Source: Acidimicrobiia bacterium (GTDB lineage Bacteria > Actinomycetota > Acidimicrobiia > Spongiisociales > UBA11373). From it: a stretch of DNA of 64,000 nucleotides. The position numbers were made by a program, and so were the translations under genes. The stretch spans positions 148,801 through 212,800 of the forward strand of contig JBBEAX010000085.1 in NCBI GenBank assembly GCA_040882645.1, in the 5' to 3' direction. Below, piece after piece: positions 1 through 64,000 of the stretch (positions within the stretch are counted from its first letter, which is position 1; every line of letters begins with the position of its first letter). The notes beneath the pieces are model-generated. The model saw only the letters and a list, made by a program, of their open reading frames with translations, did not search any database and had not been told where the DNA came from.

Positions 1-844
1 GCCACAGCGACCGGAAGGCCAACCCGTCGAAGACCCGGCGCACCTCCTGGGGGTCCCAGGGGGCAAGCGCCATCGCACTCGGATCGACATCGATGGGGAC
101 GTCGTCGACCAGGCGGGTGAGGTCGCGGTTCAAGTACACCTGCTCGCGCGACGCCTCGAGGTTCTCCCGGAGTTTCGGGGTCAGCTCGGCCAGGTGCTCG
201 TAGATTCCCTCGAGCCCCCCGTACCCCGCCACCAGCTTCGCTGCGGTCTTCTCCCCCACCCCCGGCACCCCGGGAAGGTTGTCCGACGAGTCGCCCCGCA
301 GGGCGGCGTAGTCGGCGTACTGATCCGGGCGCACCCCGTAACGCTCCTCCACATATTCCGCGTCGGCCACGATCGTGTCGGTGATCCCCCGGCGGGTGTA
401 ATAGACCCGGATCGTGCCCTCGATCAGTTGGAAGGCGTCGCGGTCCCCCGTGACGATCAGCACGTCCCAGCCATCGGCAGCCGCCTTGCGGGCGATGGTG
501 GCGATGATGTCGTCGGCCTCCCAGCCGGGCGCCTCGAATTGCTTGAAGTTGAGCACATCGGCCACCTCGCGGATCAGCGGCAGCTGACTGCGGAACAGGT
601 CGGGCGCTGCAGCGCGTTGCGCCTTGTATTCCACGTATCGCTCCGAGCGAAAGGTCGCCGTCGGAGTGTCCCACGCCACTGCCAGCGCCTCGGGATGCTC
701 GTCACCGAGCAGCTTGATGATCATCGAGGTGAAGCCGTAGACCGCGTTTGTCACCTGCCCGCTCGGGGTCGCCAGATCCGACGGGAGTGCAAAAAAGGCG
801 CGATACGCCAGCGAGTGACCGTCGATCAAGGCGAGGGTGGGCAT
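1..844 (-). CDS. polA: DNA polymerase I, N-terminal 5'-3' exonuclease domain (partial; continues beyond window start)
   Basis: Reverse-strand translation from the ATG (complement of 842-844) reads MPTLALIDGHSLAYRAFFAL...GDSSDNLPGVPGVGEKTA, the classic Pol I 5'-nuclease N-terminus. There is no stop before position 1. Confidence 0.85.
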   Translation of the reverse strand, partial: MPTLALIDGHSLAYRAFFALPSDLATPSGQVTNAVYGFTSMIIKLLGDEHPEALAVAWDTPTATFRSERYVEYKAQRAAAPDLFRSQLPLIREVADVLNFKQFEAPGWEADDIIATIARKAAADGWDVLIVTGDRDAFQLIEGTIRVYYTRRGITDTIVADAEYVEERYGVRPDQYADYAALRGDSSDNLPGVPGVGEKTAAKLVAGYGGLEGIYEHLAELTPKLRENLEASREQVYLNRDLTRLVDDVPIDVDPSAMALAPWDPQEVRRVFDGLAFRSLW

Positions 845-967
845 TGGGCGCGATGGTAGGTGGCCTTGCGTGAGCGATCAGCTAGCGAGTGGGGGCGCGA
901 TGGGCGAAAGGCGAAAGGCGAAACCTCGCCCGGGGCCTTCGCGCGATCGGCGAGGCCGGATGGGATA

Positions 968-1070
968 CAAGAGTCAAGAATCAAGACTCACGATCCTGGC
1001 TCTTGGTTCTCGGTTCTTGATTCTTGGTTCTTGATTCTTGGTTCTTGGCCGTTGGCCGTTGGCTGTTGGC
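968..1070. repeat. Intergenic palindromic/tandem repeat: CAAGAG/TCAAGA hexamer units inverted against TCTTGG/TTCTTG units, followed by (CCGTTGG)x3
   Basis: Read directly: caagagtcaagaatcaagactca...ggctcttggttctcggttcttgattcttggttcttgattcttggttcttggccgttggccgttggctgttggc. Confidence 0.6.
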
Positions 1071-1073
1071 TTT

Positions 1074-1388
1074 CTACATCCGGTCGACCAGCCTGCGGCG
1101 CTGTTCTTCCAGACGGGACTCCTGGGATCGCAGGTCGACGAGCAGGCGTTCGAATCGGTTGACGTCGCCGGAGGTGATGCGGGCGTCCTCCCGCTCGATC
1201 GGGCCCCCGACCGCCGCATCGCGGCGGGCGTCGTCGTCGAGATGCTGGTGGATGCGCAGCTCCTCCTCGGTCAGGCGGACCTGCTCGCGCAGTTGCTCCA
1301 ACTCGTCGGAGATACGGAGGATCCGACGCTCGATGCGCCTCATCGTCGGCAACCTAACAGTGGCGAGGGTGCGACCGGCCCGTATCAT
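1074..1388 (-). CDS. Small coiled-coil hypothetical protein
   Basis: 104-aa ORF with strong GC3 bias and a charged heptad-like sequence (RIERRILRISDELEQLREQVRLTEEELR). An alternative start is at Met16. It lies divergent from tRNA-Leu. Confidence 0.45.
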   Translation of the reverse strand: MIRAGRTLATVRLPTMRRIERRILRISDELEQLREQVRLTEEELRIHQHLDDDARRDAAVGGPIEREDARITSGDVNRFERLLVDLRSQESRLEEQRRRLVDRM

Positions 1389-1398
1389 CGTGCCTCGC

Positions 1399-1481
1399 GC
1401 CGGGGTGGCGGAATGGCAGACGCGGCGGACTCAAAATCCGTTGGGCGCAAGCCCGTGGGGGTTCGACTCCCCCTCCCGGCA
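1399..1481 (+). tRNA. tRNA-Leu (anticodon CAA), long variable arm, CCA not encoded
   Basis: Manually folded. Acceptor stem GCCGGGG/TCCCGGC, anticodon stem GCGGA/TCCGT with loop CTCAAAA, long variable arm, T-arm GGGGG-TTCGACT-CCCCC, discriminator A. Confidence 0.85.
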
Positions 1482-1485
1482 CAAG

Positions 1486-1548
1486 GAGATTCAAGAGCCA
1501 AGAGTCGAGATTCAAAGTCTTGGCTCTTGAATCTCGACTCTTGGCTCA
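1486..1548. repeat. Perfect 18-bp inverted repeat (gagattcaagagccaaga / tcttggctcttgaatctc) immediately 3' of tRNA-Leu; same CAAGAGCCAAG family; terminator-like
   Basis: Read directly. Loop is 14 nt. A second partial copy (gactcttggctcag) follows. Confidence 0.6.
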
Positions 1549-3249
1549 GCTGTACCTGTTGGTGATCGGCAACCTGCGGTCGCGGCCCAAAGCCTTCGTG
1601 GTGATCTTGACACCTGGAGCAGCCTGGCGGCGCTTGTACTCGTTGCGGTCGACCATCCGGGTGATCCGCTTCACCAACGCACGATCGAACCCCGAGGCGA
1701 CGATCTCGTCTGCGGTCTGGTCGCCCTCGATGTAGCGCATGAGGATCGGGTCGAGTACGTCGTAGGGCGGAAGCGAATCGGTGTCGACCTGATTCGGTCG
1801 GAGCTCGGCCGACGGCGGCTTCTCGAGCACCGCCTCGGGAATGACCGACCCTTCGCGGTTTCGCCACCGGGCGATCCGATACAGATGGGTCTTGTAGATG
1901 TCCTTCAACACCGCGTATCCGCCCACCATGTCTCCGTACAGCGTCGCGTAGCCCACCGACATCTCCGACTTGTTCCCGGTGGCCACGACCATGCCCCCGA
2001 ACTTGTTGGAGAGCGCCATGAGAATCGCCCCGCGAGCCCGGGCCTGCAGGTTCTCCTCGGTGACGTCTTCGCCGGTTTCCTGGAACACCCCCGACAGGGC
2101 CTCGAGAAAGCCTTCAAACGGCGGCTCGATAGAGATCTCGTCGAACCGGATGCCCAGGTTCCCGGCGAGTTCACGAGAATCGGCCACCGACCCTTCCGAC
2201 GAGTAACGCGATGGCATGGTCACCCCCCACACCGCCTCGGGCCCGAGGGCGTCCGCGGCGATGACGGCGGTCAGAGAGGAGTCGATCCCCCCGGAGAGAC
2301 CGATGACGACGGAATCGAACCCGTTCTTTCGCACGTAGCCCCGCAGCCCCGCCACCAGTGCCCGATACACCTCGGCATCCTCTTCGAGGGATGCGTGCGA
2401 GGGCGGTGGTGGCTCGGGGTCGCCTTCGAGCAGGTCGCCAGACGATACAGGCAACGCGTCGACATCGGCCCGACCCGACTCGGGAAGCGGCACATCCACC
2501 CAGAAGAGGTCCTCCTCGAACTGGGGCGCCCGGTAGAGGAGGTCGCCCCCGGCGGCGAACACCATGCTCTGGCCGTCGAAGACCAGTTCGTCCTGCCCGC
2601 CGACGGAGTTGAGGTACACCACGGGCACGCCGTAGGCCCGGGCCCGCTCGGCGATCATCCGCTCACGCTCCACCCCCTTGCCCTGGTGGTAGGGCGAGCC
2701 GTTGATGTTGAGCAGGATGTCGGCGCCGCCCTTGGCTTGCAGCGAAGGGGGGCCATCGGGCACCCAGATGTCCTCGCAAACCGACACGCCGACGACGGCG
2801 CCGTTGATCTCCCACAGCGACCCGGGGCGTTGGCCGGCCGAGAAGTAGCGGTCTTCGTCGAATACGCCGTAGTTGGGGAGTAGACACTTGTGATAGATAC
2901 CGCGCACCCGGCCTCCGCTGACCAGGGCAGCCGCGTTGTGCACCCGGCGGTGGCCGGCGTCGTCGCGGTTCGTTCCGCCCGACCGGTCGACGAACCCGAT
3001 CACCGACGTCGTCGACCCGGAGCGCTCGGCGATGGTCCGAAGTTCGGCGATATTGGCCGACACGAAGCCGTCCCGAAGGACGAGGTCCTCGGGAGGATAC
3101 CCGGTGAGGGCCAATTCGGGAAGGAGCAGCACGTCTGCCTGGCAATCCTCGGCCCAGGCCATTGCCTCGACGATGCGGGATGCGTTGCCGTCGAGGTCAC
3201 CGACCACCAGGTCGATCTGCGCACAGGCAACGCGGAGGAAGTCGGTCAT
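1546..3249 (-). CDS. nadE: Glutamine-dependent NAD+ synthetase (C-N hydrolase domain + NAD synthase domain)
   Basis: 567 aa. N-terminal nitrilase-like domain, and a C-terminal domain with the SGGIDSS P-loop of NAD synthetase. Confidence 0.9.
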   Translation of the reverse strand: MTDFLRVACAQIDLVVGDLDGNASRIVEAMAWAEDCQADVLLLPELALTGYPPEDLVLRDGFVSANIAELRTIAERSGSTTSVIGFVDRSGGTNRDDAGHRRVHNAAALVSGGRVRGIYHKCLLPNYGVFDEDRYFSAGQRPGSLWEINGAVVGVSVCEDIWVPDGPPSLQAKGGADILLNINGSPYHQGKGVERERMIAERARAYGVPVVYLNSVGGQDELVFDGQSMVFAAGGDLLYRAPQFEEDLFWVDVPLPESGRADVDALPVSSGDLLEGDPEPPPPSHASLEEDAEVYRALVAGLRGYVRKNGFDSVVIGLSGGIDSSLTAVIAADALGPEAVWGVTMPSRYSSEGSVADSRELAGNLGIRFDEISIEPPFEGFLEALSGVFQETGEDVTEENLQARARGAILMALSNKFGGMVVATGNKSEMSVGYATLYGDMVGGYAVLKDIYKTHLYRIARWRNREGSVIPEAVLEKPPSAELRPNQVDTDSLPPYDVLDPILMRYIEGDQTADEIVASGFDRALVKRITRMVDRNEYKRRQAAPGVKITTKALGRDRRLPITNRYS

Positions 3250-3268
3250 GCGCGCCGGAGGGTAACCA

Positions 3269-3325
3269 CAGAGTCAAGAGTCAAGAGCCAAGGCGAGGGC
3301 TCTTGACCTTGGCTCTTGATTCTTG
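3269..3325. repeat. CAAGAGCCAAG-family palindrome between the nadE start and the histidine kinase stop
   Basis: agagtcaagagtcaagagccaagg cgagggctcttga ccttggctcttgattcttg. It is a 13-bp perfect stem plus nested arms. Confidence 0.6.
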
Positions 3326-4693
3326 CTACTCGAGGAGGACCCGGATGCTCGTCCCTTCGCCGGGAGCGCTCTCCACTTCGGTGGTGCCACCCATCGCTTC
3401 GACCAGCTCGCGAACGATGGACAAACCCAGGCCACTGCCTTCGGGTCGCACCGGTCGATACCGGGTCGCCACGTAGAGGCGCTCGAAGATGTGTGGGACG
3501 TCCGATTGATCCACCCCGGGCCCGGAGTCCGCCACTTCGATCATGAGGCCGGAGGGTCGCCGCTCGAGTCGCAGGGTCACGCTTCCCGCCTCGGGGGTGT
3601 AGCGCAGCGCGTTCTCCAGCAGATTGCCCACCACCTGGGCAATGCGATCGGGGTCGATCTCCACCGCGCCGACATCCGCCAGATCGAAGTCGAGGCTGAC
3701 CCGCGCCGAGTCGGCACGCTCACGAAAGCCTTCGAGCACGCCTTTGAGATGGCCGGCGAGGTCCACCGGTTCGGGACGAAGGCTGAACTCCCGCGCCTCG
3801 ATCCGCGCCAACAGCATCAGGTCTTCGACCAGTCGGCTGAGCCGGGATGCCTCGATCCGCAGCACCGAGGCGACTCGCGCCATCTCCTCCTGGGTGACCC
3901 GTCCTTCCTGGATCGCCTCGGAATACCCGGTGATCGTCGTCAGCGGAGTGCGGAGATCGTGGCCGACAGAGACCAGGAACTCTCGCTCCCGGCGGCGGGA
4001 CGCCTCGAGCTGTTTGGCCATCTCGTTGAACGCCACCGCCACCTGGGCGACCTCGTCATCGCCGTCGACCTCGACTCTGGCGCCGAGATCGCCGCCGGCG
4101 ATGTCACCCGAGGCGTCCCGCAGCGCCTCGAGGCGCCGCCCGGCGAATCGAGCGAACGATCCCGCCAGCACCGCAGCCAGGAGCACCGCCAGCACCATTG
4201 CCCAAGCGAGTCGTAACAGCACCTCGCGCCACGGCACCAGCTCGAGGGTGGTGCCGATCACGACCACCACCGTGCCCCGGTTCCCGGTGGCGAAAGGCTG
4301 GGCGACCACGGCCACCTTCGTCCCGTCGACCGTCGCGTCGAAATGAAGGGGGGCGCCGAGATCCCCAAGATCGGGAACGAGGTCGAGGAGTGCGGTGCCG
4401 TCGCCCAGGATGGTGACCGTCCCACGCGGCCCCACCAGCGCCGCCTCGACATAGTCGTGTCCCCCGATCGACGCGACAACTCCCAGCACCCCGGCAAGGC
4501 TGCGGGCCCCGAGCCCTGGAGTCCGGGCCAATTCGGCCTCGATTATTCGAGCGGTGGCGTTGGCCTGGCGAGCGAACTCGGACCTCACCGACGACTCGAC
4601 CGACCGGTTGATCAAGATGGCACCGGTCAGCCCCCCGATGGTCAACGTCACCAGAGCCACCCCCACCATCCCCCAGAAGAAGCGCCGCTTCAT
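3326..4693 (-). CDS. Two-component sensor histidine kinase (TM-HAMP-HisKA-HATPase)
   Basis: N-terminal TM helix; H-box SVGHDLRTPLTTITGY; G-boxes DSGPGVD and GSGLGLSIV. Confidence 0.85.
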   Translation of the reverse strand: MKRRFFWGMVGVALVTLTIGGLTGAILINRSVESSVRSEFARQANATARIIEAELARTPGLGARSLAGVLGVVASIGGHDYVEAALVGPRGTVTILGDGTALLDLVPDLGDLGAPLHFDATVDGTKVAVVAQPFATGNRGTVVVVIGTTLELVPWREVLLRLAWAMVLAVLLAAVLAGSFARFAGRRLEALRDASGDIAGGDLGARVEVDGDDEVAQVAVAFNEMAKQLEASRRREREFLVSVGHDLRTPLTTITGYSEAIQEGRVTQEEMARVASVLRIEASRLSRLVEDLMLLARIEAREFSLRPEPVDLAGHLKGVLEGFRERADSARVSLDFDLADVGAVEIDPDRIAQVVGNLLENALRYTPEAGSVTLRLERRPSGLMIEVADSGPGVDQSDVPHIFERLYVATRYRPVRPEGSGLGLSIVRELVEAMGGTTEVESAPGEGTSIRVLLE

Positions 4694-4805
4694 CCCAGTC
4701 CCCAGTCTCCAGTCCCCGGGCGGCCATTGGGCCGCCTAAGGCCGGCCTTCAGCCGGCCCAGCCCCCAGCAAGAACGAGCATCGCGGATCCGGTCACCCAC
4801 TCGAT

Positions 4806-4840
4806 TCTTGCGGGTGGCGGGTAGCGGGAGGCGGGAGGCG
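4806..4840. repeat. GCGGG(T/A)AGCGGG-family repeat in the response regulator / histidine kinase spacer
   Basis: ttcttgcgggtggcgggtagcgggaggcgggaggcg. Same family as the copies at 24906, 25241-25483 and 29298. Confidence 0.5.
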
Positions 4841-4844
4841 AGCA

Positions 4845-5522
<678 letters not shown>

Positions 5523-5567
5523 CGCGCCAGCTCCATGAGGGGATCTTCGGAAACGATTGTTAGAGAT

Positions 5568-6524
5568 CTATGAGACATCGACTGCGAAGTCGTCTAGTGG
5601 GAGTGCCCGCACCTCTGCCGAGGCGGCACCACCGGGCCATCGAATCTCCACCTCGGTACCAGGTTCGATCTCCCGCCTCACCGTCCCGAGGGCGATGGGT
5701 GCCCGCAGGGTCAGGGACTCACCGACAGATGAGAGCGCCCCGACCACATCACCGCCGTGGACGACATCTGCTCCCACCGGCGGGACGACCGTCTCACGCA
5801 ACACGATGCCGCGGAGGAGGCGATTCACATGGCCCCGTGAATCGATCCGGGCAACGAGTTCCTGGCCGACATAACAACCCTTGGTGAAGGAGACCGCGGC
5901 GGGAACCAGTCCCGTCTCCTGGGGAATGGTCACTTCGGTCGCATCCTGGCCCATTACCGGTTCGCCGGCCTCGATGCGCACGGTGGTCGCCGCGATCGAG
6001 CCGATGGGGCGGGCGCCCGCCAGGTCGGCTCCGCCGACGACGAGGAACCGAGGAACTCCGACCGGAATCGAGGCGACGACCGCGCCGTCGGCTGCCACCG
6101 CCCATCCCTCCGGGACCGGCAAACCTGCGTTCGCCAGCACCGTCGGCGTCTCGGGTCCCCACAAGGCCGCGATCGGTCGATCGTCGAGTGTTATGGCCGC
6201 GTCGACTCGAAAGCGAAACCGTTCGAGGAGCGTCGACGCCGTCAGGCCCACTCCGCGGTCTGCCACCAGGCCGACCCGGTCGGCACCCATCAGCACCCAG
6301 AGGATCGCTCGCAACTTCCCGCGGGGTTCGAGCAGGAACGATCGCGCCACTTCACCGGGCTTCATCGCGCCGAGGTCCTGAGTCAGTTGGCCGTCGAGAA
6401 ACCGGACTGCGTCAGGTCCGTCGACCCAGATCAGATCATGCGATCCCTGCAGCACCGCCGCCCCCCGGCGAGCCGCAAAATACTCGCCGGTGGTGTCGCC
6501 GTAAGAGAGGGGCGTCGCGGTCAT
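5568..6524 (-). CDS. ygfZ: YgfZ/GcvT-like folate-binding protein (aminomethyltransferase fold)
   Basis: 318 aa, GcvT-like N-terminal domain pattern (DLIWVDGPDAVRFLDGQLTQD). Confidence 0.7.
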   Translation of the reverse strand: MTATPLSYGDTTGEYFAARRGAAVLQGSHDLIWVDGPDAVRFLDGQLTQDLGAMKPGEVARSFLLEPRGKLRAILWVLMGADRVGLVADRGVGLTASTLLERFRFRVDAAITLDDRPIAALWGPETPTVLANAGLPVPEGWAVAADGAVVASIPVGVPRFLVVGGADLAGARPIGSIAATTVRIEAGEPVMGQDATEVTIPQETGLVPAAVSFTKGCYVGQELVARIDSRGHVNRLLRGIVLRETVVPPVGADVVHGGDVVGALSSVGESLTLRAPIALGTVRREIEPGTEVEIRWPGGAASAEVRALPLDDFAVDVS

Positions 6525-6582
6525 CGGTTGACCGGCCGCGAGTGAAGGTTCCCCGGAAGAGTCTCCACTTCGTGCCCGGGCT

Positions 6583-7329
6583 TCATACGTTCCACAACCA
6601 TTTCGGGAGAACCCGCTGGAACCAGATGTTGAGGTCGATCAACCGGCCGGAGATCATCAGCACGCCGAACACCGCAAGGAGCAGACCCGAGGCCACCGTG
6701 ATCGGCGTGAAGTGGCGTTTGAACCACCCGAAAGCCCCATAGGCCTTGTTGATGCCAAGCCCGGCGAGCACAAAGGGGACGCCGAGCCCCATCGAGTAGA
6801 CAAAGAGCAGGAACATGCCCTCCCCCACAGTGTCCTCGGTGGCGGCCACCGTGAGGATTGCCCCCAACGTCGGCCCGATGCATGGGGTCCATCCGAAGCC
6901 GAACGCCGCCCCCATCACCGGCGCGGCCCACGAGCCGAGTCGTGAGGGCCTGACGTCGACCCGGCGCTCGCGCATGAACGGAGCGAGCAGCCGGGGATTG
7001 ATGAGCGCCGAAAGGGCAATGAACAGACCCATCCCCAGGACGATCCACCCGGCAACGGCGAGGATCGTGCTCTCGTTGCGAACCAGCAGCCCGCGCAGCG
7101 ACGTGGCCGTGGCCCCGAGGGCGACAAAGACGGCGGTGAACCCGGCGACGAACAGCAGGGTCACCCGCAGCATTCGCCGGGTCGACACCTTCCCGTCCGC
7201 CATGTCCGCCGCCGAGTAGCCGGACATCATCGACAGGTAGCCCGGCAGCAGCGGGAGGACGCACGGCGACAAGAACGAGAGCGCTCCGAAGAGGAAGGCC
7301 GCGATCACATTGACGTTGCCGATGTCCAT
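6583..7329 (-). CDS. ccdA: Cytochrome c-type biogenesis protein CcdA (DsbD transmembrane domain)
   Basis: Six TM helices, with Cys pairs in TM1 (LSPCVLPLLPGY) and TM4 (GWTPCIGPTLG). Confidence 0.8.
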   Translation of the reverse strand: MDIGNVNVIAAFLFGALSFLSPCVLPLLPGYLSMMSGYSAADMADGKVSTRRMLRVTLLFVAGFTAVFVALGATATSLRGLLVRNESTILAVAGWIVLGMGLFIALSALINPRLLAPFMRERRVDVRPSRLGSWAAPVMGAAFGFGWTPCIGPTLGAILTVAATEDTVGEGMFLLFVYSMGLGVPFVLAGLGINKAYGAFGWFKRHFTPITVASGLLLAVFGVLMISGRLIDLNIWFQRVLPKWLWNV

Positions 7330-7395
7330 GATGTCTCCGCGCTCTGCCCGCCAACGCTAACGGACGCCCCTCTCGTTCCCGGTAACCTCCCGGCG

Positions 7396-7722
7396 GTGCC
7401 CACCATCAGTGACTGGCACGAACTCAAAGTCCGCGCGGGGACGATCAAACGTGCCGAGAAGAACGCCGGAGCACGAATGCCGTCGTATCGCCTCTGGATC
7501 GACTTCGGCGACCTGGGCGAACTGCAGTCGTCGGCGAAGATCACCGACCGCTACAGCCCTGACGAGCTGCCTGGCATGCAGGTGATCGCCGTGACCGGTT
7601 TCGAACCGATCAGGGTCGCCGGCTTTCGGTCGGACGTGCTGGTGCTTGGCGTTCTCACCGAGGACGGGGTCGTATTGCTCCGCCCCGATCGGCCCGTGGC
7701 GCCGGGCAGCGAGATCGCCTGA
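7396..7722 (+). CDS. csaA: tRNA-binding protein (CsaA/Trbp111 family, EMAP-type OB fold)
   Basis: 108 aa with a DWHELKVRAGTI...VAVTGFEPIRVAGFRSDVLVLGV pattern typical of CsaA. Confidence 0.7.
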   Translation: MPTISDWHELKVRAGTIKRAEKNAGARMPSYRLWIDFGDLGELQSSAKITDRYSPDELPGMQVIAVTGFEPIRVAGFRSDVLVLGVLTEDGVVLLRPDRPVAPGSEIA

Positions 7723-7724
7723 CG

Positions 7725-8981
7725 GTGGGGCTGCTCCAGGCGCTCCGACCCGCCGTTCGGATCGAGCATCGCGAAGCAGTGATTCTCACGCTGTTCTCGG
7801 TGGTGGCCCTCACCCAGGGTTGGGCAGGTACCGTCGTCACCCACGCCCTGTCGTTCGTTCAGACCGACCTGGCCCTTTCCGACGCGGAAGTCTTCGACCT
7901 GATGGCCACCATCCGCGCCGCGTCCCTGCTTGCGCTGGGTCTGTCGTGGTGGAGCGATCATCGAGGTCGTCGCCTTCCCTTGTTGGTGGCGTTCGCCATC
8001 CTCACCTCGGCGAATCTGGTGACAGCGCTGCTTCCGGGGACCAGCTCCTTCACCATCAGCCAGGCCATTGCCCGCATCGGCACCGTTGCCGTCGGCTCGC
8101 TGGCCCTGATCGTCCTCGCCGAGGAGATCGGCCCCCGGATTCGCGGATACGCCATCGGTCTGTACGCGCTGTTCACCTCGCTCGGGACTGGTGTCGGCCT
8201 GTTGCTCCGCCCATTCGGCGCCGGCGGCGATGAGTGGCGCCTCCTCTTCGGGCTGAGCGCGGTGCCACTGGTCGCGCTCCCCTTCCTGGCACGCCGGGTT
8301 CGAGAGTCGCGCGCATTCCAGGTCCCGGCCACCCGTCCCCCGCTGGCGGCCGTGTTTCGTCGCGGCCATGCCGCCCGCTTCTGGCCGATGGCGCTGCTGT
8401 CATTCGCCATATCCGCATTCACCGCCCCGACCGCGAACCTTCTGCTGGTTCGCCTCGAGAACGTGCTGGGCTGGTCGCCCGGCTCGGCCTCATTGCTGCT
8501 CGCCGCCACGAGCGCACCCGGGGTAGCGATAGGCCTCCTCGCCGGCGGCAGACTCGCCGATGTCGCCGGCAGACGGCCAACCGAAGCCGTAGCGATTCTC
8601 ATCGGTGTCACCGGCGGCGTCGGCGTGTATTTCGCCGAGACTGGTCCGCTGCTTGGCATAGGTATCTTTCTGTCGACCCTGGGGGGATCGGCGTTCGGAC
8701 CAGCATTCGCGTCCCAACGGTCCGAGCTCTTCCCGACCGACCTTCGAGCCACCGCGGGGGCCTGGATCGTCAACGCCAGCGTCCTCGGCGGCATCACCGG
8801 ATTCGCCGCGGGGCGGTTTGCCGTCGACGCGTGGGGCGTCCCGCAAACGATCGCCCTCCTCGGGGGATTTCTGCTGGTGTCGAGCGCCGCGATCGCGCTG
8901 CTCCCGGAGACGAAGGGAATCAGCCTCGTACCGGATTCGCAAACGGGCCCTGCCGAGCCGCCCGTCTCCATGCCAGGGTGA
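7725..8981 (+). CDS. MFS transporter
   Basis: 418 aa, 12 predicted TM helices, MFS signature-like GRRLPLL loop. Confidence 0.75.
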   Translation: MGLLQALRPAVRIEHREAVILTLFSVVALTQGWAGTVVTHALSFVQTDLALSDAEVFDLMATIRAASLLALGLSWWSDHRGRRLPLLVAFAILTSANLVTALLPGTSSFTISQAIARIGTVAVGSLALIVLAEEIGPRIRGYAIGLYALFTSLGTGVGLLLRPFGAGGDEWRLLFGLSAVPLVALPFLARRVRESRAFQVPATRPPLAAVFRRGHAARFWPMALLSFAISAFTAPTANLLLVRLENVLGWSPGSASLLLAATSAPGVAIGLLAGGRLADVAGRRPTEAVAILIGVTGGVGVYFAETGPLLGIGIFLSTLGGSAFGPAFASQRSELFPTDLRATAGAWIVNASVLGGITGFAAGRFAVDAWGVPQTIALLGGFLLVSSAAIALLPETKGISLVPDSQTGPAEPPVSMPG

Positions 8982-10242
8982 GGCCGCGTAGCCCCAGGAG
9001 AGCGCCGAGCGACCACCACACGCCATCGAGTCCCCAATCGAATGGCAGCACCAGTCCGAGCAACCCGACCGCGATGGCCGACGACACCACCATGGCGATC
9101 GCGAGGAATCCGAAGTCGCCGGCACCGATGAACACGCCGTCCCAGACGAATACCACTGCCGCGACCGGTTGCATCAGCACGAGAATGGTGAAGGCGCTTT
9201 CGATCGCCTCGCGGGTCGCCGGGTCCGAGGTGAACCATCCGGCAACGAACGGCCCGACCGCCCATAGGACCATGGTCGCCACTACCCCCACTGCCACCCC
9301 GATCACCAACAGGCGGTCTGCGACCTCTCGGGCCGCCACCCGGTCACCCGACCCCAGCACCCGCGCCACCAACGCCTGGGCGGCGATGGCCAACGCGTCG
9401 AGCCCGAGCGCCAGGAAGAGGAACAGCTGGGACACCACTTGATGTGCCGCCACGGCGACGTCCGACACCCGGGTGGCGATCGCCGTTGCCATGGTGAAGG
9501 TGGCCAGCAGTGCCCCGGTACGGATCGCCAGATCCCGTCCCACCCGCAGGAATCGACGCACCTCGTCCGCGACCGGTCGTGCGCCGACGAGGCCGTAGCG
9601 CGACCGTCCTCGCGCGAGCAGAGCGACGAACCAGCAAGCCCCGATCCACTGAGCAGTCACGGTTGCCCACGCCGCCCCGGCCACCCCCCAGTCGAACCCG
9701 AAGATGAGTATCGGGTCGAGAACGAGGTTGACCGCGTTGACCCCGAGAGCGACGACAAACGGCGTTCGGGTGTCCTGGTAGCCGCGGTAGGCGCCGTGGG
9801 CGGCCCGGCTGAGCAGCACCGCCGGCGCCGCCAGGGCACGGATGCCGATATACGTCATCGCACCCGACCTCACCCCACCGGTGGCACCAAGCATCTCGAC
9901 GATCGGACCCCGGAAAAGCACCAGCGTGATGGCGACCGCCGAACCACACGCGACGCCGAGCACCCCGGCCGTGATCGTGGCGCGCCCGGCAGCCGCCAGA
10001 TCTCCCCTTCCGACCGCCCGCGCCACCTCCGTCGTCGTCCCGTACTCGAGGAAGTTGAAGAGGAAGAACGCGAGGCCGAATACGGCTGCCGCCACCCCCA
10101 GCGCACCGAGGGCATCGGTGCCCACCCGGCCGATGAAGGCCGTGTCCACGAGGCTGAGAACCGGCTCGGCGATGAGGGACCCCAACGCCGGCACCGCCAG
10201 CGCGGCGATTGCCCGATCATGAGGCGACCGCCATCGGGTCAC
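8920..10242 (-). CDS. MATE-family efflux transporter
   Basis: 12 TM helices. N-terminus AIAALAVPALGSLIAEPVLSLVDTAFIGRVG is MATE-typical. The likely start is the GTG at 10242, which forms a GTGA overlap with the nth stop. The ORF track's longer N-extension is probably not translated. Confidence 0.75.
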   Translation of the reverse strand: MTRWRSPHDRAIAALAVPALGSLIAEPVLSLVDTAFIGRVGTDALGALGVAAAVFGLAFFLFNFLEYGTTTEVARAVGRGDLAAAGRATITAGVLGVACGSAVAITLVLFRGPIVEMLGATGGVRSGAMTYIGIRALAAPAVLLSRAAHGAYRGYQDTRTPFVVALGVNAVNLVLDPILIFGFDWGVAGAAWATVTAQWIGACWFVALLARGRSRYGLVGARPVADEVRRFLRVGRDLAIRTGALLATFTMATAIATRVSDVAVAAHQVVSQLFLFLALGLDALAIAAQALVARVLGSGDRVAAREVADRLLVIGVAVGVVATMVLWAVGPFVAGWFTSDPATREAIESAFTILVLMQPVAAVVFVWDGVFIGAGDFGFLAIAMVVSSAIAVGLLGLVLPFDWGLDGVWWSLGALLGLRGLTLAWRRAARQGPFANPVRG

Positions 10243-10913
10243 GGGGGAGGCGTCTTGTCCGGATAGGGGCACAGGTCGCGCAGGGGACACTCCCAACACC
10301 GGGGCTTGCGCGCCGAGCAGATATCCCGACCGAACTGGATCACCCGCATCGAGATCCCCGCCCACCGGGCCGGTGGATAGAGGCCCCGGAGATCCCCCTC
10401 GACCTTCACCGGATCGGTGGCCGCGGTCAATGCGAGGCGGCGAGCCACTCGCTTCACGTGAGTATCGACGGCGATGGCGGGTTTGCTCCATGCCTCGGCA
10501 AGCACCACGCTCGCCGTCTTCCGGCCGACACCTTTGAGTGTGACAAGGCGGCCGAGGTCGTCTGGCACCTCTCCATCGAACCGATCGATGAGATCCGCGC
10601 TCAGCGCGATGACCGCCCTGGTCTTCTGCCGGTAGAAGCCGGTCGAGTAGACCACCTGCTCGACTTCATCAGGGTCGGCGTTGGCCAGGTCGGCCGCCGT
10701 CGGCCACCGGGCAAACACCGCCGGGGTCACCCGATTGACGTTCTCATCGGTGGTCTGCGCACTCAGCACAGTGGCGACGAGCAACTGCCAGGGGTCTTCG
10801 TACTCGAGCGCCGTGCCGATATCGGGATAGCGACGCTGGAGTCGATTCAAGATCGTGCGTGCCCGGCGTCGCTCCGCGGCTTCGGCGACGGAGGGGGGAG
10901 AAGCGGGTGCCAT
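10239..10913 (-). CDS. nth: Endonuclease III
   Basis: HhH-GPD motif (LVTLKGVGRKTASVV), catalytic Lys/Asp, and C-terminal 4Fe-4S cluster CxxxxxxCxxCxxxxxC. Confidence 0.9.
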   Translation of the reverse strand: MAPASPPSVAEAAERRRARTILNRLQRRYPDIGTALEYEDPWQLLVATVLSAQTTDENVNRVTPAVFARWPTAADLANADPDEVEQVVYSTGFYRQKTRAVIALSADLIDRFDGEVPDDLGRLVTLKGVGRKTASVVLAEAWSKPAIAVDTHVKRVARRLALTAATDPVKVEGDLRGLYPPARWAGISMRVIQFGRDICSARKPRCWECPLRDLCPYPDKTPPP

Positions 10914-10994
10914 CGGCGGCGATGGTACCGATGCCGCCCTCCCCCCCTCAGTGACCCTGCGGGTGCCGAAATGGGCGAGACCGACCAGACGCCA

Positions 10995-11087
10995 AGAGGG
11001 TCAGCGAATGGACTCGCCCCGGGATCAGGTTTCGGCTTGCCGCAATCCGCAACCTGATGGAGTCAGCGATCCATTCGCTGACCCTCT
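10995..11087 (+). other. Structured RNA-like element: 17-bp perfect inverted repeat (agagggtcagcgaatgg / ccattcgctgaccctct) enclosing a nested 8-bp hairpin (atcaggtt / aacctgat)
   Basis: Read directly from the sequence. It lies in the divergent region between nth and the downstream membrane-protein gene. Confidence 0.4.
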
Positions 11088-11184
11088 AACCTCGGTGACC
11101 AGTTCCCTTGCCGTCCCCGGAGCCCAATTGCAGCCGCAGCATCGCCCACCGCCCACGACCCTGGCGTTTCACGCCTCGCGAATC

Positions 11185-11901
11185 GTGATCGATGTCGGAG
11201 TGCTCCTGGCGATGGCCTCGCTGAGCTTCGCGTTCGTGACTTCTCCGAGCGGCAACCGAACCGCGCTGCAGGCTGATGCACTGCCCGCGGTCGCCCTTCT
11301 TCTCCCCATTTTCCTCATCACCCTGCTCCCCGACCACACGCGGCCGCTCCCCCGCCCGCTGTCGTGGGCCTCGCTCGTCCTCGGCCTGGCGGCCTTCCCC
11401 TACGCGATCGTCAAGCATCTCGATGCCTCGGTCCTCGCGGACACCCTGGGGGGCTCGGTCGGCATCGGCGCCCGCCTCTTGGTGTTCGGAACTTTCGTCA
11501 CTCTGGTCGGTATCGGCGTCGGGCTCACCCGCACCTTTCTCGGCTTGCCAACTGGTGCGGATCCGTCGCGGCTGCACTCGGCGCAGACGGCCAGGTCCCG
11601 GCCTGCCGCCGCCGAGAAGGCCGCCGCGGCTCGGCCCGCCCGGGCAGAGACCGAGCGGGGCGCTGATCCGCCGCGGCCAGCTTCGGCGGATCCGAGCCCT
11701 GCCCCCCCGAGCCCCAGCCGGACACCGCAGCGACGCGAGCCGGAAGTCAGCCCGTTCGGGGAACCGCTGTTCGACTCTCTAGAGATCCCGGCATTTCTTG
11801 AGTCCGTCGACACTGACAACGACGGCACGCTGATCTTTGATGCTGAGCCCGCCAGCGACAGGGCCGCCGATGACGACGCCGACCGGCACCGCGAGGACTG
11901 A
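11185..11901 (+). CDS. Hypothetical membrane protein with a Pro/Ala-rich acidic C-terminal tail
   Basis: Four or more TM helices, then a disordered tail (PAAAEKAAAARPARAE...DTDNDGTLIFDAEP). Start chosen at the GTG at 11185, downstream of the hairpin. The ORF track's 10855 start overlaps nth and the hairpin. Confidence 0.4.
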   Translation: MIDVGVLLAMASLSFAFVTSPSGNRTALQADALPAVALLLPIFLITLLPDHTRPLPRPLSWASLVLGLAAFPYAIVKHLDASVLADTLGGSVGIGARLLVFGTFVTLVGIGVGLTRTFLGLPTGADPSRLHSAQTARSRPAAAEKAAAARPARAETERGADPPRPASADPSPAPPSPSRTPQRREPEVSPFGEPLFDSLEIPAFLESVDTDNDGTLIFDAEPASDRAADDDADRHRED

Positions 11902-11943
11902 CCGGTTGATTCCCCGGACGAAACCGCTCCGGGCCGGCTGAAC

Positions 11944-12321
11944 ATGCACCCTCACCGCCCGTTAGTGCTCGCAGGTGCAGTGTTCGGGGTGCTCGCGCTC
12001 TTTCTTCCCTTCGCCAGGCTGCCGGTGCTCGGAGCGATCGACGGCATCGCCGGTGACGGGTGGCCCGCAGTGGTGATAGCCGCCCCCGTGGTGGTCAAGG
12101 CGGCCTGGGGCGACTGGAGCCGCGGTAACTCCCCGGTGATCGGGATCATGCTGACGATGGTTGGCTGTCTTGCCACTGTGTTCGCCGCGGTGAAGTTGAC
12201 GGACGCCATTCACGCCGTAAGGGGTCTAGAGGGTGCGGCGCTCGGACCAGGCGCTCCCCTCCTGGTGGGGGCGATGGCACTCGTGGCGGCCGGAGCGGCG
12301 ATCTCCCTCTGGCGGCCCTGA
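11944..12321 (+). CDS. Small hypothetical membrane protein
   Basis: 125 aa, 4 TM helices, good GC3. It is 5 nt upstream of the EamA gene. Confidence 0.4.
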   Translation: MHPHRPLVLAGAVFGVLALFLPFARLPVLGAIDGIAGDGWPAVVIAAPVVVKAAWGDWSRGNSPVIGIMLTMVGCLATVFAAVKLTDAIHAVRGLEGAALGPGAPLLVGAMALVAAGAAISLWRP

Positions 12322-12326
12322 CGGCC

Positions 12327-13211
12327 ATGGTTACTCGACGGCCTGTCGTGGCGTATGTCGCGCTGGCGACGGCATCCCTTTTGTTCGGGGTCACCTTCGT
12401 GGTGGTCAAGGACGCGGTCGAGATCGTCCCGCCGCTGAGCTTCGTGGGATGGAGGTTCCTTCTTGGAGCAAGTCTGCTTTTCGCGATCCGACTCCCCACG
12501 GGGCGGCGGCTCTGGCGCGACGGCTCGATCGCCGGCGTCCTGTTGTTCACCGGGTACGCCCTGCAGACACAGGGATTGACGGCCACATCGGCTTCGAACT
12601 CGGGGCTGGTGACCGGCCTCTACGTCGTCCTTACACCGCTGCTCGCGGCGGCCGTCAGTCGGCGCGCCCCGCGCGGCATCGTTCTCGCGGGGGCGGCGCT
12701 GGCCGTCTGCGGATTCGGCGTGCTGACGATCGCCGACGGCTTTCGACTCGAGGCAGGCGACGCCTACACGGCGGGGTGCGCCGTCGCTTTCGCCGCTCAT
12801 ATCGTCTTCCTGGCACGAAGCGCCCACCGACACCCGGTCCTCTCGTTCACCGGCGTGCAGCTGGCTGTCACTGCCGTGCTCGGCCTTGCCGCCTCCGGGC
12901 TCGTGGAGGGAGTCGGCACACCACCTCGAGCGTCGTGGGCGGCTATCGCGATCACCGGCATCCTCGTCAGCGCCGGAGCCTTCTACCTGCAGGTGTGGAG
13001 TCAGACCGTGGTGGGGCCCTCGAGGACCGCGATCGTGCTGGCGCTCGAACCGGCGTTCGCGGCACTGTCCGGTGCGGTGCTGCTCGGCGACCGCCTCGGG
13101 GGGCGCGGCCTGGTGGGGGCCGCGCTCATCCTTGGAGGGATCTATGTCGTCCTCGCTGGCACCGGCCCTGAAGACGACCTGGAGACCATCGCAATCGGCG
13201 CCCCCCACTGA
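12327..13211 (+). CDS. EamA/DMT-family transporter
   Basis: 294 aa, 10 TM helices, duplicated EamA-domain pattern. Confidence 0.75.
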   Translation: MVTRRPVVAYVALATASLLFGVTFVVVKDAVEIVPPLSFVGWRFLLGASLLFAIRLPTGRRLWRDGSIAGVLLFTGYALQTQGLTATSASNSGLVTGLYVVLTPLLAAAVSRRAPRGIVLAGAALAVCGFGVLTIADGFRLEAGDAYTAGCAVAFAAHIVFLARSAHRHPVLSFTGVQLAVTAVLGLAASGLVEGVGTPPRASWAAIAITGILVSAGAFYLQVWSQTVVGPSRTAIVLALEPAFAALSGAVLLGDRLGGRGLVGAALILGGIYVVLAGTGPEDDLETIAIGAPH

Positions 13212-13217
13212 CAGGCG

Positions 13218-13553
13218 TCACGGGCGATGCGGTTTGCGGCCAAATTCCGCCGCCGCACCCTCGGCCTCGCGTCGTTGCTCCATTAGAGACCGAATATGAA
13301 AGGCTGCTCTGAGCAGCATCAGCAGGAGGAAGAGCACCACGACGAGCAACCCGACCAACTCCGGGCCGTCGAAGTATGAGGTGCGGCAGGATCCGAGACC
13401 CTCGGTACACAGCCCGAGGCCGTCCCCCCCTCCGGCAAGATCCAGCAGGGCGAACATCGGCACCAGGGCGATCAGCACGATTGCCCCGATGACGATCCCG
13501 ATCACGATCCGGATGCCGGTCACTTCGGGGACGGTATCAGCCTGCGGCCACAA
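13218..13553 (-). CDS. Small hypothetical membrane protein
   Basis: 111 aa, two hydrophobic helices. Convergent with the EamA gene. Confidence 0.3.
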   Translation of the reverse strand: MWPQADTVPEVTGIRIVIGIVIGAIVLIALVPMFALLDLAGGGDGLGLCTEGLGSCRTSYFDGPELVGLLVVVLFLLLMLLRAAFHIRSLMEQRREAEGAAAEFGRKPHRP

Positions 13554-13637
13554 GCTTCTCCTTCATCGGCGGCTCACTTGCCCCACCGTCGGCCGCGGTG
13601 ATACCGTCGCAGCGGTGGCAAATTACACGGGTGTGAG

Positions 13638-15314
13638 ATGACTGCGACGACCAGGAACCCGGTTGGGGCCCTGCCCCCGGTCGGGTACCACACGGAGACG
13701 TTTACACCCGACGAGACGGCGGTGCTTGCACGCTTCTTCACCAACACCTCCGAGCCGGTGTTCGGCCTCATCAATCTCCCCGAAGTCGTCAAGGGCGCAC
13801 TGTTCGCCCGCTACAGCCGCTCCCCCAAGTCGGTGAGGCGACTGTTTCTCGATGAGTTCTACGACGCCCCCGAGGTGGGGATCGCAGCGATAGCCGAGGG
13901 TCTCGAAGGCGACCACGAGCGGATCAAGTTGAGTCGAGCCGAGGACCTCTACAACCGGGTCTTCACGCAGTACGGTGACGATTCTGTGGCGCAGCTGGGC
14001 GGGGTGCACCTCGCCTGCGAGCAGGCCTCCAACGTCCTCACCAAGGTCCTCGAACGAGGCCGACTGGCGGCGTATCTGGAACAGAGCACGCGTTACATGT
14101 TCTACGACCAACGGCTCGGCGGGCGCTACCGGTTTCTCATCCCCCCAGAGGTCGCCACCTCTCCGCTGGCAGCGGAGTACTCGGCCACGATGGAGCGCCT
14201 GTTCGACACCTACGCCGGGCTGACCGAGCGGCTGACCGCGTACTACGAGTCGTTGTTCCCCAAGTCATCAGATGACTCCGACTTCGTCTACCGGTCGACC
14301 ATCAGGGCGAGGGTCTGTGACGATCTGCGGGGCTTGCTACCCGCGGCCACCCTGTCGAACGTCGGAATCTACGGCACGGGACAGGCTTACGAGATGCTGC
14401 TGCTCCGTATGCGGGCCAACCCAACCGCCGAGGTGCGCCAGGTGGCCGACCGGATGCTTACCGAGCTACGCAAGCTGATACCCGCGTTCCTCGTCCGGGT
14501 CGACAATCCGGAACGCGGCGGGGCGTGGAGTCGATACCTCGAGGACACCGCAGCCCGGATGCGGGCGGTGGCTGGAGAGATCTCCGAGCCGGTACCGGCG
14601 CGCCCCGAGGTGACCCTGGTCGAGTGGGATTCCGATGCCGAGACCAAGATCGCCGCGGCCGCTCTCTATTCCTATACCGATCTGCCGGACGACCGCCTCC
14701 TCGAGATGGCGCGGCAAATGACGGCGGAGGATCGTGCGAGGGTCATCGCCGCCTATGTGGGCGAACGCGAGAACCGCCGCCACAAGCCCGGTAGAGGGAT
14801 GGAGCGGGTCGCCTACCGGTTCGACATCCTGTGCGACTACGGCATCTTCCGTGATCTCCAACGCCATCGGATGCTCACCCTCGACTGGCAGCGCCTCGGA
14901 ACTCTCCACGGGTACGTGGTGCCTGAGTCCATCATCGACGTCGAGGCGGAAGGGGCGTGGCACGAAGCAATGGCCCGTGCTGAGGCGCTCCACGGGGAGA
15001 TGGTGTCATCGCTCGGAGCCGAACTCGCCCAATACGCGGTGCCGTTCGCGTACCGCATTCGATTCTTCATGCACCTCAACGCCCGCGAGGCGTTCCACCT
15101 TCTCGAATTGCGGACTGCCGAGGGCGGGCACCCCGACTACCGCCGGGTCTGCCAGGAGATGCATCGGTTGATCCGTGATCAGGCGGGGCATCGGGCCGTC
15201 GCCGATGCCATGCGCTTCGTCGATCATGGCGACCACGGGCTGGGCCGCCTCGCCACCGAGCGCCGGGCGGCAGCCAAGCGAGCCGCGGCTGGAGTCGCCG
15301 ATCCTGACGACTGA
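13638..15314 (+). CDS. Tandem-domain ThyX-fold protein (FAD-dependent thymidylate synthase family, both halves with altered catalytic motifs)
   Basis: The N-half has FARYSRS (compare ARVSF), ERGRLAAYLEQSTRY (compare RHRIASYNELSGRY) and ARVCDDLRGLLPAATLSN...EMLLLRMRANPTAEVRQ (compare R.VLPL.LYT...LRADSHAQWEI). The C-half repeats the fold with LQRHRMLTLDWQRLG and AVPFAYRIRFFMHLNAREAFHLLELR. Confidence 0.6.
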   Translation: MTATTRNPVGALPPVGYHTETFTPDETAVLARFFTNTSEPVFGLINLPEVVKGALFARYSRSPKSVRRLFLDEFYDAPEVGIAAIAEGLEGDHERIKLSRAEDLYNRVFTQYGDDSVAQLGGVHLACEQASNVLTKVLERGRLAAYLEQSTRYMFYDQRLGGRYRFLIPPEVATSPLAAEYSATMERLFDTYAGLTERLTAYYESLFPKSSDDSDFVYRSTIRARVCDDLRGLLPAATLSNVGIYGTGQAYEMLLLRMRANPTAEVRQVADRMLTELRKLIPAFLVRVDNPERGGAWSRYLEDTAARMRAVAGEISEPVPARPEVTLVEWDSDAETKIAAAALYSYTDLPDDRLLEMARQMTAEDRARVIAAYVGERENRRHKPGRGMERVAYRFDILCDYGIFRDLQRHRMLTLDWQRLGTLHGYVVPESIIDVEAEGAWHEAMARAEALHGEMVSSLGAELAQYAVPFAYRIRFFMHLNAREAFHLLELRTAEGGHPDYRRVCQEMHRLIRDQAGHRAVADAMRFVDHGDHGLGRLATERRAAAKRAAAGVADPDD

Positions 15315-15368
15315 CGGGGATGAGGCGATCGGGGTTCTAGGCTTGAGACCCAGACCGGAGTTGGGACG

Positions 15369-15590
15369 ATGGCGACATTCGACGTAGATGCCTTCAAGGA
15401 GCGCTTTCGGCGACGGGCCGAGGCCGTCAAAGAGCGCGGTGTTCCCCCGCTCGAAGGTGAAGCCCGTCGCAAGTTCCTCGCCGGGGCGCAACAGGACTTC
15501 GTCGACTATTCGCTCGTCGCCGACGCCGACGTCTCGGTCGAGGACGACGCGCTGGTGCTGCGAGTCCCCCTCGGCGACCAAACCGGATAG
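15369..15590 (+). CDS. Small conserved hypothetical protein (73 aa), co-operonic with the ArsA-like ATPases
   Basis: Strong GC3 bias. 55 nt after the ThyX-like gene and 16 nt before the first ArsA-like gene. Confidence 0.45.
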   Translation: MATFDVDAFKERFRRRAEAVKERGVPPLEGEARRKFLAGAQQDFVDYSLVADADVSVEDDALVLRVPLGDQTG

Positions 15591-15605
15591 CCCCACCTCT
15601 TTCGC

Positions 15606-16454
15606 ATGCTCGAACGGCGCCTCCTCATCGTCACCGGCAAGGGTGGGGCGGGCCGGAGCGCGCTGAGCGCCGCCGCCGCCCTCCACGCGGCGAAGCACGG
15701 CAGGCAGGTGCTCGCGATCGGCATGACCGACGCCACCGGCCTCGGTTCCCACCTCCGGGTGCCCGTGCTGGGGCCGCAGCCCGTGCTGGTGCGGCCCGGG
15801 CTTCACGCGCTGGCGGTCGATCCTGCGGCCGCCCTCGACGAGTATCTGAGGCTCCGCCTCAAGGTCCCTCGCTTTGGGCCGGCCACGCGGGCGTTTCGAG
15901 TGCTCGCGGAAACGGTGCCCGGAATCCGGGACACCGTGGTCATGGGCAAGATCCTCTTCGAGGCGACTCGCGACCGCTGGGATCTCGTGGTGGCCGACGC
16001 CCCTCCCACCGGGCAGGTCATGTCCTACCTGCGCGCTCCGGCGACGATCGAGTCGCTGGTCCCGCGGGGAAGAGTCAAAGAACAGGCCAGTTGGATGCGC
16101 ATGACCCTGCATGACCCCGAAGTGACCGGTCTGATGATCACAGCCACCCCCGAAGAACTGCCCGTTGCCGAAACGAACGAGACGCTGGTCGCCCTGGCCG
16201 CCGAGGGCTTGATGGAAGCCACCGGGGTGGTTGCCAACCGCGTCCTGCCGCCCCTCGCCATCCCCCCGGAACGCATCGCCCGGGAGCCTGCCGGGTCCCG
16301 GCGTGACGCCGCCACGCTCCACCTCCAGGTGGAGACGGCACAGCGAGTTCATCTCGACCGGCTCAAACCCGACATGAGGTTTCCGTTGCTCTTCGGGCTG
16401 CGCACTCCCGGCGAAGTGGCAAGTCGGCTCTCGGAGCTCTGGGGAGACGAATGA
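15606..16454 (+). CDS. ArsA/Get3-family ATPase paralogue with degenerate Walker A (GKGGAGRS)
   Basis: LIVTGKGGAGRS in place of GKGGVGKT. The rest of the fold is conserved. ATGA overlap with the next gene. Confidence 0.7.
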   Translation: MLERRLLIVTGKGGAGRSALSAAAALHAAKHGRQVLAIGMTDATGLGSHLRVPVLGPQPVLVRPGLHALAVDPAAALDEYLRLRLKVPRFGPATRAFRVLAETVPGIRDTVVMGKILFEATRDRWDLVVADAPPTGQVMSYLRAPATIESLVPRGRVKEQASWMRMTLHDPEVTGLMITATPEELPVAETNETLVALAAEGLMEATGVVANRVLPPLAIPPERIAREPAGSRRDAATLHLQVETAQRVHLDRLKPDMRFPLLFGLRTPGEVASRLSELWGDE

Positions 16455-17479
16455 CCGCGATCGTGCTGGTGGTGGGCGCCGGAGGAGTCGGCAAGACGAC
16501 CATGGCCGCGGCGATCGCCGCCGCCGCCGCTCGCGACGGGGTAAACACCCTCGTGCTCACGGTGGATCCAGCCCGGCGCCTGGCGGATGCCCTGGGGTTG
16601 GAACTGGGAAACCACCCCACGCCGGTCCCCGGTGTCGATGGCCTGGCGGCGGCCATGCTCGACGCCGCGGCCTCCTGGGAGGCAATCGTCCGCACCCACG
16701 CCAGCGGCCCCGTCGCCGACCGGCTGGTCGCCAACCCGCTGTTTCGCGCCGTGGCCGACCGGTTCCCGTCGGGTCAGGCATACGCCGCGGCCGAGGAGAT
16801 GACCACCCACGCCGACTCGGGGGTCTGGGACCTGGTGGTGGTGGACACCCCACCGTCCTCCGGTGGAATCGACTTCTTGGCATCGCCACAACGGATGAGA
16901 GCACTGGTGGCCGGCCGGGCGCTTCGTTGGCTCACCGGGCCCAAGCTCCCCGGCAAGCGAGCCGTCTACTCCTTCACCGCCCGGCCGGCGCTTCGCCTCG
17001 CCGATGCCGTGCTGGGTGGTCCTCTGCTGGAAGACGTGGCCGAATTTCTGCTCGATCTGCGCGAAACCTATGACGGCATCTCCAAGCGGTCGCGGCAGGT
17101 GGAAACAACGTTGCGAAGGGCAACGGCAGTGATCGTGACCACGGCCGATCCAACCCCGGTTCGGGAGATGGTCCGGTTCTTCGACGAGTTGCCGTCGTGG
17201 GCCGGGCGGCCCCGGGCAGTCGTGTTCAACAGGGCGCTGCCCGCCGCCTGGGCTCACGCCATCACCGACCCCGACGACGCTCTCGATGCGAATCTGGCGC
17301 GCTGGGGACTCGAGGCCGCCCGGCAGCAGGATATTCGGACGGAGATCGCGCTTCGCCATGGGCTCATCCCCATCGTGGTCCCCTGGCTTCCGGAGATGCC
17401 GGCCGACCCCGCGGCCCTGGCCGCCGTCGCCGAGCAGGCAGGAGGTCTCGATCTGAAGAGCATCGGCCTGATTCGGTGA
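16451..17479 (+). CDS. ArsA/Get3-family ATPase (intact Walker A GAGGVGKTT)
   Basis: VVGAGGVGKTTMAAAIA plus a VVDTPP switch-like motif. Translationally coupled to the upstream paralogue. Confidence 0.8.
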   Translation: MTAIVLVVGAGGVGKTTMAAAIAAAAARDGVNTLVLTVDPARRLADALGLELGNHPTPVPGVDGLAAAMLDAAASWEAIVRTHASGPVADRLVANPLFRAVADRFPSGQAYAAAEEMTTHADSGVWDLVVVDTPPSSGGIDFLASPQRMRALVAGRALRWLTGPKLPGKRAVYSFTARPALRLADAVLGGPLLEDVAEFLLDLRETYDGISKRSRQVETTLRRATAVIVTTADPTPVREMVRFFDELPSWAGRPRAVVFNRALPAAWAHAITDPDDALDANLARWGLEAARQQDIRTEIALRHGLIPIVVPWLPEMPADPAALAAVAEQAGGLDLKSIGLIR

Positions 17480-17534
17480 GCGAAGCGCTCTAGGGGGGTG
17501 AGCGAATAGGTCGCTGCCTAGGTGAGCACGTTGC

Positions 17535-20500
17535 CTAGGTGAGCACAGAATCGGCGCCCAACAGGGCCCGCAGCTCTGCGTATAGAGAGGTCCTCGCCTC
17601 CACCGTGTGCTCAGGGCCGAGCCGGACCACCTTTTCGGCGGGCTTGCCTTCGAGGTGCAAGTAGACCGGCGTCGGCCCCGGATGGTTCGAAAGCACCTCC
17701 TTGAGTCGATTCACCAGGGTCACCGACATCCGCTGAGCGGCGACCCGGAGACGTACGACGCGCTCGGCATCGATGTCGGGCTCGTGAATCTTCTGGGCAA
17801 TGAACTTGAGGCTGTCGCCCCGCTGATCGACCCGCCCGGCCACCACCAGGACCGCGTCGTCACGTACCAACGGCCCGGCCTCGGCGACCGTCCGGGGAAA
17901 CGCCAGCACCTCGACGCTCCCCTCCAGATCCTCCAGCGTGAAATAGAGCATCAACTCACCGGCGCGGGTGTAGCGGCGGGTGACCGCGCTGACGATTCCG
18001 GCGATGCTGGCGACGGTGCCGTCGCGGTGATCCTCGAGTCCGGCGATCGAAGTGGTCGCCAGCGCCTTGAGTGCGGTCTCGATCCCGAACAACGGATGAT
18101 CCGACACGTAGAGGCCGAGCATTTCCTTCTCGAACTGGAGCTTCACCTTCTTGTCCCACTCCATGTCGGGGATATCGATGACCCCGGAGTGGGTCGACGG
18201 CTCCTCCGCCCCGAACAACGAGAACTGCCCCATGTCTTCGGCCCGCCGCCGGGTGACCACCGCTTCGATCATTTGCTCGTGCACCGCCATCAGCCCTTTG
18301 CGGGGGGCGCCGGTGGAATCGAACGCGCCCGCCTTGATCAGTGATTCGATGGTGCGCTTGTTCAGAACCGACAGGTCGACCCGGTCGATGAAGTCCTGGA
18401 ACGATTCATAGAGGCCGTTCTTGCGGCGCTCTTCGGTGATCAACTCGACCACCCCCTCACCGACGTTGCGAATCGCCGACAGGCCGAAGGGCACTGCCCC
18501 GTCCCGGGCCACGAAGTCCGATTCCGACGCGTTCACATCGGGCACGAGCACTCGCACGCCCATCGCCCGGCACTCGTTGAGGTACACGGCCGTCCGGTCC
18601 TTGTCGCGCTTGGCCGAGGTGAGCAGCGCAGCCATGTACTCGGCGGGATAGTGCGCCTTGAGCCACGCGGTCTGATAGGCGATCAGCCCGTAGCCGACCG
18701 CGTGGGGCTTGTTGAAGCCGTATCCGGAGAAATGGGCGATCAGGTCGAAGAGCTCCTTGCCCAGCTCTCGTGGATGTCCCTCCGCGATGCAGCCCTCGAT
18801 GAACTGCTGCTCCTGCTCGGTCATCACCGACGCGATCTTCTTGCCCATCGCCTTGCGCAGGCTGTCCGCCTCCTCCATCGAGTAGCCGGCGATCAGCGCG
18901 GCCACCTGCATGACCTGCTCCTGATACACGATGATCCCGTAGGTGTCGCCGAGCACCTCCGCCAGGGCAGGGTGGAGATGGCCGATGGCGACCCTGCCGT
19001 TCTTTCGATCTGCATAGAGGTTGTGGGTTCCTGCACCCATCGGCCCGGGCCGGTAGAGCGACAGCAGGGCGACGATGTCGTTGAACCGGTCCGGCTGGAG
19101 GTTGCGCATGAGCGACCGCATCCCCGACCCCTCCAACTGAAAGACGCCCATCGAGTCGCCGCGTGAGAGCATCTCGTAGACACTCGGGTCGTCGAGGGGC
19201 ACGCCGTCGATGTCGGGCCGTTCACCCCGCGTTTCCTGAATCAGTTCGAGGCATCGCTCGATCGTCGAGAGGTTTCTCAGCCCGAGGAAGTCCATCTTCA
19301 GCAACCCGAGGCGCTCGATGGCATGCATCTCGAACTGGGTGACGACCTCGGCGTCCTCGCCCTTCTGCTGGATGGGCACGATGTCCGTGAGCGGGTCTGG
19401 GGTGATCACCACCGCAGCAGCATGGATCGAGTCCTGACGGCGCAACCCTTCCAGTCCCAGGGCCGTGTCGATCACCCGACGGGCATCAGGGTCGGAGGCA
19501 TACATCTCGCGCAACCCCGAGGCATTGGCGTGGGAGTCCCGGAGACCAGAGTCGGCGTCGTCGGGCAGATCGTCCAGGCACTGCGCCAGGCTCGCCTCCC
19601 GGCCGAGGATGGGGGGAGGCATCGCCTTGGCGGTGCGGTCGCCCACCGCGTAGGGATAGCCGAGAACCCGGGCGGCGTCGCGCACGGCCTGGCGGCCCTT
19701 GATGGTCGAGAAGGTGATGATCTGGGCGACATGGTCGCTGCCGTATCGCTCCGAGGCGTATCGGATCATCTCGGCGCGGTAGCGCTCGTCGAAGTCCATG
19801 TCGATGTCGGGCATCTCCCGCCGACCGGGGTTGAGGAATCGTTCGAAGATGAGCCCGTACGCGATCGGATCGAGATCGGTGATGCGTAGGCAATAGGAGA
19901 CGATCGACCCCCCCGCTGATCCCCGTCCGGGACCCACCCTGATCCCCTGCTCGCGGGCATGACGTATCAGGTCCCAGACGATCAAGAAGTAGGCGGGGAA
20001 GCCCATATCGTCGATCACCCGCAACTCGTACTCGATCCGGTCACGGATCTCGGTCGTCAGCGAATCCCCGTAGCGGAACCGGGCACCCTCCTCGACCAGG
20101 TCGCGGAGGTAGGCGTTCTCGGTGCGCCCGGCGGGCACCGGGAAGTGCGGCAGGAGGATGTTGCCGAAATCCATCGCGACGTCGGCCCGCTCGACGACGA
20201 GAAGGGTGTTGTCACAGGCTCCAGGAAAATCCTCGTCGGGGAACAGGCCGCGCATCTCGGCGGCGGTCTTCACGTAGTACCCCTCGCCCTGGAACGCGAA
20301 GCGGCCTTCATCACCCATCTGCGCTCCGGTTTGGATGCACAGCAGGGCGTCATGCGCCTCTGCCTCCTCGACCCGGCTGTAGTGGCAGTCGTTGGTGGCA
20401 AGCAGTGGTGCACCCAGTTCCTTGGCGATCGACAGGAGGTCGGGCAGCACCTTCCGCTGCGCCGGCACCCCATGGTCCATCACCTCGACGAAGAAGTTGT

Positions 20501-21047
20501 CCTTGCCGAAAATGTCCTGGTACATCGCCGCAGCGGACACTGCGGCCGTGTAGTCGCGTTGGCCGCCGACATTCCCCTCCTCGGCCGAGGCATCCGGGGC
20601 AAGCAGTTGAGGAACGTGCCCCCCGAGACATCCAGTGGTGGCGATCAAACCCTCCGAGTACTCGCTGAGCAGTTCCCGATCCATCCGTGGCTTGTAATAG
20701 AAGCCCTCGAGATACGCCCGGCTCGCCAGCTTGACCAGGTTGCGGTAGCCCTGCTGGGTCACTGCGAGGAGGGTGATGTGGTACCGGATGTCATCGCGGC
20801 GAGCCGGGCGATCGAACCGCGAACCTGGGGTCAGGTAGGCCTCCATCCCGATCACGGGAGTGACGCCGGCGGCGGTTGCCTGCTGGTAGAAGTCGACGGC
20901 GCCGTACAGGACGCCGTGGTCGGTCAGGCCTACGCCCGGTTGGCCATCCGCCACGACCGCCTTCATCACGTCGGCGACCCGGGCCGCCCCATCGAGCATC
21001 GAGTATTCAGTGTGCAGATGCAGATGGGCGAAGCCGCGTCCCGACAC
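17535..21047 (-). CDS. dnaE: DNA polymerase III alpha subunit (DnaE1)
   Basis: 1170 aa. N-terminal PHP domain (HLHLHTEYSMLDGA), and palm/fingers motifs throughout. Confidence 0.95.
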   Translation of the reverse strand: MSGRGFAHLHLHTEYSMLDGAARVADVMKAVVADGQPGVGLTDHGVLYGAVDFYQQATAAGVTPVIGMEAYLTPGSRFDRPARRDDIRYHITLLAVTQQGYRNLVKLASRAYLEGFYYKPRMDRELLSEYSEGLIATTGCLGGHVPQLLAPDASAEEGNVGGQRDYTAAVSAAAMYQDIFGKDNFFVEVMDHGVPAQRKVLPDLLSIAKELGAPLLATNDCHYSRVEEAEAHDALLCIQTGAQMGDEGRFAFQGEGYYVKTAAEMRGLFPDEDFPGACDNTLLVVERADVAMDFGNILLPHFPVPAGRTENAYLRDLVEEGARFRYGDSLTTEIRDRIEYELRVIDDMGFPAYFLIVWDLIRHAREQGIRVGPGRGSAGGSIVSYCLRITDLDPIAYGLIFERFLNPGRREMPDIDMDFDERYRAEMIRYASERYGSDHVAQIITFSTIKGRQAVRDAARVLGYPYAVGDRTAKAMPPPILGREASLAQCLDDLPDDADSGLRDSHANASGLREMYASDPDARRVIDTALGLEGLRRQDSIHAAAVVITPDPLTDIVPIQQKGEDAEVVTQFEMHAIERLGLLKMDFLGLRNLSTIERCLELIQETRGERPDIDGVPLDDPSVYEMLSRGDSMGVFQLEGSGMRSLMRNLQPDRFNDIVALLSLYRPGPMGAGTHNLYADRKNGRVAIGHLHPALAEVLGDTYGIIVYQEQVMQVAALIAGYSMEEADSLRKAMGKKIASVMTEQEQQFIEGCIAEGHPRELGKELFDLIAHFSGYGFNKPHAVGYGLIAYQTAWLKAHYPAEYMAALLTSAKRDKDRTAVYLNECRAMGVRVLVPDVNASESDFVARDGAVPFGLSAIRNVGEGVVELITEERRKNGLYESFQDFIDRVDLSVLNKRTIESLIKAGAFDSTGAPRKGLMAVHEQMIEAVVTRRRAEDMGQFSLFGAEEPSTHSGVIDIPDMEWDKKVKLQFEKEMLGLYVSDHPLFGIETALKALATTSIAGLEDHRDGTVASIAGIVSAVTRRYTRAGELMLYFTLEDLEGSVEVLAFPRTVAEAGPLVRDDAVLVVAGRVDQRGDSLKFIAQKIHEPDIDAERVVRLRVAAQRMSVTLVNRLKEVLSNHPGPTPVYLHLEGKPAEKVVRLGPEHTVEARTSLYAELRALLGADSVLT

Positions 21048-21090
21048 CGATGCTCCTCAGAGAATTACAGGCGTGTGAGAAGAGGATAGT

Positions 21091-21125
21091 CGGGGGGGGG
21101 GGGGGGCCCCCCCCCCCCCCCCCCC
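21091..21125. repeat. Homopolymer palindrome G15-C20, flanked by tagtc/gacta
   Basis: Read directly: gatagtc G15 C20 gactaacc. It lies 44 nt upstream of the dnaE start, in the divergent intergenic region. Confidence 0.9.
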
Positions 21126-21130
21126 GACTA

Positions 21131-21158
21131 ACCAGTCACCAGTCACCAGTCACCAGCC
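21131..21158. repeat. Heptamer tandem repeat (ACCAGTC)x3 + ACCAGCC
   Basis: accagtcaccagtcaccagtcaccagcc, read directly. Confidence 0.8.
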
Positions 21159-21183
21159 AGAGAAGAGCTTCCCTCTCTTTACA

Positions 21184-22119
21184 ATGCGCGGAGTCAGCGA
21201 ACGGAGTCAACCCATCATGGACCTCGGCTACGACGGCGATCTGTTCCTGCTCGCGTTCGATCATCGGGGCAGCTTCAAGTCGAAGATGTTCGGGATCGAA
21301 GAGGCGAGCGCCGCCGACACCGCCCGGTTGAGTTCAGCGAAACGGCTCGTCTGGGACGGTTTCGAGGCGGCGATGGCCACCGGCCTGCCCGCCGGCGCCG
21401 GCGTGCTGGTCGACGAGGAGATGGGCGCCGACGTGGCGCGGGCGGCTCGCCGGGCAGGAATCCCCTTTGCGATGCCCGTCGAGAAGTCGGGTCAGGATAT
21501 GTTCGACTTCGAGTACGGCGACGACTTTGGAGCCCATATCGAGGAGTTCGATCCCACCTTTGCGAAGGTCCTCGTCCGATGGAACCCCGAGGACGACCCC
21601 GCGACAAAGGAGATCCAGGCCAGCCGCCTCGCCGCGCTCGGCACCTGGCTCCACGATCGAGGGAGGAAGTTCTTGTTCGAACTGCTCGTCCCCGCATCGC
21701 CCCGCCAGATGGAGCTCGTCGCCGGCGACATCGACGCTTACGACCGGCAGATCCGCCCCGCGCTGATGTTGGAGACCATCGACGAGCTTCGCGCAGCCGG
21801 GGTCGAGCCGGACATCTGGAAGATTGAAGGCATCGACGCCTCGGACGACTGCCGCCTCGTCGCCGACCTGGCTCGTGCCGGCGACCGCGACCGGGTGGCG
21901 TGCGTGGTGCTCGGGCGCGGCGCGGACGAGGCGAGGGTCGACCATTGGCTATCCGCCGCAGCACCGGTGGCCGGCTACGCGGGTTTCGCAATTGGCCGTT
22001 CGATCTGGTGGGAGGCCGTAGCCGGATGGCGGGATGAGCGGCTCGCCACCGCCGACGCCGCGTCTCGGATCGGCGAGACCTACCGGCGGTTCATCGACGT
22101 CTATCAGAGCGCCCGCTGA
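21184..22119 (+). CDS. LacD/DUF2090-type class I aldolase-like protein (tagatose/fructose-bisphosphate aldolase family candidate)
   Basis: LLAFDHRGSF resembles the LacD ALAFDQRG motif. Overall aldolase-like length. An alternative start is the ATG at 21217. The stop is 1 nt before the pfk start. Confidence 0.4.
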   Translation: MRGVSERSQPIMDLGYDGDLFLLAFDHRGSFKSKMFGIEEASAADTARLSSAKRLVWDGFEAAMATGLPAGAGVLVDEEMGADVARAARRAGIPFAMPVEKSGQDMFDFEYGDDFGAHIEEFDPTFAKVLVRWNPEDDPATKEIQASRLAALGTWLHDRGRKFLFELLVPASPRQMELVAGDIDAYDRQIRPALMLETIDELRAAGVEPDIWKIEGIDASDDCRLVADLARAGDRDRVACVVLGRGADEARVDHWLSAAAPVAGYAGFAIGRSIWWEAVAGWRDERLATADAASRIGETYRRFIDVYQSAR

Positions 22120-22120
22120 G

Positions 22121-23137
22121 ATGTCCACGGTCGGACTTCTCACCGCCGGAGGGGACTGCCCGGGACTCAACGCAGCGATCCGCGCAGTCGTAGCGGCGGC
22201 GATCGCTGACGGCCATCGCGTAGTCGGCTTCCGCAACGGATGGGCGGGGGCGATGGACGATGACACCATCGACCTCGACCGGGACAGGGTGCGCGGAATC
22301 CTCGGTCGCGGCGGCACGATTCTGGGCACCTCACGACGGGACCCATTTGTTCATGGGAATGGCGCCGCTTCGATCAGTCCCACTCTCGGAAGGCACGGCG
22401 TCGACACCCTCATCGTGATCGGTGGCGATGGCACCCTCCGTACCGCCGCCCGCGTCGACGCGGAGGGGATTCCGGTGATCGGAATCCCCAAGACGATCGA
22501 CAACGACGTGCCCGCCACTGACGTGTCTTTTGGATTCGACACGGCGGTGGAGATCGCAACAGAGGCGATCGATCGGCTCACCACCACCGCCGAAGCGCAC
22601 AACCGCGTACAGCTTGTCGAGGTGATGGGCCGCACCCAGGGATGGATCGCGGTTCACGCTGGCATCGCCGCGGGTGCCGACGTGATCCTGATTCCGGAGT
22701 TCCCGATGCAACTCGAGGAGGCCGCCGAAATCATCCGCGGGCGCCACGAGCGGGGACGCAACTACTCAGTGGTCGTGGTCGCCGAAGGCATCGACAACCC
22801 CCGCGTAGCCCCGCCGCCGAAGGACGCGTACGGCTTCGAGAGGCTCGGTGGCGTGGCTTACGAGGTCGCTCCAATCCTCGAAGCACTCACCGGATTCGAG
22901 ACCCGGGTCACCGTGCTCGGCCATCTTCAACGCGGGGGGAAGCCGACTGCCCGCGATCGGGTGCTGGCAAGCCGGCTCGGGGCGGCGGCGATCGAGGCGA
23001 TGGCGCGGGGCGACCGCGGCATGATGATGGCGGTGCGCGGCAACGCGATCGTCCCCGTTCCGCTGACGGACCTCGGTGACGAGCCGCGCGGGGTGCCTCG
23101 TGAGTTGTACGAGGTCGCCCGCACCTTCTTCGGGTGA
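22121..23137 (+). CDS. pfk: ATP- or PPi-dependent 6-phosphofructokinase
   Basis: GLLTAGGDCPGLNAAIR, IGGDGT and GIPKTIDND motifs. Confidence 0.85.
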   Translation: MSTVGLLTAGGDCPGLNAAIRAVVAAAIADGHRVVGFRNGWAGAMDDDTIDLDRDRVRGILGRGGTILGTSRRDPFVHGNGAASISPTLGRHGVDTLIVIGGDGTLRTAARVDAEGIPVIGIPKTIDNDVPATDVSFGFDTAVEIATEAIDRLTTTAEAHNRVQLVEVMGRTQGWIAVHAGIAAGADVILIPEFPMQLEEAAEIIRGRHERGRNYSVVVVAEGIDNPRVAPPPKDAYGFERLGGVAYEVAPILEALTGFETRVTVLGHLQRGGKPTARDRVLASRLGAAAIEAMARGDRGMMMAVRGNAIVPVPLTDLGDEPRGVPRELYEVARTFFG

Positions 23138-23154
23138 TTCAGAGCGCTCGACGG

Positions 23155-24036
23155 TCAACCGAGGCCGTCGATCACTTCCTGGAGGTCGTCGGGCAACGGG
23201 CTCTCCACTTCCACCCGGGCTCCTGTGACGGGATGGTCGAAGGCCAGTCCGGCCGCGTGAAGAAACACCCGGGGAGCCCCCCGCCCGACCCCATACACCG
23301 CGTCTCCCACCACGGGTAGGCCGATCGCCCCGAGGTGGACCCGGATTTGGTGGGTCCGGCCCGTCTCGAGCCGAAGTTCGAGCAGTGTGTGCTCTGCCCA
23401 GGTGCCGAGGGTGCGGTAGTGGGTGCGCGCTGGACGTCCTTCGGGATCGACCTTCATCTCCATCGGCCGTCCCCGATCGCGGCCGAGCGGAGCATCGATG
23501 GTGCCCGTGGGGATGGCGGGGCGGCCCGCCACTAGCGCCAGATAGCGCCGTTCGATGGCGTGGGCGTGGATGGCCGCCCGCAGGCCTTCATATGCCGGCC
23601 AGTCGAGAGCAACGACCAGCAGGCCCGATGTCCCCCGATCGAGTCGGTGCACCAACCCCCATCGATCCTCGGCGCCGACGCCCCGAACCCGGGGCCAGCG
23701 ATGGAGGATCCCCGCCGCGAGAGTTCCGGTTCGGTTGCCGGCGCCCGGATGGGTGACGACCCCGCTCGGCTTGTCGATGACCGCCAGATGTGGATCCTCA
23801 TACCGCACCGCGAAGTCGACGACTTCCGGTTCCAGACTCGGGGCGGGAGCAGGCGGCTTGAATTCGACGACGCTGCCGGCCGCGAGCCGGTGCTTCGAGG
23901 TGGCAGGCGCCCCATCCACCACCACTTCCCCGAGGTCTACGAGCGACCTCGCCTGTGCCCGGCTCAGCCCCCCCAGCCGGGCGACTATCAAGTCGGCCCG
24001 CTCGCCGTCCAGCGCGGCCGGCACCTCGAACCTCAT
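23155..24036 (-). CDS. rluD: RluA-family 23S rRNA pseudouridine synthase (RluD-like)
   Basis: S4 domain, then the catalytic HRLDRGTSGLLVVA motif. Start taken at MRFEV (24036), which overlaps the lspA stop. The ORF track's 472-aa form is an in-frame read-through of the lspA region. Confidence 0.85.
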   Translation of the reverse strand: MRFEVPAALDGERADLIVARLGGLSRAQARSLVDLGEVVVDGAPATSKHRLAAGSVVEFKPPAPAPSLEPEVVDFAVRYEDPHLAVIDKPSGVVTHPGAGNRTGTLAAGILHRWPRVRGVGAEDRWGLVHRLDRGTSGLLVVALDWPAYEGLRAAIHAHAIERRYLALVAGRPAIPTGTIDAPLGRDRGRPMEMKVDPEGRPARTHYRTLGTWAEHTLLELRLETGRTHQIRVHLGAIGLPVVGDAVYGVGRGAPRVFLHAAGLAFDHPVTGARVEVESPLPDDLQEVIDGLG

Positions 24037-24512
24037 TCGCGCTTGAACGCAAGGAAGAGCGCCAGAAGCGCGCCGATCGTGATCGCCGAGTCGGCGGCAT
24101 TGAATGTTGGGAAGAAGGAAAAGGAGATGAAGTCCACCACGCCACCGTCGAGAAGGCCGTCGCCCCGGAAGACTCGATCGAGCAGGTTCCCCATGGCGCC
24201 ACCCAGTACCAGGCCGAGCGCAGCGGCCTCCGAGCGGTGAGGCACCTTGTGAACCACGATCACGATGAAGACGACGATCGCAACCGCCATCAGTGCGATG
24301 ATCGAACCGGCCCCCTGGAGCAGGTTGAAGGCCGCGCCCGTGTTCGTCACGTAATTCAACTGCAGGAAGCCGTCGATCAAGACGATCGGGTTTCCCGGCA
24401 GCACCGCGGACGCCCACCACTTGGTGAGTTGGTCGAGGACGACCACCGCCCCGGCGGCGACCAGCGCCGTGACTCTGGGGGTCAGCGCCGGCTGGCCGAG
24501 CAGTCGACGCAC
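24033..24512 (-). CDS. lspA: Lipoprotein signal peptidase II
   Basis: VLDQLTKWWA...NTGAAFNL...FNAADSAITIGA pattern of LspA. Start assigned to the GTG at 24512, overlapping the dksA-like gene's 3' end by 30 nt. Confidence 0.75.
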   Translation of the reverse strand: MRRLLGQPALTPRVTALVAAGAVVVLDQLTKWWASAVLPGNPIVLIDGFLQLNYVTNTGAAFNLLQGAGSIIALMAVAIVVFIVIVVHKVPHRSEAAALGLVLGGAMGNLLDRVFRGDGLLDGGVVDFISFSFFPTFNAADSAITIGALLALFLAFKRE

Positions 24513-24857
24513 AGTTTGGTGTAGGGGAGGGCGTCGAGCCTTGCCACCGGGATCGCAGAGCCGCACTCGGCACAGCGGCCGTAGGTGCCGTCCTCGATGC
24601 GAGTCACGGCCTCTTCGATCTTCGAGAGGATGTCCTGAGCGTTCTGCCACAGCGACAGCTCTTTTTCCATCTCGAAGGCCAAAGAGCCGCCTTCCGCGGT
24701 GTTCGGATCGGGGCTGCGATCCGAAGAAGTCTCGGTGAGCCTCACCTCTTCCCGCTCGGCCTCGATGTCACGAACCATCTCACCAAGGCGCGTTTGTTCT
24801 TCCTCGAGCCGTTTGCGGAAACGTTCCAGTGTGGATGGGGCGAGATCGCGTGCCATG
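24482..24857 (-). CDS. DksA/TraR-family C4 zinc-finger protein
   Basis: C-terminal CAECGSAIPVARLDALPYTKLCVDC (C4 zinc finger) preceded by a coiled-coil. Start at MARDL. Confidence 0.7.
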
Positions 24858-24905
24858 AGCCCTCCCTGCGAGCGAGCGACGATACCACGGGCGGCCAACA
24901 CCGGG

Positions 24906-24934
24906 CGCTACCCGCTGCCCGCTACCGGCAAGAA
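24906..24934. repeat. GCGGG(T/C)AGCGGG-family repeat copy (forward orientation)
   Basis: cgctacccgctgcccgctaccggcaagaa. Confidence 0.5.
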
Positions 24935-24944
24935 GGGGCGAACG

Positions 24945-25226
24945 TCAGCCGATCCCCAGCGACGATCGAGCGCTGGCGAGCGAAACACCCTCGATCAGCA
25001 CCCGTTTGCGCCTGGTGGTCGCGCCCCTCAGCAGTACGGCCCGATGCCCGGGAAAGCGGGCCTCCAACAACCTGACCACTGCCTGGTTGGCCCGCCCCCC
25101 TTCGGGCGGCGCCGCCACCCGGATACGAAGGGCATCGCCGTGCTCACCGACGATCTCGTCCTTGCTCGCCCCCGGCACCACCCAGACCGTGACCACCGTT
25201 CCTTCAGGATGATCCGATACCACCAA
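24945..25226 (-). CDS. DUF167 (YggU/UPF0235) family protein
   Basis: 93 aa, VTVWVVPGASKDEIVG...LRIRVAAPPEGGRANQAVVRLLA pattern. Confidence 0.7.
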   Translation of the reverse strand: MVVSDHPEGTVVTVWVVPGASKDEIVGEHGDALRIRVAAPPEGGRANQAVVRLLEARFPGHRAVLLRGATTRRKRVLIEGVSLASARSSLGIG

Positions 25227-25240
25227 GTCGACCCCCAGAT

Positions 25241-25483
25241 CGCTACCCGCTGCCCGCTACCCGCTACCGGCAACAGGGCGCTACCCGCTGCCCGCTACCC
25301 GCCACCGGTAAGAACGACGTACGGTTTCGTACGAGTCTGCCCATTCTCGCTGAATGCTGAAGGCCGATTCTGCCTGGCCTCTCATGATCCACCGGATCAG
25401 CGCCCACTGTCTTGCGGGAGGCGGGTAGCGGGAGGCGGGGCGGAGCTTTCTTGCGGGAAGCGGGCAGCGGGTAGCCGGTAGCG
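25241..25483. repeat. Composite inverted array: two forward plus two reverse copies of the ~32-nt GCGGGTAGCGGG-family repeat around a ~95-bp spacer
   Basis: Copies at 25241-25275, 25279-25314, 25411-25441 (reverse complement) and 25449-25483 (reverse complement). Confidence 0.6.
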
Positions 25484-25559
25484 AAGAGCCCGACGCCCGC
25501 TCCTGTTATTCTTAGGTCAAGGCGTCGAAGAGGACGCCATCGGGTCGGGACGGGCTCAG

Positions 25560-25760
25560 CGAGCCGGCGAATGGTGTGAGGCCGGCGCCCCGGATTCGAT
25601 GGACATCACCTCTGAGCCGTGGGAAGAACGGGTCACCCCGCTTAGAACCCACCGACCTCCCCACGAGAAGGGGGCCATGAGCGGCCGTCTCCAGGCGGCA
25701 AGCCGGGTGGTACCGCGGGCGTCGAGCTCGTCCCGGCGGCACGACCGCCGACCGAGGACG
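25560..25760 (+). promoter_or_regulatory. T-box leader (isoleucine) controlling ileS
   Basis: Conserved T-box sequence GGGUGGUACCGCGG at 25705-25718. Candidate specifier AUC followed by A at 25605-25608. The start codon follows a GAGGA Shine-Dalgarno immediately downstream. ileS T-boxes are established in Actinobacteria. Confidence 0.55.
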
Positions 25761-25762
25761 AC

Positions 25763-28700
25763 ATGGCCGACTCATCGTTCGACCGGGCACCTTCGGATGT
25801 CTCGTTCCCCGCGCTCGAAGAGCAGATCCTCGACCTGTGGGATCGGATCGACGCGTTCCACGAATCGGTGCGGATGCGGCCCGAGGACAACGAGTTCACC
25901 TTCTACGACGGCCCGCCCTTCCCCACCGGGAGTCCGCACTACGGGAACCTCCTCGCCGGCGTCCTCAAGGACATCGTTCCCCGCTACTGGACGATGCGGG
26001 GGCACCGCGTCGTCAGACGTTTCGGGTGGGACACCCACGGTCTGCCGATCGAGCTGGAGGTCCAGGACGAGCTCGACCTCTCCGGGCCGTCGGACATCCT
26101 CGAATACGGCGTCGCCCGCTTCAACGAGGCCTGTCGCGTGCGGGTGATGGAGAACACCGAGGTGTGGGAGTCGGTCACGCGCCGTATTGGTCGCTGGGTC
26201 GACTTCGAGGATGACTACAAGACGATGGACACCGACTTCATGGAGTCGGTGTGGTGGGTGTTCAAGCGGCTGTGGGACGAGGGACTCGTCTACAAGGCGT
26301 TCAAGGTGCTGCCCTACTCGTGGGGCGCAGCGACACCACTCTCCAACTTCGAGGTCAACCTCGGCGAGTACCGCGACGTCGAAGACCCGTCCATCACGGT
26401 GCGACTCGCCGTGACCGAGGGCACCGGTCCGGTGCAACCCGGCGACCTGCTGCTGGTATGGACCACCACGCCGTGGACGATGCCGTCGAACCTTGGAGTG
26501 GCCGTCGGCCGCGACATCACCTACATGCGGATCGATGAGCCACTCGACGGCGAACCGGGGCGCCATTGGATCGCCGCCGATCGAGTGTCGGCGTACTGGC
26601 CGGAGGGCACCACGGGAACCGCGACGGCATCGGGTGAAGAGCTTCTGGGGACGCGCTACCGGCCCGCCTTCGACTATTTCGCCTCCCTCGCCGGTGAGGG
26701 CGCTTTCGTGGTCATTCCCAGCCCCGAGGTGTCCGTCGAGGAGGGCACCGGCCTGGTCCACATGGCGCCCGCCTTCGGCGAGGCCGACCTGGCGGCCTTC
26801 ACCGACGCCCGCCTCGACCACCTGCTGGTCGACCCGGTCGACGCCGAGGGGCGATTCACCGCGGCGGTCCCCGAGGTGGCCGGGGTGAGGGTGAAGGACG
26901 CCGACCCGGCCTTGATCAAGCTGCTCCGGGAACGCGGTGCACTGGCCCGCAGCGAGCGGATCACCCACTCGTATCCCTATTGCTGGCGCACCCACACCCC
27001 TCTCATATACAAGGCGATCCCCACCTGGTTCGTGGCCGTCGAGCGGATCCGCGACCGCATGGTGGAACTCAACGAGACCATCCACTGGGTGCCCGACCAC
27101 GTCGGGTCGAAGCGGTTCGGCAACTGGCTCGAACAGGCGCGCGACTGGGCGGTGTCCCGCAACCGGTTCTGGGGCTCATGTATCCCCGTGTGGGAGTGCG
27201 ACGGATGCGACGAGACCGTGTGCGTCGGCAGCATCGAAGAGTTGCGCGAGCGAAGCGGAGTCCTCGTCGACGACCTTCACAAGCACATCGTCGACGAGGT
27301 GACCTTCGGATGCAGTGCCTGCTCCGGGACGATGCACCGGGTCCCCGAGGTGCTCGACGTCTGGTTCGAGTCCGGGGCGATGCCATACGGCCAGAACCAT
27401 TACCCGTTCGAGAACAAGGAACGATTCGAGCGAGGATTCCCTGCCCACTACATCGCCGAGGGCCTCGATCAGACGCGGGGATGGTTCTACACGCTCGTGG
27501 TCCATGCGACCGCACTGTTCGATTCAGTCCCCTTCCGCAATTGCGTGGTCAATGGCCTGATCCTCGCCGAGGACGGACACAAGATGTCCAAGAGCCTCAA
27601 GAACTACCCGGACCCCCTGGTGCTGGTGGATTCGACCGGGGCCGACGCACTACGGGCGTACCTGATCAACTCCCCGGTGGTTCGGGCCGAGCCCCTGCGA
27701 TTCTCCGAGCGGGGGGTCCGCGAGGTGGTCCGCACCGTGATGCTCCCCTATTGGAATGCCTATTCGTTCTTCACCACCTACGCCGCGGCCGAGCGGCTCA
27801 CCGTTGATGACCTTGCCTCCGCCCCCGCCCCCGCCGACCGGCCCGAGATCGACCGGTGGATCCTCTCTGTGCTGCAGAGCCTGGTGAATCGGGTCAACAC
27901 GGAGATGGAGGGCTATTACCTGTACAACGTCATCCCCCCACTGATCGACTTCGTCGACGACCTGACCAATTGGTACATCCGCCGCTCGCGCCGGCGCTTC
28001 TGGACCGTCCGGGGTACCGACGCCGCCGACAGCCTGGCTGCCTTCGCCACCCTCTATGAAGTGCTCGTCACCTTTTCAAAGCTCATGGCCCCGGTCCTGC
28101 CGTTTGTGACCGAAGCGATGTACCAGGAGCTCGTCGTCGCCCGCAGGGCGCGGGCGGAGGACGGCCCCGCCAGCGTCCACCATGAGGACTATCCGGAATC
28201 GGACGACTCGCTGATCGACCGGCGCCTCGAGGCGGACATGGCCGCGGTGCGCGAGACGGTCGGCCTCGGGAGAGGGCTTCGGGTGACGGAGGGGATCAGG
28301 ATTCGCCAGCCCCTCGCCACCCTGACCGTCGTCAGCCACGACAGTGAGGTTCGTCAGGCAGTCGACCGGCACCGCGAGCTGGTTGCCGACGAACTCAACG
28401 TCAAGTCAGTGGTCACCTCGTCCGACGAGGGAAGCCTGGCGGTGGTCACCGCCAAGCCGAACTACCGCACCCTCGGCCCGCGCTTTGGGGCACGGATGGC
28501 CGAAGCAGCCGCGGCCATCGAGCAGCTCGCTCCTGCTGCCCTCAGCCGCATTCTCGAAGGGAAGACGATCGAGATACTCGGCGCCGAGGTGGGGACGGCC
28601 GACGTCGTGGTGGCCAGGGCGCCGAACCCCGGAGTGGCCGTGGCGAGTGGCGAGCGCCTCTCGGTCGCACTCGACACCGCCATCACCGCCGAACTCGCTC

Positions 28701-29233
28701 GGGAGGCGCTCGCCCGCGAGATCGTCAAGCTGGTGCAGGGCCAACGCAAGGATGCCGGCCTCGACGTCTCCGACCGCATCGATCTCTTTTGGGACTCGGT
28801 CTCGTCGGCCGTTGCGGCGGCATTCGAGCGCCACGCCGAATGGATCGCCTCGGAAGTACTGGCCGAAACAATCACCCGGGGCGAAGCCGGCGCGGACCAC
28901 GACGCGGCCGGAGAGCCGGTGGCCCTTCGGGTCGAGAGGTTCATCGCCAGGAAGACACCGAAACCTCCAAAGAAGGCCGCCGCCAAGAAGGTCACTCCCA
29001 AGACGAAGGGCAAAGGGGGACGCGCGGTTCACACCCTCCCCCACAACAAGGGCTGGGCCAACAAGCGCGCCGGCGCCTCCAAGGTGAGCAAGGTCTTCTC
29101 GACGAAGACCGCCGCCCAGAAGGCCGGTCGCGCGACGGCCATGCGTGAGAAGGTGGAGCACATCATCTACACCGCCGACGGGAAGTTGAGTGAACGAAGG
29201 TCGTACGGGAACGATCCACGCGGAAGGGGCTAG
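25763..29233 (+). CDS. ileS: Isoleucyl-tRNA synthetase with a C-terminal K/P-rich linker plus a DUF2188-like domain
   Basis: HYGN (HIGH-class) and KMSKS motifs plus the editing domain. The last ~100 aa are a TPKPPKKAAAKKVTPKTKGKGG linker followed by VHTLPHNKGWANKRAGASKVSKVFSTKTAAQKAGRATAMREKVEHIIYTADGKLSERRSYGNDP. Confidence 0.9.
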   Translation: MADSSFDRAPSDVSFPALEEQILDLWDRIDAFHESVRMRPEDNEFTFYDGPPFPTGSPHYGNLLAGVLKDIVPRYWTMRGHRVVRRFGWDTHGLPIELEVQDELDLSGPSDILEYGVARFNEACRVRVMENTEVWESVTRRIGRWVDFEDDYKTMDTDFMESVWWVFKRLWDEGLVYKAFKVLPYSWGAATPLSNFEVNLGEYRDVEDPSITVRLAVTEGTGPVQPGDLLLVWTTTPWTMPSNLGVAVGRDITYMRIDEPLDGEPGRHWIAADRVSAYWPEGTTGTATASGEELLGTRYRPAFDYFASLAGEGAFVVIPSPEVSVEEGTGLVHMAPAFGEADLAAFTDARLDHLLVDPVDAEGRFTAAVPEVAGVRVKDADPALIKLLRERGALARSERITHSYPYCWRTHTPLIYKAIPTWFVAVERIRDRMVELNETIHWVPDHVGSKRFGNWLEQARDWAVSRNRFWGSCIPVWECDGCDETVCVGSIEELRERSGVLVDDLHKHIVDEVTFGCSACSGTMHRVPEVLDVWFESGAMPYGQNHYPFENKERFERGFPAHYIAEGLDQTRGWFYTLVVHATALFDSVPFRNCVVNGLILAEDGHKMSKSLKNYPDPLVLVDSTGADALRAYLINSPVVRAEPLRFSERGVREVVRTVMLPYWNAYSFFTTYAAAERLTVDDLASAPAPADRPEIDRWILSVLQSLVNRVNTEMEGYYLYNVIPPLIDFVDDLTNWYIRRSRRRFWTVRGTDAADSLAAFATLYEVLVTFSKLMAPVLPFVTEAMYQELVVARRARAEDGPASVHHEDYPESDDSLIDRRLEADMAAVRETVGLGRGLRVTEGIRIRQPLATLTVVSHDSEVRQAVDRHRELVADELNVKSVVTSSDEGSLAVVTAKPNYRTLGPRFGARMAEAAAAIEQLAPAALSRILEGKTIEILGAEVGTADVVVARAPNPGVAVASGERLSVALDTAITAELAREALAREIVKLVQGQRKDAGLDVSDRIDLFWDSVSSAVAAAFERHAEWIASEVLAETITRGEAGADHDAAGEPVALRVERFIARKTPKPPKKAAAKKVTPKTKGKGGRAVHTLPHNKGWANKRAGASKVSKVFSTKTAAQKAGRATAMREKVEHIIYTADGKLSERRSYGNDPRGRG

Positions 29234-29297
29234 TGCCAGCTCTGCCAGTTTCCTGCCAATTACCAATGGCCGGAGTGCGGTGACTGGAGATCTCTTC

Positions 29298-29340
29298 TGT
29301 TGCTGGCAGCGGGAAGCGGGAAGCGGGTAGCCGGCAGCGC
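29298..29340. repeat. GCGGGTAGCGGG-family repeat between convergent ileS and yggT
   Basis: ttctgttgctggcagcgggaagcgggaagcgggtagccggcagcgc. Confidence 0.5.
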
Positions 29341-29343
29341 TCC

Positions 29344-29595
29344 CTAACAAATCACCGCAGACAGAATCCCCAAGCCGATCAGCAGGATCAGCGGCGAGAG
29401 GTCGAGGCCCATACCCCCGAGCCGTACCGGCGGTAGCAGGGCGCGAAGCGGGCGGAGCACAGGCTCGGTGACGGCGCGGAAGATGGCTCGCACCCGCGCC
29501 ACCGGATGGTCATACGAGACGGGGATCCATTCGAGCACGATCCGGGCGAAGACGACGATGCTGTATGCCTGGATGAGGAAGCAGAGGATCGTCAC
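29344..29595 (-). CDS. yggT: YggT-family membrane protein
   Basis: 83 aa, two TM helices. Conserved position after sepF. Confidence 0.75.
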   Translation of the reverse strand: MTILCFLIQAYSIVVFARIVLEWIPVSYDHPVARVRAIFRAVTEPVLRPLRALLPPVRLGGMGLDLSPLILLIGLGILSAVIC

Positions 29596-29598
29596 CGG

Positions 29599-30345
29599 TC
29601 AGGGTTCTTCCGGCGCCTGGTAGTAGCCGAGTTCCTTCAAGCGACGCTTCTCGTCCCGAGAGATGTTCACGTTGGCCGGGTTGACGAGCACCACCCCTTG
29701 CCCGATCTTTCGCATCGACCCGCCGAGGGCGTAGGTGAGCCCGCTCGAGAAGTCGACCAGCCGACGCACCATGGCCGGTTCGACGTTGCGCAGGTCGAGG
29801 ACCACCGGGATGTTCGCCCGGATGTGATCTGCCAGCACCTGCGCGTCGGTGTACGACCGGGCGACTATCACCTCGCATTCGAGGTCGGCATCCGACATGG
29901 TCCTGACCATCGGGCGATCGGCCGGCGAGAGGGTCACGCCTGCTTCCGACATCGATGGATCCGACCCGACCCTGCGGCGCCGGGTCGTCATCGGAGGCTC
30001 GACTCGGCGACCCTGTACGCCGCTCGGGGCAGGTGCCACTCGAGGCTCACCGCGACGATTGGCGGCGATACGCTCGCCGGTGGTGAGGGTCGGGTCGAGG
30101 TTGGGCTCGTCGAGCTCGCTGCGATTGCCGAGCGACACCCCGGGGCGTTGCGGTTGGCGCGCCTGCGGCTGACGGCCCTGGGCCTGCCGCGCCGTAGGCG
30201 GCCGTCCCACCGTCTGCCGGGAGGGCTCTCGGCCCGGCGGGGCGACGGGTTCCTGCTCCCAGCCCTGCGCACCGTACTGCTGCTCCTCGACGGCATCCTC
30301 GTCGACGAGTCCCAAATAGAAGAGTGTCTTCTGCCACATACTCAC
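29599..30345 (-). CDS. sepF: Cell division protein SepF
   Basis: MSMWQKTLFYLGLV N-terminus, a disordered linker, then the C-terminal SepF domain. Confidence 0.85.
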   Translation of the reverse strand: MSMWQKTLFYLGLVDEDAVEEQQYGAQGWEQEPVAPPGREPSRQTVGRPPTARQAQGRQPQARQPQRPGVSLGNRSELDEPNLDPTLTTGERIAANRRGEPRVAPAPSGVQGRRVEPPMTTRRRRVGSDPSMSEAGVTLSPADRPMVRTMSDADLECEVIVARSYTDAQVLADHIRANIPVVLDLRNVEPAMVRRLVDFSSGLTYALGGSMRKIGQGVVLVNPANVNISRDEKRRLKELGYYQAPEEP

Positions 30346-31020
30346 TGATTCAGCCCCTTTGGGGGAACGGGGTCAAAGATAGCCCGTCCGATCCGTAACA
30401 CGGTTGCACCCTCCTCCACCGCCACCTCGAAGTCATCGCTCATGCCCATCGACAGTTGGGCGAGCGCGGGATGATCCTGGCGAATCCGGTCGCGCAGATC
30501 ACGCAGCCGCCGGAACCAGGGGCGGGAGTCTTCGGGACGATCACCCAGGGGCGGGACGGTCATCAGCCCGACCACCTCGAGACCGAGAGATGTCGCGATC
30601 CGAATCAATGCGCCTGCTTCGTCCGGCGCGACCCCGCCCTTCTGTACCTCCCCGGCGAGGTTCACCTGAACCAGCACGGGCGGCGGCATCCCCGGGCCTT
30701 TGACCCAATGTTCGGCGAGGGCGGGTCGATCGAGTGAATGAAGCATGGAAACAATCGGTCGAACCTGTCGAACCTTGTTCCCCTGGAGGCGCCCGACGAA
30801 ATGCCACCGGACCCCGGCCGGGAGCAAGACCGAGCGAGCTGCGAGCTCCTGGGCTCGGTTCTCTCCGAAGTCGGCGAGGCCCTCGGCATGGGCAGCGACG
30901 ACCGCCGCGTCGTCGGCGTATTTGCTCACCCCGACCAGGGTGATATCTCGAGGATCACGTCGGGCCCTTTCAGCAGCCGCGACGATCCTGCGCCGAACTT
31001 CGGTCAGCCCGGTAGCCATG
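30342..31020 (-). CDS. yggS: YggS-family PLP-binding protein
   Basis: LVGVSKYADDAAV (PLP lysine) and LHFVGRLQGNKVRQV motifs. Start at MATGL (31020). Confidence 0.85.
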
Positions 31021-31630
31021 CCACTGCCACCTGCCGCTCGCTGGCGCGGTCGCGCCGATGTGAATGGTATCCGTCGTCCGACATGGTGCACACGCCGGCG
31101 TCCCAGACATCGAGGCCGGCGAGGGCGGCGACGATGTCGCCGCGGAGGTCCACCGAGAGGGTGCCCCACGCGGTTTGGCGCCGATGGTCGGGAAACTGCG
31201 CAGCCACTTCCGCTCCGACCTCGAAGCAACACGGGCCGATGCCAGGGCCGATCGCGGCGCGTGCCGGTGTGAACCCGACGGCTGCCATCGCCTCGCGGAG
31301 TGCACCGACAACGCCCGCGGCCGTGCCGCGCCAGCCTGAGTGGGCGATCCCTACCGCGCCATCAGCCTCGAGGATCACCGGGTAACAGTCGGCCGTGGCT
31401 ACGGCGAGCGGAAGCCCCGCCTGCGTCGTGAACGCCGCGTCGGCATCGCCCTGCGGGCCAGAGCGAGACACTCTGACGACTCCACGGCCGTGGACCTGGC
31501 GGAGCCACGCCCAGTCGGAGGAAATGCCGAGCGATGTCGAGATCGCGGCTCGGGACACTGGCTGGGACCGGCCGTCGCCGTCGAACTCGTCACCGAACGC
31601 GGCGCCGCGAAAGCCCGGCGGCCGGATCAT
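31004..31630 (-). CDS. pgeF: YfiH/PgeF (LACC1-type) family protein
   Basis: ADCYPV...[14 protein letters not shown] signature. The ATG at 31630 overlaps the ftsZ stop (ATGA). Confidence 0.8.
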
Positions 31631-32730
31631 CCCTTGAGGAAGTCGGGGATATCCAGATCGTCGAGCGAGGCGGTGCCGTCGTCGAACCCCGCCAGTGCGG
31701 GCTCGTCGCGTCGGGTCGGCTTCGGGATCGACGGAGACTGAACGGACGGCGACTGTATCCGCGGGCGGTCTGGAGGCCCGCCGCCAAATCCGGCGGCGAT
31801 CACCGTCACCCGCATTTCGTCTCCCATCGAGTCGTCGATGGTGGCGCCGAAGATGACATTGGCATCGGGGGTGCAATGCTCGGCGATGGTGGTCGCCGCC
31901 TGGTTCACTTCGTGGAGGCTCATCGACTTCGACCCGGCAACCGAGAGCAGCACTCCGCTGGCGCCTTCCACCGACGACTCGAGCATCGGGCTTGCGATCG
32001 CCTTGCTCGCCGCCTGCACCGCCCGATTCTCACCGGAGGCCCGGCCGATGCCCATGACCGCGGTGCCGGCCCCCCACATGACCGACTTCACGTCGGCGAA
32101 GTCGACGTTGATGAGACCAGGAGTGGTGATCAGATCGGTGATGCCGCCCACGCCATGGAGGAGCACCTCGTCGGCCAGGCGAAACGCGTCGACGATGGGA
32201 AGGCTCTGGTCGGCATGCTCGAGCAGCCGTTGGTTGGGGATCACGATCAGCGTGTCCACCGCATTCCGGAGGGCGGCGATGCCCTGTTCCGCCTGCACCG
32301 AGCGGCGGCGGCCCTCGAAACCGAAAGGCCGGGTCACCACCGCGACCGTCAGCGCTCCGAGGTTGCGGGCGATTTCGGCCACCACGGGGGCGGCTCCGGT
32401 GCCGGTGCCACCGCCCTCGCCGGCGGTGATGAACACCATGTCTGCGCCGCGCAGCGAATCCTCGATGTCGTCGCGGTGAGCCTCGGCGGCGCTGCGGCCG
32501 ACTTCGGGATCCGCCCCGGCGCCGAGACCGCGGGTGAGTTCGCGCCCGACGTCGAGCTTCACGTCGGCGTCCGACATCAGCAATGCCTGCGCATCGGTGT
32601 TGATGGCGATGAACTCGACGCCGCGCAACCCAGCATCGATCATCCGGTTCACGGCGTTCACGCCGCCGCCGCCGACGCCTATCACTTTGATGACGGCCAG
32701 ATAGCTCTGGAGACCGTCGTTGGTCACCAT
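31627..32730 (-). CDS. ftsZ: Cell division GTPase FtsZ
   Basis: [13 protein letters not shown] tubulin signature, T7 loop, and a C-terminal DIPDFLK peptide. Confidence 0.95.
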
Positions 32731-32844
32731 GGGTTCTCCTCGGTCTGTAGCCCACTGTGGGGCCGACGACCGACCTCGGGGGACGGGAGGAAGGATACTC
32801 CACCCTCGACCCGAGGATCACGATTCATCGTCGGTACCCTCGAC

Positions 32845-33591
32845 CTAACCTTGAGGGACCGCATCGATGATGGCAGGACGCGACGCCGAGGTGAGGTCGA
32901 TCACCGCGCCTGACGAAAGCTCCTGGCCCAAAAGGACGAGCAGCGTCCGCGCCTTGTCGGCGAGGTCGATCGGATGGCCGAGACGCACCGGATGGCCCAG
33001 AGCCTCGGTCCACATCTCGGCGCCCTGCATCTCGAGGACGATGGTGCCCCCGATGAACTCGTCGAGAACGAGTGCCATCTCGACGATCTCGTGCCAGCCA
33101 GGATCGACCGGACGCACCCCGGGATCCACATCGGGGAAGGCGACCGAGGCCCGGAGCCGCCCAGCCTCAGGTTCGGGGGCACGTTCGACGACCGTGCCGT
33201 CCTCGGCCACCAGCATCCATCCGAGAATCCCCTCGATCCATGCGACCGGCCGGTGTTCGAGCACCTCCACCACAAGCCGGTTGGGAAACACCTTGTCGAT
33301 CCGGACATCGCTCACCCACGGGTCGGCAAGCACCGCCCGTTCGAGCGCTCCCGAGTCGATCCAAAGCAGCAGCGCCCCCTCCCCCACCCCCGCGCCGGCG
33401 ATGCGGGCACGGGTCTCGGACTGCACCTGACCCAGCACCTCTACCTCGCCGACAGAGAGCCAGGGGCTATGGGCGATCAAGGTTCCGGCGGCGAGGACCA
33501 ATAGCAGGGCCAACCATCCGATCCATCGGCGGCGGCGGGGAGCAACGGGTCGGCTGCGGTCGGCGGCGACCTGATCGCGGATCGCGGTCAT
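32845..33591 (-). CDS. ftsQ: Cell division protein FtsQ/DivIB
   Basis: Single TM helix, then a POTRA-like domain. Conserved position between murB and ftsZ. Confidence 0.7.
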   Translation of the reverse strand: MTAIRDQVAADRSRPVAPRRRRWIGWLALLLVLAAGTLIAHSPWLSVGEVEVLGQVQSETRARIAGAGVGEGALLLWIDSGALERAVLADPWVSDVRIDKVFPNRLVVEVLEHRPVAWIEGILGWMLVAEDGTVVERAPEPEAGRLRASVAFPDVDPGVRPVDPGWHEIVEMALVLDEFIGGTIVLEMQGAEMWTEALGHPVRLGHPIDLADKARTLLVLLGQELSSGAVIDLTSASRPAIIDAVPQG

Positions 33592-34493
33592 CGATAAAAC
33601 TCCCCAACGAACCTGATCTCCGGCTCGAGATCGACCCCGGTGGACTCGAGAATGCGCCGCCGTACTTCCTCCACGAGCCGGCGCAGGTCGTCGGCGCTCA
33701 CCCCAGCATCGGCTACGAAGAAGTTGGCGTGGCGCTCGCTCACTGCCGCCCCCCCGATGCGGAGGCCCTTCAAGCCAGCGTGATCGATGATGCGGCCGGC
33801 CGAATCACCCGGCGGGTTCTTGAAGACGCTGCCCGCGTTGAGGGTGCCCCCGGGCTGGTTGTCGCGACGCCATCGGGTGATCTCGCGAATCGTCGCCTCG
33901 CCCTCGCCCGGCTCCCGGTCGACAGTTCGGAAGGCGGCGCTGACCACGAACTGCCGATCCGTCAGGTTGGTATGCCGGTAACCCATGTCCAGTTCGACCG
34001 GGGTAGGCGACGACACCGCCCCATCGACCAGGTCGAACACCCGGGCGGTGACCAGCCACGCGGCGGTGTCGCTCCCATGGCAACCGGCGTTCATCCGAAC
34101 CGCTCCGCCCACGCTCCCGGGTATTCCGGTGAAGAACTCGAGCCCACCCCGGCCCGCTCGCACCGTCTCGCGGGCGAGCAGCGGGAGCGGGGTGCCCGCA
34201 CCCGCAGACACGACGGCACCCTCACCGAGAGACCATCCCGAAAGACCGGGTCCGGGCCGGATCACCACCCCGGGAAACCCGGAGTCGGCAACGATGAGAT
34301 TGCTTCCCCGGCCGAGCGCAATCAGGGGCAACTGTTCTTCGGCGGCCAGCGAGGCGGCAAGTCGGAGGTCCTCCTCGTCGTCGACCACCACCAGGAATCT
34401 CGCCGGGCCCCCGACCTTGTAGGTGGTCAGCGGAGCCAACGGGGCGCCGGTGGTCACCTTGCCGCGGTCGACGAGGTTGGCGAGTGATGTCAC
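33588..34493 (-). CDS. murB: UDP-N-acetylenolpyruvoylglucosamine reductase
   Basis: FAD-binding PCMH domain (GGPARFLVVV...GRGSNLIV) plus the MurB C-terminal domain. Confidence 0.85.
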   Translation of the reverse strand: MTSLANLVDRGKVTTGAPLAPLTTYKVGGPARFLVVVDDEEDLRLAASLAAEEQLPLIALGRGSNLIVADSGFPGVVIRPGPGLSGWSLGEGAVVSAGAGTPLPLLARETVRAGRGGLEFFTGIPGSVGGAVRMNAGCHGSDTAAWLVTARVFDLVDGAVSSPTPVELDMGYRHTNLTDRQFVVSAAFRTVDREPGEGEATIREITRWRRDNQPGGTLNAGSVFKNPPGDSAGRIIDHAGLKGLRIGGAAVSERHANFFVADAGVSADDLRRLVEEVRRRILESTGVDLEPEIRFVGEFYR

Positions 34494-35860
34494 CCGGCAC
34501 CCGCCAACAGGGGTGCGATCTCGTCGGCCACGAGGGTGATGTCGCCGGCTCCCATGATGAGGATCAGGTCGCCTTCCACCGCCTCGGCGGCGATCGCCAT
34601 CGCCAGGTCGGCGCGGCGGGGCACATATGACACGTTGGCACCGGCGGCGACAGCAGCATCGGCCACCACCCTGCCCGTCACTCCCGGGACCGGAGTCTCG
34701 CTGGCCGCGTAGACGTCGGTGACGAACACTCGTGCCGCTCCGGCGAGGGCGGTCCCCAACTCCACCCCCAGTTCGGCGGTCCTGCTGAATCGGTGAGGCT
34801 GGAACACGGCGATGATCCGCCGCCCCTGGCGCGCCTGGCTGGCGGCGTCGATCGTGGCGGCGATCTCGGTCGGATGGATGGCGTAGTCGTCGATTACGGT
34901 GACCCCGCGGATCCGGGCTCTGGTCTCGAACCGTCGGCGGACTCCGGCAAAGCGCTCGAGGCCGGCAGCCGCCGCCACGACATCGAGGCCCATCTCACCG
35001 ATGAGCGCCAGCACCCCGGCCGCGTTGCGAGCGACGTGGGTTCCCGGTTTGGGAACCCGCACCGGCAGGTCGGCGTGAGGGCCGCGGAGCCGGAACCGCA
35101 CGGAATCCGCACCGTGCCGGATGTCGCTGATGTGCCAAACGGCTTCATCGGACGTTCCGTATCCGACGACCCCATCGACCCTGGCTGCTACCGCCGCAGC
35201 CCCCCGGTCGTCGATGCCGGCGACGACCGGGCCGTCCACGGCCCCAGCCACTTCGGCGAAGGCATCCTCGAGGTCGGCCAGCGACCCGTAGTGGTCGAGG
35301 TGGTCGGGCTCGACATTGGTGATCACAAGGCCCTTCAGATGGAGTGAGAGAAACGTTCCGAAGGCCTCGTCGGCCTCCAGCACGAACAGATCCTCCTCGC
35401 CCAGGTGCGAGTTGGTGGCGAGGTCGACGAGCACACCCCCAACCATGAAGGAGGGATCACGACCAAGCGCCCGCAACGCGGCGATGGTCATGGCGGTGCC
35501 GGTCGTCTTGCCGTGGGTGCCGGTGACGCCGACGGTTCGCAGCCGACGGGTGATCGCCTGCAGCAGCCGGGGGCGGTCCCATACCTCGACCCCCCGCTGG
35601 CGCGCCGCCGTGATCTCGGGGTCACGATCCGGCACCGCGCTCGACGCCACCACCAGGTCCCATCCGGTGGCAGCCTCCGGCCGGTGACCCACCCATACCG
35701 CGACCCCGGTGCCTGCGAGGGCATTCAGGTGGGCGCCCGGCTTCAAGTCCGACCCGGTGACCTGGTGGCCCCATTGCGAGAGGATCTTGGCAAGGCCCGA
35801 CATTCCCGCTCCCCCAACACCGACCACGTGGATTCGCCGATGAGGCACCAGATCAGCCAT
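34490..35860 (-). CDS. murC: UDP-N-acetylmuramate--L-alanine ligase
   Basis: HVVGVGGAGMSGLA and GTHGKTTGTAM Mur ligase motifs. Confidence 0.9.
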   Translation of the reverse strand: MADLVPHRRIHVVGVGGAGMSGLAKILSQWGHQVTGSDLKPGAHLNALAGTGVAVWVGHRPEAATGWDLVVASSAVPDRDPEITAARQRGVEVWDRPRLLQAITRRLRTVGVTGTHGKTTGTAMTIAALRALGRDPSFMVGGVLVDLATNSHLGEEDLFVLEADEAFGTFLSLHLKGLVITNVEPDHLDHYGSLADLEDAFAEVAGAVDGPVVAGIDDRGAAAVAARVDGVVGYGTSDEAVWHISDIRHGADSVRFRLRGPHADLPVRVPKPGTHVARNAAGVLALIGEMGLDVVAAAAGLERFAGVRRRFETRARIRGVTVIDDYAIHPTEIAATIDAASQARQGRRIIAVFQPHRFSRTAELGVELGTALAGAARVFVTDVYAASETPVPGVTGRVVADAAVAAGANVSYVPRRADLAMAIAAEAVEGDLILIMGAGDITLVADEIAPLLAGAG

Positions 35861-36926
35861 CGGCCGCCTCCATGAGATGGCGGGCGATCACGGCTCCGGC
35901 GTCGGGACGCCCCACGCCGCGTGCTCGGACTCCCATCCGCTCCAACTCCCCGGGGTCGAACAGGAGGGACCGAACGATGCCGGGAAGTGCCGCGGCGGTG
36001 GCTTGCGGTACCACCCGGGCTCCGCCCGCCCCGGCGAGCATCAGGGCATTTTCCCCCTGACCCACCCGGTCGAGAGGCACCAGGATCGACGGGGTGCCGG
36101 TGGCTGCCAGCTCACTCACCGTCATCGCTCCGGAACGACAGACGACGAGATCCACCGCAGCGTAGAAATATTGCATCTCTGCCTCGAAAGGTCGGCAAGT
36201 CCACGGTACCCCGGCATCAGATGCCAGCCGCGCCATGGCCGGGTAGGCATCAGGTCCGGTGAGATGCACCGTTCCCGCCGCCCCCGACCCCTCCACCATT
36301 GCCGCGGCAGCATCGTTGAGCACCCGGGCCCCCAAGGACCCTCCAAGGATTCCGAGCACAGGACCCGAGGCTTCGAGCCCGTAACGATGCCGGGCCTCGG
36401 GTCTGAGAGCGAAACGATCGACCCCGGCAATTTCCTCACGGAGCGGATTCCCCACCACGGTGCTCCGGGGAAGCCGCTCCGACTCGCCGGATAGGCCGAG
36501 GAACGTCGCCCTGGCCCGCCGGGCTGCATACCGCGATGCCCGGCCGGGGCTGGCGTTCTGCTCCTGGAGGAAGAATGGAACACCGACCCTGTTGGCCGCG
36601 ATCGAGGCGGGGACCGAGACGTATCCCCCCATGCCCACGACCACCCTGGCGCCGCTATCCCGGAGGTGGTCGGCGATTGCCGCCGCGCTGCGGCGGACCA
36701 CGAACGGAATCGTGAGGTTGGCCGGACTCGACCAACTGCGCAGGCGGGCGAGACCGAACGATCTGAACGGATACCCCGCCTCAGGGACGGCCCGAGCCTC
36801 GAACCGGTCGCCGCCGAGGAAGCCGATCTCGTGCTGAGGCACCCCCAGATCCTCCAGTGCCCGCGCCAGCGAGAGGGCGGGATACACATGGCCGCCCGTC
36901 CCGGCGGCGGCGATGGCGAATATCAC
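35853..36926 (-). CDS. murG: UDP-GlcNAc:undecaprenyl-PP-MurNAc-pentapeptide GlcNAc transferase
   Basis: AAGTGGHVYPAL N-terminus. The GTG at 36926 overlaps the ftsW stop. Confidence 0.85.
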   Translation of the reverse strand: MIFAIAAAGTGGHVYPALSLARALEDLGVPQHEIGFLGGDRFEARAVPEAGYPFRSFGLARLRSWSSPANLTIPFVVRRSAAAIADHLRDSGARVVVGMGGYVSVPASIAANRVGVPFFLQEQNASPGRASRYAARRARATFLGLSGESERLPRSTVVGNPLREEIAGVDRFALRPEARHRYGLEASGPVLGILGGSLGARVLNDAAAAMVEGSGAAGTVHLTGPDAYPAMARLASDAGVPWTCRPFEAEMQYFYAAVDLVVCRSGAMTVSELAATGTPSILVPLDRVGQGENALMLAGAGGARVVPQATAAALPGIVRSLLFDPGELERMGVRARGVGRPDAGAVIARHLMEAADG

Positions 36927-38092
36927 CGCTCGGGCACCGGGGCGGTCGGTGCCTGCCGTGCCACCGACACGAGCACCCCGACGCCAACGAGGGAGACCAC
37001 GAGTGCGCTCCCGCCGGACGAAACGAACGGCAGCGGGACGCCGGTGATGGGGAGGAGGCCGACCACGCCGCCGATGTTGACGATCGCCTGCGCCGAAAGC
37101 CAGGACGTGATGCCGACCGCCAGGAGCCGACCGAATCGATCGGTGCAACGCAGGGCGATGAGCGTGCCAGCGATGGTGAACACGGCGAACATCGCCACGA
37201 TGGCGAGCGATCCTGCCAGCCCGGTCTCCTCACCGAGAATTGCGAAGACGAAGTCGGTGTGTGCATTGGGCAGGAACGACCATCGCGCCCGGCTCGCCCC
37301 GAGGCCGACTCCCCACAAGCCTCCGGTTCCCAACGCCACCAGCCCCTGTACCGCCTGATAAGAGGTGCCAAGAGGGTCACTCTGGAGATCGAGGAATGCG
37401 GTCACCCTCGCCCACCTATAGGGCGAACTCATCGCCAGGGCGAAGGCGGTGCCGCCCGCGGCGATGCCCGTGCCGATCACATGCCGCATGGGCACGGCAC
37501 TAGCCCAAAGCACCGCAAACGCCCCGGCAGCGACGAGCAGGGTGGTCCCGAGATCGGGCTGGAGCATCACCAGCCCGCCGACCAGACCGACGGTGGCGGC
37601 AACGGGCCCGAAGAAGTCACGGTATCGCCTCATCGACAGCTCACGACGGCTGACGACCGTGGCGAGCATCACGACGGTGGCCAGCTTGGCGATCTCGGAG
37701 GGCTGTATCGATACCGGTCCAACTATCAGCCAGCGGATCGCCCCGTTCACCCGGGTGCCCACGAACAAGACCGCGACGAGCAAGCCGAGGGTCGTCACGA
37801 ACATCGGAAGCGCAAGCTTCTTCCACCACCGCAACGGGATGAATGCGGCCACGACCATTGCCACTACCCCGACCACCAGCCAGGCGATCTGACGCTTGAA
37901 GAAGAAGAGCCCGTCGCCGGTCTCACGCAGGCCGACGACCGACGACGCCGACAGGATCGCCCCGAGGCCGATGATAACGAGCAATACCACCGGCACCAGC
38001 AGGAACATCATCGTGCGCGACACCCCCCGCTCGACGGCGCGAATGGTCCGTAAGGCGGCCCGGGCGCTCGGCATCGAAACGACGTTCGCCAT
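36923..38092 (-). CDS. ftsW: Peptidoglycan glycosyltransferase FtsW (SEDS family)
   Basis: 10 TM helices, SEDS motifs. Start at MANVV, just after the murD stop. Confidence 0.85.
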   Translation of the reverse strand: MANVVSMPSARAALRTIRAVERGVSRTMMFLLVPVVLLVIIGLGAILSASSVVGLRETGDGLFFFKRQIAWLVVGVVAMVVAAFIPLRWWKKLALPMFVTTLGLLVAVLFVGTRVNGAIRWLIVGPVSIQPSEIAKLATVVMLATVVSRRELSMRRYRDFFGPVAATVGLVGGLVMLQPDLGTTLLVAAGAFAVLWASAVPMRHVIGTGIAAGGTAFALAMSSPYRWARVTAFLDLQSDPLGTSYQAVQGLVALGTGGLWGVGLGASRARWSFLPNAHTDFVFAILGEETGLAGSLAIVAMFAVFTIAGTLIALRCTDRFGRLLAVGITSWLSAQAIVNIGGVVGLLPITGVPLPFVSSGGSALVVSLVGVGVLVSVARQAPTAPVPER

Positions 38093-38093
38093 A

Positions 38094-39374
38094 TCAGGCC
38101 TGCTTTCTCGCCAGGACGGCTGCGGCGAAGCGCTCGCCGCGGTCGGAGTAGGAACGGAACATGTCGAATGAGGCGCATCCGGGGGCGAGCAGCACGGTGT
38201 CCCCAGGCCGGCTGGCGTCATCTGCCGCAGCCACCGCCTCCTCCAGGGTGGCGACGATGGTCACCGGGCCCGCGGTGGCGGCCAACTCGGCGGCGGCCTC
38301 ACCGATGGCAAACACCCGGCGGACATTCGGCTCGAGCGGAAGTCCTCCTACGTCGAGGCCCTTGTTCCGGCCCCCGGCGATCAGGACGACCGGGCCGTGA
38401 TCCCGGATCGCGGCGAGCGCTGCATGGGGGTTGGTCGCCTTCGAGTCGTCGACCCAGGCGACGCCGCTCCAGGTGCCGATCAACTGCCGGCGGTGAGGCC
38501 CGGGAGTGAACTCGGCGACAGCCGAAAGAACCCCGCCGGGCGTGGCCCCCACGTGAAGGGCAGCCTGCGCCGCCGCCGCAACATCGACCAGCATCACCGG
38601 ATCCCGCCGGGGGATCTGCTCGAGCGGGATCTCGAGGCCGGCGACGACCAGCGCGCCGCCTTCGGGTCCCCAGCCCCCTTCGGGACGGGAGCGTCCGCTT
38701 ACCGGCACCCGTTGCGACCGCGCACCGGTGACCAAAGTCGAAGCGCCCTCGTCGTCAGCGTCGTAGATGACGACATCGTCGGGGGTCTGCCGCTCGAGGA
38801 TCCGCGCCTTGGCCGCGGCGTAGGCCTTGAAGGACCCGTGCCAATCGAGATGGTCGGGGGCCACATTGAGCAGCACCGCCGCGTCGGCGTGAAACGTATC
38901 GACGAACCTGAGCTGAAAGGAAGACGCCTCGACCACCACGACATCCCAGTCGTGGCCCACGGCGCCGCAGAGCGGATCGCCGATGTTGCCGGCGGCAGCG
39001 GCATCGAGGCCCGACGACCGCAGCATCCGGGCCGCGAGCTCGGTGACCGTGGTCTTGCCATTCGTGGCCGTTACGGCCACCACCGGGCAGCGGAGGTGTC
39101 GGAATCCGAGTTCCAGCTCGCTCCAGATCGGTACGCCGGATACCAGGGAATCCCGCACCGGCGCCGCATGTTCGGGAACGCCCGGGCTGGTGATCACGAG
39201 GTCGATGCCGTCGAGCAGCGACGGCATCCACGGACCACCGTGCGCTTCGTCGGCGTCGACTCCCTCGACCGCGACCGGGTCGGCGTCGTACACGATCACT
39301 TTGTCACCGAGGGAACGGAGCAAGGAGGCGGCAGCCCTGCCGCTTACTGCCGCTCCAATTACAAGGGCGGTCAT
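38094..39374 (-). CDS. murD: UDP-N-acetylmuramoylalanine--D-glutamate ligase
   Basis: Mur ligase domains (GTNGKTTVTEL). The ATG at 39374 overlaps the mraY stop. Confidence 0.85.
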   Translation of the reverse strand: MTALVIGAAVSGRAAASLLRSLGDKVIVYDADPVAVEGVDADEAHGGPWMPSLLDGIDLVITSPGVPEHAAPVRDSLVSGVPIWSELELGFRHLRCPVVAVTATNGKTTVTELAARMLRSSGLDAAAAGNIGDPLCGAVGHDWDVVVVEASSFQLRFVDTFHADAAVLLNVAPDHLDWHGSFKAYAAAKARILERQTPDDVVIYDADDEGASTLVTGARSQRVPVSGRSRPEGGWGPEGGALVVAGLEIPLEQIPRRDPVMLVDVAAAAQAALHVGATPGGVLSAVAEFTPGPHRRQLIGTWSGVAWVDDSKATNPHAALAAIRDHGPVVLIAGGRNKGLDVGGLPLEPNVRRVFAIGEAAAELAATAGPVTIVATLEEAVAAADDASRPGDTVLLAPGCASFDMFRSYSDRGERFAAAVLARKQA

Positions 39375-40417
39375 CCGATACCCCCGGAAGCGAGGAAATC
39401 CCCATAGAAGAGGCCGAGGCCGAGGGCTACGAAAAGCGCGGCGAGGATCCAGAACCGGATGATGATCATGGTCTCCGGCCAACCCTTCAGCTCGAAATGG
39501 TGATGCAGGGGCGCCATCTTGAAGATCCGCCGCTTGAAGCCCCGGAAGGCCACCACCTGGAGGATCACCGACATCGTTTCCATCACATAGAGGCCGCCGA
39601 GAACGACGAGCAGCAGGTGGGTGTTGGTCAGCAACGCCATCGCCGCCATCGCTCCACCCAGAGCCTGGGAGCCGGTGTCACCCATGATGATTTTGGCCGG
39701 CGCGGCGTTCCACCACAGGAACCCGAGCACCGCCCCGGTGAGGGCGGCGGCGAGCAGCGCCAGCTCGAGTGTTCCCACGATCTCGTAGAACTCCGGGTGG
39801 CGGAACTGCCAGAACGAGATGATCACAAAGGCGCCGAAAACGAGTGCGCTGGAACCCGACGCGAGACCGTCGAGGCCGTCGGTGATGTTCACTGCGTTGG
39901 CAGCCGCCGTCAGCATGACCAGCACCCAGAGCACATACCACCATCCGAGGTCCACGCCGAACGGCCGTGTGAACGACATCTGGGTGGCGACTCCATAGTT
40001 GATGGCGCCCCACGCGAACAGACCGGCGATGGACAGCTGGCCGATGAACTTCCAGCGTTTGTTGAGGCCGAGGTTGCGCGCCCGGGTGACTTTCGACAGG
40101 TCGTCGAGGAAACCGATCAAACCCATGCCGAGGAAAGCCACCAGCACGAGCAGGCCGGGAACCTGGAACTCGCGCCAGGAGAGGCTCCAGGCCCCTTCCG
40201 GCGTCCGGGCGTCGACATGTCCCACCAGCCATCCGACGACCACCGCCAGGATCATGACCAGGCCACCCATGGTCGGCGTCCCCTGCTTGTGCTCGTGGGC
40301 GACTTCGACCTGTATGAACTGCCCGATGCCCCGTGTGCGGAAGAACCGTATGACGACCGGAGTGAGCAGGATGGTCACCAGGAACGCCACGGCGGCGGAA
40401 GCGAGCATGGCGATCAT
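39371..40417 (-). CDS. mraY: Phospho-N-acetylmuramoyl-pentapeptide transferase
   Basis: 10 TM helices, DDxxN and HHH-type MraY motifs. Confidence 0.9.
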   Translation of the reverse strand: MIAMLASAAVAFLVTILLTPVVIRFFRTRGIGQFIQVEVAHEHKQGTPTMGGLVMILAVVVGWLVGHVDARTPEGAWSLSWREFQVPGLLVLVAFLGMGLIGFLDDLSKVTRARNLGLNKRWKFIGQLSIAGLFAWGAINYGVATQMSFTRPFGVDLGWWYVLWVLVMLTAAANAVNITDGLDGLASGSSALVFGAFVIISFWQFRHPEFYEIVGTLELALLAAALTGAVLGFLWWNAAPAKIIMGDTGSQALGGAMAAMALLTNTHLLLVVLGGLYVMETMSVILQVVAFRGFKRRIFKMAPLHHHFELKGWPETMIIIRFWILAALFVALGLGLFYGDFLASGGIG

Positions 40418-41748
40418 GCCGCACCCTCGATCGCTTCTGCCACCGCTTCGAGGCCGGCGGCGCGCGAACCTTTGACCAGCACGACATCCCCGGGGCGAAC
40501 GATCTCAGCCAGGGCGGAGGCAGCCTCAGCGGCGTCGCTGACGACCACGGAGGCGGCTCCCGCGCCGACCGCGATCCCGGGATCGTCTCCAACCACGATC
40601 ACGATCGCAAAACCCGACTCGATCGCCATTCGTCCGATGGCGCGGTGCAACTCGCCCTCCGCGGTTCCCAACTCGTGCATCTTGCCGAGAACGGCGATTC
40701 GGCGACCTGGCATCGCCGCGACAGTGGCGAATGCCGCCCGCATCGAGTCCGGGTTGGCGTTGTAGGCGTCGTTGACGAGCACGATCGCTCCATCCGCCAC
40801 CGCGACATCTCGCACCTCCATACGCCACGGAGCGGTCGTGGCGAGCGCCACCCGGCCGGCCGCCTCGTCGAAATCTCGGCCCAGCGCCACCGCGGCTGCG
40901 ATGGCGGCAGCGGCGTTGACCGGCTGGTGGCTGCCCGGCTGCGCCAGGGAAATCGTCCTGGCGGATCCCAGGTAGGTGATGCGGAACGAGGCGCGGCCCC
41001 GCGCGTCGAACGAGACGTCGGACACCTCGACGTCCGCACCGGACTCCTCTTCCCCGAAGGTGATCATCGCGCCGTTCCGCCGGCTGGTCAGCCGGGGGTC
41101 ACCAGCGGGCAGTACGGCCACGCCGTCAGGTCCCAAAGCATCGACCAGTTCCCACTTCGCCTCCAGCACCGAGGCAACGTCGCCGAACATCTCGAGGTGG
41201 GCCGGCCCGATGTTGGTCACCACCGCCACATCGGGTCGCACCACCGCGGCCAGGGCGGAAATGTGCCCCGCGCCACGGCTCCCCACTTCCACCACGACCG
41301 CCGATGCGTCGTCGGGAGCGCCGAGCACCGTGAGCGGCACCCCCACCTCGTTGTTGAAGGAGCGCGGCGCAGAGTGGGTGCCCGCGCCGAGGGCTGCAGC
41401 AGTCATGTCCTTGGTGGTCGTCTTGCCTGAGCTCCCGGTGATGGCAACGAAGGGCGCGATGATCTCTGATCGGCGCCGCTCGCCGAGACGGGCGAGCGCA
41501 CCCAGCGTGTCGTCGACTTCGACCCCGAAAGCGCCCGCAGGCAGTCGCGACCGTTCGACCAACACCGCGGCGCCGTGCGCGGCGGCATCAGCGGCGAAGT
41601 CGTTCCCGTCGAAGCGTTCGCCGCGCACCGCCACGAAGAGGGATCCAGGAACGGCCTCGCGCGAATCGATCACCACTCGATCGACGATGGCGGCCCCGGT
41701 GGCGTGCCCGCCGGTGGCGGAGGCGATGGTGGCGAGATCCCACTTCAT
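40414..41748 (-). CDS. murF: UDP-MurNAc-tripeptide--D-Ala-D-Ala ligase
   Basis: ITGSSGKTTTKDM P-loop and Mur ligase C-terminal domain. Confidence 0.85.
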   Translation of the reverse strand: MKWDLATIASATGGHATGAAIVDRVVIDSREAVPGSLFVAVRGERFDGNDFAADAAAHGAAVLVERSRLPAGAFGVEVDDTLGALARLGERRRSEIIAPFVAITGSSGKTTTKDMTAAALGAGTHSAPRSFNNEVGVPLTVLGAPDDASAVVVEVGSRGAGHISALAAVVRPDVAVVTNIGPAHLEMFGDVASVLEAKWELVDALGPDGVAVLPAGDPRLTSRRNGAMITFGEEESGADVEVSDVSFDARGRASFRITYLGSARTISLAQPGSHQPVNAAAAIAAAVALGRDFDEAAGRVALATTAPWRMEVRDVAVADGAIVLVNDAYNANPDSMRAAFATVAAMPGRRIAVLGKMHELGTAEGELHRAIGRMAIESGFAIVIVVGDDPGIAVGAGAASVVVSDAAEAASALAEIVRPGDVVLVKGSRAAGLEAVAEAIEGAA

Positions 41749-43226
41749 CGGGAGATCGCCTCCTCCCTGACGACCAGCCGGTCGTCGAAGGGAACAACCG
41801 TCGCTCCGAAGTCTTGCCCGGACTCGTGACCCTTGCCGAGAATCAACACCGCATCACCGGACCTCGCCTCGCCGAGGGCCACGCGGATCGCCTGTCGCCG
41901 GTCGATCTCCTCGATCACCCGACCAGGCCCATCGGCGCCCGCGGCCACCGCCGCGAGGATGGCCGCCGGGTCCTCTCGCCGCGGGTTGTCGGACGTGAGC
42001 ACCGCGATGTCGGCGTTCGACGCGGCGCGGCCCATCAGCGGTCGCTTCTCCCTGTCGCGATCCCCACCGGCACCCACGACCGCGATCACGCGACCGTGAT
42101 CGCCGACGATGTCGCGGGCGGCCGCCACCGCCGCAGCGATTCCGTCGGGAGTGTGGGCGTAGTCCACCACGACGGTGAAGTCGGCCCCGGTGGGAACCAG
42201 TTCGAACCGGCCGGGCACCTGCGCAACGGCGGCGATACCGGCGACGATGTCGGCCCAGCCGATCCCGAGGGTCTCGGCGCACCCCATGGCGACAAGGGCA
42301 TTGGCGACATTGAAGCGACCGGCGAGCGGAAGGGTCACCGCGGCATCCCCCGCCCGGCCCCGAGCCACAAAGCGCGAACCCTCGAACCCGAGCACGACAT
42401 CGTGGGCCGTGACGTCTGCCGGCTGGTTCACCCCGACCCGCGTCATGGGGATCGACAGAGTGCGAGCGAGGCGTTCCCCCCAGGGATCGTCCACCCACAC
42501 CACTGCGGAATCGGCTTGCTCGAAAATGGAGGCCTTGGCGAGGAAGTAAGACTCCATGTCACCGTGGAAGTCGAGGTGATCTCGTGACAGGTTGGTAAAC
42601 GCGGCGACGGCGAACCTCGCTCCAGACACCCGTCCCAGGGTGAGTGCATGTGAGGACACCTCGACGGCGGCGAGATCGACTCCCGCCTCCACCATGCGAG
42701 CGAGCAGCCTCTGAAAGTCGGGGGCCTCGGGCGTGGTCCTCGACACCTGCACCCCTTCTCCGAGGATCCGGGCGCCGACTGTCCCGACAATCGCCGCGGG
42801 GATCTTCGCGGCAGCCGCGATCGATTCGAGCAGATGAGTGACCGTTGTCTTGCCGTTCGTGCCGGTGACGCCAACAAGCCGGAGCCGGGTCGACGGCATT
42901 CCATGGGCCTGGGCAGAGAGAACACCAAGGACCGCCCTGGTATCGGGCACCACGATTGCCGAGACCCCGGCGGCATATCGATCGTTCTCGACACACACGG
43001 CCGAAGAGCCCGCCGCGGTGGCGGCGTCGACAAAGTTGTGCCCGTCAACAGAGAACCCCCTGACCGCCACGAACAGGACCCCGGGTCCGGCCTCGTGCGA
43101 ATCGTGGGTGACATCCGTGATGGCGACCGAGCCATCGCCGACCACCGAGCCCCCGACCGCATCGGCCAGCTGGCGCAGTGTCCGGGCCTTTCGAGGCGAG
43201 CTTGGCTCACGCTTCGGCTCACGCAT
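41745..43226 (-). CDS. murE: UDP-MurNAc-L-Ala-D-Glu--2,6-diaminopimelate ligase
   Basis: VTGTNGKTTVTHL P-loop and a DNPR motif (SDNPRRED). Confidence 0.85.
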   Translation of the reverse strand: MREPKREPSSPRKARTLRQLADAVGGSVVGDGSVAITDVTHDSHEAGPGVLFVAVRGFSVDGHNFVDAATAAGSSAVCVENDRYAAGVSAIVVPDTRAVLGVLSAQAHGMPSTRLRLVGVTGTNGKTTVTHLLESIAAAAKIPAAIVGTVGARILGEGVQVSRTTPEAPDFQRLLARMVEAGVDLAAVEVSSHALTLGRVSGARFAVAAFTNLSRDHLDFHGDMESYFLAKASIFEQADSAVVWVDDPWGERLARTLSIPMTRVGVNQPADVTAHDVVLGFEGSRFVARGRAGDAAVTLPLAGRFNVANALVAMGCAETLGIGWADIVAGIAAVAQVPGRFELVPTGADFTVVVDYAHTPDGIAAAVAAARDIVGDHGRVIAVVGAGGDRDREKRPLMGRAASNADIAVLTSDNPRREDPAAILAAVAAGADGPGRVIEEIDRRQAIRVALGEARSGDAVLILGKGHESGQDFGATVVPFDDRLVVREEAISR

Positions 43227-44916
43227 CGGGGGGCACCCCGAGCTGGTTCAAGGCGGCGAGCATCACTTCGGAAAAGATCGGAGCGGCGCCGCGGCCACCG
43301 CTGGCATCTTCGACTGGACCGTCGAGCACCACCACGACAACGACGCGGGGAGCGTCGATAGGTGCCATTCCGATGAAGCTCGCCACGACCTCTTCCTCGC
43401 TGTACGACTGTGCCTCCGAGAGGTACTTCTCCGTCGTGCCGGTCTTCCCGCCCACACGGTATCCCGGTACCGCAGCGAGCGAACCGGTCCCCTCCTCGAC
43501 GACGGCCTGGAGCATCGCCCGCACCTGGCGCGCGGTGCGGGGGGAGATGACCTGGCGCTCGATGGCATCGACGGCCTGCCGGATGCCGGAACCATCGACG
43601 ATCTCACTCACGAGGTGCGGCTGCACCCACACCCCGTCGTTGGCGATGGTGGCGTAGACCATGGCCATCTGCAGCGGGGTCACCGACACGTGGTACCCGA
43701 TCGAGGTGCCGGCGAGACAGGTGGTGAGGCACCACTCCTCCGCCGGGCGGAGCACTCCGGACGCCTCTCCTGGGAAGTCGATACCGGTGCGGGCGCCCTG
43801 CCCGAACTGCTGCATGATCGCGTGCAGTTGGCTCGCCCCAATCAGGTCGCCAAGAAGGATCGTCCCCAGGTTCGACGAGTGCGTCACGATCTCGGTGACG
43901 GTGAGCCTCGAGGGGTGCACCGTGAAGTCTTCGAAGACCGTGTCCTGAATCTCGATCTTCTCTGGTATGTCGAAGCGGGTCCCGGGGAGCACCAGGCCCG
44001 ATTCGAGAGCTCCCGATACGGTGACAGCCTTCTGCGTCGACCCGGGCTCGAAGACATCGGTGACCGCCCGGTTGCGGATCGCATCCCGGGGCACCTCGGC
44101 ACGCGCATTCGGGTCGTAGCTCGGCAGATTCACCATGGCGAGCACCTCGCCGTTCGTCGGATCGATCACCACGATCGAGCCCGAGGTGGCACCTGTGCGC
44201 TCCATCCCACGAGCGAGTGCCCTTTCGGCCGCGTACTGGATCTCGACTTTGATCGTGGTCACCAGGTCGCTCCCCTGCACCGCGGGCTCCACCTGGTACT
44301 CGCCCTGGGGGATCACCAGCCCGGCGGGATCGCGCTCGACCAGCAGCTCTCCGGGGATACCGGTGAGCGCTTCGTCGTATTGGAGTTCGAGGCCTTCGAG
44401 CCCGACATTGTCCGCCGAACGCACGAATCCCACCACGTGGACCGCGAGTCCATCGGTCGGATACACCCGCTTCGGTTCCGTGAGGAAGTAGACACCGGGA
44501 ATGTCAGCCTCCCGAATCGGCTCGACGTCCTCGGGATCCATCTGGCGGGCGAGATAGACGAAGGCAGTACCGGCGGTGAGGTCCTTGGCGAGCTCGCGGA
44601 CGTTGCGGTCGAGGAGCGGAGCCAGTTGGAGGGCGGCGGCTTCAGGGTCGGCCATCTCACGCGGGTTGGCGTACACGCTCACCGAGTCGATGGTGACCGC
44701 GAGTTCCCGCCCGTCGCGGTCGAAAATAGTTCCACGGTCGGCCGGAAGCGTCTGCAGCTGCAGGCGTTGGTCGAGTCCGCGGGCGGCAAACTCGTCGGCC
44801 TGGGCGCCCTGGACGACGGTGAGCCGATAACCGACGATCGTCCACGCCAGCACGAGCAAGGCTCCGACCGTGGCCAGTCGGCGATTGCTCATGGCGCGGC
44901 GCGGCCGCTGGTCCAT
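43219..44916 (-). CDS. ftsI: Penicillin-binding protein (FtsI-type transpeptidase)
   Basis: N-terminal TM helix, PBP dimerisation domain, and transpeptidase SxxK/SxN/KTG motifs (GSTQK, KTGT). Confidence 0.85.
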   Translation of the reverse strand: MDQRPRRAMSNRRLATVGALLVLAWTIVGYRLTVVQGAQADEFAARGLDQRLQLQTLPADRGTIFDRDGRELAVTIDSVSVYANPREMADPEAAALQLAPLLDRNVRELAKDLTAGTAFVYLARQMDPEDVEPIREADIPGVYFLTEPKRVYPTDGLAVHVVGFVRSADNVGLEGLELQYDEALTGIPGELLVERDPAGLVIPQGEYQVEPAVQGSDLVTTIKVEIQYAAERALARGMERTGATSGSIVVIDPTNGEVLAMVNLPSYDPNARAEVPRDAIRNRAVTDVFEPGSTQKAVTVSGALESGLVLPGTRFDIPEKIEIQDTVFEDFTVHPSRLTVTEIVTHSSNLGTILLGDLIGASQLHAIMQQFGQGARTGIDFPGEASGVLRPAEEWCLTTCLAGTSIGYHVSVTPLQMAMVYATIANDGVWVQPHLVSEIVDGSGIRQAVDAIERQVISPRTARQVRAMLQAVVEEGTGSLAAVPGYRVGGKTGTTEKYLSEAQSYSEEEVVASFIGMAPIDAPRVVVVVVLDGPVEDASGGRGAAPIFSEVMLAALNQLGVPPDA

Positions 44917-45004
44917 CGGTCCTCCTCGTTTCCCCGGCCTTGCGGCCGCCCGCCTCTCCGGCAGGACGGGGTCTTCGCCCTGCCGCTCCGAGCCGAACCC
45001 CCGC

Positions 45005-45424
45005 TCAGGGCTCGGCGCTGGCGCTCAGCAGCGCCTTCAGGTCGATCCAACGATCCTCGATGCCCGGCCCGGGGCCGCCCAGGCCGGGCACCTCAATCGT
45101 GAAGATCCGATCGGGGTACACCATCCCCATCTCGGCGGCGATCGTCGCAATCCGCTCGGCCGACTGCAGATCCGTCACCTGAAGCCGCAGCTCCCAGTAA
45201 CGCGCCTCTTCGACGGCGATGCGGACCTCGTAGTCCTCCAGGACAAACGCGGCGCGGTCGAGCGCGATGCGCGACGAGACCAACAGCAGGAACATCGCCG
45301 ACAACGCAATCGCCAGCCCGATCCAGCCCCCGATCCGCCGACGGCGGGTCGCCGGCCCGATGACGACGTGAAAGCCGCGGGTGCGAGGGAGGGGAAATCC
45401 GGAGGGGGCCGAGCGGGAGACCAT
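45005..45424 (-). CDS. ftsL: Cell division protein FtsL-like (septum formation initiator family)
   Basis: 139 aa, single TM helix plus a coiled-coil. Canonical slot between rsmH and ftsI. Confidence 0.6.
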   Translation of the reverse strand: MVSRSAPSGFPLPRTRGFHVVIGPATRRRRIGGWIGLAIALSAMFLLLVSSRIALDRAAFVLEDYEVRIAVEEARYWELRLQVTDLQSAERIATIAAEMGMVYPDRIFTIEVPGLGGPGPGIEDRWIDLKALLSASAEP

Positions 45425-46329
45425 CAGATCCGCTCCGCGACCCGGAGCCGCGCACTGCGTGCTCGGGGATTGGCCGTGATCTCTACCTCGGCGGGAAGTT
45501 CGGGACGGCGAGTCAGAATCCGCAACTCAGCGATCTGGTCGCAGACGCACACCGGAAACTCCGGAGGACAGACACAATCACGCGCGCCGGCAACGAAACG
45601 CAACTTGACGATGCGATCCTCGAGCGACTGGTAGGAGATCACGATGATCCGTCCTCCAGGTCGCAGCAGCCGCAGGGCGAGGTCCAGACCATCGGCAAGT
45701 GCCTCCAGCTCGTCATTGACTGCGATGCGGATCGCCTGAAAAGTTCGGCGGGCAGGATGGGGCCGATCGCGGGGCCCAGGCGGCACGGCCCCGGCGACCA
45801 CGTCGGCGAGATGCGCCGTGTCGCGGATCGGCCGATTGCGGACGATCGCCCTGACGATGCGTTTGGCGAAGCGTTCTTCGCCGAACTGGCGAAGGATCCG
45901 GACCAATTCGGCTTCTTCCCAGCGGTTGACGACGTCGTCGGCACTCCGTGGGGCGTCCGGGCCCATCCGCATGTCGAGAGGGCCAGACCGTTGATAGGAG
46001 AACCCTCGCTCCCCCACGTCGAGCTGATGCGAGGAGACCCCGAGGTCGAAGACGGCTGCAGCGAGCTCATCGATGCCCTCCAGGTCCAGCGGCCGATCCA
46101 GCGAACGGAAGTCGGCGAGATGGAACGAAAGGCGGGGATGAGGCTGGGTCGGGCGCGCTGCCGGGTCGCGATCGAGCGCGATCACCCGTGACGCCGGCAG
46201 CGCCTCGAGGATCGCCGCCGAATGCCCTCCGCCGCCGTAGGTCGTGTCGAGGATCACTCCCCCGTCGAGCGGTCGCAGCCAATGGACGACCCGATCGACC
46301 AGAACCGGAATGTGATAGGCGCGGTCCAC
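45424..46329 (-). CDS. rsmH: 16S rRNA (cytosine1402-N4)-methyltransferase
   Basis: HIPVLVDRVV...DTTYGGGGHS SAM motif. Confidence 0.9.
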   Translation of the reverse strand: MDRAYHIPVLVDRVVHWLRPLDGGVILDTTYGGGGHSAAILEALPASRVIALDRDPAARPTQPHPRLSFHLADFRSLDRPLDLEGIDELAAAVFDLGVSSHQLDVGERGFSYQRSGPLDMRMGPDAPRSADDVVNRWEEAELVRILRQFGEERFAKRIVRAIVRNRPIRDTAHLADVVAGAVPPGPRDRPHPARRTFQAIRIAVNDELEALADGLDLALRLLRPGGRIIVISYQSLEDRIVKLRFVAGARDCVCPPEFPVCVCDQIAELRILTRRPELPAEVEITANPRARSARLRVAERI

Positions 46330-46429
46330 GGTCAGCCCTCCAGAGCGCTGGCGTCAATATGGAAGCGGGCGGAGTAAGGGGCTTTCCACGTGACATCCGG
46401 AGGGCTGACCCTGAGCCGTACCTCATCAT

Positions 46430-46861
46430 TCAGATTCCTTCCTCGCTGAGAGACTCCTCGATTCCCGAGTAGAGGTCGTCGGCCTCGTGCGAGACCGCCT
46501 CCCACTGCGCGGTGTCCCAGATCTCCACGCGATCCGCCACCCCGAGGACGACGACGTCCTTGTCGAGAGCGGCGTAGGTGCGGAGGGGTTGGGGGATCTG
46601 CACCCGGCCCTGCTTGTCCATCTGCTGGTCGGTGGCCGACCCGAAGAACGACCGCGCGTAGTTCCGGTTGCGGTGGTTGGTCCGTGGCAGTCGGTTGATC
46701 CGTGCCACCTCTTCCTCCCATCGGTCCATCGGGAATACGTAGAGACATCGCTCCTGGCCCTTGGTGACGACCAGGCCACGCGACAGGCGATCGCGAAAGC
46801 GGGCGGGCATGACCACCCTCCCCTTGTCGTCCACGCTGTGCTGGTACTCGCCGAGGAACAC
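46430..46861 (-). CDS. mraZ: Transcriptional regulator MraZ
   Basis: MFLGEYQHSVDDKGRVVMP plus a second DxxxR repeat. Confidence 0.9.
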   Translation of the reverse strand: MFLGEYQHSVDDKGRVVMPARFRDRLSRGLVVTKGQERCLYVFPMDRWEEEVARINRLPRTNHRNRNYARSFFGSATDQQMDKQGRVQIPQPLRTYAALDKDVVVLGVADRVEIWDTAQWEAVSHEADDLYSGIEESLSEEGI

Positions 46862-46965
46862 TCGGTTTCTCCGTCCTTCGCACCGTCATCGCCTCGCTTC
46901 CGAGGGCGCTGGGCCAAGGAACAAGTCGTGCTCCGCTTCGGAGATCGATTTGTTCCCGTTCTCCA

Positions 46966-47004
46966 CGTTGTCCCACTTTGGACCACTCTAACCCACTTGT
47001 CAAC
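46966..47004 (-). promoter_or_regulatory. mraZ promoter: TTGACA -35 followed by three AGTGG(G/T) direct repeats spaced 10 bp (MraZ-box array)
   Basis: The minus strand reads ggTTGACAAGTGGGttagAGTGGTccaaAGTGGGac. MraZ is established to bind triplicated GTGGG-type repeats in its own promoter. Confidence 0.5.
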
Positions 47005-47106
47005 CCGTTTGTGACACTTCGGAACCATTCCGAACCCCCGGTGGATGCCTGATGGGATGGGCCGACGCCCCGGCGTCGCCCCCACCGGCGCATCTAGCCT
47101 GGACGC

Positions 47107-47832
47107 ATGCTGCAGGGGCGGAACATCCTGGTGACGGGCGCGTCGAGCGGAATCGGGCGCGGCTTGGCGCTCGAGTACGCCGTCAACGGCGCCCGGGTGT
47201 GGGCGGTGGGGCGCCGCTCCGAGCCCCTCGAGCGGGTGGCGGAGGAGGCGTCCGGGCGGATCACCCCATTGGCCGTCGACCTCACCACCCTTGGCGGCCG
47301 GAGGGCGGTGGCCACCGCCATCGAGCACGACGGCGGCCGCCTCGATGTCGCAGTCCACGCCGCCGGGCTACTCGGCCCGGTCGGAATCAGTCTCGCCGAT
47401 TACCCCGAGGACGAATGGCGCGCGGTGTTCGAGATCAACGTGACCGCAGTGCACCTGTTGCACCAGGACCTCCAGCGCCACCTCGACCGCGGGGTGGCCC
47501 CGGCCGTGATCGGATTGGCGTCCACAGTCGGACGCGAGCCGCGGGCGGGCTGGGGGATGTATGCCGTCTCCAAGCATGCCCTCGAGGGATGGTTGGGTAC
47601 GCTCGCCGCAGAGTGGCCGGCGGGCCGGGTCTACTCGGTGAACCCCGGCGGAACCCGTACCCCGATGCGGGCAGAGGCGCGCCCTGACGAGGATCCGGCA
47701 ACCGTCCCCGCTCCCGGGGAGATCGCCCCACTGTTCCTCCGCCTCGCCCACCCGGCAGCACCTGAGCCTTCGGGATCGGTTCTCGAAGCCCGGGACTGGA
47801 TCGGACACGACCCCTGGGAGGGCCTCGGCTGA
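47107..47832 (+). CDS. SDR-family short-chain dehydrogenase/reductase
   Basis: TGASSGIGRG Rossmann motif and catalytic YAVSK. Confidence 0.8.
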   Translation: MLQGRNILVTGASSGIGRGLALEYAVNGARVWAVGRRSEPLERVAEEASGRITPLAVDLTTLGGRRAVATAIEHDGGRLDVAVHAAGLLGPVGISLADYPEDEWRAVFEINVTAVHLLHQDLQRHLDRGVAPAVIGLASTVGREPRAGWGMYAVSKHALEGWLGTLAAEWPAGRVYSVNPGGTRTPMRAEARPDEDPATVPAPGEIAPLFLRLAHPAAPEPSGSVLEARDWIGHDPWEGLG

Positions 47833-47840
47833 GAGGGCTC

Positions 47841-48464
47841 TCAGTCCCCAGCCGTCGAGTCTTCGGCCGTGTCGGCGGTGATGATGTGGATCATGACGTC
47901 ACCATCCGGAAGGATCCCGGGGGGGTCGATGCGATGCGCCCCGATCGACCGGGCGTGCTCCCCCACCCGCTCCAAGACGTCGCGAATGATCATCCGGCTG
48001 GGACCAGGCCCTTCCGCCGCGTCGAGGAGCGGCAGATCGGCGGGGTCGGTGGAGATCACCAGCACCCCGCGTCCCCGCAGATCCCACAGCATGATCTCCT
48101 GGACGATCTGATCGGAAGACAGCACCGACACCCCCGGCACGATTACAGCGTCGGCGGCGCCCGAAGCGATGACCCCCAGGAGCCCGAGATAGCCGTCACG
48201 GCCGAGCGCCTCGCCGGCGACTCGAGCGTCGAGGCAGACCGCCACGATGGACAGCCCATGCTCGAGCGCATGGCGGCGGATCGCTTCTTGTTGCTCGAAT
48301 GCCGAGTGTCCCGCCGACGGGTCGGCGGACTCGCGCACATACCCCACGACGCGCACAGAACCTCCCGCTGCAAATCGTACCACTACGGATAGTGCGGGGT
48401 TGGGTGACGGATAGTGCTCGGAGCAGCCCCCGCTCCAGCCACAGCCACGGCCAGAATCAGCCAC
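47841..48464 (-). CDS. Serine-recombinase (resolvase) catalytic-domain-like protein, no recognisable DNA-binding domain
   Basis: VVGYVRESADPS...EQQEAIRRHALEHGLSIVAVCLDARVAG...DAVIVPGVSVLSSD matches the resolvase N-terminal domain pattern (Y-x-R-x-S nucleophile region, vxxxDxgxSG-like, vlvvxxldRl-like). Start uncertain: M at 48464 or an internal GTG. Confidence 0.45.
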   Translation of the reverse strand: MADSGRGCGWSGGCSEHYPSPNPALSVVVRFAAGGSVRVVGYVRESADPSAGHSAFEQQEAIRRHALEHGLSIVAVCLDARVAGEALGRDGYLGLLGVIASGAADAVIVPGVSVLSSDQIVQEIMLWDLRGRGVLVISTDPADLPLLDAAEGPGPSRMIIRDVLERVGEHARSIGAHRIDPPGILPDGDVMIHIITADTAEDSTAGD

Positions 48465-48496
48465 AGCCCCAGCAACGGCCAGACGCGTGAACGACC

Positions 48497-48600
48497 TCCC
48501 ATGCGGATCTGGCTGGGGCCGGAGCTGGAGCCGGAGCCGGATTGGCTGGGGCTGGAGCCGGAGCCGGGGCTTGGGGGCGGCTCAGACCGCCGCCCCCAAG
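48497..48600. repeat. ~33-nt tandem direct repeat x2 followed by a perfect 11-bp hairpin (cttgggggcgg/ccgcccccaag)
   Basis: ggctggggccggagctggagccggagccgga / ttggctggggctggagccggagccgggg, then cttgggggcggctcagaccgcccccaag. Confidence 0.5.
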
Positions 48601-49082
48601 TACGCGTGCCATGAGGGATGCGGCGGGGACCCGAGGCCAACCAGTAGCCAGCCGTGCTCGCGGGGGGCACCAGGGGCGCCCACCAGGCTCATCCCTGCCT
48701 CGTCGGGGGTCCGATCACCCTTACGGGTGTTGCACCGGCGGCAGGCGGCGACGACGTTCTCCCAGGTATGGGTGCCGCCCCGGGACCGGGGCATCACATG
48801 GTCGAGGTTCTCGGCGCCGTGACCGCAGTACTGGCAGGTGTGGAGATCGCGGGCAAACACCGCCCGGCGATTCAACGGGACCCTCCGACGGTACGGCACC
48901 CGCACGTACCTACGCAGCCGTATGACGGTGGGCACCTCCACCTCGAGGTGCTCCGACCGCCACACCTGGTTCTGCGAGTGGATCAGTTCGGCCTTCTCTC
49001 GCACCACCAGGACGACGGCGCGCCGCGCCGACACCACCGAAAGTGGCTCGAATGACGCGTTCAGGACGAGCGCTTGAGCCAT
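48582..49082 (-). CDS. HNH endonuclease
   Basis: CQYCGH...LDHVMPRSRGGTHTWENVVAACRRCNTRKG HNH motif. The stop codon lies inside the hairpin. Confidence 0.8.
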   Translation of the reverse strand: MAQALVLNASFEPLSVVSARRAVVLVVREKAELIHSQNQVWRSEHLEVEVPTVIRLRRYVRVPYRRRVPLNRRAVFARDLHTCQYCGHGAENLDHVMPRSRGGTHTWENVVAACRRCNTRKGDRTPDEAGMSLVGAPGAPREHGWLLVGLGSPPHPSWHAYLGAAV

Positions 49083-49136
49083 GCGACGCGCGACGATAGG
49101 CGAGCCGTGGACGGCATGCAGCGGGCAGCGACCCGG

Positions 49137-49451
49137 CTAGTCCTCTTCGACCGAATGCTTCCTCAGCACGTCGCGTTCGCCGGCCATGCGGCGGCGCCGA
49201 CGGCGCCACGATCGCCACAGCCAGCCGAGCACTTTGCCGCCTACCAACCCTGCCGCGAAGGTGGCGCTCAGCACCAGCCACTGGGGCGCGCTCCACTCAT
49301 AGTTCGCCCAAGCCAGGGTGGCGGTCTCGGTATTCGAAACGATGAGGATCACGATCGGGGTCAGGATCACGACCAGGAGGATCAGGGGCCCGATCCATCG
49401 TCTGGGCTCTTCGACTGTCTGCTGCTGGGTGTCGGGTCGATCGTTGGTCAT
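49137..49451 (-). CDS. LapA/DUF1049-like small membrane protein
   Basis: 104 aa, two TM helices, Arg-rich tail. Confidence 0.45.
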   Translation of the reverse strand: MTNDRPDTQQQTVEEPRRWIGPLILLVVILTPIVILIVSNTETATLAWANYEWSAPQWLVLSATFAAGLVGGKVLGWLWRSWRRRRRRMAGERDVLRKHSVEED

Positions 49452-49487
49452 CCGCCGATGATACGGATGTTGAAACCGGCTTGGGGC

Positions 49488-50237
49488 TCAGCTGCGGAGC
49501 GCGACGTAGGCGGCGCGGGCCACCGCGTATGCCTTGGCAGCTTTGACGATGGCAGCGCCGGCGACACGCGACCCGTTCGACTTCTCGACGACCACGGTCA
49601 CCACCTCGGATCCATCCACGGTCGCCGCCGACACCCACAGCATTCGCTGCGGCTTGCCTTCGGCGAGTGCCCCCACCGCGGCCACGATCGCCGAGGCTAC
49701 GGCCTCGTCGGTGACCGCCGCGGCGCGGCGACTGAACCGTTGACCATCCGCGGCAACCGCAGTCACCGTCACTCCGTCAGCGGCCTCCTCGTAGGCGAGG
49801 GCGGCCAGAGTGCGTCCGCTCCCCGAATCGTCCTGGGGCCGACCTGGAGAAGGACCAACCGCCGCGGGTGCGGATTCGACGGCCGGAGTCGAGGGCGGTT
49901 CACTCCTGATGTCCTCGGCGCGAGGCGGATCGGCTACCGGCGGTGACGGGGCGAGCGTCTCTGGTGTGGGCGGTGGCGCTTCCGGACGAGGCGGGACCGC
50001 CCCGGGGGCGAACGGCAGGCTCACCACCGGAGCAAGGTCGTCGTGGTCTCCCGCCACCCGCGAACGCATGCCATGTGACGCCAGCACCCGCTGCACCATC
50101 GCGCCGATCGCCTGCGGGTCGGCGTCCGGCCGCAGCCGAACCCGGACACCGGAAGGCGACCCGTCTTCGGCGTCCACCTCGGCATCGGCGATGCCGGGCA
50201 GGGCCATCAATTCATCACGAAGGCTGTCGGAGGCCAC
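49488..50237 (-). CDS. Hypothetical two-domain protein with a Pro-rich linker
   Basis: 249 aa, good GC3. Internally similar N- and C-domains (…GVRVRLRPDADPQAIGAMV… / …TVTAVAADGQRFSRRAAAVTDEAVASAIV…) separated by a PPRPEAPPPTPETLAPSPP linker. Confidence 0.4.
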   Translation of the reverse strand: MASDSLRDELMALPGIADAEVDAEDGSPSGVRVRLRPDADPQAIGAMVQRVLASHGMRSRVAGDHDDLAPVVSLPFAPGAVPPRPEAPPPTPETLAPSPPVADPPRAEDIRSEPPSTPAVESAPAAVGPSPGRPQDDSGSGRTLAALAYEEAADGVTVTAVAADGQRFSRRAAAVTDEAVASAIVAAVGALAEGKPQRMLWVSAATVDGSEVVTVVVEKSNGSRVAGAAIVKAAKAYAVARAAYVALRS

Positions 50238-50436
50238 CGGCCACTCCCTCTGCTGTTCCCCGTCGATCTCTGCTAGTCACAGAGAGTAGTCATATCTACC
50301 ACACTCTGTCACTGACTTTCTCGACCAAGGGGAGACCCACGGGAACCGCCCCGTCCCCGCCGGGAAGGGGCGCCCGTTCGTAATCCGCATTCCCCGACCA
50401 CTGATAGGCTCTCCCGCCACGAGACGAGGAGGCTCA

Positions 50437-51414
50437 GTGACGTCCCAACTGGCCCAGGACGAACTCGCCTGGTTCGCCGATCGGTTCGACGCGGTCGCTG
50501 CGAACATCGAACGCGTCATCCAGGGCAAGCGCGAGGCGGTCGACCTGGTGGTGATGAGCATGCTGTCGGAGGGCCATGTGCTCATCGAGGACGTCCCCGG
50601 CGTCGGCAAGACGCTGCTCGCCAAGTCGCTCGCCCGAAGCATCCACTGCGGTTTCACCCGCATCCAGTTCACCCCCGACCTGCTGCCCTCCGACATCACC
50701 GGGGTCTCCGTCTGGGACCGGGAGCGCAGCGGCTTCGTATTCCGCGCTGGACCGGTGTTCACGAACATCGTCCTTGGCGACGAGATCAACCGGGCGAGCC
50801 CGAAGACCCAGTCGGCGCTGCTCGAGGCCATGGAGGAGCACCAGGTAACCGTGGACGGCACCACCCGGGAACTGCCGGCTCCGTTCATGGTCATCGCCAC
50901 TCAGAACCCGATCGAGCACGAGGGCACCTATCCCCTGCCCGAGTCCCAGCTCGACCGGTTCATGATGCGGGTGATCATGGGCTACCCCTCCCGCGCCAAG
51001 GAACTCGAGATCCTCGAGACCCACGGGCGGCAGTCTTCCTACACAGACCTGGAACCGGTGGTCACTGCGGACGACGTGCAGCAGATGATCGGTATCGCGC
51101 GGCGGGTTCATGTCTCCGATCCGGTGAAGGAGTACCTCGTCGACACGGTGGAGGCGACCCGCCACGATCCCGACCTCCTGCTTGGCGCCTCGCCGCGAGC
51201 CACGCTGTACCTGCAGCGGGCCGCGCGGACCCGGGCGGCGGTTGCCGGTCGAGGATATGTGACCCCGGACGACGTGAAGGCGATTCTGCGCCCGGTGCTG
51301 ACCCACCGTTTGATCCTGCGGGCCGAAGCGCAGATGCGAGGCTCCGAAATCGACGAGATCCTCGACGGCGTCGCCGCCGGGATTCCCGTACCGGGGAGCG
51401 GGGTCAGGGCCTGA
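50437..51414 (+). CDS. MoxR-family AAA+ ATPase
   Basis: Walker A GVGKT, MoxR-specific LxEE and sensor motifs. Confidence 0.9.
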   Translation: MTSQLAQDELAWFADRFDAVAANIERVIQGKREAVDLVVMSMLSEGHVLIEDVPGVGKTLLAKSLARSIHCGFTRIQFTPDLLPSDITGVSVWDRERSGFVFRAGPVFTNIVLGDEINRASPKTQSALLEAMEEHQVTVDGTTRELPAPFMVIATQNPIEHEGTYPLPESQLDRFMMRVIMGYPSRAKELEILETHGRQSSYTDLEPVVTADDVQQMIGIARRVHVSDPVKEYLVDTVEATRHDPDLLLGASPRATLYLQRAARTRAAVAGRGYVTPDDVKAILRPVLTHRLILRAEAQMRGSEIDEILDGVAAGIPVPGSGVRA

Positions 51415-52583
51415 TGCCCACGGGCCGGGGCTGGTCCGCCATCGGCGTATCCGCCAGCCTCTTCGTCTTGTGGGCGGCGTTCGGCGAGAACGACCTGATG
51501 ACCACGGCGGTGTTCTTGATCGCCGCGGTCTTGGTCGGCCTGCTCTTCGTGCACATGGTCCCCCCGGAAGTAGCGGTGTGGAGGCGGATCACCCCGGCCC
51601 AGGTCCACGAGGGCGACACGGTGATCATCGACATGGATGTGATCGCGGCACGCCGGCTCCGCAACGTCTCTCTAGAGGACACCGTCCACGGGTTGGGTAC
51701 CGCACGATTCGCCGCCGGATCGGCGCGTCCCCGAGAGCCGCTGACCGGACGGTACGAAGTCCGCTGCCGCGGCCGGGGCATCTTCCCGGTAGGGCCGCTG
51801 GTGCTTTCGGTCTCGGACCCGTTCTCGTTGGCAGAGCGTCGCTCGAGCATCGGCGAGGTCGACCGCCTCACGGTCTATCCGCGGATCGAACCGCTCGTCG
51901 GATTGCCCGTGGTGAGGGGGCTCGACCCCACGGTCAATTCGACCCGGCCGACGTCGGCCCCCTTCGGCGGAGAGGACTTCTTCACCCTCCGCGAGTACCA
52001 GGTTGGCGACGACCTTCGTAAAGTCCATTGGCCCACTTCAGCGAAGCGCGACGAGTTGATGATCAAGCAGCTCGAGGTGCCGTGGCAGAACCGGGCTTTA
52101 GTGCTGCTCGATACTCGCTCGCACCGCTACCCGACCCCGGAGGCCTTCGAACAGGCGGTGCGAGGTGCGGCATCCGCGTTTGCTCACCTCCACCGGGCCG
52201 GATTCAGCCCCGAACTGTGGTCGGGCGCCAACACGCGCAGCCGGTCGTTGAATCGCTACGCCGAGGCGATGGAGACTCTTGCGACCATCCACGCTGGTGA
52301 CCGGCTCGACCTTCGCAACACAGTGAGTCGGCTGCTGAGCCACGGCGGCGGAGGCGGTGCCCTGGTGCTGGTGACCGGCACGCCAGACGAGGGCTTGCGC
52401 GGGGCCTACCGGTTGCTCGCCGGCCAATTCAGCCAGACGATTGTGATGGCGGTCACCGACGATCCTGATGCTGCCTCATCGCGGCTCCTCGGCATGAACG
52501 CGGTGATCGTCACCATCGGGACCCAGGGCCGCTGGGCACCCTCGTGGCGGGCGGCGATGGAGGTGACATGGGCTACCGCCTGA
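51414..52583 (+). CDS. DUF58 (vWA-like) protein
   Basis: FFTLREYQVGDDLRKVHWPTSAK signature of DUF58. Confidence 0.8.
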   Translation: MPTGRGWSAIGVSASLFVLWAAFGENDLMTTAVFLIAAVLVGLLFVHMVPPEVAVWRRITPAQVHEGDTVIIDMDVIAARRLRNVSLEDTVHGLGTARFAAGSARPREPLTGRYEVRCRGRGIFPVGPLVLSVSDPFSLAERRSSIGEVDRLTVYPRIEPLVGLPVVRGLDPTVNSTRPTSAPFGGEDFFTLREYQVGDDLRKVHWPTSAKRDELMIKQLEVPWQNRALVLLDTRSHRYPTPEAFEQAVRGAASAFAHLHRAGFSPELWSGANTRSRSLNRYAEAMETLATIHAGDRLDLRNTVSRLLSHGGGGGALVLVTGTPDEGLRGAYRLLAGQFSQTIVMAVTDDPDAASSRLLGMNAVIVTIGTQGRWAPSWRAAMEVTWATA

Positions 52584-54943
52584 CATGGGTGGCAGGGGTC
52601 GCCGGCATCTCTCTCGCGCTGGCGCGGGTGGCGCGCCTGCTTCTTCCCTCATCGAGCGGGCTCCCCTGGGAGATCCTGCTCATCGCCGCCGCGGTACTGG
52701 GGGCAACCATCTCCTGGGCGGCGGCGGCATACCGGGTGCCGGGGGCGTTGCTCGCCATCCTCCACCTCGCCGCGACAACCGTAACGGTCGTCCGGGTGGC
52801 GGTTCCGGACACGACCTGGTTCATCTTCCCGACCCGCGCCTCCTTCACCGCGCTGGGCGCCGAGCTCACGTTTGCCCGCGATGTGATTCGGGCGGGCATC
52901 GCTCCGGTCCTTCCGCTCGCCGGGCTCGTCGCCATCCTTGCCATCGTGTTCTGGGCGATGGGCGCCCTCCTCGCGTGGGGCCTGCTCACCGGCCGCCCCT
53001 ACGTCGCGGTCCTGACCCCTCTCGTCGTGTATCTCGAGTTCGCCGTTCTCGACAGCCGCATCGGCGGCTTGTGGACCACGGGATACATGGCGTTGATCGG
53101 CTTCACCCTCATCGCGGTGACAATCGACCATCGGCGCGAAGGCACCGGCCTGTTGAAATCGGCCAGGCGGGGAGGACGCCTGCGACGAACGATCCCGGTC
53201 GTCGGGCTGACGACGCTGCTCGCCACGGTGCTGGTAGCGAGCAATGCCAGCCAGGCGATAGCCGACCTCGTGCCCCGGAGAGGATTCCTCGACTGGCAGG
53301 GCACCAGCAAGCTGTCCGGCGATTTCTTCGGCAGCATCGCATACAACCCGTTTGTCGGCATCCAGCAGAGCCTCGTCACCCAGACGAATGTGCCGGTGTT
53401 CGTGTTCGAGCCTGAGCCGGGGCACCCGGCCGACCAGGTGTACTGGCGGCTGCTGACACTCGACGCCTTCGACGGAGCTCAATGGCACGCGGGCAACTCC
53501 CGCCTCGAGGGATTCGACGAGGTGGCGACCTTCGAGGATCAGGGCGCCGCCTTTGCCGGACCCCGGTCGAGTTTCCGGGCCACGGTGACGATCCTCGCCC
53601 TGCAGATGGATTGGCTACCGGCGCCATACGCCCCGGTGTCTCTCGACATCGACGAGGGCTCGGTACGCAGCGGAATCCGCTTGCGTCCGGGTGACGGTTC
53701 GATCCACTTCGACGCTCTGACCTTCCGGGGGATGGCTTACACCATTGAATCGGAGATCCCGCAGCCGAGTATCGACATCCTCAGCCGGCGTGACGATGGC
53801 ACCCCTTCGACGATCTTCCGTTCGGCGATCGAGACCGGAGACTTCGGTCTCGTCGGCGTCGACCTGCCGACCATCGTGAACCGCTCACTGCCCGACGCCG
53901 AGGCGCATCTCGAACTCCCCGACGAACTCGACCCGCGCATCCAACTGCTCGCCGAGTCGCAGATCGAAGGGCTCGAGACCGACTACGAACGAGCACTGTC
54001 GCTCGAGAACTTCTTTCGGAGGCCGGGGAAATTCGTCTACACCCTCGAGGTCCCGCCCGGTCACGGTGCCGACACCCTCGCCAATTGGCTGCTCGAGCCG
54101 GACAGCGCCAACTACCGCGCCGGCTACTGCGAGCAGTTCGCCACGAGCATGGCCGTCATGGCGCGCACCATCGGGATCCCCAGCCGCGTCGTCCTCGGTT
54201 TCACCCCGGGGAACACACTCGAGGACGGGCGCCTCGTGATCCGCGATCGCAACGCCCATGCCTGGGTAGAGCTGTGGATGCCGAGCCAGGGCTGGGTGAA
54301 GTTCGATCCGACGCCTCGCACCGACGGGATCAACCCTTCCGCCGCCGAGGATCTTCCGTTCCGGGCGGCCGACCATCTCGACGCCGCCCAGGCCGAAACC
54401 CGTCCGCGCCCGGAACCCGGGGGGACCCCTGTCACGACGGTTCCCACCACCGTCCCGTTCTCCCCCGACGGGGGCCTGAGCGGAGAGGTGCCGAGTGACC
54501 TGCCGGCACGAACCCGCTCGCTGCTCATCCCGTTCCTGGTTCTTGGCTTCGCCCTACTGCTGGTGCCGTCGATCAAGTTCGTGCGCCGCCGCCGCCGGAT
54601 CAGGCGGCTCGAACGCGGTGACGTCTCGGGTGCCTGGCAGGAGATCGTCGACCAGCTGGCCGATCTCGGCACCGAATTGCACCGCTCGGAAACACCCGCC
54701 GAGCTGGCGGCCCAGGTCGGCCCGGTGCTCGCCCCGCTTGCCGACGTGTATTCGGAGTCGGCTTACGGTCCCGGCGCGCCGCTGACCAGCCGCCGGATCG
54801 CCACCGCCTCCCGCTCCCTGACGGAGACAGAGGCCGAACTTGCCCGAGAGAACTCGATCTTCAAACGAATCGGCGCGAGGTATCGGGTGAAGTCGCTGCT
54901 GCGGAGGCACACCACACAATCCGGGCTGGGCACCAAGCGATAA
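52544..54943 (+). CDS. Transglutaminase-like membrane protein (TgpA-type: DUF3488 + transglutaminase core)
   Basis: N-terminal polytopic membrane domain. Catalytic core CEQFATSMAVMAR...HAWVELW...FDPT (Cys-His-Asp). A C-terminal TM helix. Confidence 0.8.
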   Translation: MAGGDGGDMGYRLTWVAGVAGISLALARVARLLLPSSSGLPWEILLIAAAVLGATISWAAAAYRVPGALLAILHLAATTVTVVRVAVPDTTWFIFPTRASFTALGAELTFARDVIRAGIAPVLPLAGLVAILAIVFWAMGALLAWGLLTGRPYVAVLTPLVVYLEFAVLDSRIGGLWTTGYMALIGFTLIAVTIDHRREGTGLLKSARRGGRLRRTIPVVGLTTLLATVLVASNASQAIADLVPRRGFLDWQGTSKLSGDFFGSIAYNPFVGIQQSLVTQTNVPVFVFEPEPGHPADQVYWRLLTLDAFDGAQWHAGNSRLEGFDEVATFEDQGAAFAGPRSSFRATVTILALQMDWLPAPYAPVSLDIDEGSVRSGIRLRPGDGSIHFDALTFRGMAYTIESEIPQPSIDILSRRDDGTPSTIFRSAIETGDFGLVGVDLPTIVNRSLPDAEAHLELPDELDPRIQLLAESQIEGLETDYERALSLENFFRRPGKFVYTLEVPPGHGADTLANWLLEPDSANYRAGYCEQFATSMAVMARTIGIPSRVVLGFTPGNTLEDGRLVIRDRNAHAWVELWMPSQGWVKFDPTPRTDGINPSAAEDLPFRAADHLDAAQAETRPRPEPGGTPVTTVPTTVPFSPDGGLSGEVPSDLPARTRSLLIPFLVLGFALLLVPSIKFVRRRRRIRRLERGDVSGAWQEIVDQLADLGTELHRSETPAELAAQVGPVLAPLADVYSESAYGPGAPLTSRRIATASRSLTETEAELARENSIFKRIGARYRVKSLLRRHTTQSGLGTKR

Positions 54944-55035
54944 GCAATACGCGATACGCGATACGACGGAACCCGACTGAGCATCACCGGACAATCACCG
55001 ACTCTGTCGTATTGCGAATCGCGTATTGCGAATCG

Positions 55036-55104
55036 CGGACGAACGCAACGGGGCTGGCCGACCGAAGGTCGGCCCAAGGCGGCTAAAGACGGCCGAAGGC
55101 CGTC
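55036..55104. repeat. Pair of GC-rich GAA-loop mini-hairpins (ggccgacc-gaa-ggtcggcc; gacggcc-gaa-ggccgtc) between convergent genes
   Basis: Read directly. An imperfect ATACGCGATACG palindrome precedes them at 54949-55030. Confidence 0.5.
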
Positions 55105-55114
55105 AGCCGCCCGC

Positions 55115-55606
55115 CTACCCCTCCGCGGCCTCCGCCTGGACGTCGTCCTCGACGCGGCGCAGCATCTCGAGGAAGCGGTCCCGGTCGAGCTCGAAGCGGG
55201 TCACGTCCTCTTCGACCTGTCGAGTGATCTCGTCGATGGCGACGAAGAACGCCAACTGGCCCTCTCGCAACGCGTCGACCAACTCCCCCTCGTCGCTGGC
55301 CACCTTGAAGATCGACTGACCGTCGGTGACGAGCTTCACCTCGGCGAGGTGCTGATCCATGTCGGCGGTGCGACGCAGGTAGTCCCACGCCCGACGCACC
55401 CGCTGGACCGACATGCCGTTGTCGAGCAGGCTCTTGACAACGCGCAAGGCGACGAGATCGCGGAACGAGTAGAGGCGGCGCTTGCCGGGTCTGCCCCCGG
55501 TGCCCTGGATCGAGGGCTGTATCAGCCTGACACGGTCCCAGTATCGGAGTTGATGCGCGGTGCAATCAGTGAGACGGCATGCCTGCTGTGCGGTGAACCC
55601 TTCCAA
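55115..55606 (-). CDS. MerR-family transcriptional regulator
   Basis: N-terminal HTH (FTAQQACRLTDCTAHQLRYWDRVRLIQP) plus a coiled-coil effector region. Confidence 0.8.
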   Translation of the reverse strand: MEGFTAQQACRLTDCTAHQLRYWDRVRLIQPSIQGTGGRPGKRRLYSFRDLVALRVVKSLLDNGMSVQRVRRAWDYLRRTADMDQHLAEVKLVTDGQSIFKVASDEGELVDALREGQLAFFVAIDEITRQVEEDVTRFELDRDRFLEMLRRVEDDVQAEAAEG

Positions 55607-55682
55607 ACCTTCCTCTCTCCCTCCAAGGTCGTCCGCCGAACGCGGAGGCCGGACGACTCAGTCTCCCCAGAGGTTGGCGACT

Positions 55683-56015
55683 CTAGCGGCTGCGCCAGCG
55701 CCGCCGCATCCGCCCCACCATCGACCCGGGTGACGCGGCACCAACTCCCGACCGCTTCCTCAAAATCGCGACCATCCATGCCGCGCTCATCACCATGCCG
55801 GCGAAACCAAACAGTGCGACGAGGGTCAGCCGCGTGAAGAACGCGAGCATCAGCACGAACCCGACCACCATCCCCAGGAACGCCCACTTCAGTCGACCGC
55901 GCGACACCGACGCCAGCGTCGCGTCGCGCACGGTCTCGGCGAGACGGGGATCCTCTTGATAGAACTGCCGCTCGATCTCCTCGAGGATGCGCTGTTCTCT
56001 GTCATCGAGGGGCAT
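55683..56015 (-). CDS. DUF3040-family membrane protein
   Basis: MPLDDREQRILEEIERQF N-terminus plus two TM helices. Start at the internal Met (56015), not the ORF track's 56180. Confidence 0.6.
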   Translation of the reverse strand: MPLDDREQRILEEIERQFYQEDPRLAETVRDATLASVSRGRLKWAFLGMVVGFVLMLAFFTRLTLVALFGFAGMVMSAAWMVAILRKRSGVGAASPGSMVGRMRRRWRSR

Positions 56016-56217
56016 CGCGTTCTCCGGCAGGGTGGCGGGCTGAGTATACCGAGCGTGTCTTATTTGGCACCGAGTGACCGCGGCGGATCCCCCTCGGTAT
56101 CGAGCAGACGAGCCCGCGCCACCGCGGACGATCCGAAGCGGCCGCGAACCTCCTCGACCACGCCCTCCAACTCGTCCCAAGATCGCGGCGCGGGATCGCC
56201 ACCTACACTCCCCCGCC

Positions 56218-56850
56218 GTGCTCGAACGCCTTCATCTGGTCCGCCACGGCGAGGTCGCGAACCCCGACGGAGTGGTGTACGCCGACCTGCCCGGGTTCTC
56301 GCTGTCCGCGGCCGGACGCGCCCAGGCTGCGGCCAGCGCCCGCTACCTCCAGGCCCGTAGCCCCGAGGCAGTGGTTTCCTCGCCGCTCGACCGGGCAATG
56401 GAAACGGCCCGGGCAATCGCCGACGCGATCGGCGTGGCGGTGACGACCGACGACCGTCTGCTCGAGTGGCGATTGTCCGGGCGGTGGGCCGGGGTTCGCT
56501 GGGACGACCTCCCCTCCAGGTTCCCCGGAGAGCTCGAGGCATACCTGGCCACCCCCTACGACCTCGCCTTCGCACCAGAGAGCGTCGACGAGGTCGCCGC
56601 ACGCATGGTCTCCCTGGTGGTGTCCCTCGATTCCGCCGATCTCAAGGACGCGGTACTGGTCTCTCACCAGGACCCCGTCCAGGCGCTCCGGGTGCATCTC
56701 GTCGGCGGCGCCCGGGAGTCCTTCACCACCGGCAAGCCAGGCCACGCTTCGGTGACGACCCTCGAGCGGATCCGAGGACTATGGCACGAGATCGGTTACT
56801 GGGAACCGGAGATCGAGACGATTCCCTTCCCTCCACCGGGGCCCCCTTGA
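56218..56850 (+). CDS. Histidine phosphatase (phosphoglycerate-mutase-like) family protein
   Basis: LHLVRHGEV catalytic RHG motif close to the N-terminus. Start assigned to the GTG at 56218. The longer 56074 start only adds a Pro/Arg-rich extension. Confidence 0.7.
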   Translation: MLERLHLVRHGEVANPDGVVYADLPGFSLSAAGRAQAAASARYLQARSPEAVVSSPLDRAMETARAIADAIGVAVTTDDRLLEWRLSGRWAGVRWDDLPSRFPGELEAYLATPYDLAFAPESVDEVAARMVSLVVSLDSADLKDAVLVSHQDPVQALRVHLVGGARESFTTGKPGHASVTTLERIRGLWHEIGYWEPEIETIPFPPPGPP

Positions 56851-56855
56851 TTCCC

Positions 56856-57000
56856 GGGCCGACCACGGCGGGGCTGGGACCCGCTCGTGGAGGAGGGCCG
56901 ACCGGCTTCGGTGTGGCCCAAGTCTGTCCGGGAATCAAGAGGGCACGGACGGCCACGGCGGGGCTGGGGACCCCGCTAGTGGAGGAGGGCCGACCGACGT
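56856..57000. repeat. ~50-bp direct repeat x2 (ggccgaccacggcggggctgggacccgctcgtggaggagggccgaccg), each followed by GC-rich mini-hairpins
   Basis: Copies at 56856-56905 and 56947-57000, roughly 85% identical. Confidence 0.6.
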
Positions 57001-57070
57001 CTGTTCGGCCCGAAGGGCCGAAGTCGGCCCGGCCTGACCTGGAGTCACGGTCCGGCGGCATAATGCGCCA

Positions 57071-57832
57071 GTGCTCCCCGCCCCTCTGATCGTCGCGGCT
57101 GCACTCGGCATTGCTTCCCTCGCCGGGGCGATCCACCTCGCCGTCGACGAAACGCCGTTCGCGCCGGGGGCCGCGGGTTTGATCGCCGTCGGGATGATGA
57201 TCCTCGCCCTAACCGCCGTCGCCGGAGTGCTTCTTGCCCGCAGCAGGTGGTCGAGGCTCGCGGCTGCCGGCGTCGCCGCGGGATGGATCGCCATTGCTGG
57301 GTCGAGTTCGGTGTCGCGGTGGTCCGTTGCGACGATCGCTTCGGCCGGCCTCGCCCTCGCCGGGTCTCTAGGTCCGTGGCTGGCCAGGTGGCTGCGGCAT
57401 CGGGCCTCGGCCGACGGACCACCGCCGGCTGCCGTCGTCGCCCTGCTGCTGCTGCTCGCCACCCCCGCTGCGGTCGGCCTGGTCTCGGCAGGCGGGGTCG
57501 CACTGCCCGGCTGGGTTCTCGCTGGCTGGTCGGTGGTGCTCGCCCTTTCACTCGCTCGGGCGATGGCGGGATCTCTCACCGCTGCCAGGGTGGTTCACCC
57601 GGTCCTGTCGGTGGCCGCCGGTGTCACCGCCGGAGTCGCCGGGGGGGTGGTCCTGGGGCTGCTCGGCCTGGCGGTTGCGGGTCTCGCCTGGCGGCGGGAG
57701 GTGGCGATATCAGTGGCCCCGCGCCTGACCGGCGGCGCACAAAGTGCTCTACGGATTCCACCCGAACTCGCCCCGCCCGACGTCCTCGACGCAGCCGGAG
57801 CGGATTCGACCGGCCGGGTGAGGCGGCCATGA
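57071..57832 (+). CDS. Hypothetical polytopic membrane protein (Ala/Gly/Leu-rich)
   Basis: 253 aa, 7 or more hydrophobic helices. Confidence 0.45.
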   Translation: MLPAPLIVAAALGIASLAGAIHLAVDETPFAPGAAGLIAVGMMILALTAVAGVLLARSRWSRLAAAGVAAGWIAIAGSSSVSRWSVATIASAGLALAGSLGPWLARWLRHRASADGPPPAAVVALLLLLATPAAVGLVSAGGVALPGWVLAGWSVVLALSLARAMAGSLTAARVVHPVLSVAAGVTAGVAGGVVLGLLGLAVAGLAWRREVAISVAPRLTGGAQSALRIPPELAPPDVLDAAGADSTGRVRRP

Positions 57833-58110
57833 GGCGGTTGCCCAACCCGTGGGTTGGCGTGCCCGCGCTACTGGCCGGGATCGCCGGCGGCATCGTTGCC
57901 TTCATCGTCACCGAAGCTTCGTGCGCTCCCGGCAGCTGCGCCGCGGTGGCGTCGATCAGTGCCGTCGTCGTCGGCCTGGGCATCGCCGCCGGAGTCGGTG
58001 TCGTGGCGGTCCTCGCTCTGAAGTCGATCGACGAACATCGGACTCATCGCGAGCGGATGGTGCTCACGATGATCGAAGGCGACACGCGACCCGAGGAACC
58101 GCGGGAGTGA
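57829..58110 (+). CDS. Small membrane protein, translationally coupled (ATGA) to the upstream membrane protein
   Basis: 93 aa, MRRLPNPWVGVPALLAGIAGGIVAFIV. The ORF track's 287-aa form is an out-of-frame antisense extension. Confidence 0.4.
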   Translation: MRRLPNPWVGVPALLAGIAGGIVAFIVTEASCAPGSCAAVASISAVVVGLGIAAGVGVVAVLALKSIDEHRTHRERMVLTMIEGDTRPEEPRE

Positions 58111-58114
58111 CCCC

Positions 58115-59371
58115 TTAGGGCTGATGCGCCGCGAACACCAGGGCGGCGTTGTGGCCGCCAAATCCGAATGAGTTGGTCATCGCATTCCGCACCGTCACCG
58201 CCCGGGCCTCATTGGGCACGTAGTCGAGATCGCACTCAGGGTCGGGGTTCTCGTAGTTGATCGTGGGTGGGACGATCCCGTCGCGAATCGAGAGAATGCA
58301 CACCAGCGACTCGAGGGCGCCAGCCCCACCGAGAAGATGGCCGGTCATCGACTTTGTCGATGACACGGGCGTCTTGTAGGCGTGATCGCCGAAGACGGCC
58401 TTGATCGCCGCAGTCTCGGTCGAGTCGTTGGCCTGAGTCGAGGTCCCGTGGGCGTTGATGTAGTCGATCGACTCGGGACCGAGCCCGGCGTCGTCGATGG
58501 CGTTCTGCATCGCCCGGGCGGCGCCACCTCCCCCGGGGCGGGGCAAGGTGACGTGATAGGCATCGGCGGACATCCCGTAGCCGACAATCTCTGCGTAGAT
58601 CTTGGCCCCTCTCGCCAGAGCGTGCTCGCGCTCCTCGAGGATCAGCGTTGCGGCCCCCTCGCCCATCACAAACCCGTCGCGCTCGGCGTCGAAGGGGCGG
58701 CTGGCCCGTTCGGGCTCGTCGTTGCGGGTGGAGAGGGCGCGGGCCTGGCTGAAGCCGGCCATGGCGAACTCGCAGATGGGTGCCTCGCCTCCCCCGGCGA
58801 CCATCACGTCGGCGGCGTTGCGCTTGATCAACTCGGCGGCGTCCCCGATGGCGTTGGCCGAAGCGGCGCAAGCGGTGACGATGCAGGTGTTGGGCCCCCG
58901 CAGGTTGAAGCGGATCGACACCAGACCGGCGGCCATGTTCGAAATTATCTGAGTGATCGCCAACGGGCTCACCCGGTCGGGGCCGCGTTGGCGCATCGTG
59001 TCGACCCCTTCCTGGAAGGAGATCATGCCCCCGATGCCAGAGCCGACGACCACCCCGGCCCGATGTGACGCCGGGTCGTCCTCCTCGTAGGCGATTCCCG
59101 CGTCCTCGATCGCCTGCTGGGTGGCAGCCCAGAAGAACTGGTCATACCGGTCGAGGCGGCGGGCCTCCTTGCGCTCGATGTACTGCTCGGGGTCGAAGTC
59201 CTTCACCTCGGCGGCGATGGTTGCCTTGTACCCGGAAGTGTCGAAAGCGGTGATCTGGCCCACCCCAGATCTGCCTTCTAGAGCGGCCTTCCAGAACGAC
59301 TCGACGTCGTGCCCGAGCGGGTTGATCGTGCCGAGGCCGGTCACCACGACCCGCCGGGTCAAGTCAGCCAC
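58115..59371 (-). CDS. fabF: 3-oxoacyl-ACP synthase II
   Basis: Active-site Cys region (IVTACAASANAIG) and His-His catalytic motifs. GTG start. Confidence 0.9.
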   Translation of the reverse strand: MADLTRRVVVTGLGTINPLGHDVESFWKAALEGRSGVGQITAFDTSGYKATIAAEVKDFDPEQYIERKEARRLDRYDQFFWAATQQAIEDAGIAYEEDDPASHRAGVVVGSGIGGMISFQEGVDTMRQRGPDRVSPLAITQIISNMAAGLVSIRFNLRGPNTCIVTACAASANAIGDAAELIKRNAADVMVAGGGEAPICEFAMAGFSQARALSTRNDEPERASRPFDAERDGFVMGEGAATLILEEREHALARGAKIYAEIVGYGMSADAYHVTLPRPGGGGAARAMQNAIDDAGLGPESIDYINAHGTSTQANDSTETAAIKAVFGDHAYKTPVSSTKSMTGHLLGGAGALESLVCILSIRDGIVPPTINYENPDPECDLDYVPNEARAVTVRNAMTNSFGFGGHNAALVFAAHQP

Positions 59372-59609
59372 CGAGCTTCTGCATCACCAGGTCGACGGCC
59401 TGCCCGACCGTGCCGATCTGTTCGGCCTCCTCATCGGGGATGCTCACCCCGAAGTTGTCCTCGAGCGCCATCAGCAACTCGACGACCCCCAACGAATCGA
59501 CTTCGAGATCCTCTTCGAACGAGGCGGACATCGCGATCTTGCCACGATCGATGCCGAGCTCGTCGACGAGCAGGTCGGTCATCTTTGCTTCGACTTCGGC
59601 CCGGTCCAT
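59364..59609 (-). CDS. acpP: Acyl carrier protein
   Basis: 81 aa, LEVDSLGVVEL phosphopantetheine-attachment Ser. Confidence 0.9.
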   Translation of the reverse strand: MDRAEVEAKMTDLLVDELGIDRGKIAMSASFEEDLEVDSLGVVELLMALEDNFGVSIPDEEAEQIGTVGQAVDLVMQKLGG

Positions 59610-59632
59610 GCTGGCTCCTTTGTTCTCAAGGC

Positions 59633-60370
59633 CTAGAACGAAAGTCCGCCATCGACCACCAGCACCTGGCCGGTGACGTAGGAGGCCTCGTCCGAGGCAA
59701 GATAGCCCACCGCCGACGCGATCTCGACAGGCGTCCCGAACCGCCCTACCGCGATGGAGGGCAGCACCGCCTCGCGCACTTCCCCGCCCAGAGCGTCGGT
59801 CATATCGGTCTCGATGAAGCCCGGGGCGACCGCGTTGACGGTGATGCCCCGAGACCCCACCTCCTTGGCGACGGACTTGGTGAACCCGATCAGCCCGGCC
59901 TTGGCGGCGGCGTAGTTCGCCTGCCCTGGGTTGCCGGCGATGCCGGCTACCGAAGCGATCGAGATGATCCGGCCCCACCGCGCCTTGAGCATCCCTCGCA
60001 ACGCCGCCTTGGTGGTCAGGAACGCCGAACTCAGGTTGGTGCGGATCACCGCGTCCCAGTCCTCGGGCTTCATCCGCAACAGGAGGTCATCCGCAGTGAT
60101 CCCGGCGTTGTTGACGAGGATCTCGACCGGGCCGAACGCCTCTTCGACCGCGCCAAACATCGCCGCGACGGCCGCAGCGTCGCCGACGTCACCCTCGACC
60201 GCCACAGCCTCCCCACCACCGGCGACGATCGCCGCGACCGCCTCGTCGGCGGCATCTCGCCGTGACCGGTAGTTGACGGCCACCCGATGGCCATCGGCTC
60301 CGAGCTTTTCGGCGATCGCCCTGCCGATGCCGCGCGACCCGCCGGTCACCAATGCAACCCGCCCCGCCAC
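59633..60370 (-). CDS. fabG: 3-oxoacyl-ACP reductase
   Basis: TGGSRGIGRAIA Rossmann motif and catalytic YAAAKAG. Confidence 0.9.
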   Translation of the reverse strand: MAGRVALVTGGSRGIGRAIAEKLGADGHRVAVNYRSRRDAADEAVAAIVAGGGEAVAVEGDVGDAAAVAAMFGAVEEAFGPVEILVNNAGITADDLLLRMKPEDWDAVIRTNLSSAFLTTKAALRGMLKARWGRIISIASVAGIAGNPGQANYAAAKAGLIGFTKSVAKEVGSRGITVNAVAPGFIETDMTDALGGEVREAVLPSIAVGRFGTPVEIASAVGYLASDEASYVTGQVLVVDGGLSF

Positions 60371-60372
60371 CC

Positions 60373-61458
60373 TCAGACGCCCTTGCCGTGAACGGCGACG
60401 TTGGGCTGCAGCAGCTCGAGGGCGGTTGCGGTGCTTGGAGGCAATTCAGCATCCGAGGTACCACGCGGCGTGGTGCGTGCACCCCACCTGTAGACGCAGG
60501 CCGCCCAGGTGAAACCCCCGCCGAACGCGGCGAACACGAGGTTGGAACCGCCCTGAATCCGCCCTTCTTCGAGCGCCTCCGTCAGGGCGATGGGAATCGT
60601 CGCCGCTGAGGTGTTCCCGTAGGAGGCAATGTTCACGTACACCCGGGCTGGGTCGAGCGACAAGCGGCGGGCGGTGGCATCGATGATCCGCACATTCGCC
60701 TGGTGAGGGATCAGCAGGTCGATGTCGCCGACCTGGAGTCCCGCCTTGGCGATCACCCGGGCGGAGGAATCGCCCATCGCCACGACTGCACGCCGGAACA
60801 CGTCCTGCCCCTCCATGAGGATCGACGGCGCCTGCGAGTCGAGGGGGTTGCCCTCGGTGCCGGTTCCGGGAACGCAGAGCAGATCACCGGCCGTGCCGTC
60901 GCTCCCCAGTTCGAAGGCCAGCAAGCCGCCTTCCTCGTCGCTTGCTTCGATCACCACGGCCCCGGCGCCGTCGCCGAACAGAACGCTGGTGGAGCGGTTG
61001 GTGAAATCGAGCCAGTAGGAGAGCTTCTCGGCACCGATCACCAGAATCCGCCGCATCGATCCCGCCCGAATCATCTGGTCGGCGGTCGACAGCCCGAAGA
61101 GGAACCCCGAGCACGCGGCGTTCAAGTCCATGGCTGCCGCCCGGGTGGCGCCGATCTTGGCCTGCACCATGGTGCCAGCGCTCGGGATCAACCGGTCGGG
61201 GCTGCAGGTCGCCATGATGATGAGATCGATGTCCGTGGGTTCGAGACCCGCCGCAGCGATTGCGTGCCGGGCGGCCACCGCCGACATGTCGGATACCTCG
61301 ACGTGGGAGATCCGGCGTTCTTTTATGCCGGTGCGGGTCGTTATCCAGTCGTCACTCGTGTCTGTCAGCGTCTCGAGGTCGCTGTTGGTGAGGACGGCGG
61401 GAGGCACACACTTTCCCCAACCCGTGATGATGGCGTTCGGCACCGTGCCCTCCTCCAA
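60373..61458 (-). CDS. fabH: 3-oxoacyl-ACP synthase III
   Basis: Cys-His-Asn triad context (ACSGFLFGL, HQANVRI, GNTSAAT). Confidence 0.9.
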   Translation of the reverse strand: MEEGTVPNAIITGWGKCVPPAVLTNSDLETLTDTSDDWITTRTGIKERRISHVEVSDMSAVAARHAIAAAGLEPTDIDLIIMATCSPDRLIPSAGTMVQAKIGATRAAAMDLNAACSGFLFGLSTADQMIRAGSMRRILVIGAEKLSYWLDFTNRSTSVLFGDGAGAVVIEASDEEGGLLAFELGSDGTAGDLLCVPGTGTEGNPLDSQAPSILMEGQDVFRRAVVAMGDSSARVIAKAGLQVGDIDLLIPHQANVRIIDATARRLSLDPARVYVNIASYGNTSAATIPIALTEALEEGRIQGGSNLVFAAFGGGFTWAACVYRWGARTTPRGTSDAELPPSTATALELLQPNVAVHGKGV

Positions 61459-61497
61459 GTCTCCGATTCATGAGGCTACGCGGATGGCCGCGCTCTG

Positions 61498-62433
61498 TCA
61501 GCCTGTGGAAGGCTGCAGAAGGTCGACCACCGCGGCGATCCCGTCCAACGATGACACCGCGATCGCGTCGGCACCCTGTACCGACCTCTTCGCCAGACCT
61601 GCGGTTACATCGCCCGGGCCGACATGCACGAACACATCCACGCCGGCCGACTCCATCGCCAGCAGGGACTCCGCAAACCGCACCGGGGCGGTGAGCTGAG
61701 CCACCAGCATCGGTCCCACGTCGTCGCCGTGGGGCTCAGCGGTCACGTTCGACCACACAGGGAACGCCGCCGGTCGGGTAATCACGGCGGCGACCGCTTG
61801 ATCCAGCTCGCGGGCTGCCGCGGCCATGAACGGTGAGTGAAATGCCCCCGCCACCTTGAGCGGGATCGCTCGCCTGACGCCGAATCGGGCCACATTCGCC
61901 TCGGCCCACTCGATGTCCTCGGCTCCCCCGGCGACGACGACCTGGCCCGGGGCGTTGAGGTTGGCCACCCACAGCCGCCCGCCCTCCTCGCGTCGCGCGC
62001 CCGCCAACGCCTCCGCCGTGGCCGGATCGGCCCCGATGAGCGCTGCCATCCCCGACTCCTCATGGTCGGCCGCCGCCGCCATCGCCTGCCCCCTCGCCGC
62101 CACGAGACGGAGACCATCGAAGAAGTCGACCACTCCGGCGGCGGCAAGGGCGGTGTACTCACCCAGGGAGTGCCCCCCGGCGGCGACGGGAGCGCCGGCG
62201 AGCCGCGTCTCCAGTTCCCTCCACAATGCGAACGCCACCGCATACAAGGCGGGCTGGGCGTGCTCGGTGCGGGTAAGCGCCTCTTCGGGGCCTTCGAGGC
62301 ACATCGCTTGCAGCGACCATCCCAGAATCTCATCGGCGGGCGGACCGAGGAGGTCGGGATGGCGCTCGAACAGGTCGGCCCCCATCCCGACGGCCTGGCT
62401 GCCCTGGCCAGGGAAGAGGACGGCGAAGTTCAC
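61498..62433 (-). CDS. fabD: Malonyl-CoA:ACP transacylase
   Basis: FPGQGSQAVGMG and GHSLGEY active-site Ser motif. Confidence 0.9.
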   Translation of the reverse strand: MNFAVLFPGQGSQAVGMGADLFERHPDLLGPPADEILGWSLQAMCLEGPEEALTRTEHAQPALYAVAFALWRELETRLAGAPVAAGGHSLGEYTALAAAGVVDFFDGLRLVAARGQAMAAAADHEESGMAALIGADPATAEALAGARREEGGRLWVANLNAPGQVVVAGGAEDIEWAEANVARFGVRRAIPLKVAGAFHSPFMAAAARELDQAVAAVITRPAAFPVWSNVTAEPHGDDVGPMLVAQLTAPVRFAESLLAMESAGVDVFVHVGPGDVTAGLAKRSVQGADAIAVSSLDGIAAVVDLLQPSTG

Positions 62434-62440
62434 GCTTGCC

Positions 62441-63124
62441 TCACTTCCAGCGCGAGGCGTGCTTCACCTCGAGGCCGCCGAGGGCGCACAGCGCCTGGAT
62501 CTCGAGACGCGGTGCGCCCGCACCGCCGAGCGCTCGTTCGGTGGTGTCGTCCCAACCACCCATCAACGGCAAACCGCGGATCTCCACTACCCAGCCACGC
62601 GGGACCATGATCACCACGCTTCCGAGGATCGCCGTCACCGAGATCTCGGCACCCTCGGCCGTGGGCAGCGCCTCGTTGAGGTCGAGCGTCAGCCCGCCGA
62701 GCACGGCCGTCAAGCTGGCGCGGCGAAAGGCCTTGGAGCGAGTCGTATGGAGTGCCGAGCCGAGAATCGCGATGCCGTCGATCTCATCGTCGTCGGCGGG
62801 ACGGCGACCGAGTCGTTTCCCCCAGCCCACCATCAGCCAGAGCCCGATCAGCACCAGGGCGGTCGGCCAGACGTAACCCCACGCGTCGTCGCCCAATAGG
62901 CCGGTGGTGACCCCGAGCAGGGCGAGTCCGATGCCGATGAGCGCGAATGCCCCACCGGCGACCCGCTTGACCGAGATGGCGTGAAACACACCAAGGGCAA
63001 CGATCGCCGCAGGCCACCACCCGGCGACGGCGTCACCCGCGTCGAGCACATCCACCGAGTCGAGAAAGAACAGGACACCGAGGGCCGCAAGCGCGCTCCC
63101 GGCAAGCAGCCTCCCGGCGTTCAC
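62441..63124 (-). CDS. Membrane protein with C-terminal LiaF/DUF2154-like domain
   Basis: Three TM helices, then [31 protein letters not shown] (LiaF C-terminal-domain-like). GTG start overlapping the upstream stop. Confidence 0.45.
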
Positions 63125-63489
63125 CGCGCCACCGCCCTGGCGGCAAGACGCAGACGACTCGGCACGAAGCGACCCGCCAGGGCGAGGGCACCGAGCAATG
63201 CGTCGAGCGCAGCCGGGGATCCGTCCCAGTGCTCCCGCACGATGTCGTCGCCGGCAGCCTCCACCAATCGGGTGAGCGCCAGCACCGCGATGGCGGCGTC
63301 GTCCACCTTGCCCAGCACCGGAATGCGGTCGGGGATCAGGTCGATCGGGAGCACCGCGTAGGCGAGGGCGAGACCCGCTCCGACCCGATGCTTGCGATCG
63401 ATTCGCTCGTCCCGCGCCAGCCGCACTACGAGCTTGGCGACGGCGGGCACCGCGGTCACCGCCTGCCGGGCGGTATCTACCCAGGTCAT
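63121..63489 (-). CDS. DUF1232/YkvA-family membrane protein
   Basis: [23 protein letters not shown] signature. Confidence 0.6.
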
Positions 63490-64000
63490 ACCGGCGCTCC
63501 TGCGAGAAGGGCGGCGCCGACGATTCCGGCACGGGTGCCGAAGGTCGCCGCTACCACCGGCGTTTCCAGTCGATGACGCCGCCCGCTGAGGGACTCGTTC
63601 AACGCGGCGCGCGCCGGTTCTAGCAACGGCTCACCCATCGCGCCGACACCGCCACCAACCACTATCACATCAGGGTCGAACACGACCACCATGTTGGCCA
63701 GGCCCCGTCCAAAATGCACGGCGAACTCCTCGAACGCCGCGCCGGCCGGCCCGTCACCGGCAGATGCCGCCTCGACGAGGTGGCGTCCCGAGGGAACCGA
63801 AGCACCGGCCAGACTGGCGACCATCGAGGTCGGATCGTCCGCGGCCAGAGCCCGCGCCGCCCGATCGAGCGCAGTCCCCGACGCGAGCGCCTCCCAGCAG
63901 CCGAAGTTGCCGCACGAGCACCGGGGCCCACCGGGATCCACGATGACGTGGCCGATCTCTCCGAGAAACCCCCGGCCGTGTTCGATGCGGCCATCGACCA
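63486..64000 (-). CDS. ROK-family sugar kinase/regulator (partial, N-terminus beyond window)
   Basis: [18 protein letters not shown] zinc motif. The ORF continues past position 64000. Confidence 0.75.

Follow-up and report, generated by a model that had tools for sequence, protein, structure and literature searches.

Serine recombinases are otherwise known from mobile elements and phase switches, and the small members of the superfamily, among them γδ/Tn3 resolvase and the Hin and Gin invertases (Pfam PF00239), belong to a transposon, phage or plasmid. The YneB family (NF049883) is a chromosomal resolvase-like protein of about 210 amino acids, and in Bacillus subtilis it is encoded beside a cell-division-related gene. 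In Tn3 resolvase, mutation of Y6, R8, S10, D36, R68 or R71 greatly reduces both cleavage and recombination (PMC2794168). We analyzed a 64-kb stretch of DNA from an Acidimicrobiia bacterium (the window), for which an original prediction had placed a resolvase-like catalytic domain beside an HNH endonuclease and had suggested that the pair could be a decayed or domesticated remnant of a mobile element, or else a small module for nucleic acid processing. The resolvase-like protein, called RES here, has been retained throughout a clade of uncultured Acidimicrobiia, where its gene lies beside the cell-division cluster. Nothing bearing on the RES family was found in the literature on YneB or on serine recombinases that are inactive or lack a DNA-binding domain.

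RES is a serine recombinase catalytic domain standing alone

An open reading frame on the minus strand (47841-48464) scores 36.5 bits (E 6e-9) against the Pfam Resolvase family PF00239, for which the cutoff is 23.3, and this bears out the proposed resolvase N-terminal catalytic domain; the Pfam scan gave no domain beyond this one. Because about 120 homologues, 160-190 amino acids in length, start at MRVVGYVRE, the true start of RES is the GTG codon at 48354-48356. A Shine-Dalgarno element, GGGAGG (48361-48366, minus strand, read from the sequence), stands 4 nt 5' of this codon, and a GGAGG-like element is aligned in 22 of 22 RES upstream regions. The homologue starts and the preceding Shine-Dalgarno element led us to drop a longer reading of 207 amino acids. 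RES (47841-48356, minus strand, with its stop codon at 47841-47843) consequently has 171 residues where about 200 had been given, and family members range from 140 to 190.

The AF2 model of RES has a pLDDT of 84.6, with residues 119-139 forming helix E. In a Foldseek comparison with the PDB, the best 50 matches listed are all serine recombinase catalytic domains, and TP901-1, PhiC31, Bxb1, ISC1926 TnpA and γδ resolvase are matched at E 2e-6. A profile of the RES family finds the catalytic domains of ISC1926 TnpA, TnpX, MJ0014 and TP901-1 as its top PDB matches. By homology and by fold, RES belongs to the serine recombinase (resolvase/invertase) superfamily. Neither Pfam nor the AF2 model contains a DNA-binding domain, be it an HTH or a Recombinase domain with zinc ribbon, and Foldseek agrees, as had been anticipated. 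Residues 140-171 are modeled with low confidence and are non-helical except for one four-residue helix, but this C-terminal tail carries a conserved DGDV..H.I motif despite its low pLDDT. Across 71 RES sequences 24 residues are invariant, and the helix-E arginines of RES are invariant as well. The 64-kb window holds no RES paralogue.

The resolvase active site is incomplete

Catalytic positions were set by hhalign to γδ resolvase (1GDT, sequence verified) and by MAFFT alignment with the nearest canonical recombinases. The RES protein of the window retains Y6, R8, S10, D36 and R45, and equivalents of Y6, R8, D36 and R45 are conserved. The equivalents of D67, R68 and R71 are S77, V78 and S81. 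The DRL-like region that had been proposed is absent, the DRLxR position reading SVLSS, and among 44 representatives of the family the R68 position is A, T, V or S and the R71 position P, A or S, never arginine at either. The sequence YVRES had been taken as a variant nucleophile region. This holds to the extent that its serine occupies the canonical nucleophile position, but that serine is not conserved family-wide. All six nearest canonical recombinases have serine at position 10, as do 63 of the 71 sequences of the close RES subfamily (89%; the others are A3, T3 and P2), and only 8 of the 44 representatives of the wider family (S8, A8, L6, T4, V3, G3 and others).

As a recombinase, RES looks dead by these replacements. 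Given that the window protein keeps Y6, R8, S10, D36 and R45, residual or altered chemistry would be possible from sequence alone. As an alternative, RES might still invert or recombine DNA by means of an unusual active site, borrowing DNA binding from the HNH N-terminal domain, from the neighboring protein unk249 or from another partner and inverting the small genes around it. The retained active-site positions, the helix-E arginines and the frequency of S10 in the close subfamily speak for such an enzyme, but the R68 and R71 equivalents are missing in every member, S10 is lost in most of the divergent ones, and RES has no DNA-binding domain. Taken together with the distribution of gene orientations described below, this makes an active invertase improbable.

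An intact HNH nuclease gene adjoins RES

The adjoining gene (48582-49082, minus strand) encodes an HNH nuclease of 166 amino acids, made up of a beta-rich N-terminal domain and an HNH domain of the Cas9/IscB/McrA type. The endonuclease assignment is confirmed by Pfam matches to HNH_5 (PF14279, 55.9 bits, E 4e-15) and HNH (PF01844, 49.9 bits, E 4e-13). Invariant among 43 sequences are C83, C86, C114 and C117 (CxxC...CxxC), D94, H95, N109 and N118; judged by these residues the gene is intact, with metal and zinc ligands all kept. The AF2 model (pLDDT 84) gives HNH fold matches, and the top structural matches are the HNH domains of Cas9/IscB, EcoKMcrA and Gme HNH; the beta-rich N-terminal domain has no match among solved structures. 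With a dN/dS of 0.05-0.12, the HNH gene is even better conserved than RES.

The protein is not an IscB, since it scores 47.8 bits against NF040563 (cutoff 175) and does so over the HNH segment only. It also falls far under the NCBIfam Cas9 cutoff, no RuvC domain is found in its 166 residues, and an Rfam scan of 46300-50600 for a guide RNA was empty. Membership of the locus in a defence system was rejected, because PADLOC gave only generic HNH matches for this gene; it gave none for RES, LapA or unk249.

The locus is conserved chromosomal DNA under purifying selection

The neighbors are those originally described: an SDR gene (47107-47832, plus strand, by Pfam) beyond RES, and a gene for a small LapA_dom membrane protein (49137-49451, minus strand; PF06305 at 27.8 bits, narrowly missing its cutoff of 28) beyond the HNH gene, which a LapA ortholog adjoins in most loci. 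After LapA comes unk249 (49488-50237, minus strand), a conserved protein of 249 amino acids and a constant neighbor of the module. Pfam, NCBIfam and the PDB contain nothing that matches it, for Pfam and the PDB not even when a profile of 36 sequences is used, and its candidacy as a DNA-binding partner, unsupported by any such match, was dropped. The RES locus sits between the dcw cluster (mraZ-rsmH) and the MoxR-DUF58-TgpA operon, and about 120 related Acidimicrobiia loci, all from metagenome-assembled genomes and collected in a genome scan seeded with RES only, have the same genes between mraZ and the MoxR-DUF58 operon. Within one clade of Acidimicrobiia, RES has been passed on vertically as a chromosomal gene in single copy. 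The possibility that the pair are universally conserved single-copy core genes with known functions had also been raised; of this, the single copy and the conserved position hold and the known functions do not.

The dN/dS of RES is 0.10-0.15, similar to that of neighboring genes, so RES is under purifying selection and is not decaying. Of the two fates offered for the supposed remnant, decay is contradicted by this value, and domestication fits both the value and the shared neighborhood of the approximately 120 loci. The comparison also gave nothing in favor of a mobile-element remnant at this site. GC content is 0.65-0.73 throughout the locus, like the flanks; no att-like direct repeats were found around 47700-49300; and no res/hix-like cognate sites lie near RES, where positives for the box matrix described below occur only upstream of the gene. 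A phage or plasmid origin of RES was rejected, as phage homologues number zero and the only plasmid matches are two distant Streptomyces plasmid recombinases at 29% identity. The locus is a chromosomal gene set, not an integrated mobile element or genomic island.

A pseudogene in progress, flanked by repeats that are leftover att or res sites of a mobile element, would explain why catalytic residues and the DNA-binding domain have gone and why repeats and a hairpin adjoin RES. We consider such a decaying remnant extremely unlikely in view of the selection on RES, its open reading frames, which are intact and much alike in length across about 120 lineages, its 24 invariant residues, the host-like GC and the absence of flanking direct repeats. 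The repeats themselves also argue against it, the tandem repeats varying by lineage and the 11-nt boxes being conserved near the promoter.

What the synteny says about a partner is less direct. The HNH gene adjoins RES in every locus showing both, including L042, and this is compatible with a two-gene module, but in-place inversions (see below) cannot separate neighbors and the adjacency is thus weak evidence of partnership. The order RES-unk249-MoxR is conserved as well as HNH-RES. In all loci reaching that far unk249 is present and never inverted, except in L041, whose RES is the most divergent (36% identity) and lies directly beside MoxR; L042 keeps the HNH-RES-unk249-MoxR side with its other flank changed. 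This arrangement would be expected if RES were functionally unlinked to the HNH protein and acted as a non-catalytic regulator or adaptor for unk249 or the MoxR-DUF58-TgpA genes (or for cell-envelope or division genes), the HNH adjacency being historical. The RES promoter and boxes, which travel with RES whatever the HNH direction, agree with such a role. The unbroken HNH adjacency, which extends even to L042, does not, and the recombinase-derived fold with its retained helix-E arginines suggests contact with nucleic acid, not a link to AAA+/VWA proteins. We regard this adaptor role as possible, if rather doubtful.

Conserved boxes overlap a predicted RES promoter

Moving the RES start to GTG 48356 makes the RES-HNH spacer 225 bp long (48357-48581), instead of the roughly 120 bp first stated, and places the 11-nt repeat inside it, not within the longer reading frame. 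This doubled repeat, ACGGATAGTGC, was confirmed, with identical copies at 48385-48395 and 48407-48417. Across the 64-kb window the box pattern CACTNTCCG turns up 3 times where 2.7 would be expected, so the 11-nt repeat has no significance by itself; that of the boxes comes from other loci, in which they are conserved and keep a set distance to the start codon. Both copies read GCACTATCCGT in the sense direction (minus strand). The proximal box (48385-48395), in which CAC..T..GT is invariant across 22 loci, sits in most loci some 40 nt upstream of the start codon. The distal box (48407-48417) is 22 nt upstream of it, and most loci have a distal CAC(G/T)CTCCGCAG box 20-22 nt upstream of the proximal one. 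Arrangements A to D all have boxes at roughly -40 and -62 relative to the RES start codon, in spacers that are otherwise unalignable. In the 64-kb window a box weight matrix, which was trained on the same sites that it scores, gives scores only upstream of RES and at one coding-sequence look-alike. A box-like sequence within HNH codons 12-17 encodes the conserved peptide EPLSVV, and we treated it as coincidence.

Between the proximal box and the start codon, TGGTACGAT (48374-48382, minus strand) matches the consensus TGnTANNNT and is likely to be an extended -10 element for RES. When the 22 loci are aligned, the A and T of its hexamer reach at least 90% conservation, and TGnTANNNT is found again in loci of arrangements A, C and D; arrangement B loci carry TTGACA-N17-nAnACT in its place. 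A generic promoter scan gave no hit. The boxes overlap this predicted promoter and most likely serve as the operator of a putative regulator; we know of no resemblance between the region upstream of RES and an SOS (LexA) box or a RecA-independent promoter motif.

The remainder of the spacer is repetitive. The predicted 33-nt tandem repeats lie at 48504-48567 (minus strand; 1.9 copies at 90% identity) and can also be read as about 8 copies of (CCGGCT)n. A degenerate (TGGCTG)n tract detected by TRF (48436-48481, minus strand) is complementary to them, giving the inverted-repeat pairs I1 and I2; in the predicted fold it makes up a long imperfect stem, and the tract is not conserved in relatives. 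The strong fold of the spacer (z = -4.2) is specific to the window lineage. In other lineages the same spacer has 71-334 nt with different tandem repeats or none, and by this comparison the tandem repeats are lineage-specific, non-conserved filler. The variable length, the lineage-specific repeats and an Rfam scan without matches led us to reject the idea that the spacer encodes a conserved RNA. Two further candidates were discarded: a hydrophobic 40-aa reading frame (ATG 48503 to stop 48383), which is a translation by-product of (TGGCTG)n and whose ATG is lost in L035 (88% identity), and a CCACG/CGTGG hairpin pairing one box with the other, whose register fails in the window, so that there is no consistent covariation.

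The perfect hairpin reported over the HNH stop codon is real (48570-48600, minus strand): a 12-bp stem (48570-48581/48589-48600) encloses a 7-nt loop that holds the stop. Its local fold is -38 kcal/mol and it lacks a U-tract. Many relatives have stop-spanning hairpins after HNH with different sequence, and the element is probably an HNH terminator or 3'-end stabilizer.

The small-gene segment has inverted repeatedly

The commonest arrangement is SDR+ LapA+ HNH+ RES+ unk249-, and tblastn maps show that the three-gene RES-HNH-LapA segment of the window (47833-49487) is inverted relative to it; blastn against L005 places the breakpoints in the 8-bp SDR|RES gap and the 36-bp LapA|unk249 gap. Among about 100 lineages this segment has been inverted at least 6 independent times, while rsmH, mraZ, SDR, unk249, MoxR and DUF58 kept a constant orientation throughout. 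That at least six inversions became fixed, all of them limited to this gene set, is not explained by a wholly inert RES.

Both the inversions and the occurrence of three arrangements among fairly close relatives (the window, L003 and L005) would be natural products of an active invertase. However, neither inverted repeats nor box-like sites flank any inverted segment; in six loci the flanking inverted repeats were imperfect and at chance level, and no att-like or inverted repeats were found at the breakpoints. The arrangements are also clade-specific, each being fixed in a clade separated by a dS of at least 0.6, and the closest relatives, L035, L036 and L037 (86-100% identity), all share the window orientation, the four closest sequences agreeing. 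The inversions would also be explained if RES and the HNH protein formed a two-protein machine that rearranges or processes DNA, in which RES provides synapsis or architecture through helix E and the retained arginines and HNH cleaves the strands. To such a machine we assign little probability.

Discussion

Starting from what can be observed directly, namely fold, residue losses, conservation, selection, synteny and box conservation, we think it fairly probable that RES is a domesticated serine recombinase that kept its fold, lost catalysis, and took on a non-catalytic partner role under its own promoter with operator boxes. The catalytic-domain fold, helix E included, would have been retained while the DNA-binding domain and important catalytic residues were lost, and RES would no longer cut and rejoin DNA by the resolvase mechanism. 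Transcription would start from its own promoter, with an extended -10 in the window lineage, and the two boxes of about 10 nt, spaced 22 nt apart, most likely act as operator for a regulator. The HNH transcript would be ended or stabilized by the hairpin that spans its stop codon. We suggest that RES acts as an oligomerizing or DNA-contacting partner, making contacts through the helix-E arginines and the conserved C-terminal peptide on its flexible linker, and that the neighboring HNH nuclease is the most likely partner.

If RES is truly non-catalytic, it would be a clean example of the resolvase fold being exapted. It would also be a warning for annotation, since RES proteins bear labels such as 'recombinase family protein' or 'DNA invertase Pin-like' and pipelines that find mobile genetic elements would take them for markers of such elements. 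The practical importance is modest for now. From the unbroken pairing with an intact HNH gene and from the local inversion hot spot come concrete, testable hypotheses.

Comparison with known systems

The HNH protein of the window has the full motif set and zinc-binding cysteines of the stand-alone McrA/Cas9/IscB-type nucleases, and differs in being a conserved chromosomal gene outside known defence systems with its own beta-rich N-terminal domain. RES scores 13.9 bits against the YneB model NF049883, where the cutoff is 175, and is therefore not a member of that family. Among solved structures, the best profile match to RES (E 2e-5), and also a top fold match, is the IS607-family transposase ISC1926 TnpA (PDB 6DGC). 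In IS607 TnpA the catalytic set is complete, the N-terminus carries a MerR-like DNA-binding domain, and the gene is part of an insertion sequence; RES lacks a DNA-binding domain and does not sit in an insertion sequence.

The nearest canonical relatives of RES are actinobacterial serine recombinases of about 240 amino acids (Resolvase plus partial Recombinase, PF07508; P0298-P0321), with profile E values of 1e-17 to 1e-11. Stretches common to the two groups include DPSR(R/K)MIRQVL versus PGPSRMIIRDVL and LVQE versus IVQE. The relatives keep YxRVSTDRQ and RLDRLARD, whereas RES has neither, and about 90 extra C-terminal residues with an HTH-like Recombinase segment are missing from RES. With γδ/Tn3 resolvase and the Hin/Gin invertases, RES shares the catalytic fold with helix E and an identical N-terminal motif numbering, GYxRxS at residues 5-10. 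Unlike these small serine recombinases, it is without a C-terminal HTH, has its D67, R68 and R71 equivalents replaced and its S10 unconserved across the family, carries an invariant glutamate at position 9, and is a fixed chromosomal gene.

A resolvase-like gene beside an HNH nuclease gene

The original prediction placed a resolvase-like gene (RES) beside an HNH endonuclease gene (HNH) in this GC-rich region, and profile searches bear out both. The RES ORF, as first drawn at 47841-48464 on the minus strand, has Pfam Resolvase as its sole domain match (36.5 bits, cutoff 23.3), in agreement with the proposed lack of an HTH or large-recombinase C-domain, and the HNH ORF (48582-49082, minus strand) matches HNH_5 and HNH. 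The pair is flanked by an SDR gene (47107-47832, plus strand) and a LapA_dom gene (49137-49451, minus strand), followed on the LapA side by unk249 (a 249-aa protein gene), MoxR and DUF58, and on the opposite side by mraZ and rsmH. Because RES homologues are 160-190 aa long and begin with MRVVGYVRE, we place the RES start at GTG 48356, preceded by a GGGAGG ribosome-binding site; the product is then 171 aa rather than ~200 aa, and the spacer, which does hold the predicted 11-nt repeat, measures 225 bp rather than 120 bp. SDR and RES are convergent with ends 8 bp apart (47829-47844), and both stop codons lie within a small palindrome, CTGAGAGGGCTCTCAG.

With the corrected start, RES residue numbering is that of γδ resolvase (G5 Y6 x R8 x S10). 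An AlphaFold2 model (pLDDT 84.6) combines a β-α-β core with an extended helix E spanning residues 119-139; its tail is of low confidence. All of the 50 best listed Foldseek matches in the PDB are serine-recombinase catalytic domains. A profile of 71 homologues finds the catalytic domains of IS607-type TnpA, TnpX, MJ0014 and TP901-1 in the PDB.

Catalytic residues of RES

We aligned the RES family and its nearest canonical relatives to γδ resolvase, using a reference sequence confirmed identical to 1GDT. Equivalents of Y6, R8, D36 and R45 are retained in RES, and S77, V78 and S81 occupy the positions of D67, R68 and R71. Arg is found at neither of the latter two positions in any of 44 family representatives (A/T/V/S at R68; P/A/S at R71). 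At position 10, only 8 of the 44 have Ser, the others having A, L, T, V, G etc.; in the close subfamily 63 of 71 sequences retain it. In Tn3 resolvase, mutating Y6, R8, S10, D36, R68 or R71 strongly lowers cleavage and recombination (Olorunniji and Stark, PMC2794168). Against these mutant data RES, judged from its sequence, lacks three hallmarks of active serine recombinases: both arginines (R68 and R71), a conserved nucleophile and a DNA-binding domain.

Conservation of the locus

Genome and metagenome collections yield about 120 loci with the gene set rsmH-mraZ/SDR/LapA/HNH/RES/unk249/MoxR-DUF58-TgpA, all of the sequence data being metagenome-assembled, and RES and HNH are adjacent in every locus showing both sides. 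RES dN/dS is 0.10-0.15 (relatives at dS 0.6-1.6), similar to neighbouring genes. Of the origins proposed for the pair, this recurrence and constraint support domestication and argue against decay. A mobile-element remnant is likewise disfavoured: GC is flat across the region (0.65-0.73), a search around the pair for att-like sites found no flanking direct or inverted repeats, RES has no phage homologues, and its plasmid matches are only two recombinases at 29% identity. The 64-kb window holds no RES paralogue.

The MoxR (AAA_3)-DUF58-TgpA (transglutaminase) operon is conserved (window 50437-52583 and beyond; also L001, L002 and L041). In each of these Acidimicrobiia the operon neighbours the dcw cluster and is followed by MerR and DUF3040 genes. 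Some contigs with an Acidimicrobiia-type locus (loci L008 and L013; protein matches P0211 and P0236) carry the MAG labels Kiloniellaceae, Wenzhouxiangellaceae or Gemmatimonadetes, probably through mis-binning.

HNH is more conserved than RES (70-90% identity, dN/dS 0.05-0.12), with invariant CxxC...CxxC, D94-H95, N109 and N118, and looks like an active stand-alone nuclease. Its structure model matches the HNH domains of Cas9, IscB and McrA. It scores far under both the IscB and Cas9 family cutoffs. PDB matches are limited to the HNH domain, with none for the β-rich N-terminal domain (residues 1-56, given as 48582-48830; consensus VLNATYEPLSVVSARRAVVLLVREKAE), which may resemble the PLMP domain found at the IscB N-terminus.

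The unk249 product (49488-50237, minus strand) has two conserved domains, one N-terminal (~60 aa) and one C-terminal, joined by a linker rich in Pro and Ala, and had no match in Pfam, NCBIfam, PADLOC, PHROG or PDB, even using a 36-sequence profile. Its gene adjoins RES or HNH in nearly all related loci.

Inversions of the small genes

Across loci L001-L122, from about 100 Acidimicrobiia lineages, rsmH, mraZ, SDR, unk249, MoxR and DUF58 keep a constant orientation, whereas LapA, HNH and RES (window 47833-49487) vary, giving six arrangements and at least six independent fixed inversions. In quick, midpoint-rooted NJ trees we judge the divergent arrangement, with HNH on the minus and RES on the plus strand, to be basal. 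HNH turned co-directional at least twice. Inversion has affected the HNH-RES pair in L003, L046 and L047 and, in the window's own lineage (window, L035-L037), the complete RES-HNH-LapA block; L034 and L065 have RES or HNH in further configurations. The loci compared gave no sign of an active switch: each inversion is confined to one clade, the window's closest relatives share its orientation, and breakpoints show no inverted repeats. The genes at which the inversions concentrate include one derived from a recombinase and one encoding a nuclease.

Sequences upstream of RES

The predicted 11-nt repeat is present at 48385-48395 and 48407-48417 and is the window's version of two conserved boxes (consensus about CAC(T/G)CTCCG(T/C)), about 40 and 62 nt upstream of the RES start codon and 20-22 nt apart. 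They occur in almost all loci, irrespective of HNH orientation, within an otherwise unalignable spacer of 71 to 334 nt. Directly downstream is a conserved TGnTANNNT (TGGTACGAT in the window, 48374-48382); lineages with divergent genes instead have TTGACA-N17-nAnACT, which the proximal box overlaps. We infer that either element, with the boxes, forms a putative RES promoter with an overlapping operator, so that RES would have its own regulated promoter; a generic promoter scan gave no match. A box matrix, trained on the same sites it scores, found in the 64-kb window only the sites upstream of RES and one coding look-alike in HNH. This look-alike, AGCCACTTTCGGTGGT, lies in codons 12-17 (49033-49048, minus strand), encodes the conserved EPLSVV and recurs at the same position in L003, L005, L006, L023 and L036; the likeness is probably a coincidence with coding constraint.

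The 33-nt tandem repeats were found as predicted (48504-48567). The window's tandem repeats are not conserved, and elsewhere there are unrelated short tandem repeats or none. In HNH-RES spacers these include (ACTCAGA)x5 in L007, (ACTGGCA)x2.7 in L006 and (CGTCGGTG)x4.6 in L036; in the MoxR-RES spacer of L041 (about 5930-5970), (GGTACTT)x4.5 replaces the boxes. Either repeats seem to expand readily 5' of RES, or this region seems to need repeated motifs. In the window, (CCGGCT)n and (TGGCTG)n tracts pair into a long imperfect stem (z = -4.2). The predicted perfect hairpin covers the HNH stop codon, which lies in its loop (48570-48600), with a 12-bp rather than an 11-bp stem. Hairpins spanning this stop occur in many relatives with differing sequences, consistent with terminators lacking a U-tract. 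The spacer had no Rfam match, and a hydrophobic mini-ORF in it was rejected as a repeat artefact without conservation.

Role of RES and relation to known recombinases

Its sequence marks RES as a resolvase-domain protein that has been domesticated and is catalytically degenerate, fixed in an Acidimicrobiia clade beside an intact HNH. Helix E residues R121, R125 and R130 are invariant across the 71-sequence close subfamily, and RES most likely acts non-catalytically, by oligomerisation or DNA contact through helix E and a conserved C-terminal peptide. HNH may be its partner. A functional link to unk249/MoxR instead is about as plausible: in L041, which has the most divergent RES (36% identity), RES adjoins MoxR, and L042 keeps the HNH-RES-unk249-MoxR side next to a different opposite flank.

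Despite these losses, RES is still a clear serine-recombinase homologue. Among 1.84 billion cluster representatives scanned, the core RES family consists of proteins of 140-190 aa; next come actinobacterial recombinases of ~240 aa which, in contrast to RES, have YxRVSTDRQ and RLDRLARD motifs and a partial Recombinase/HTH domain.
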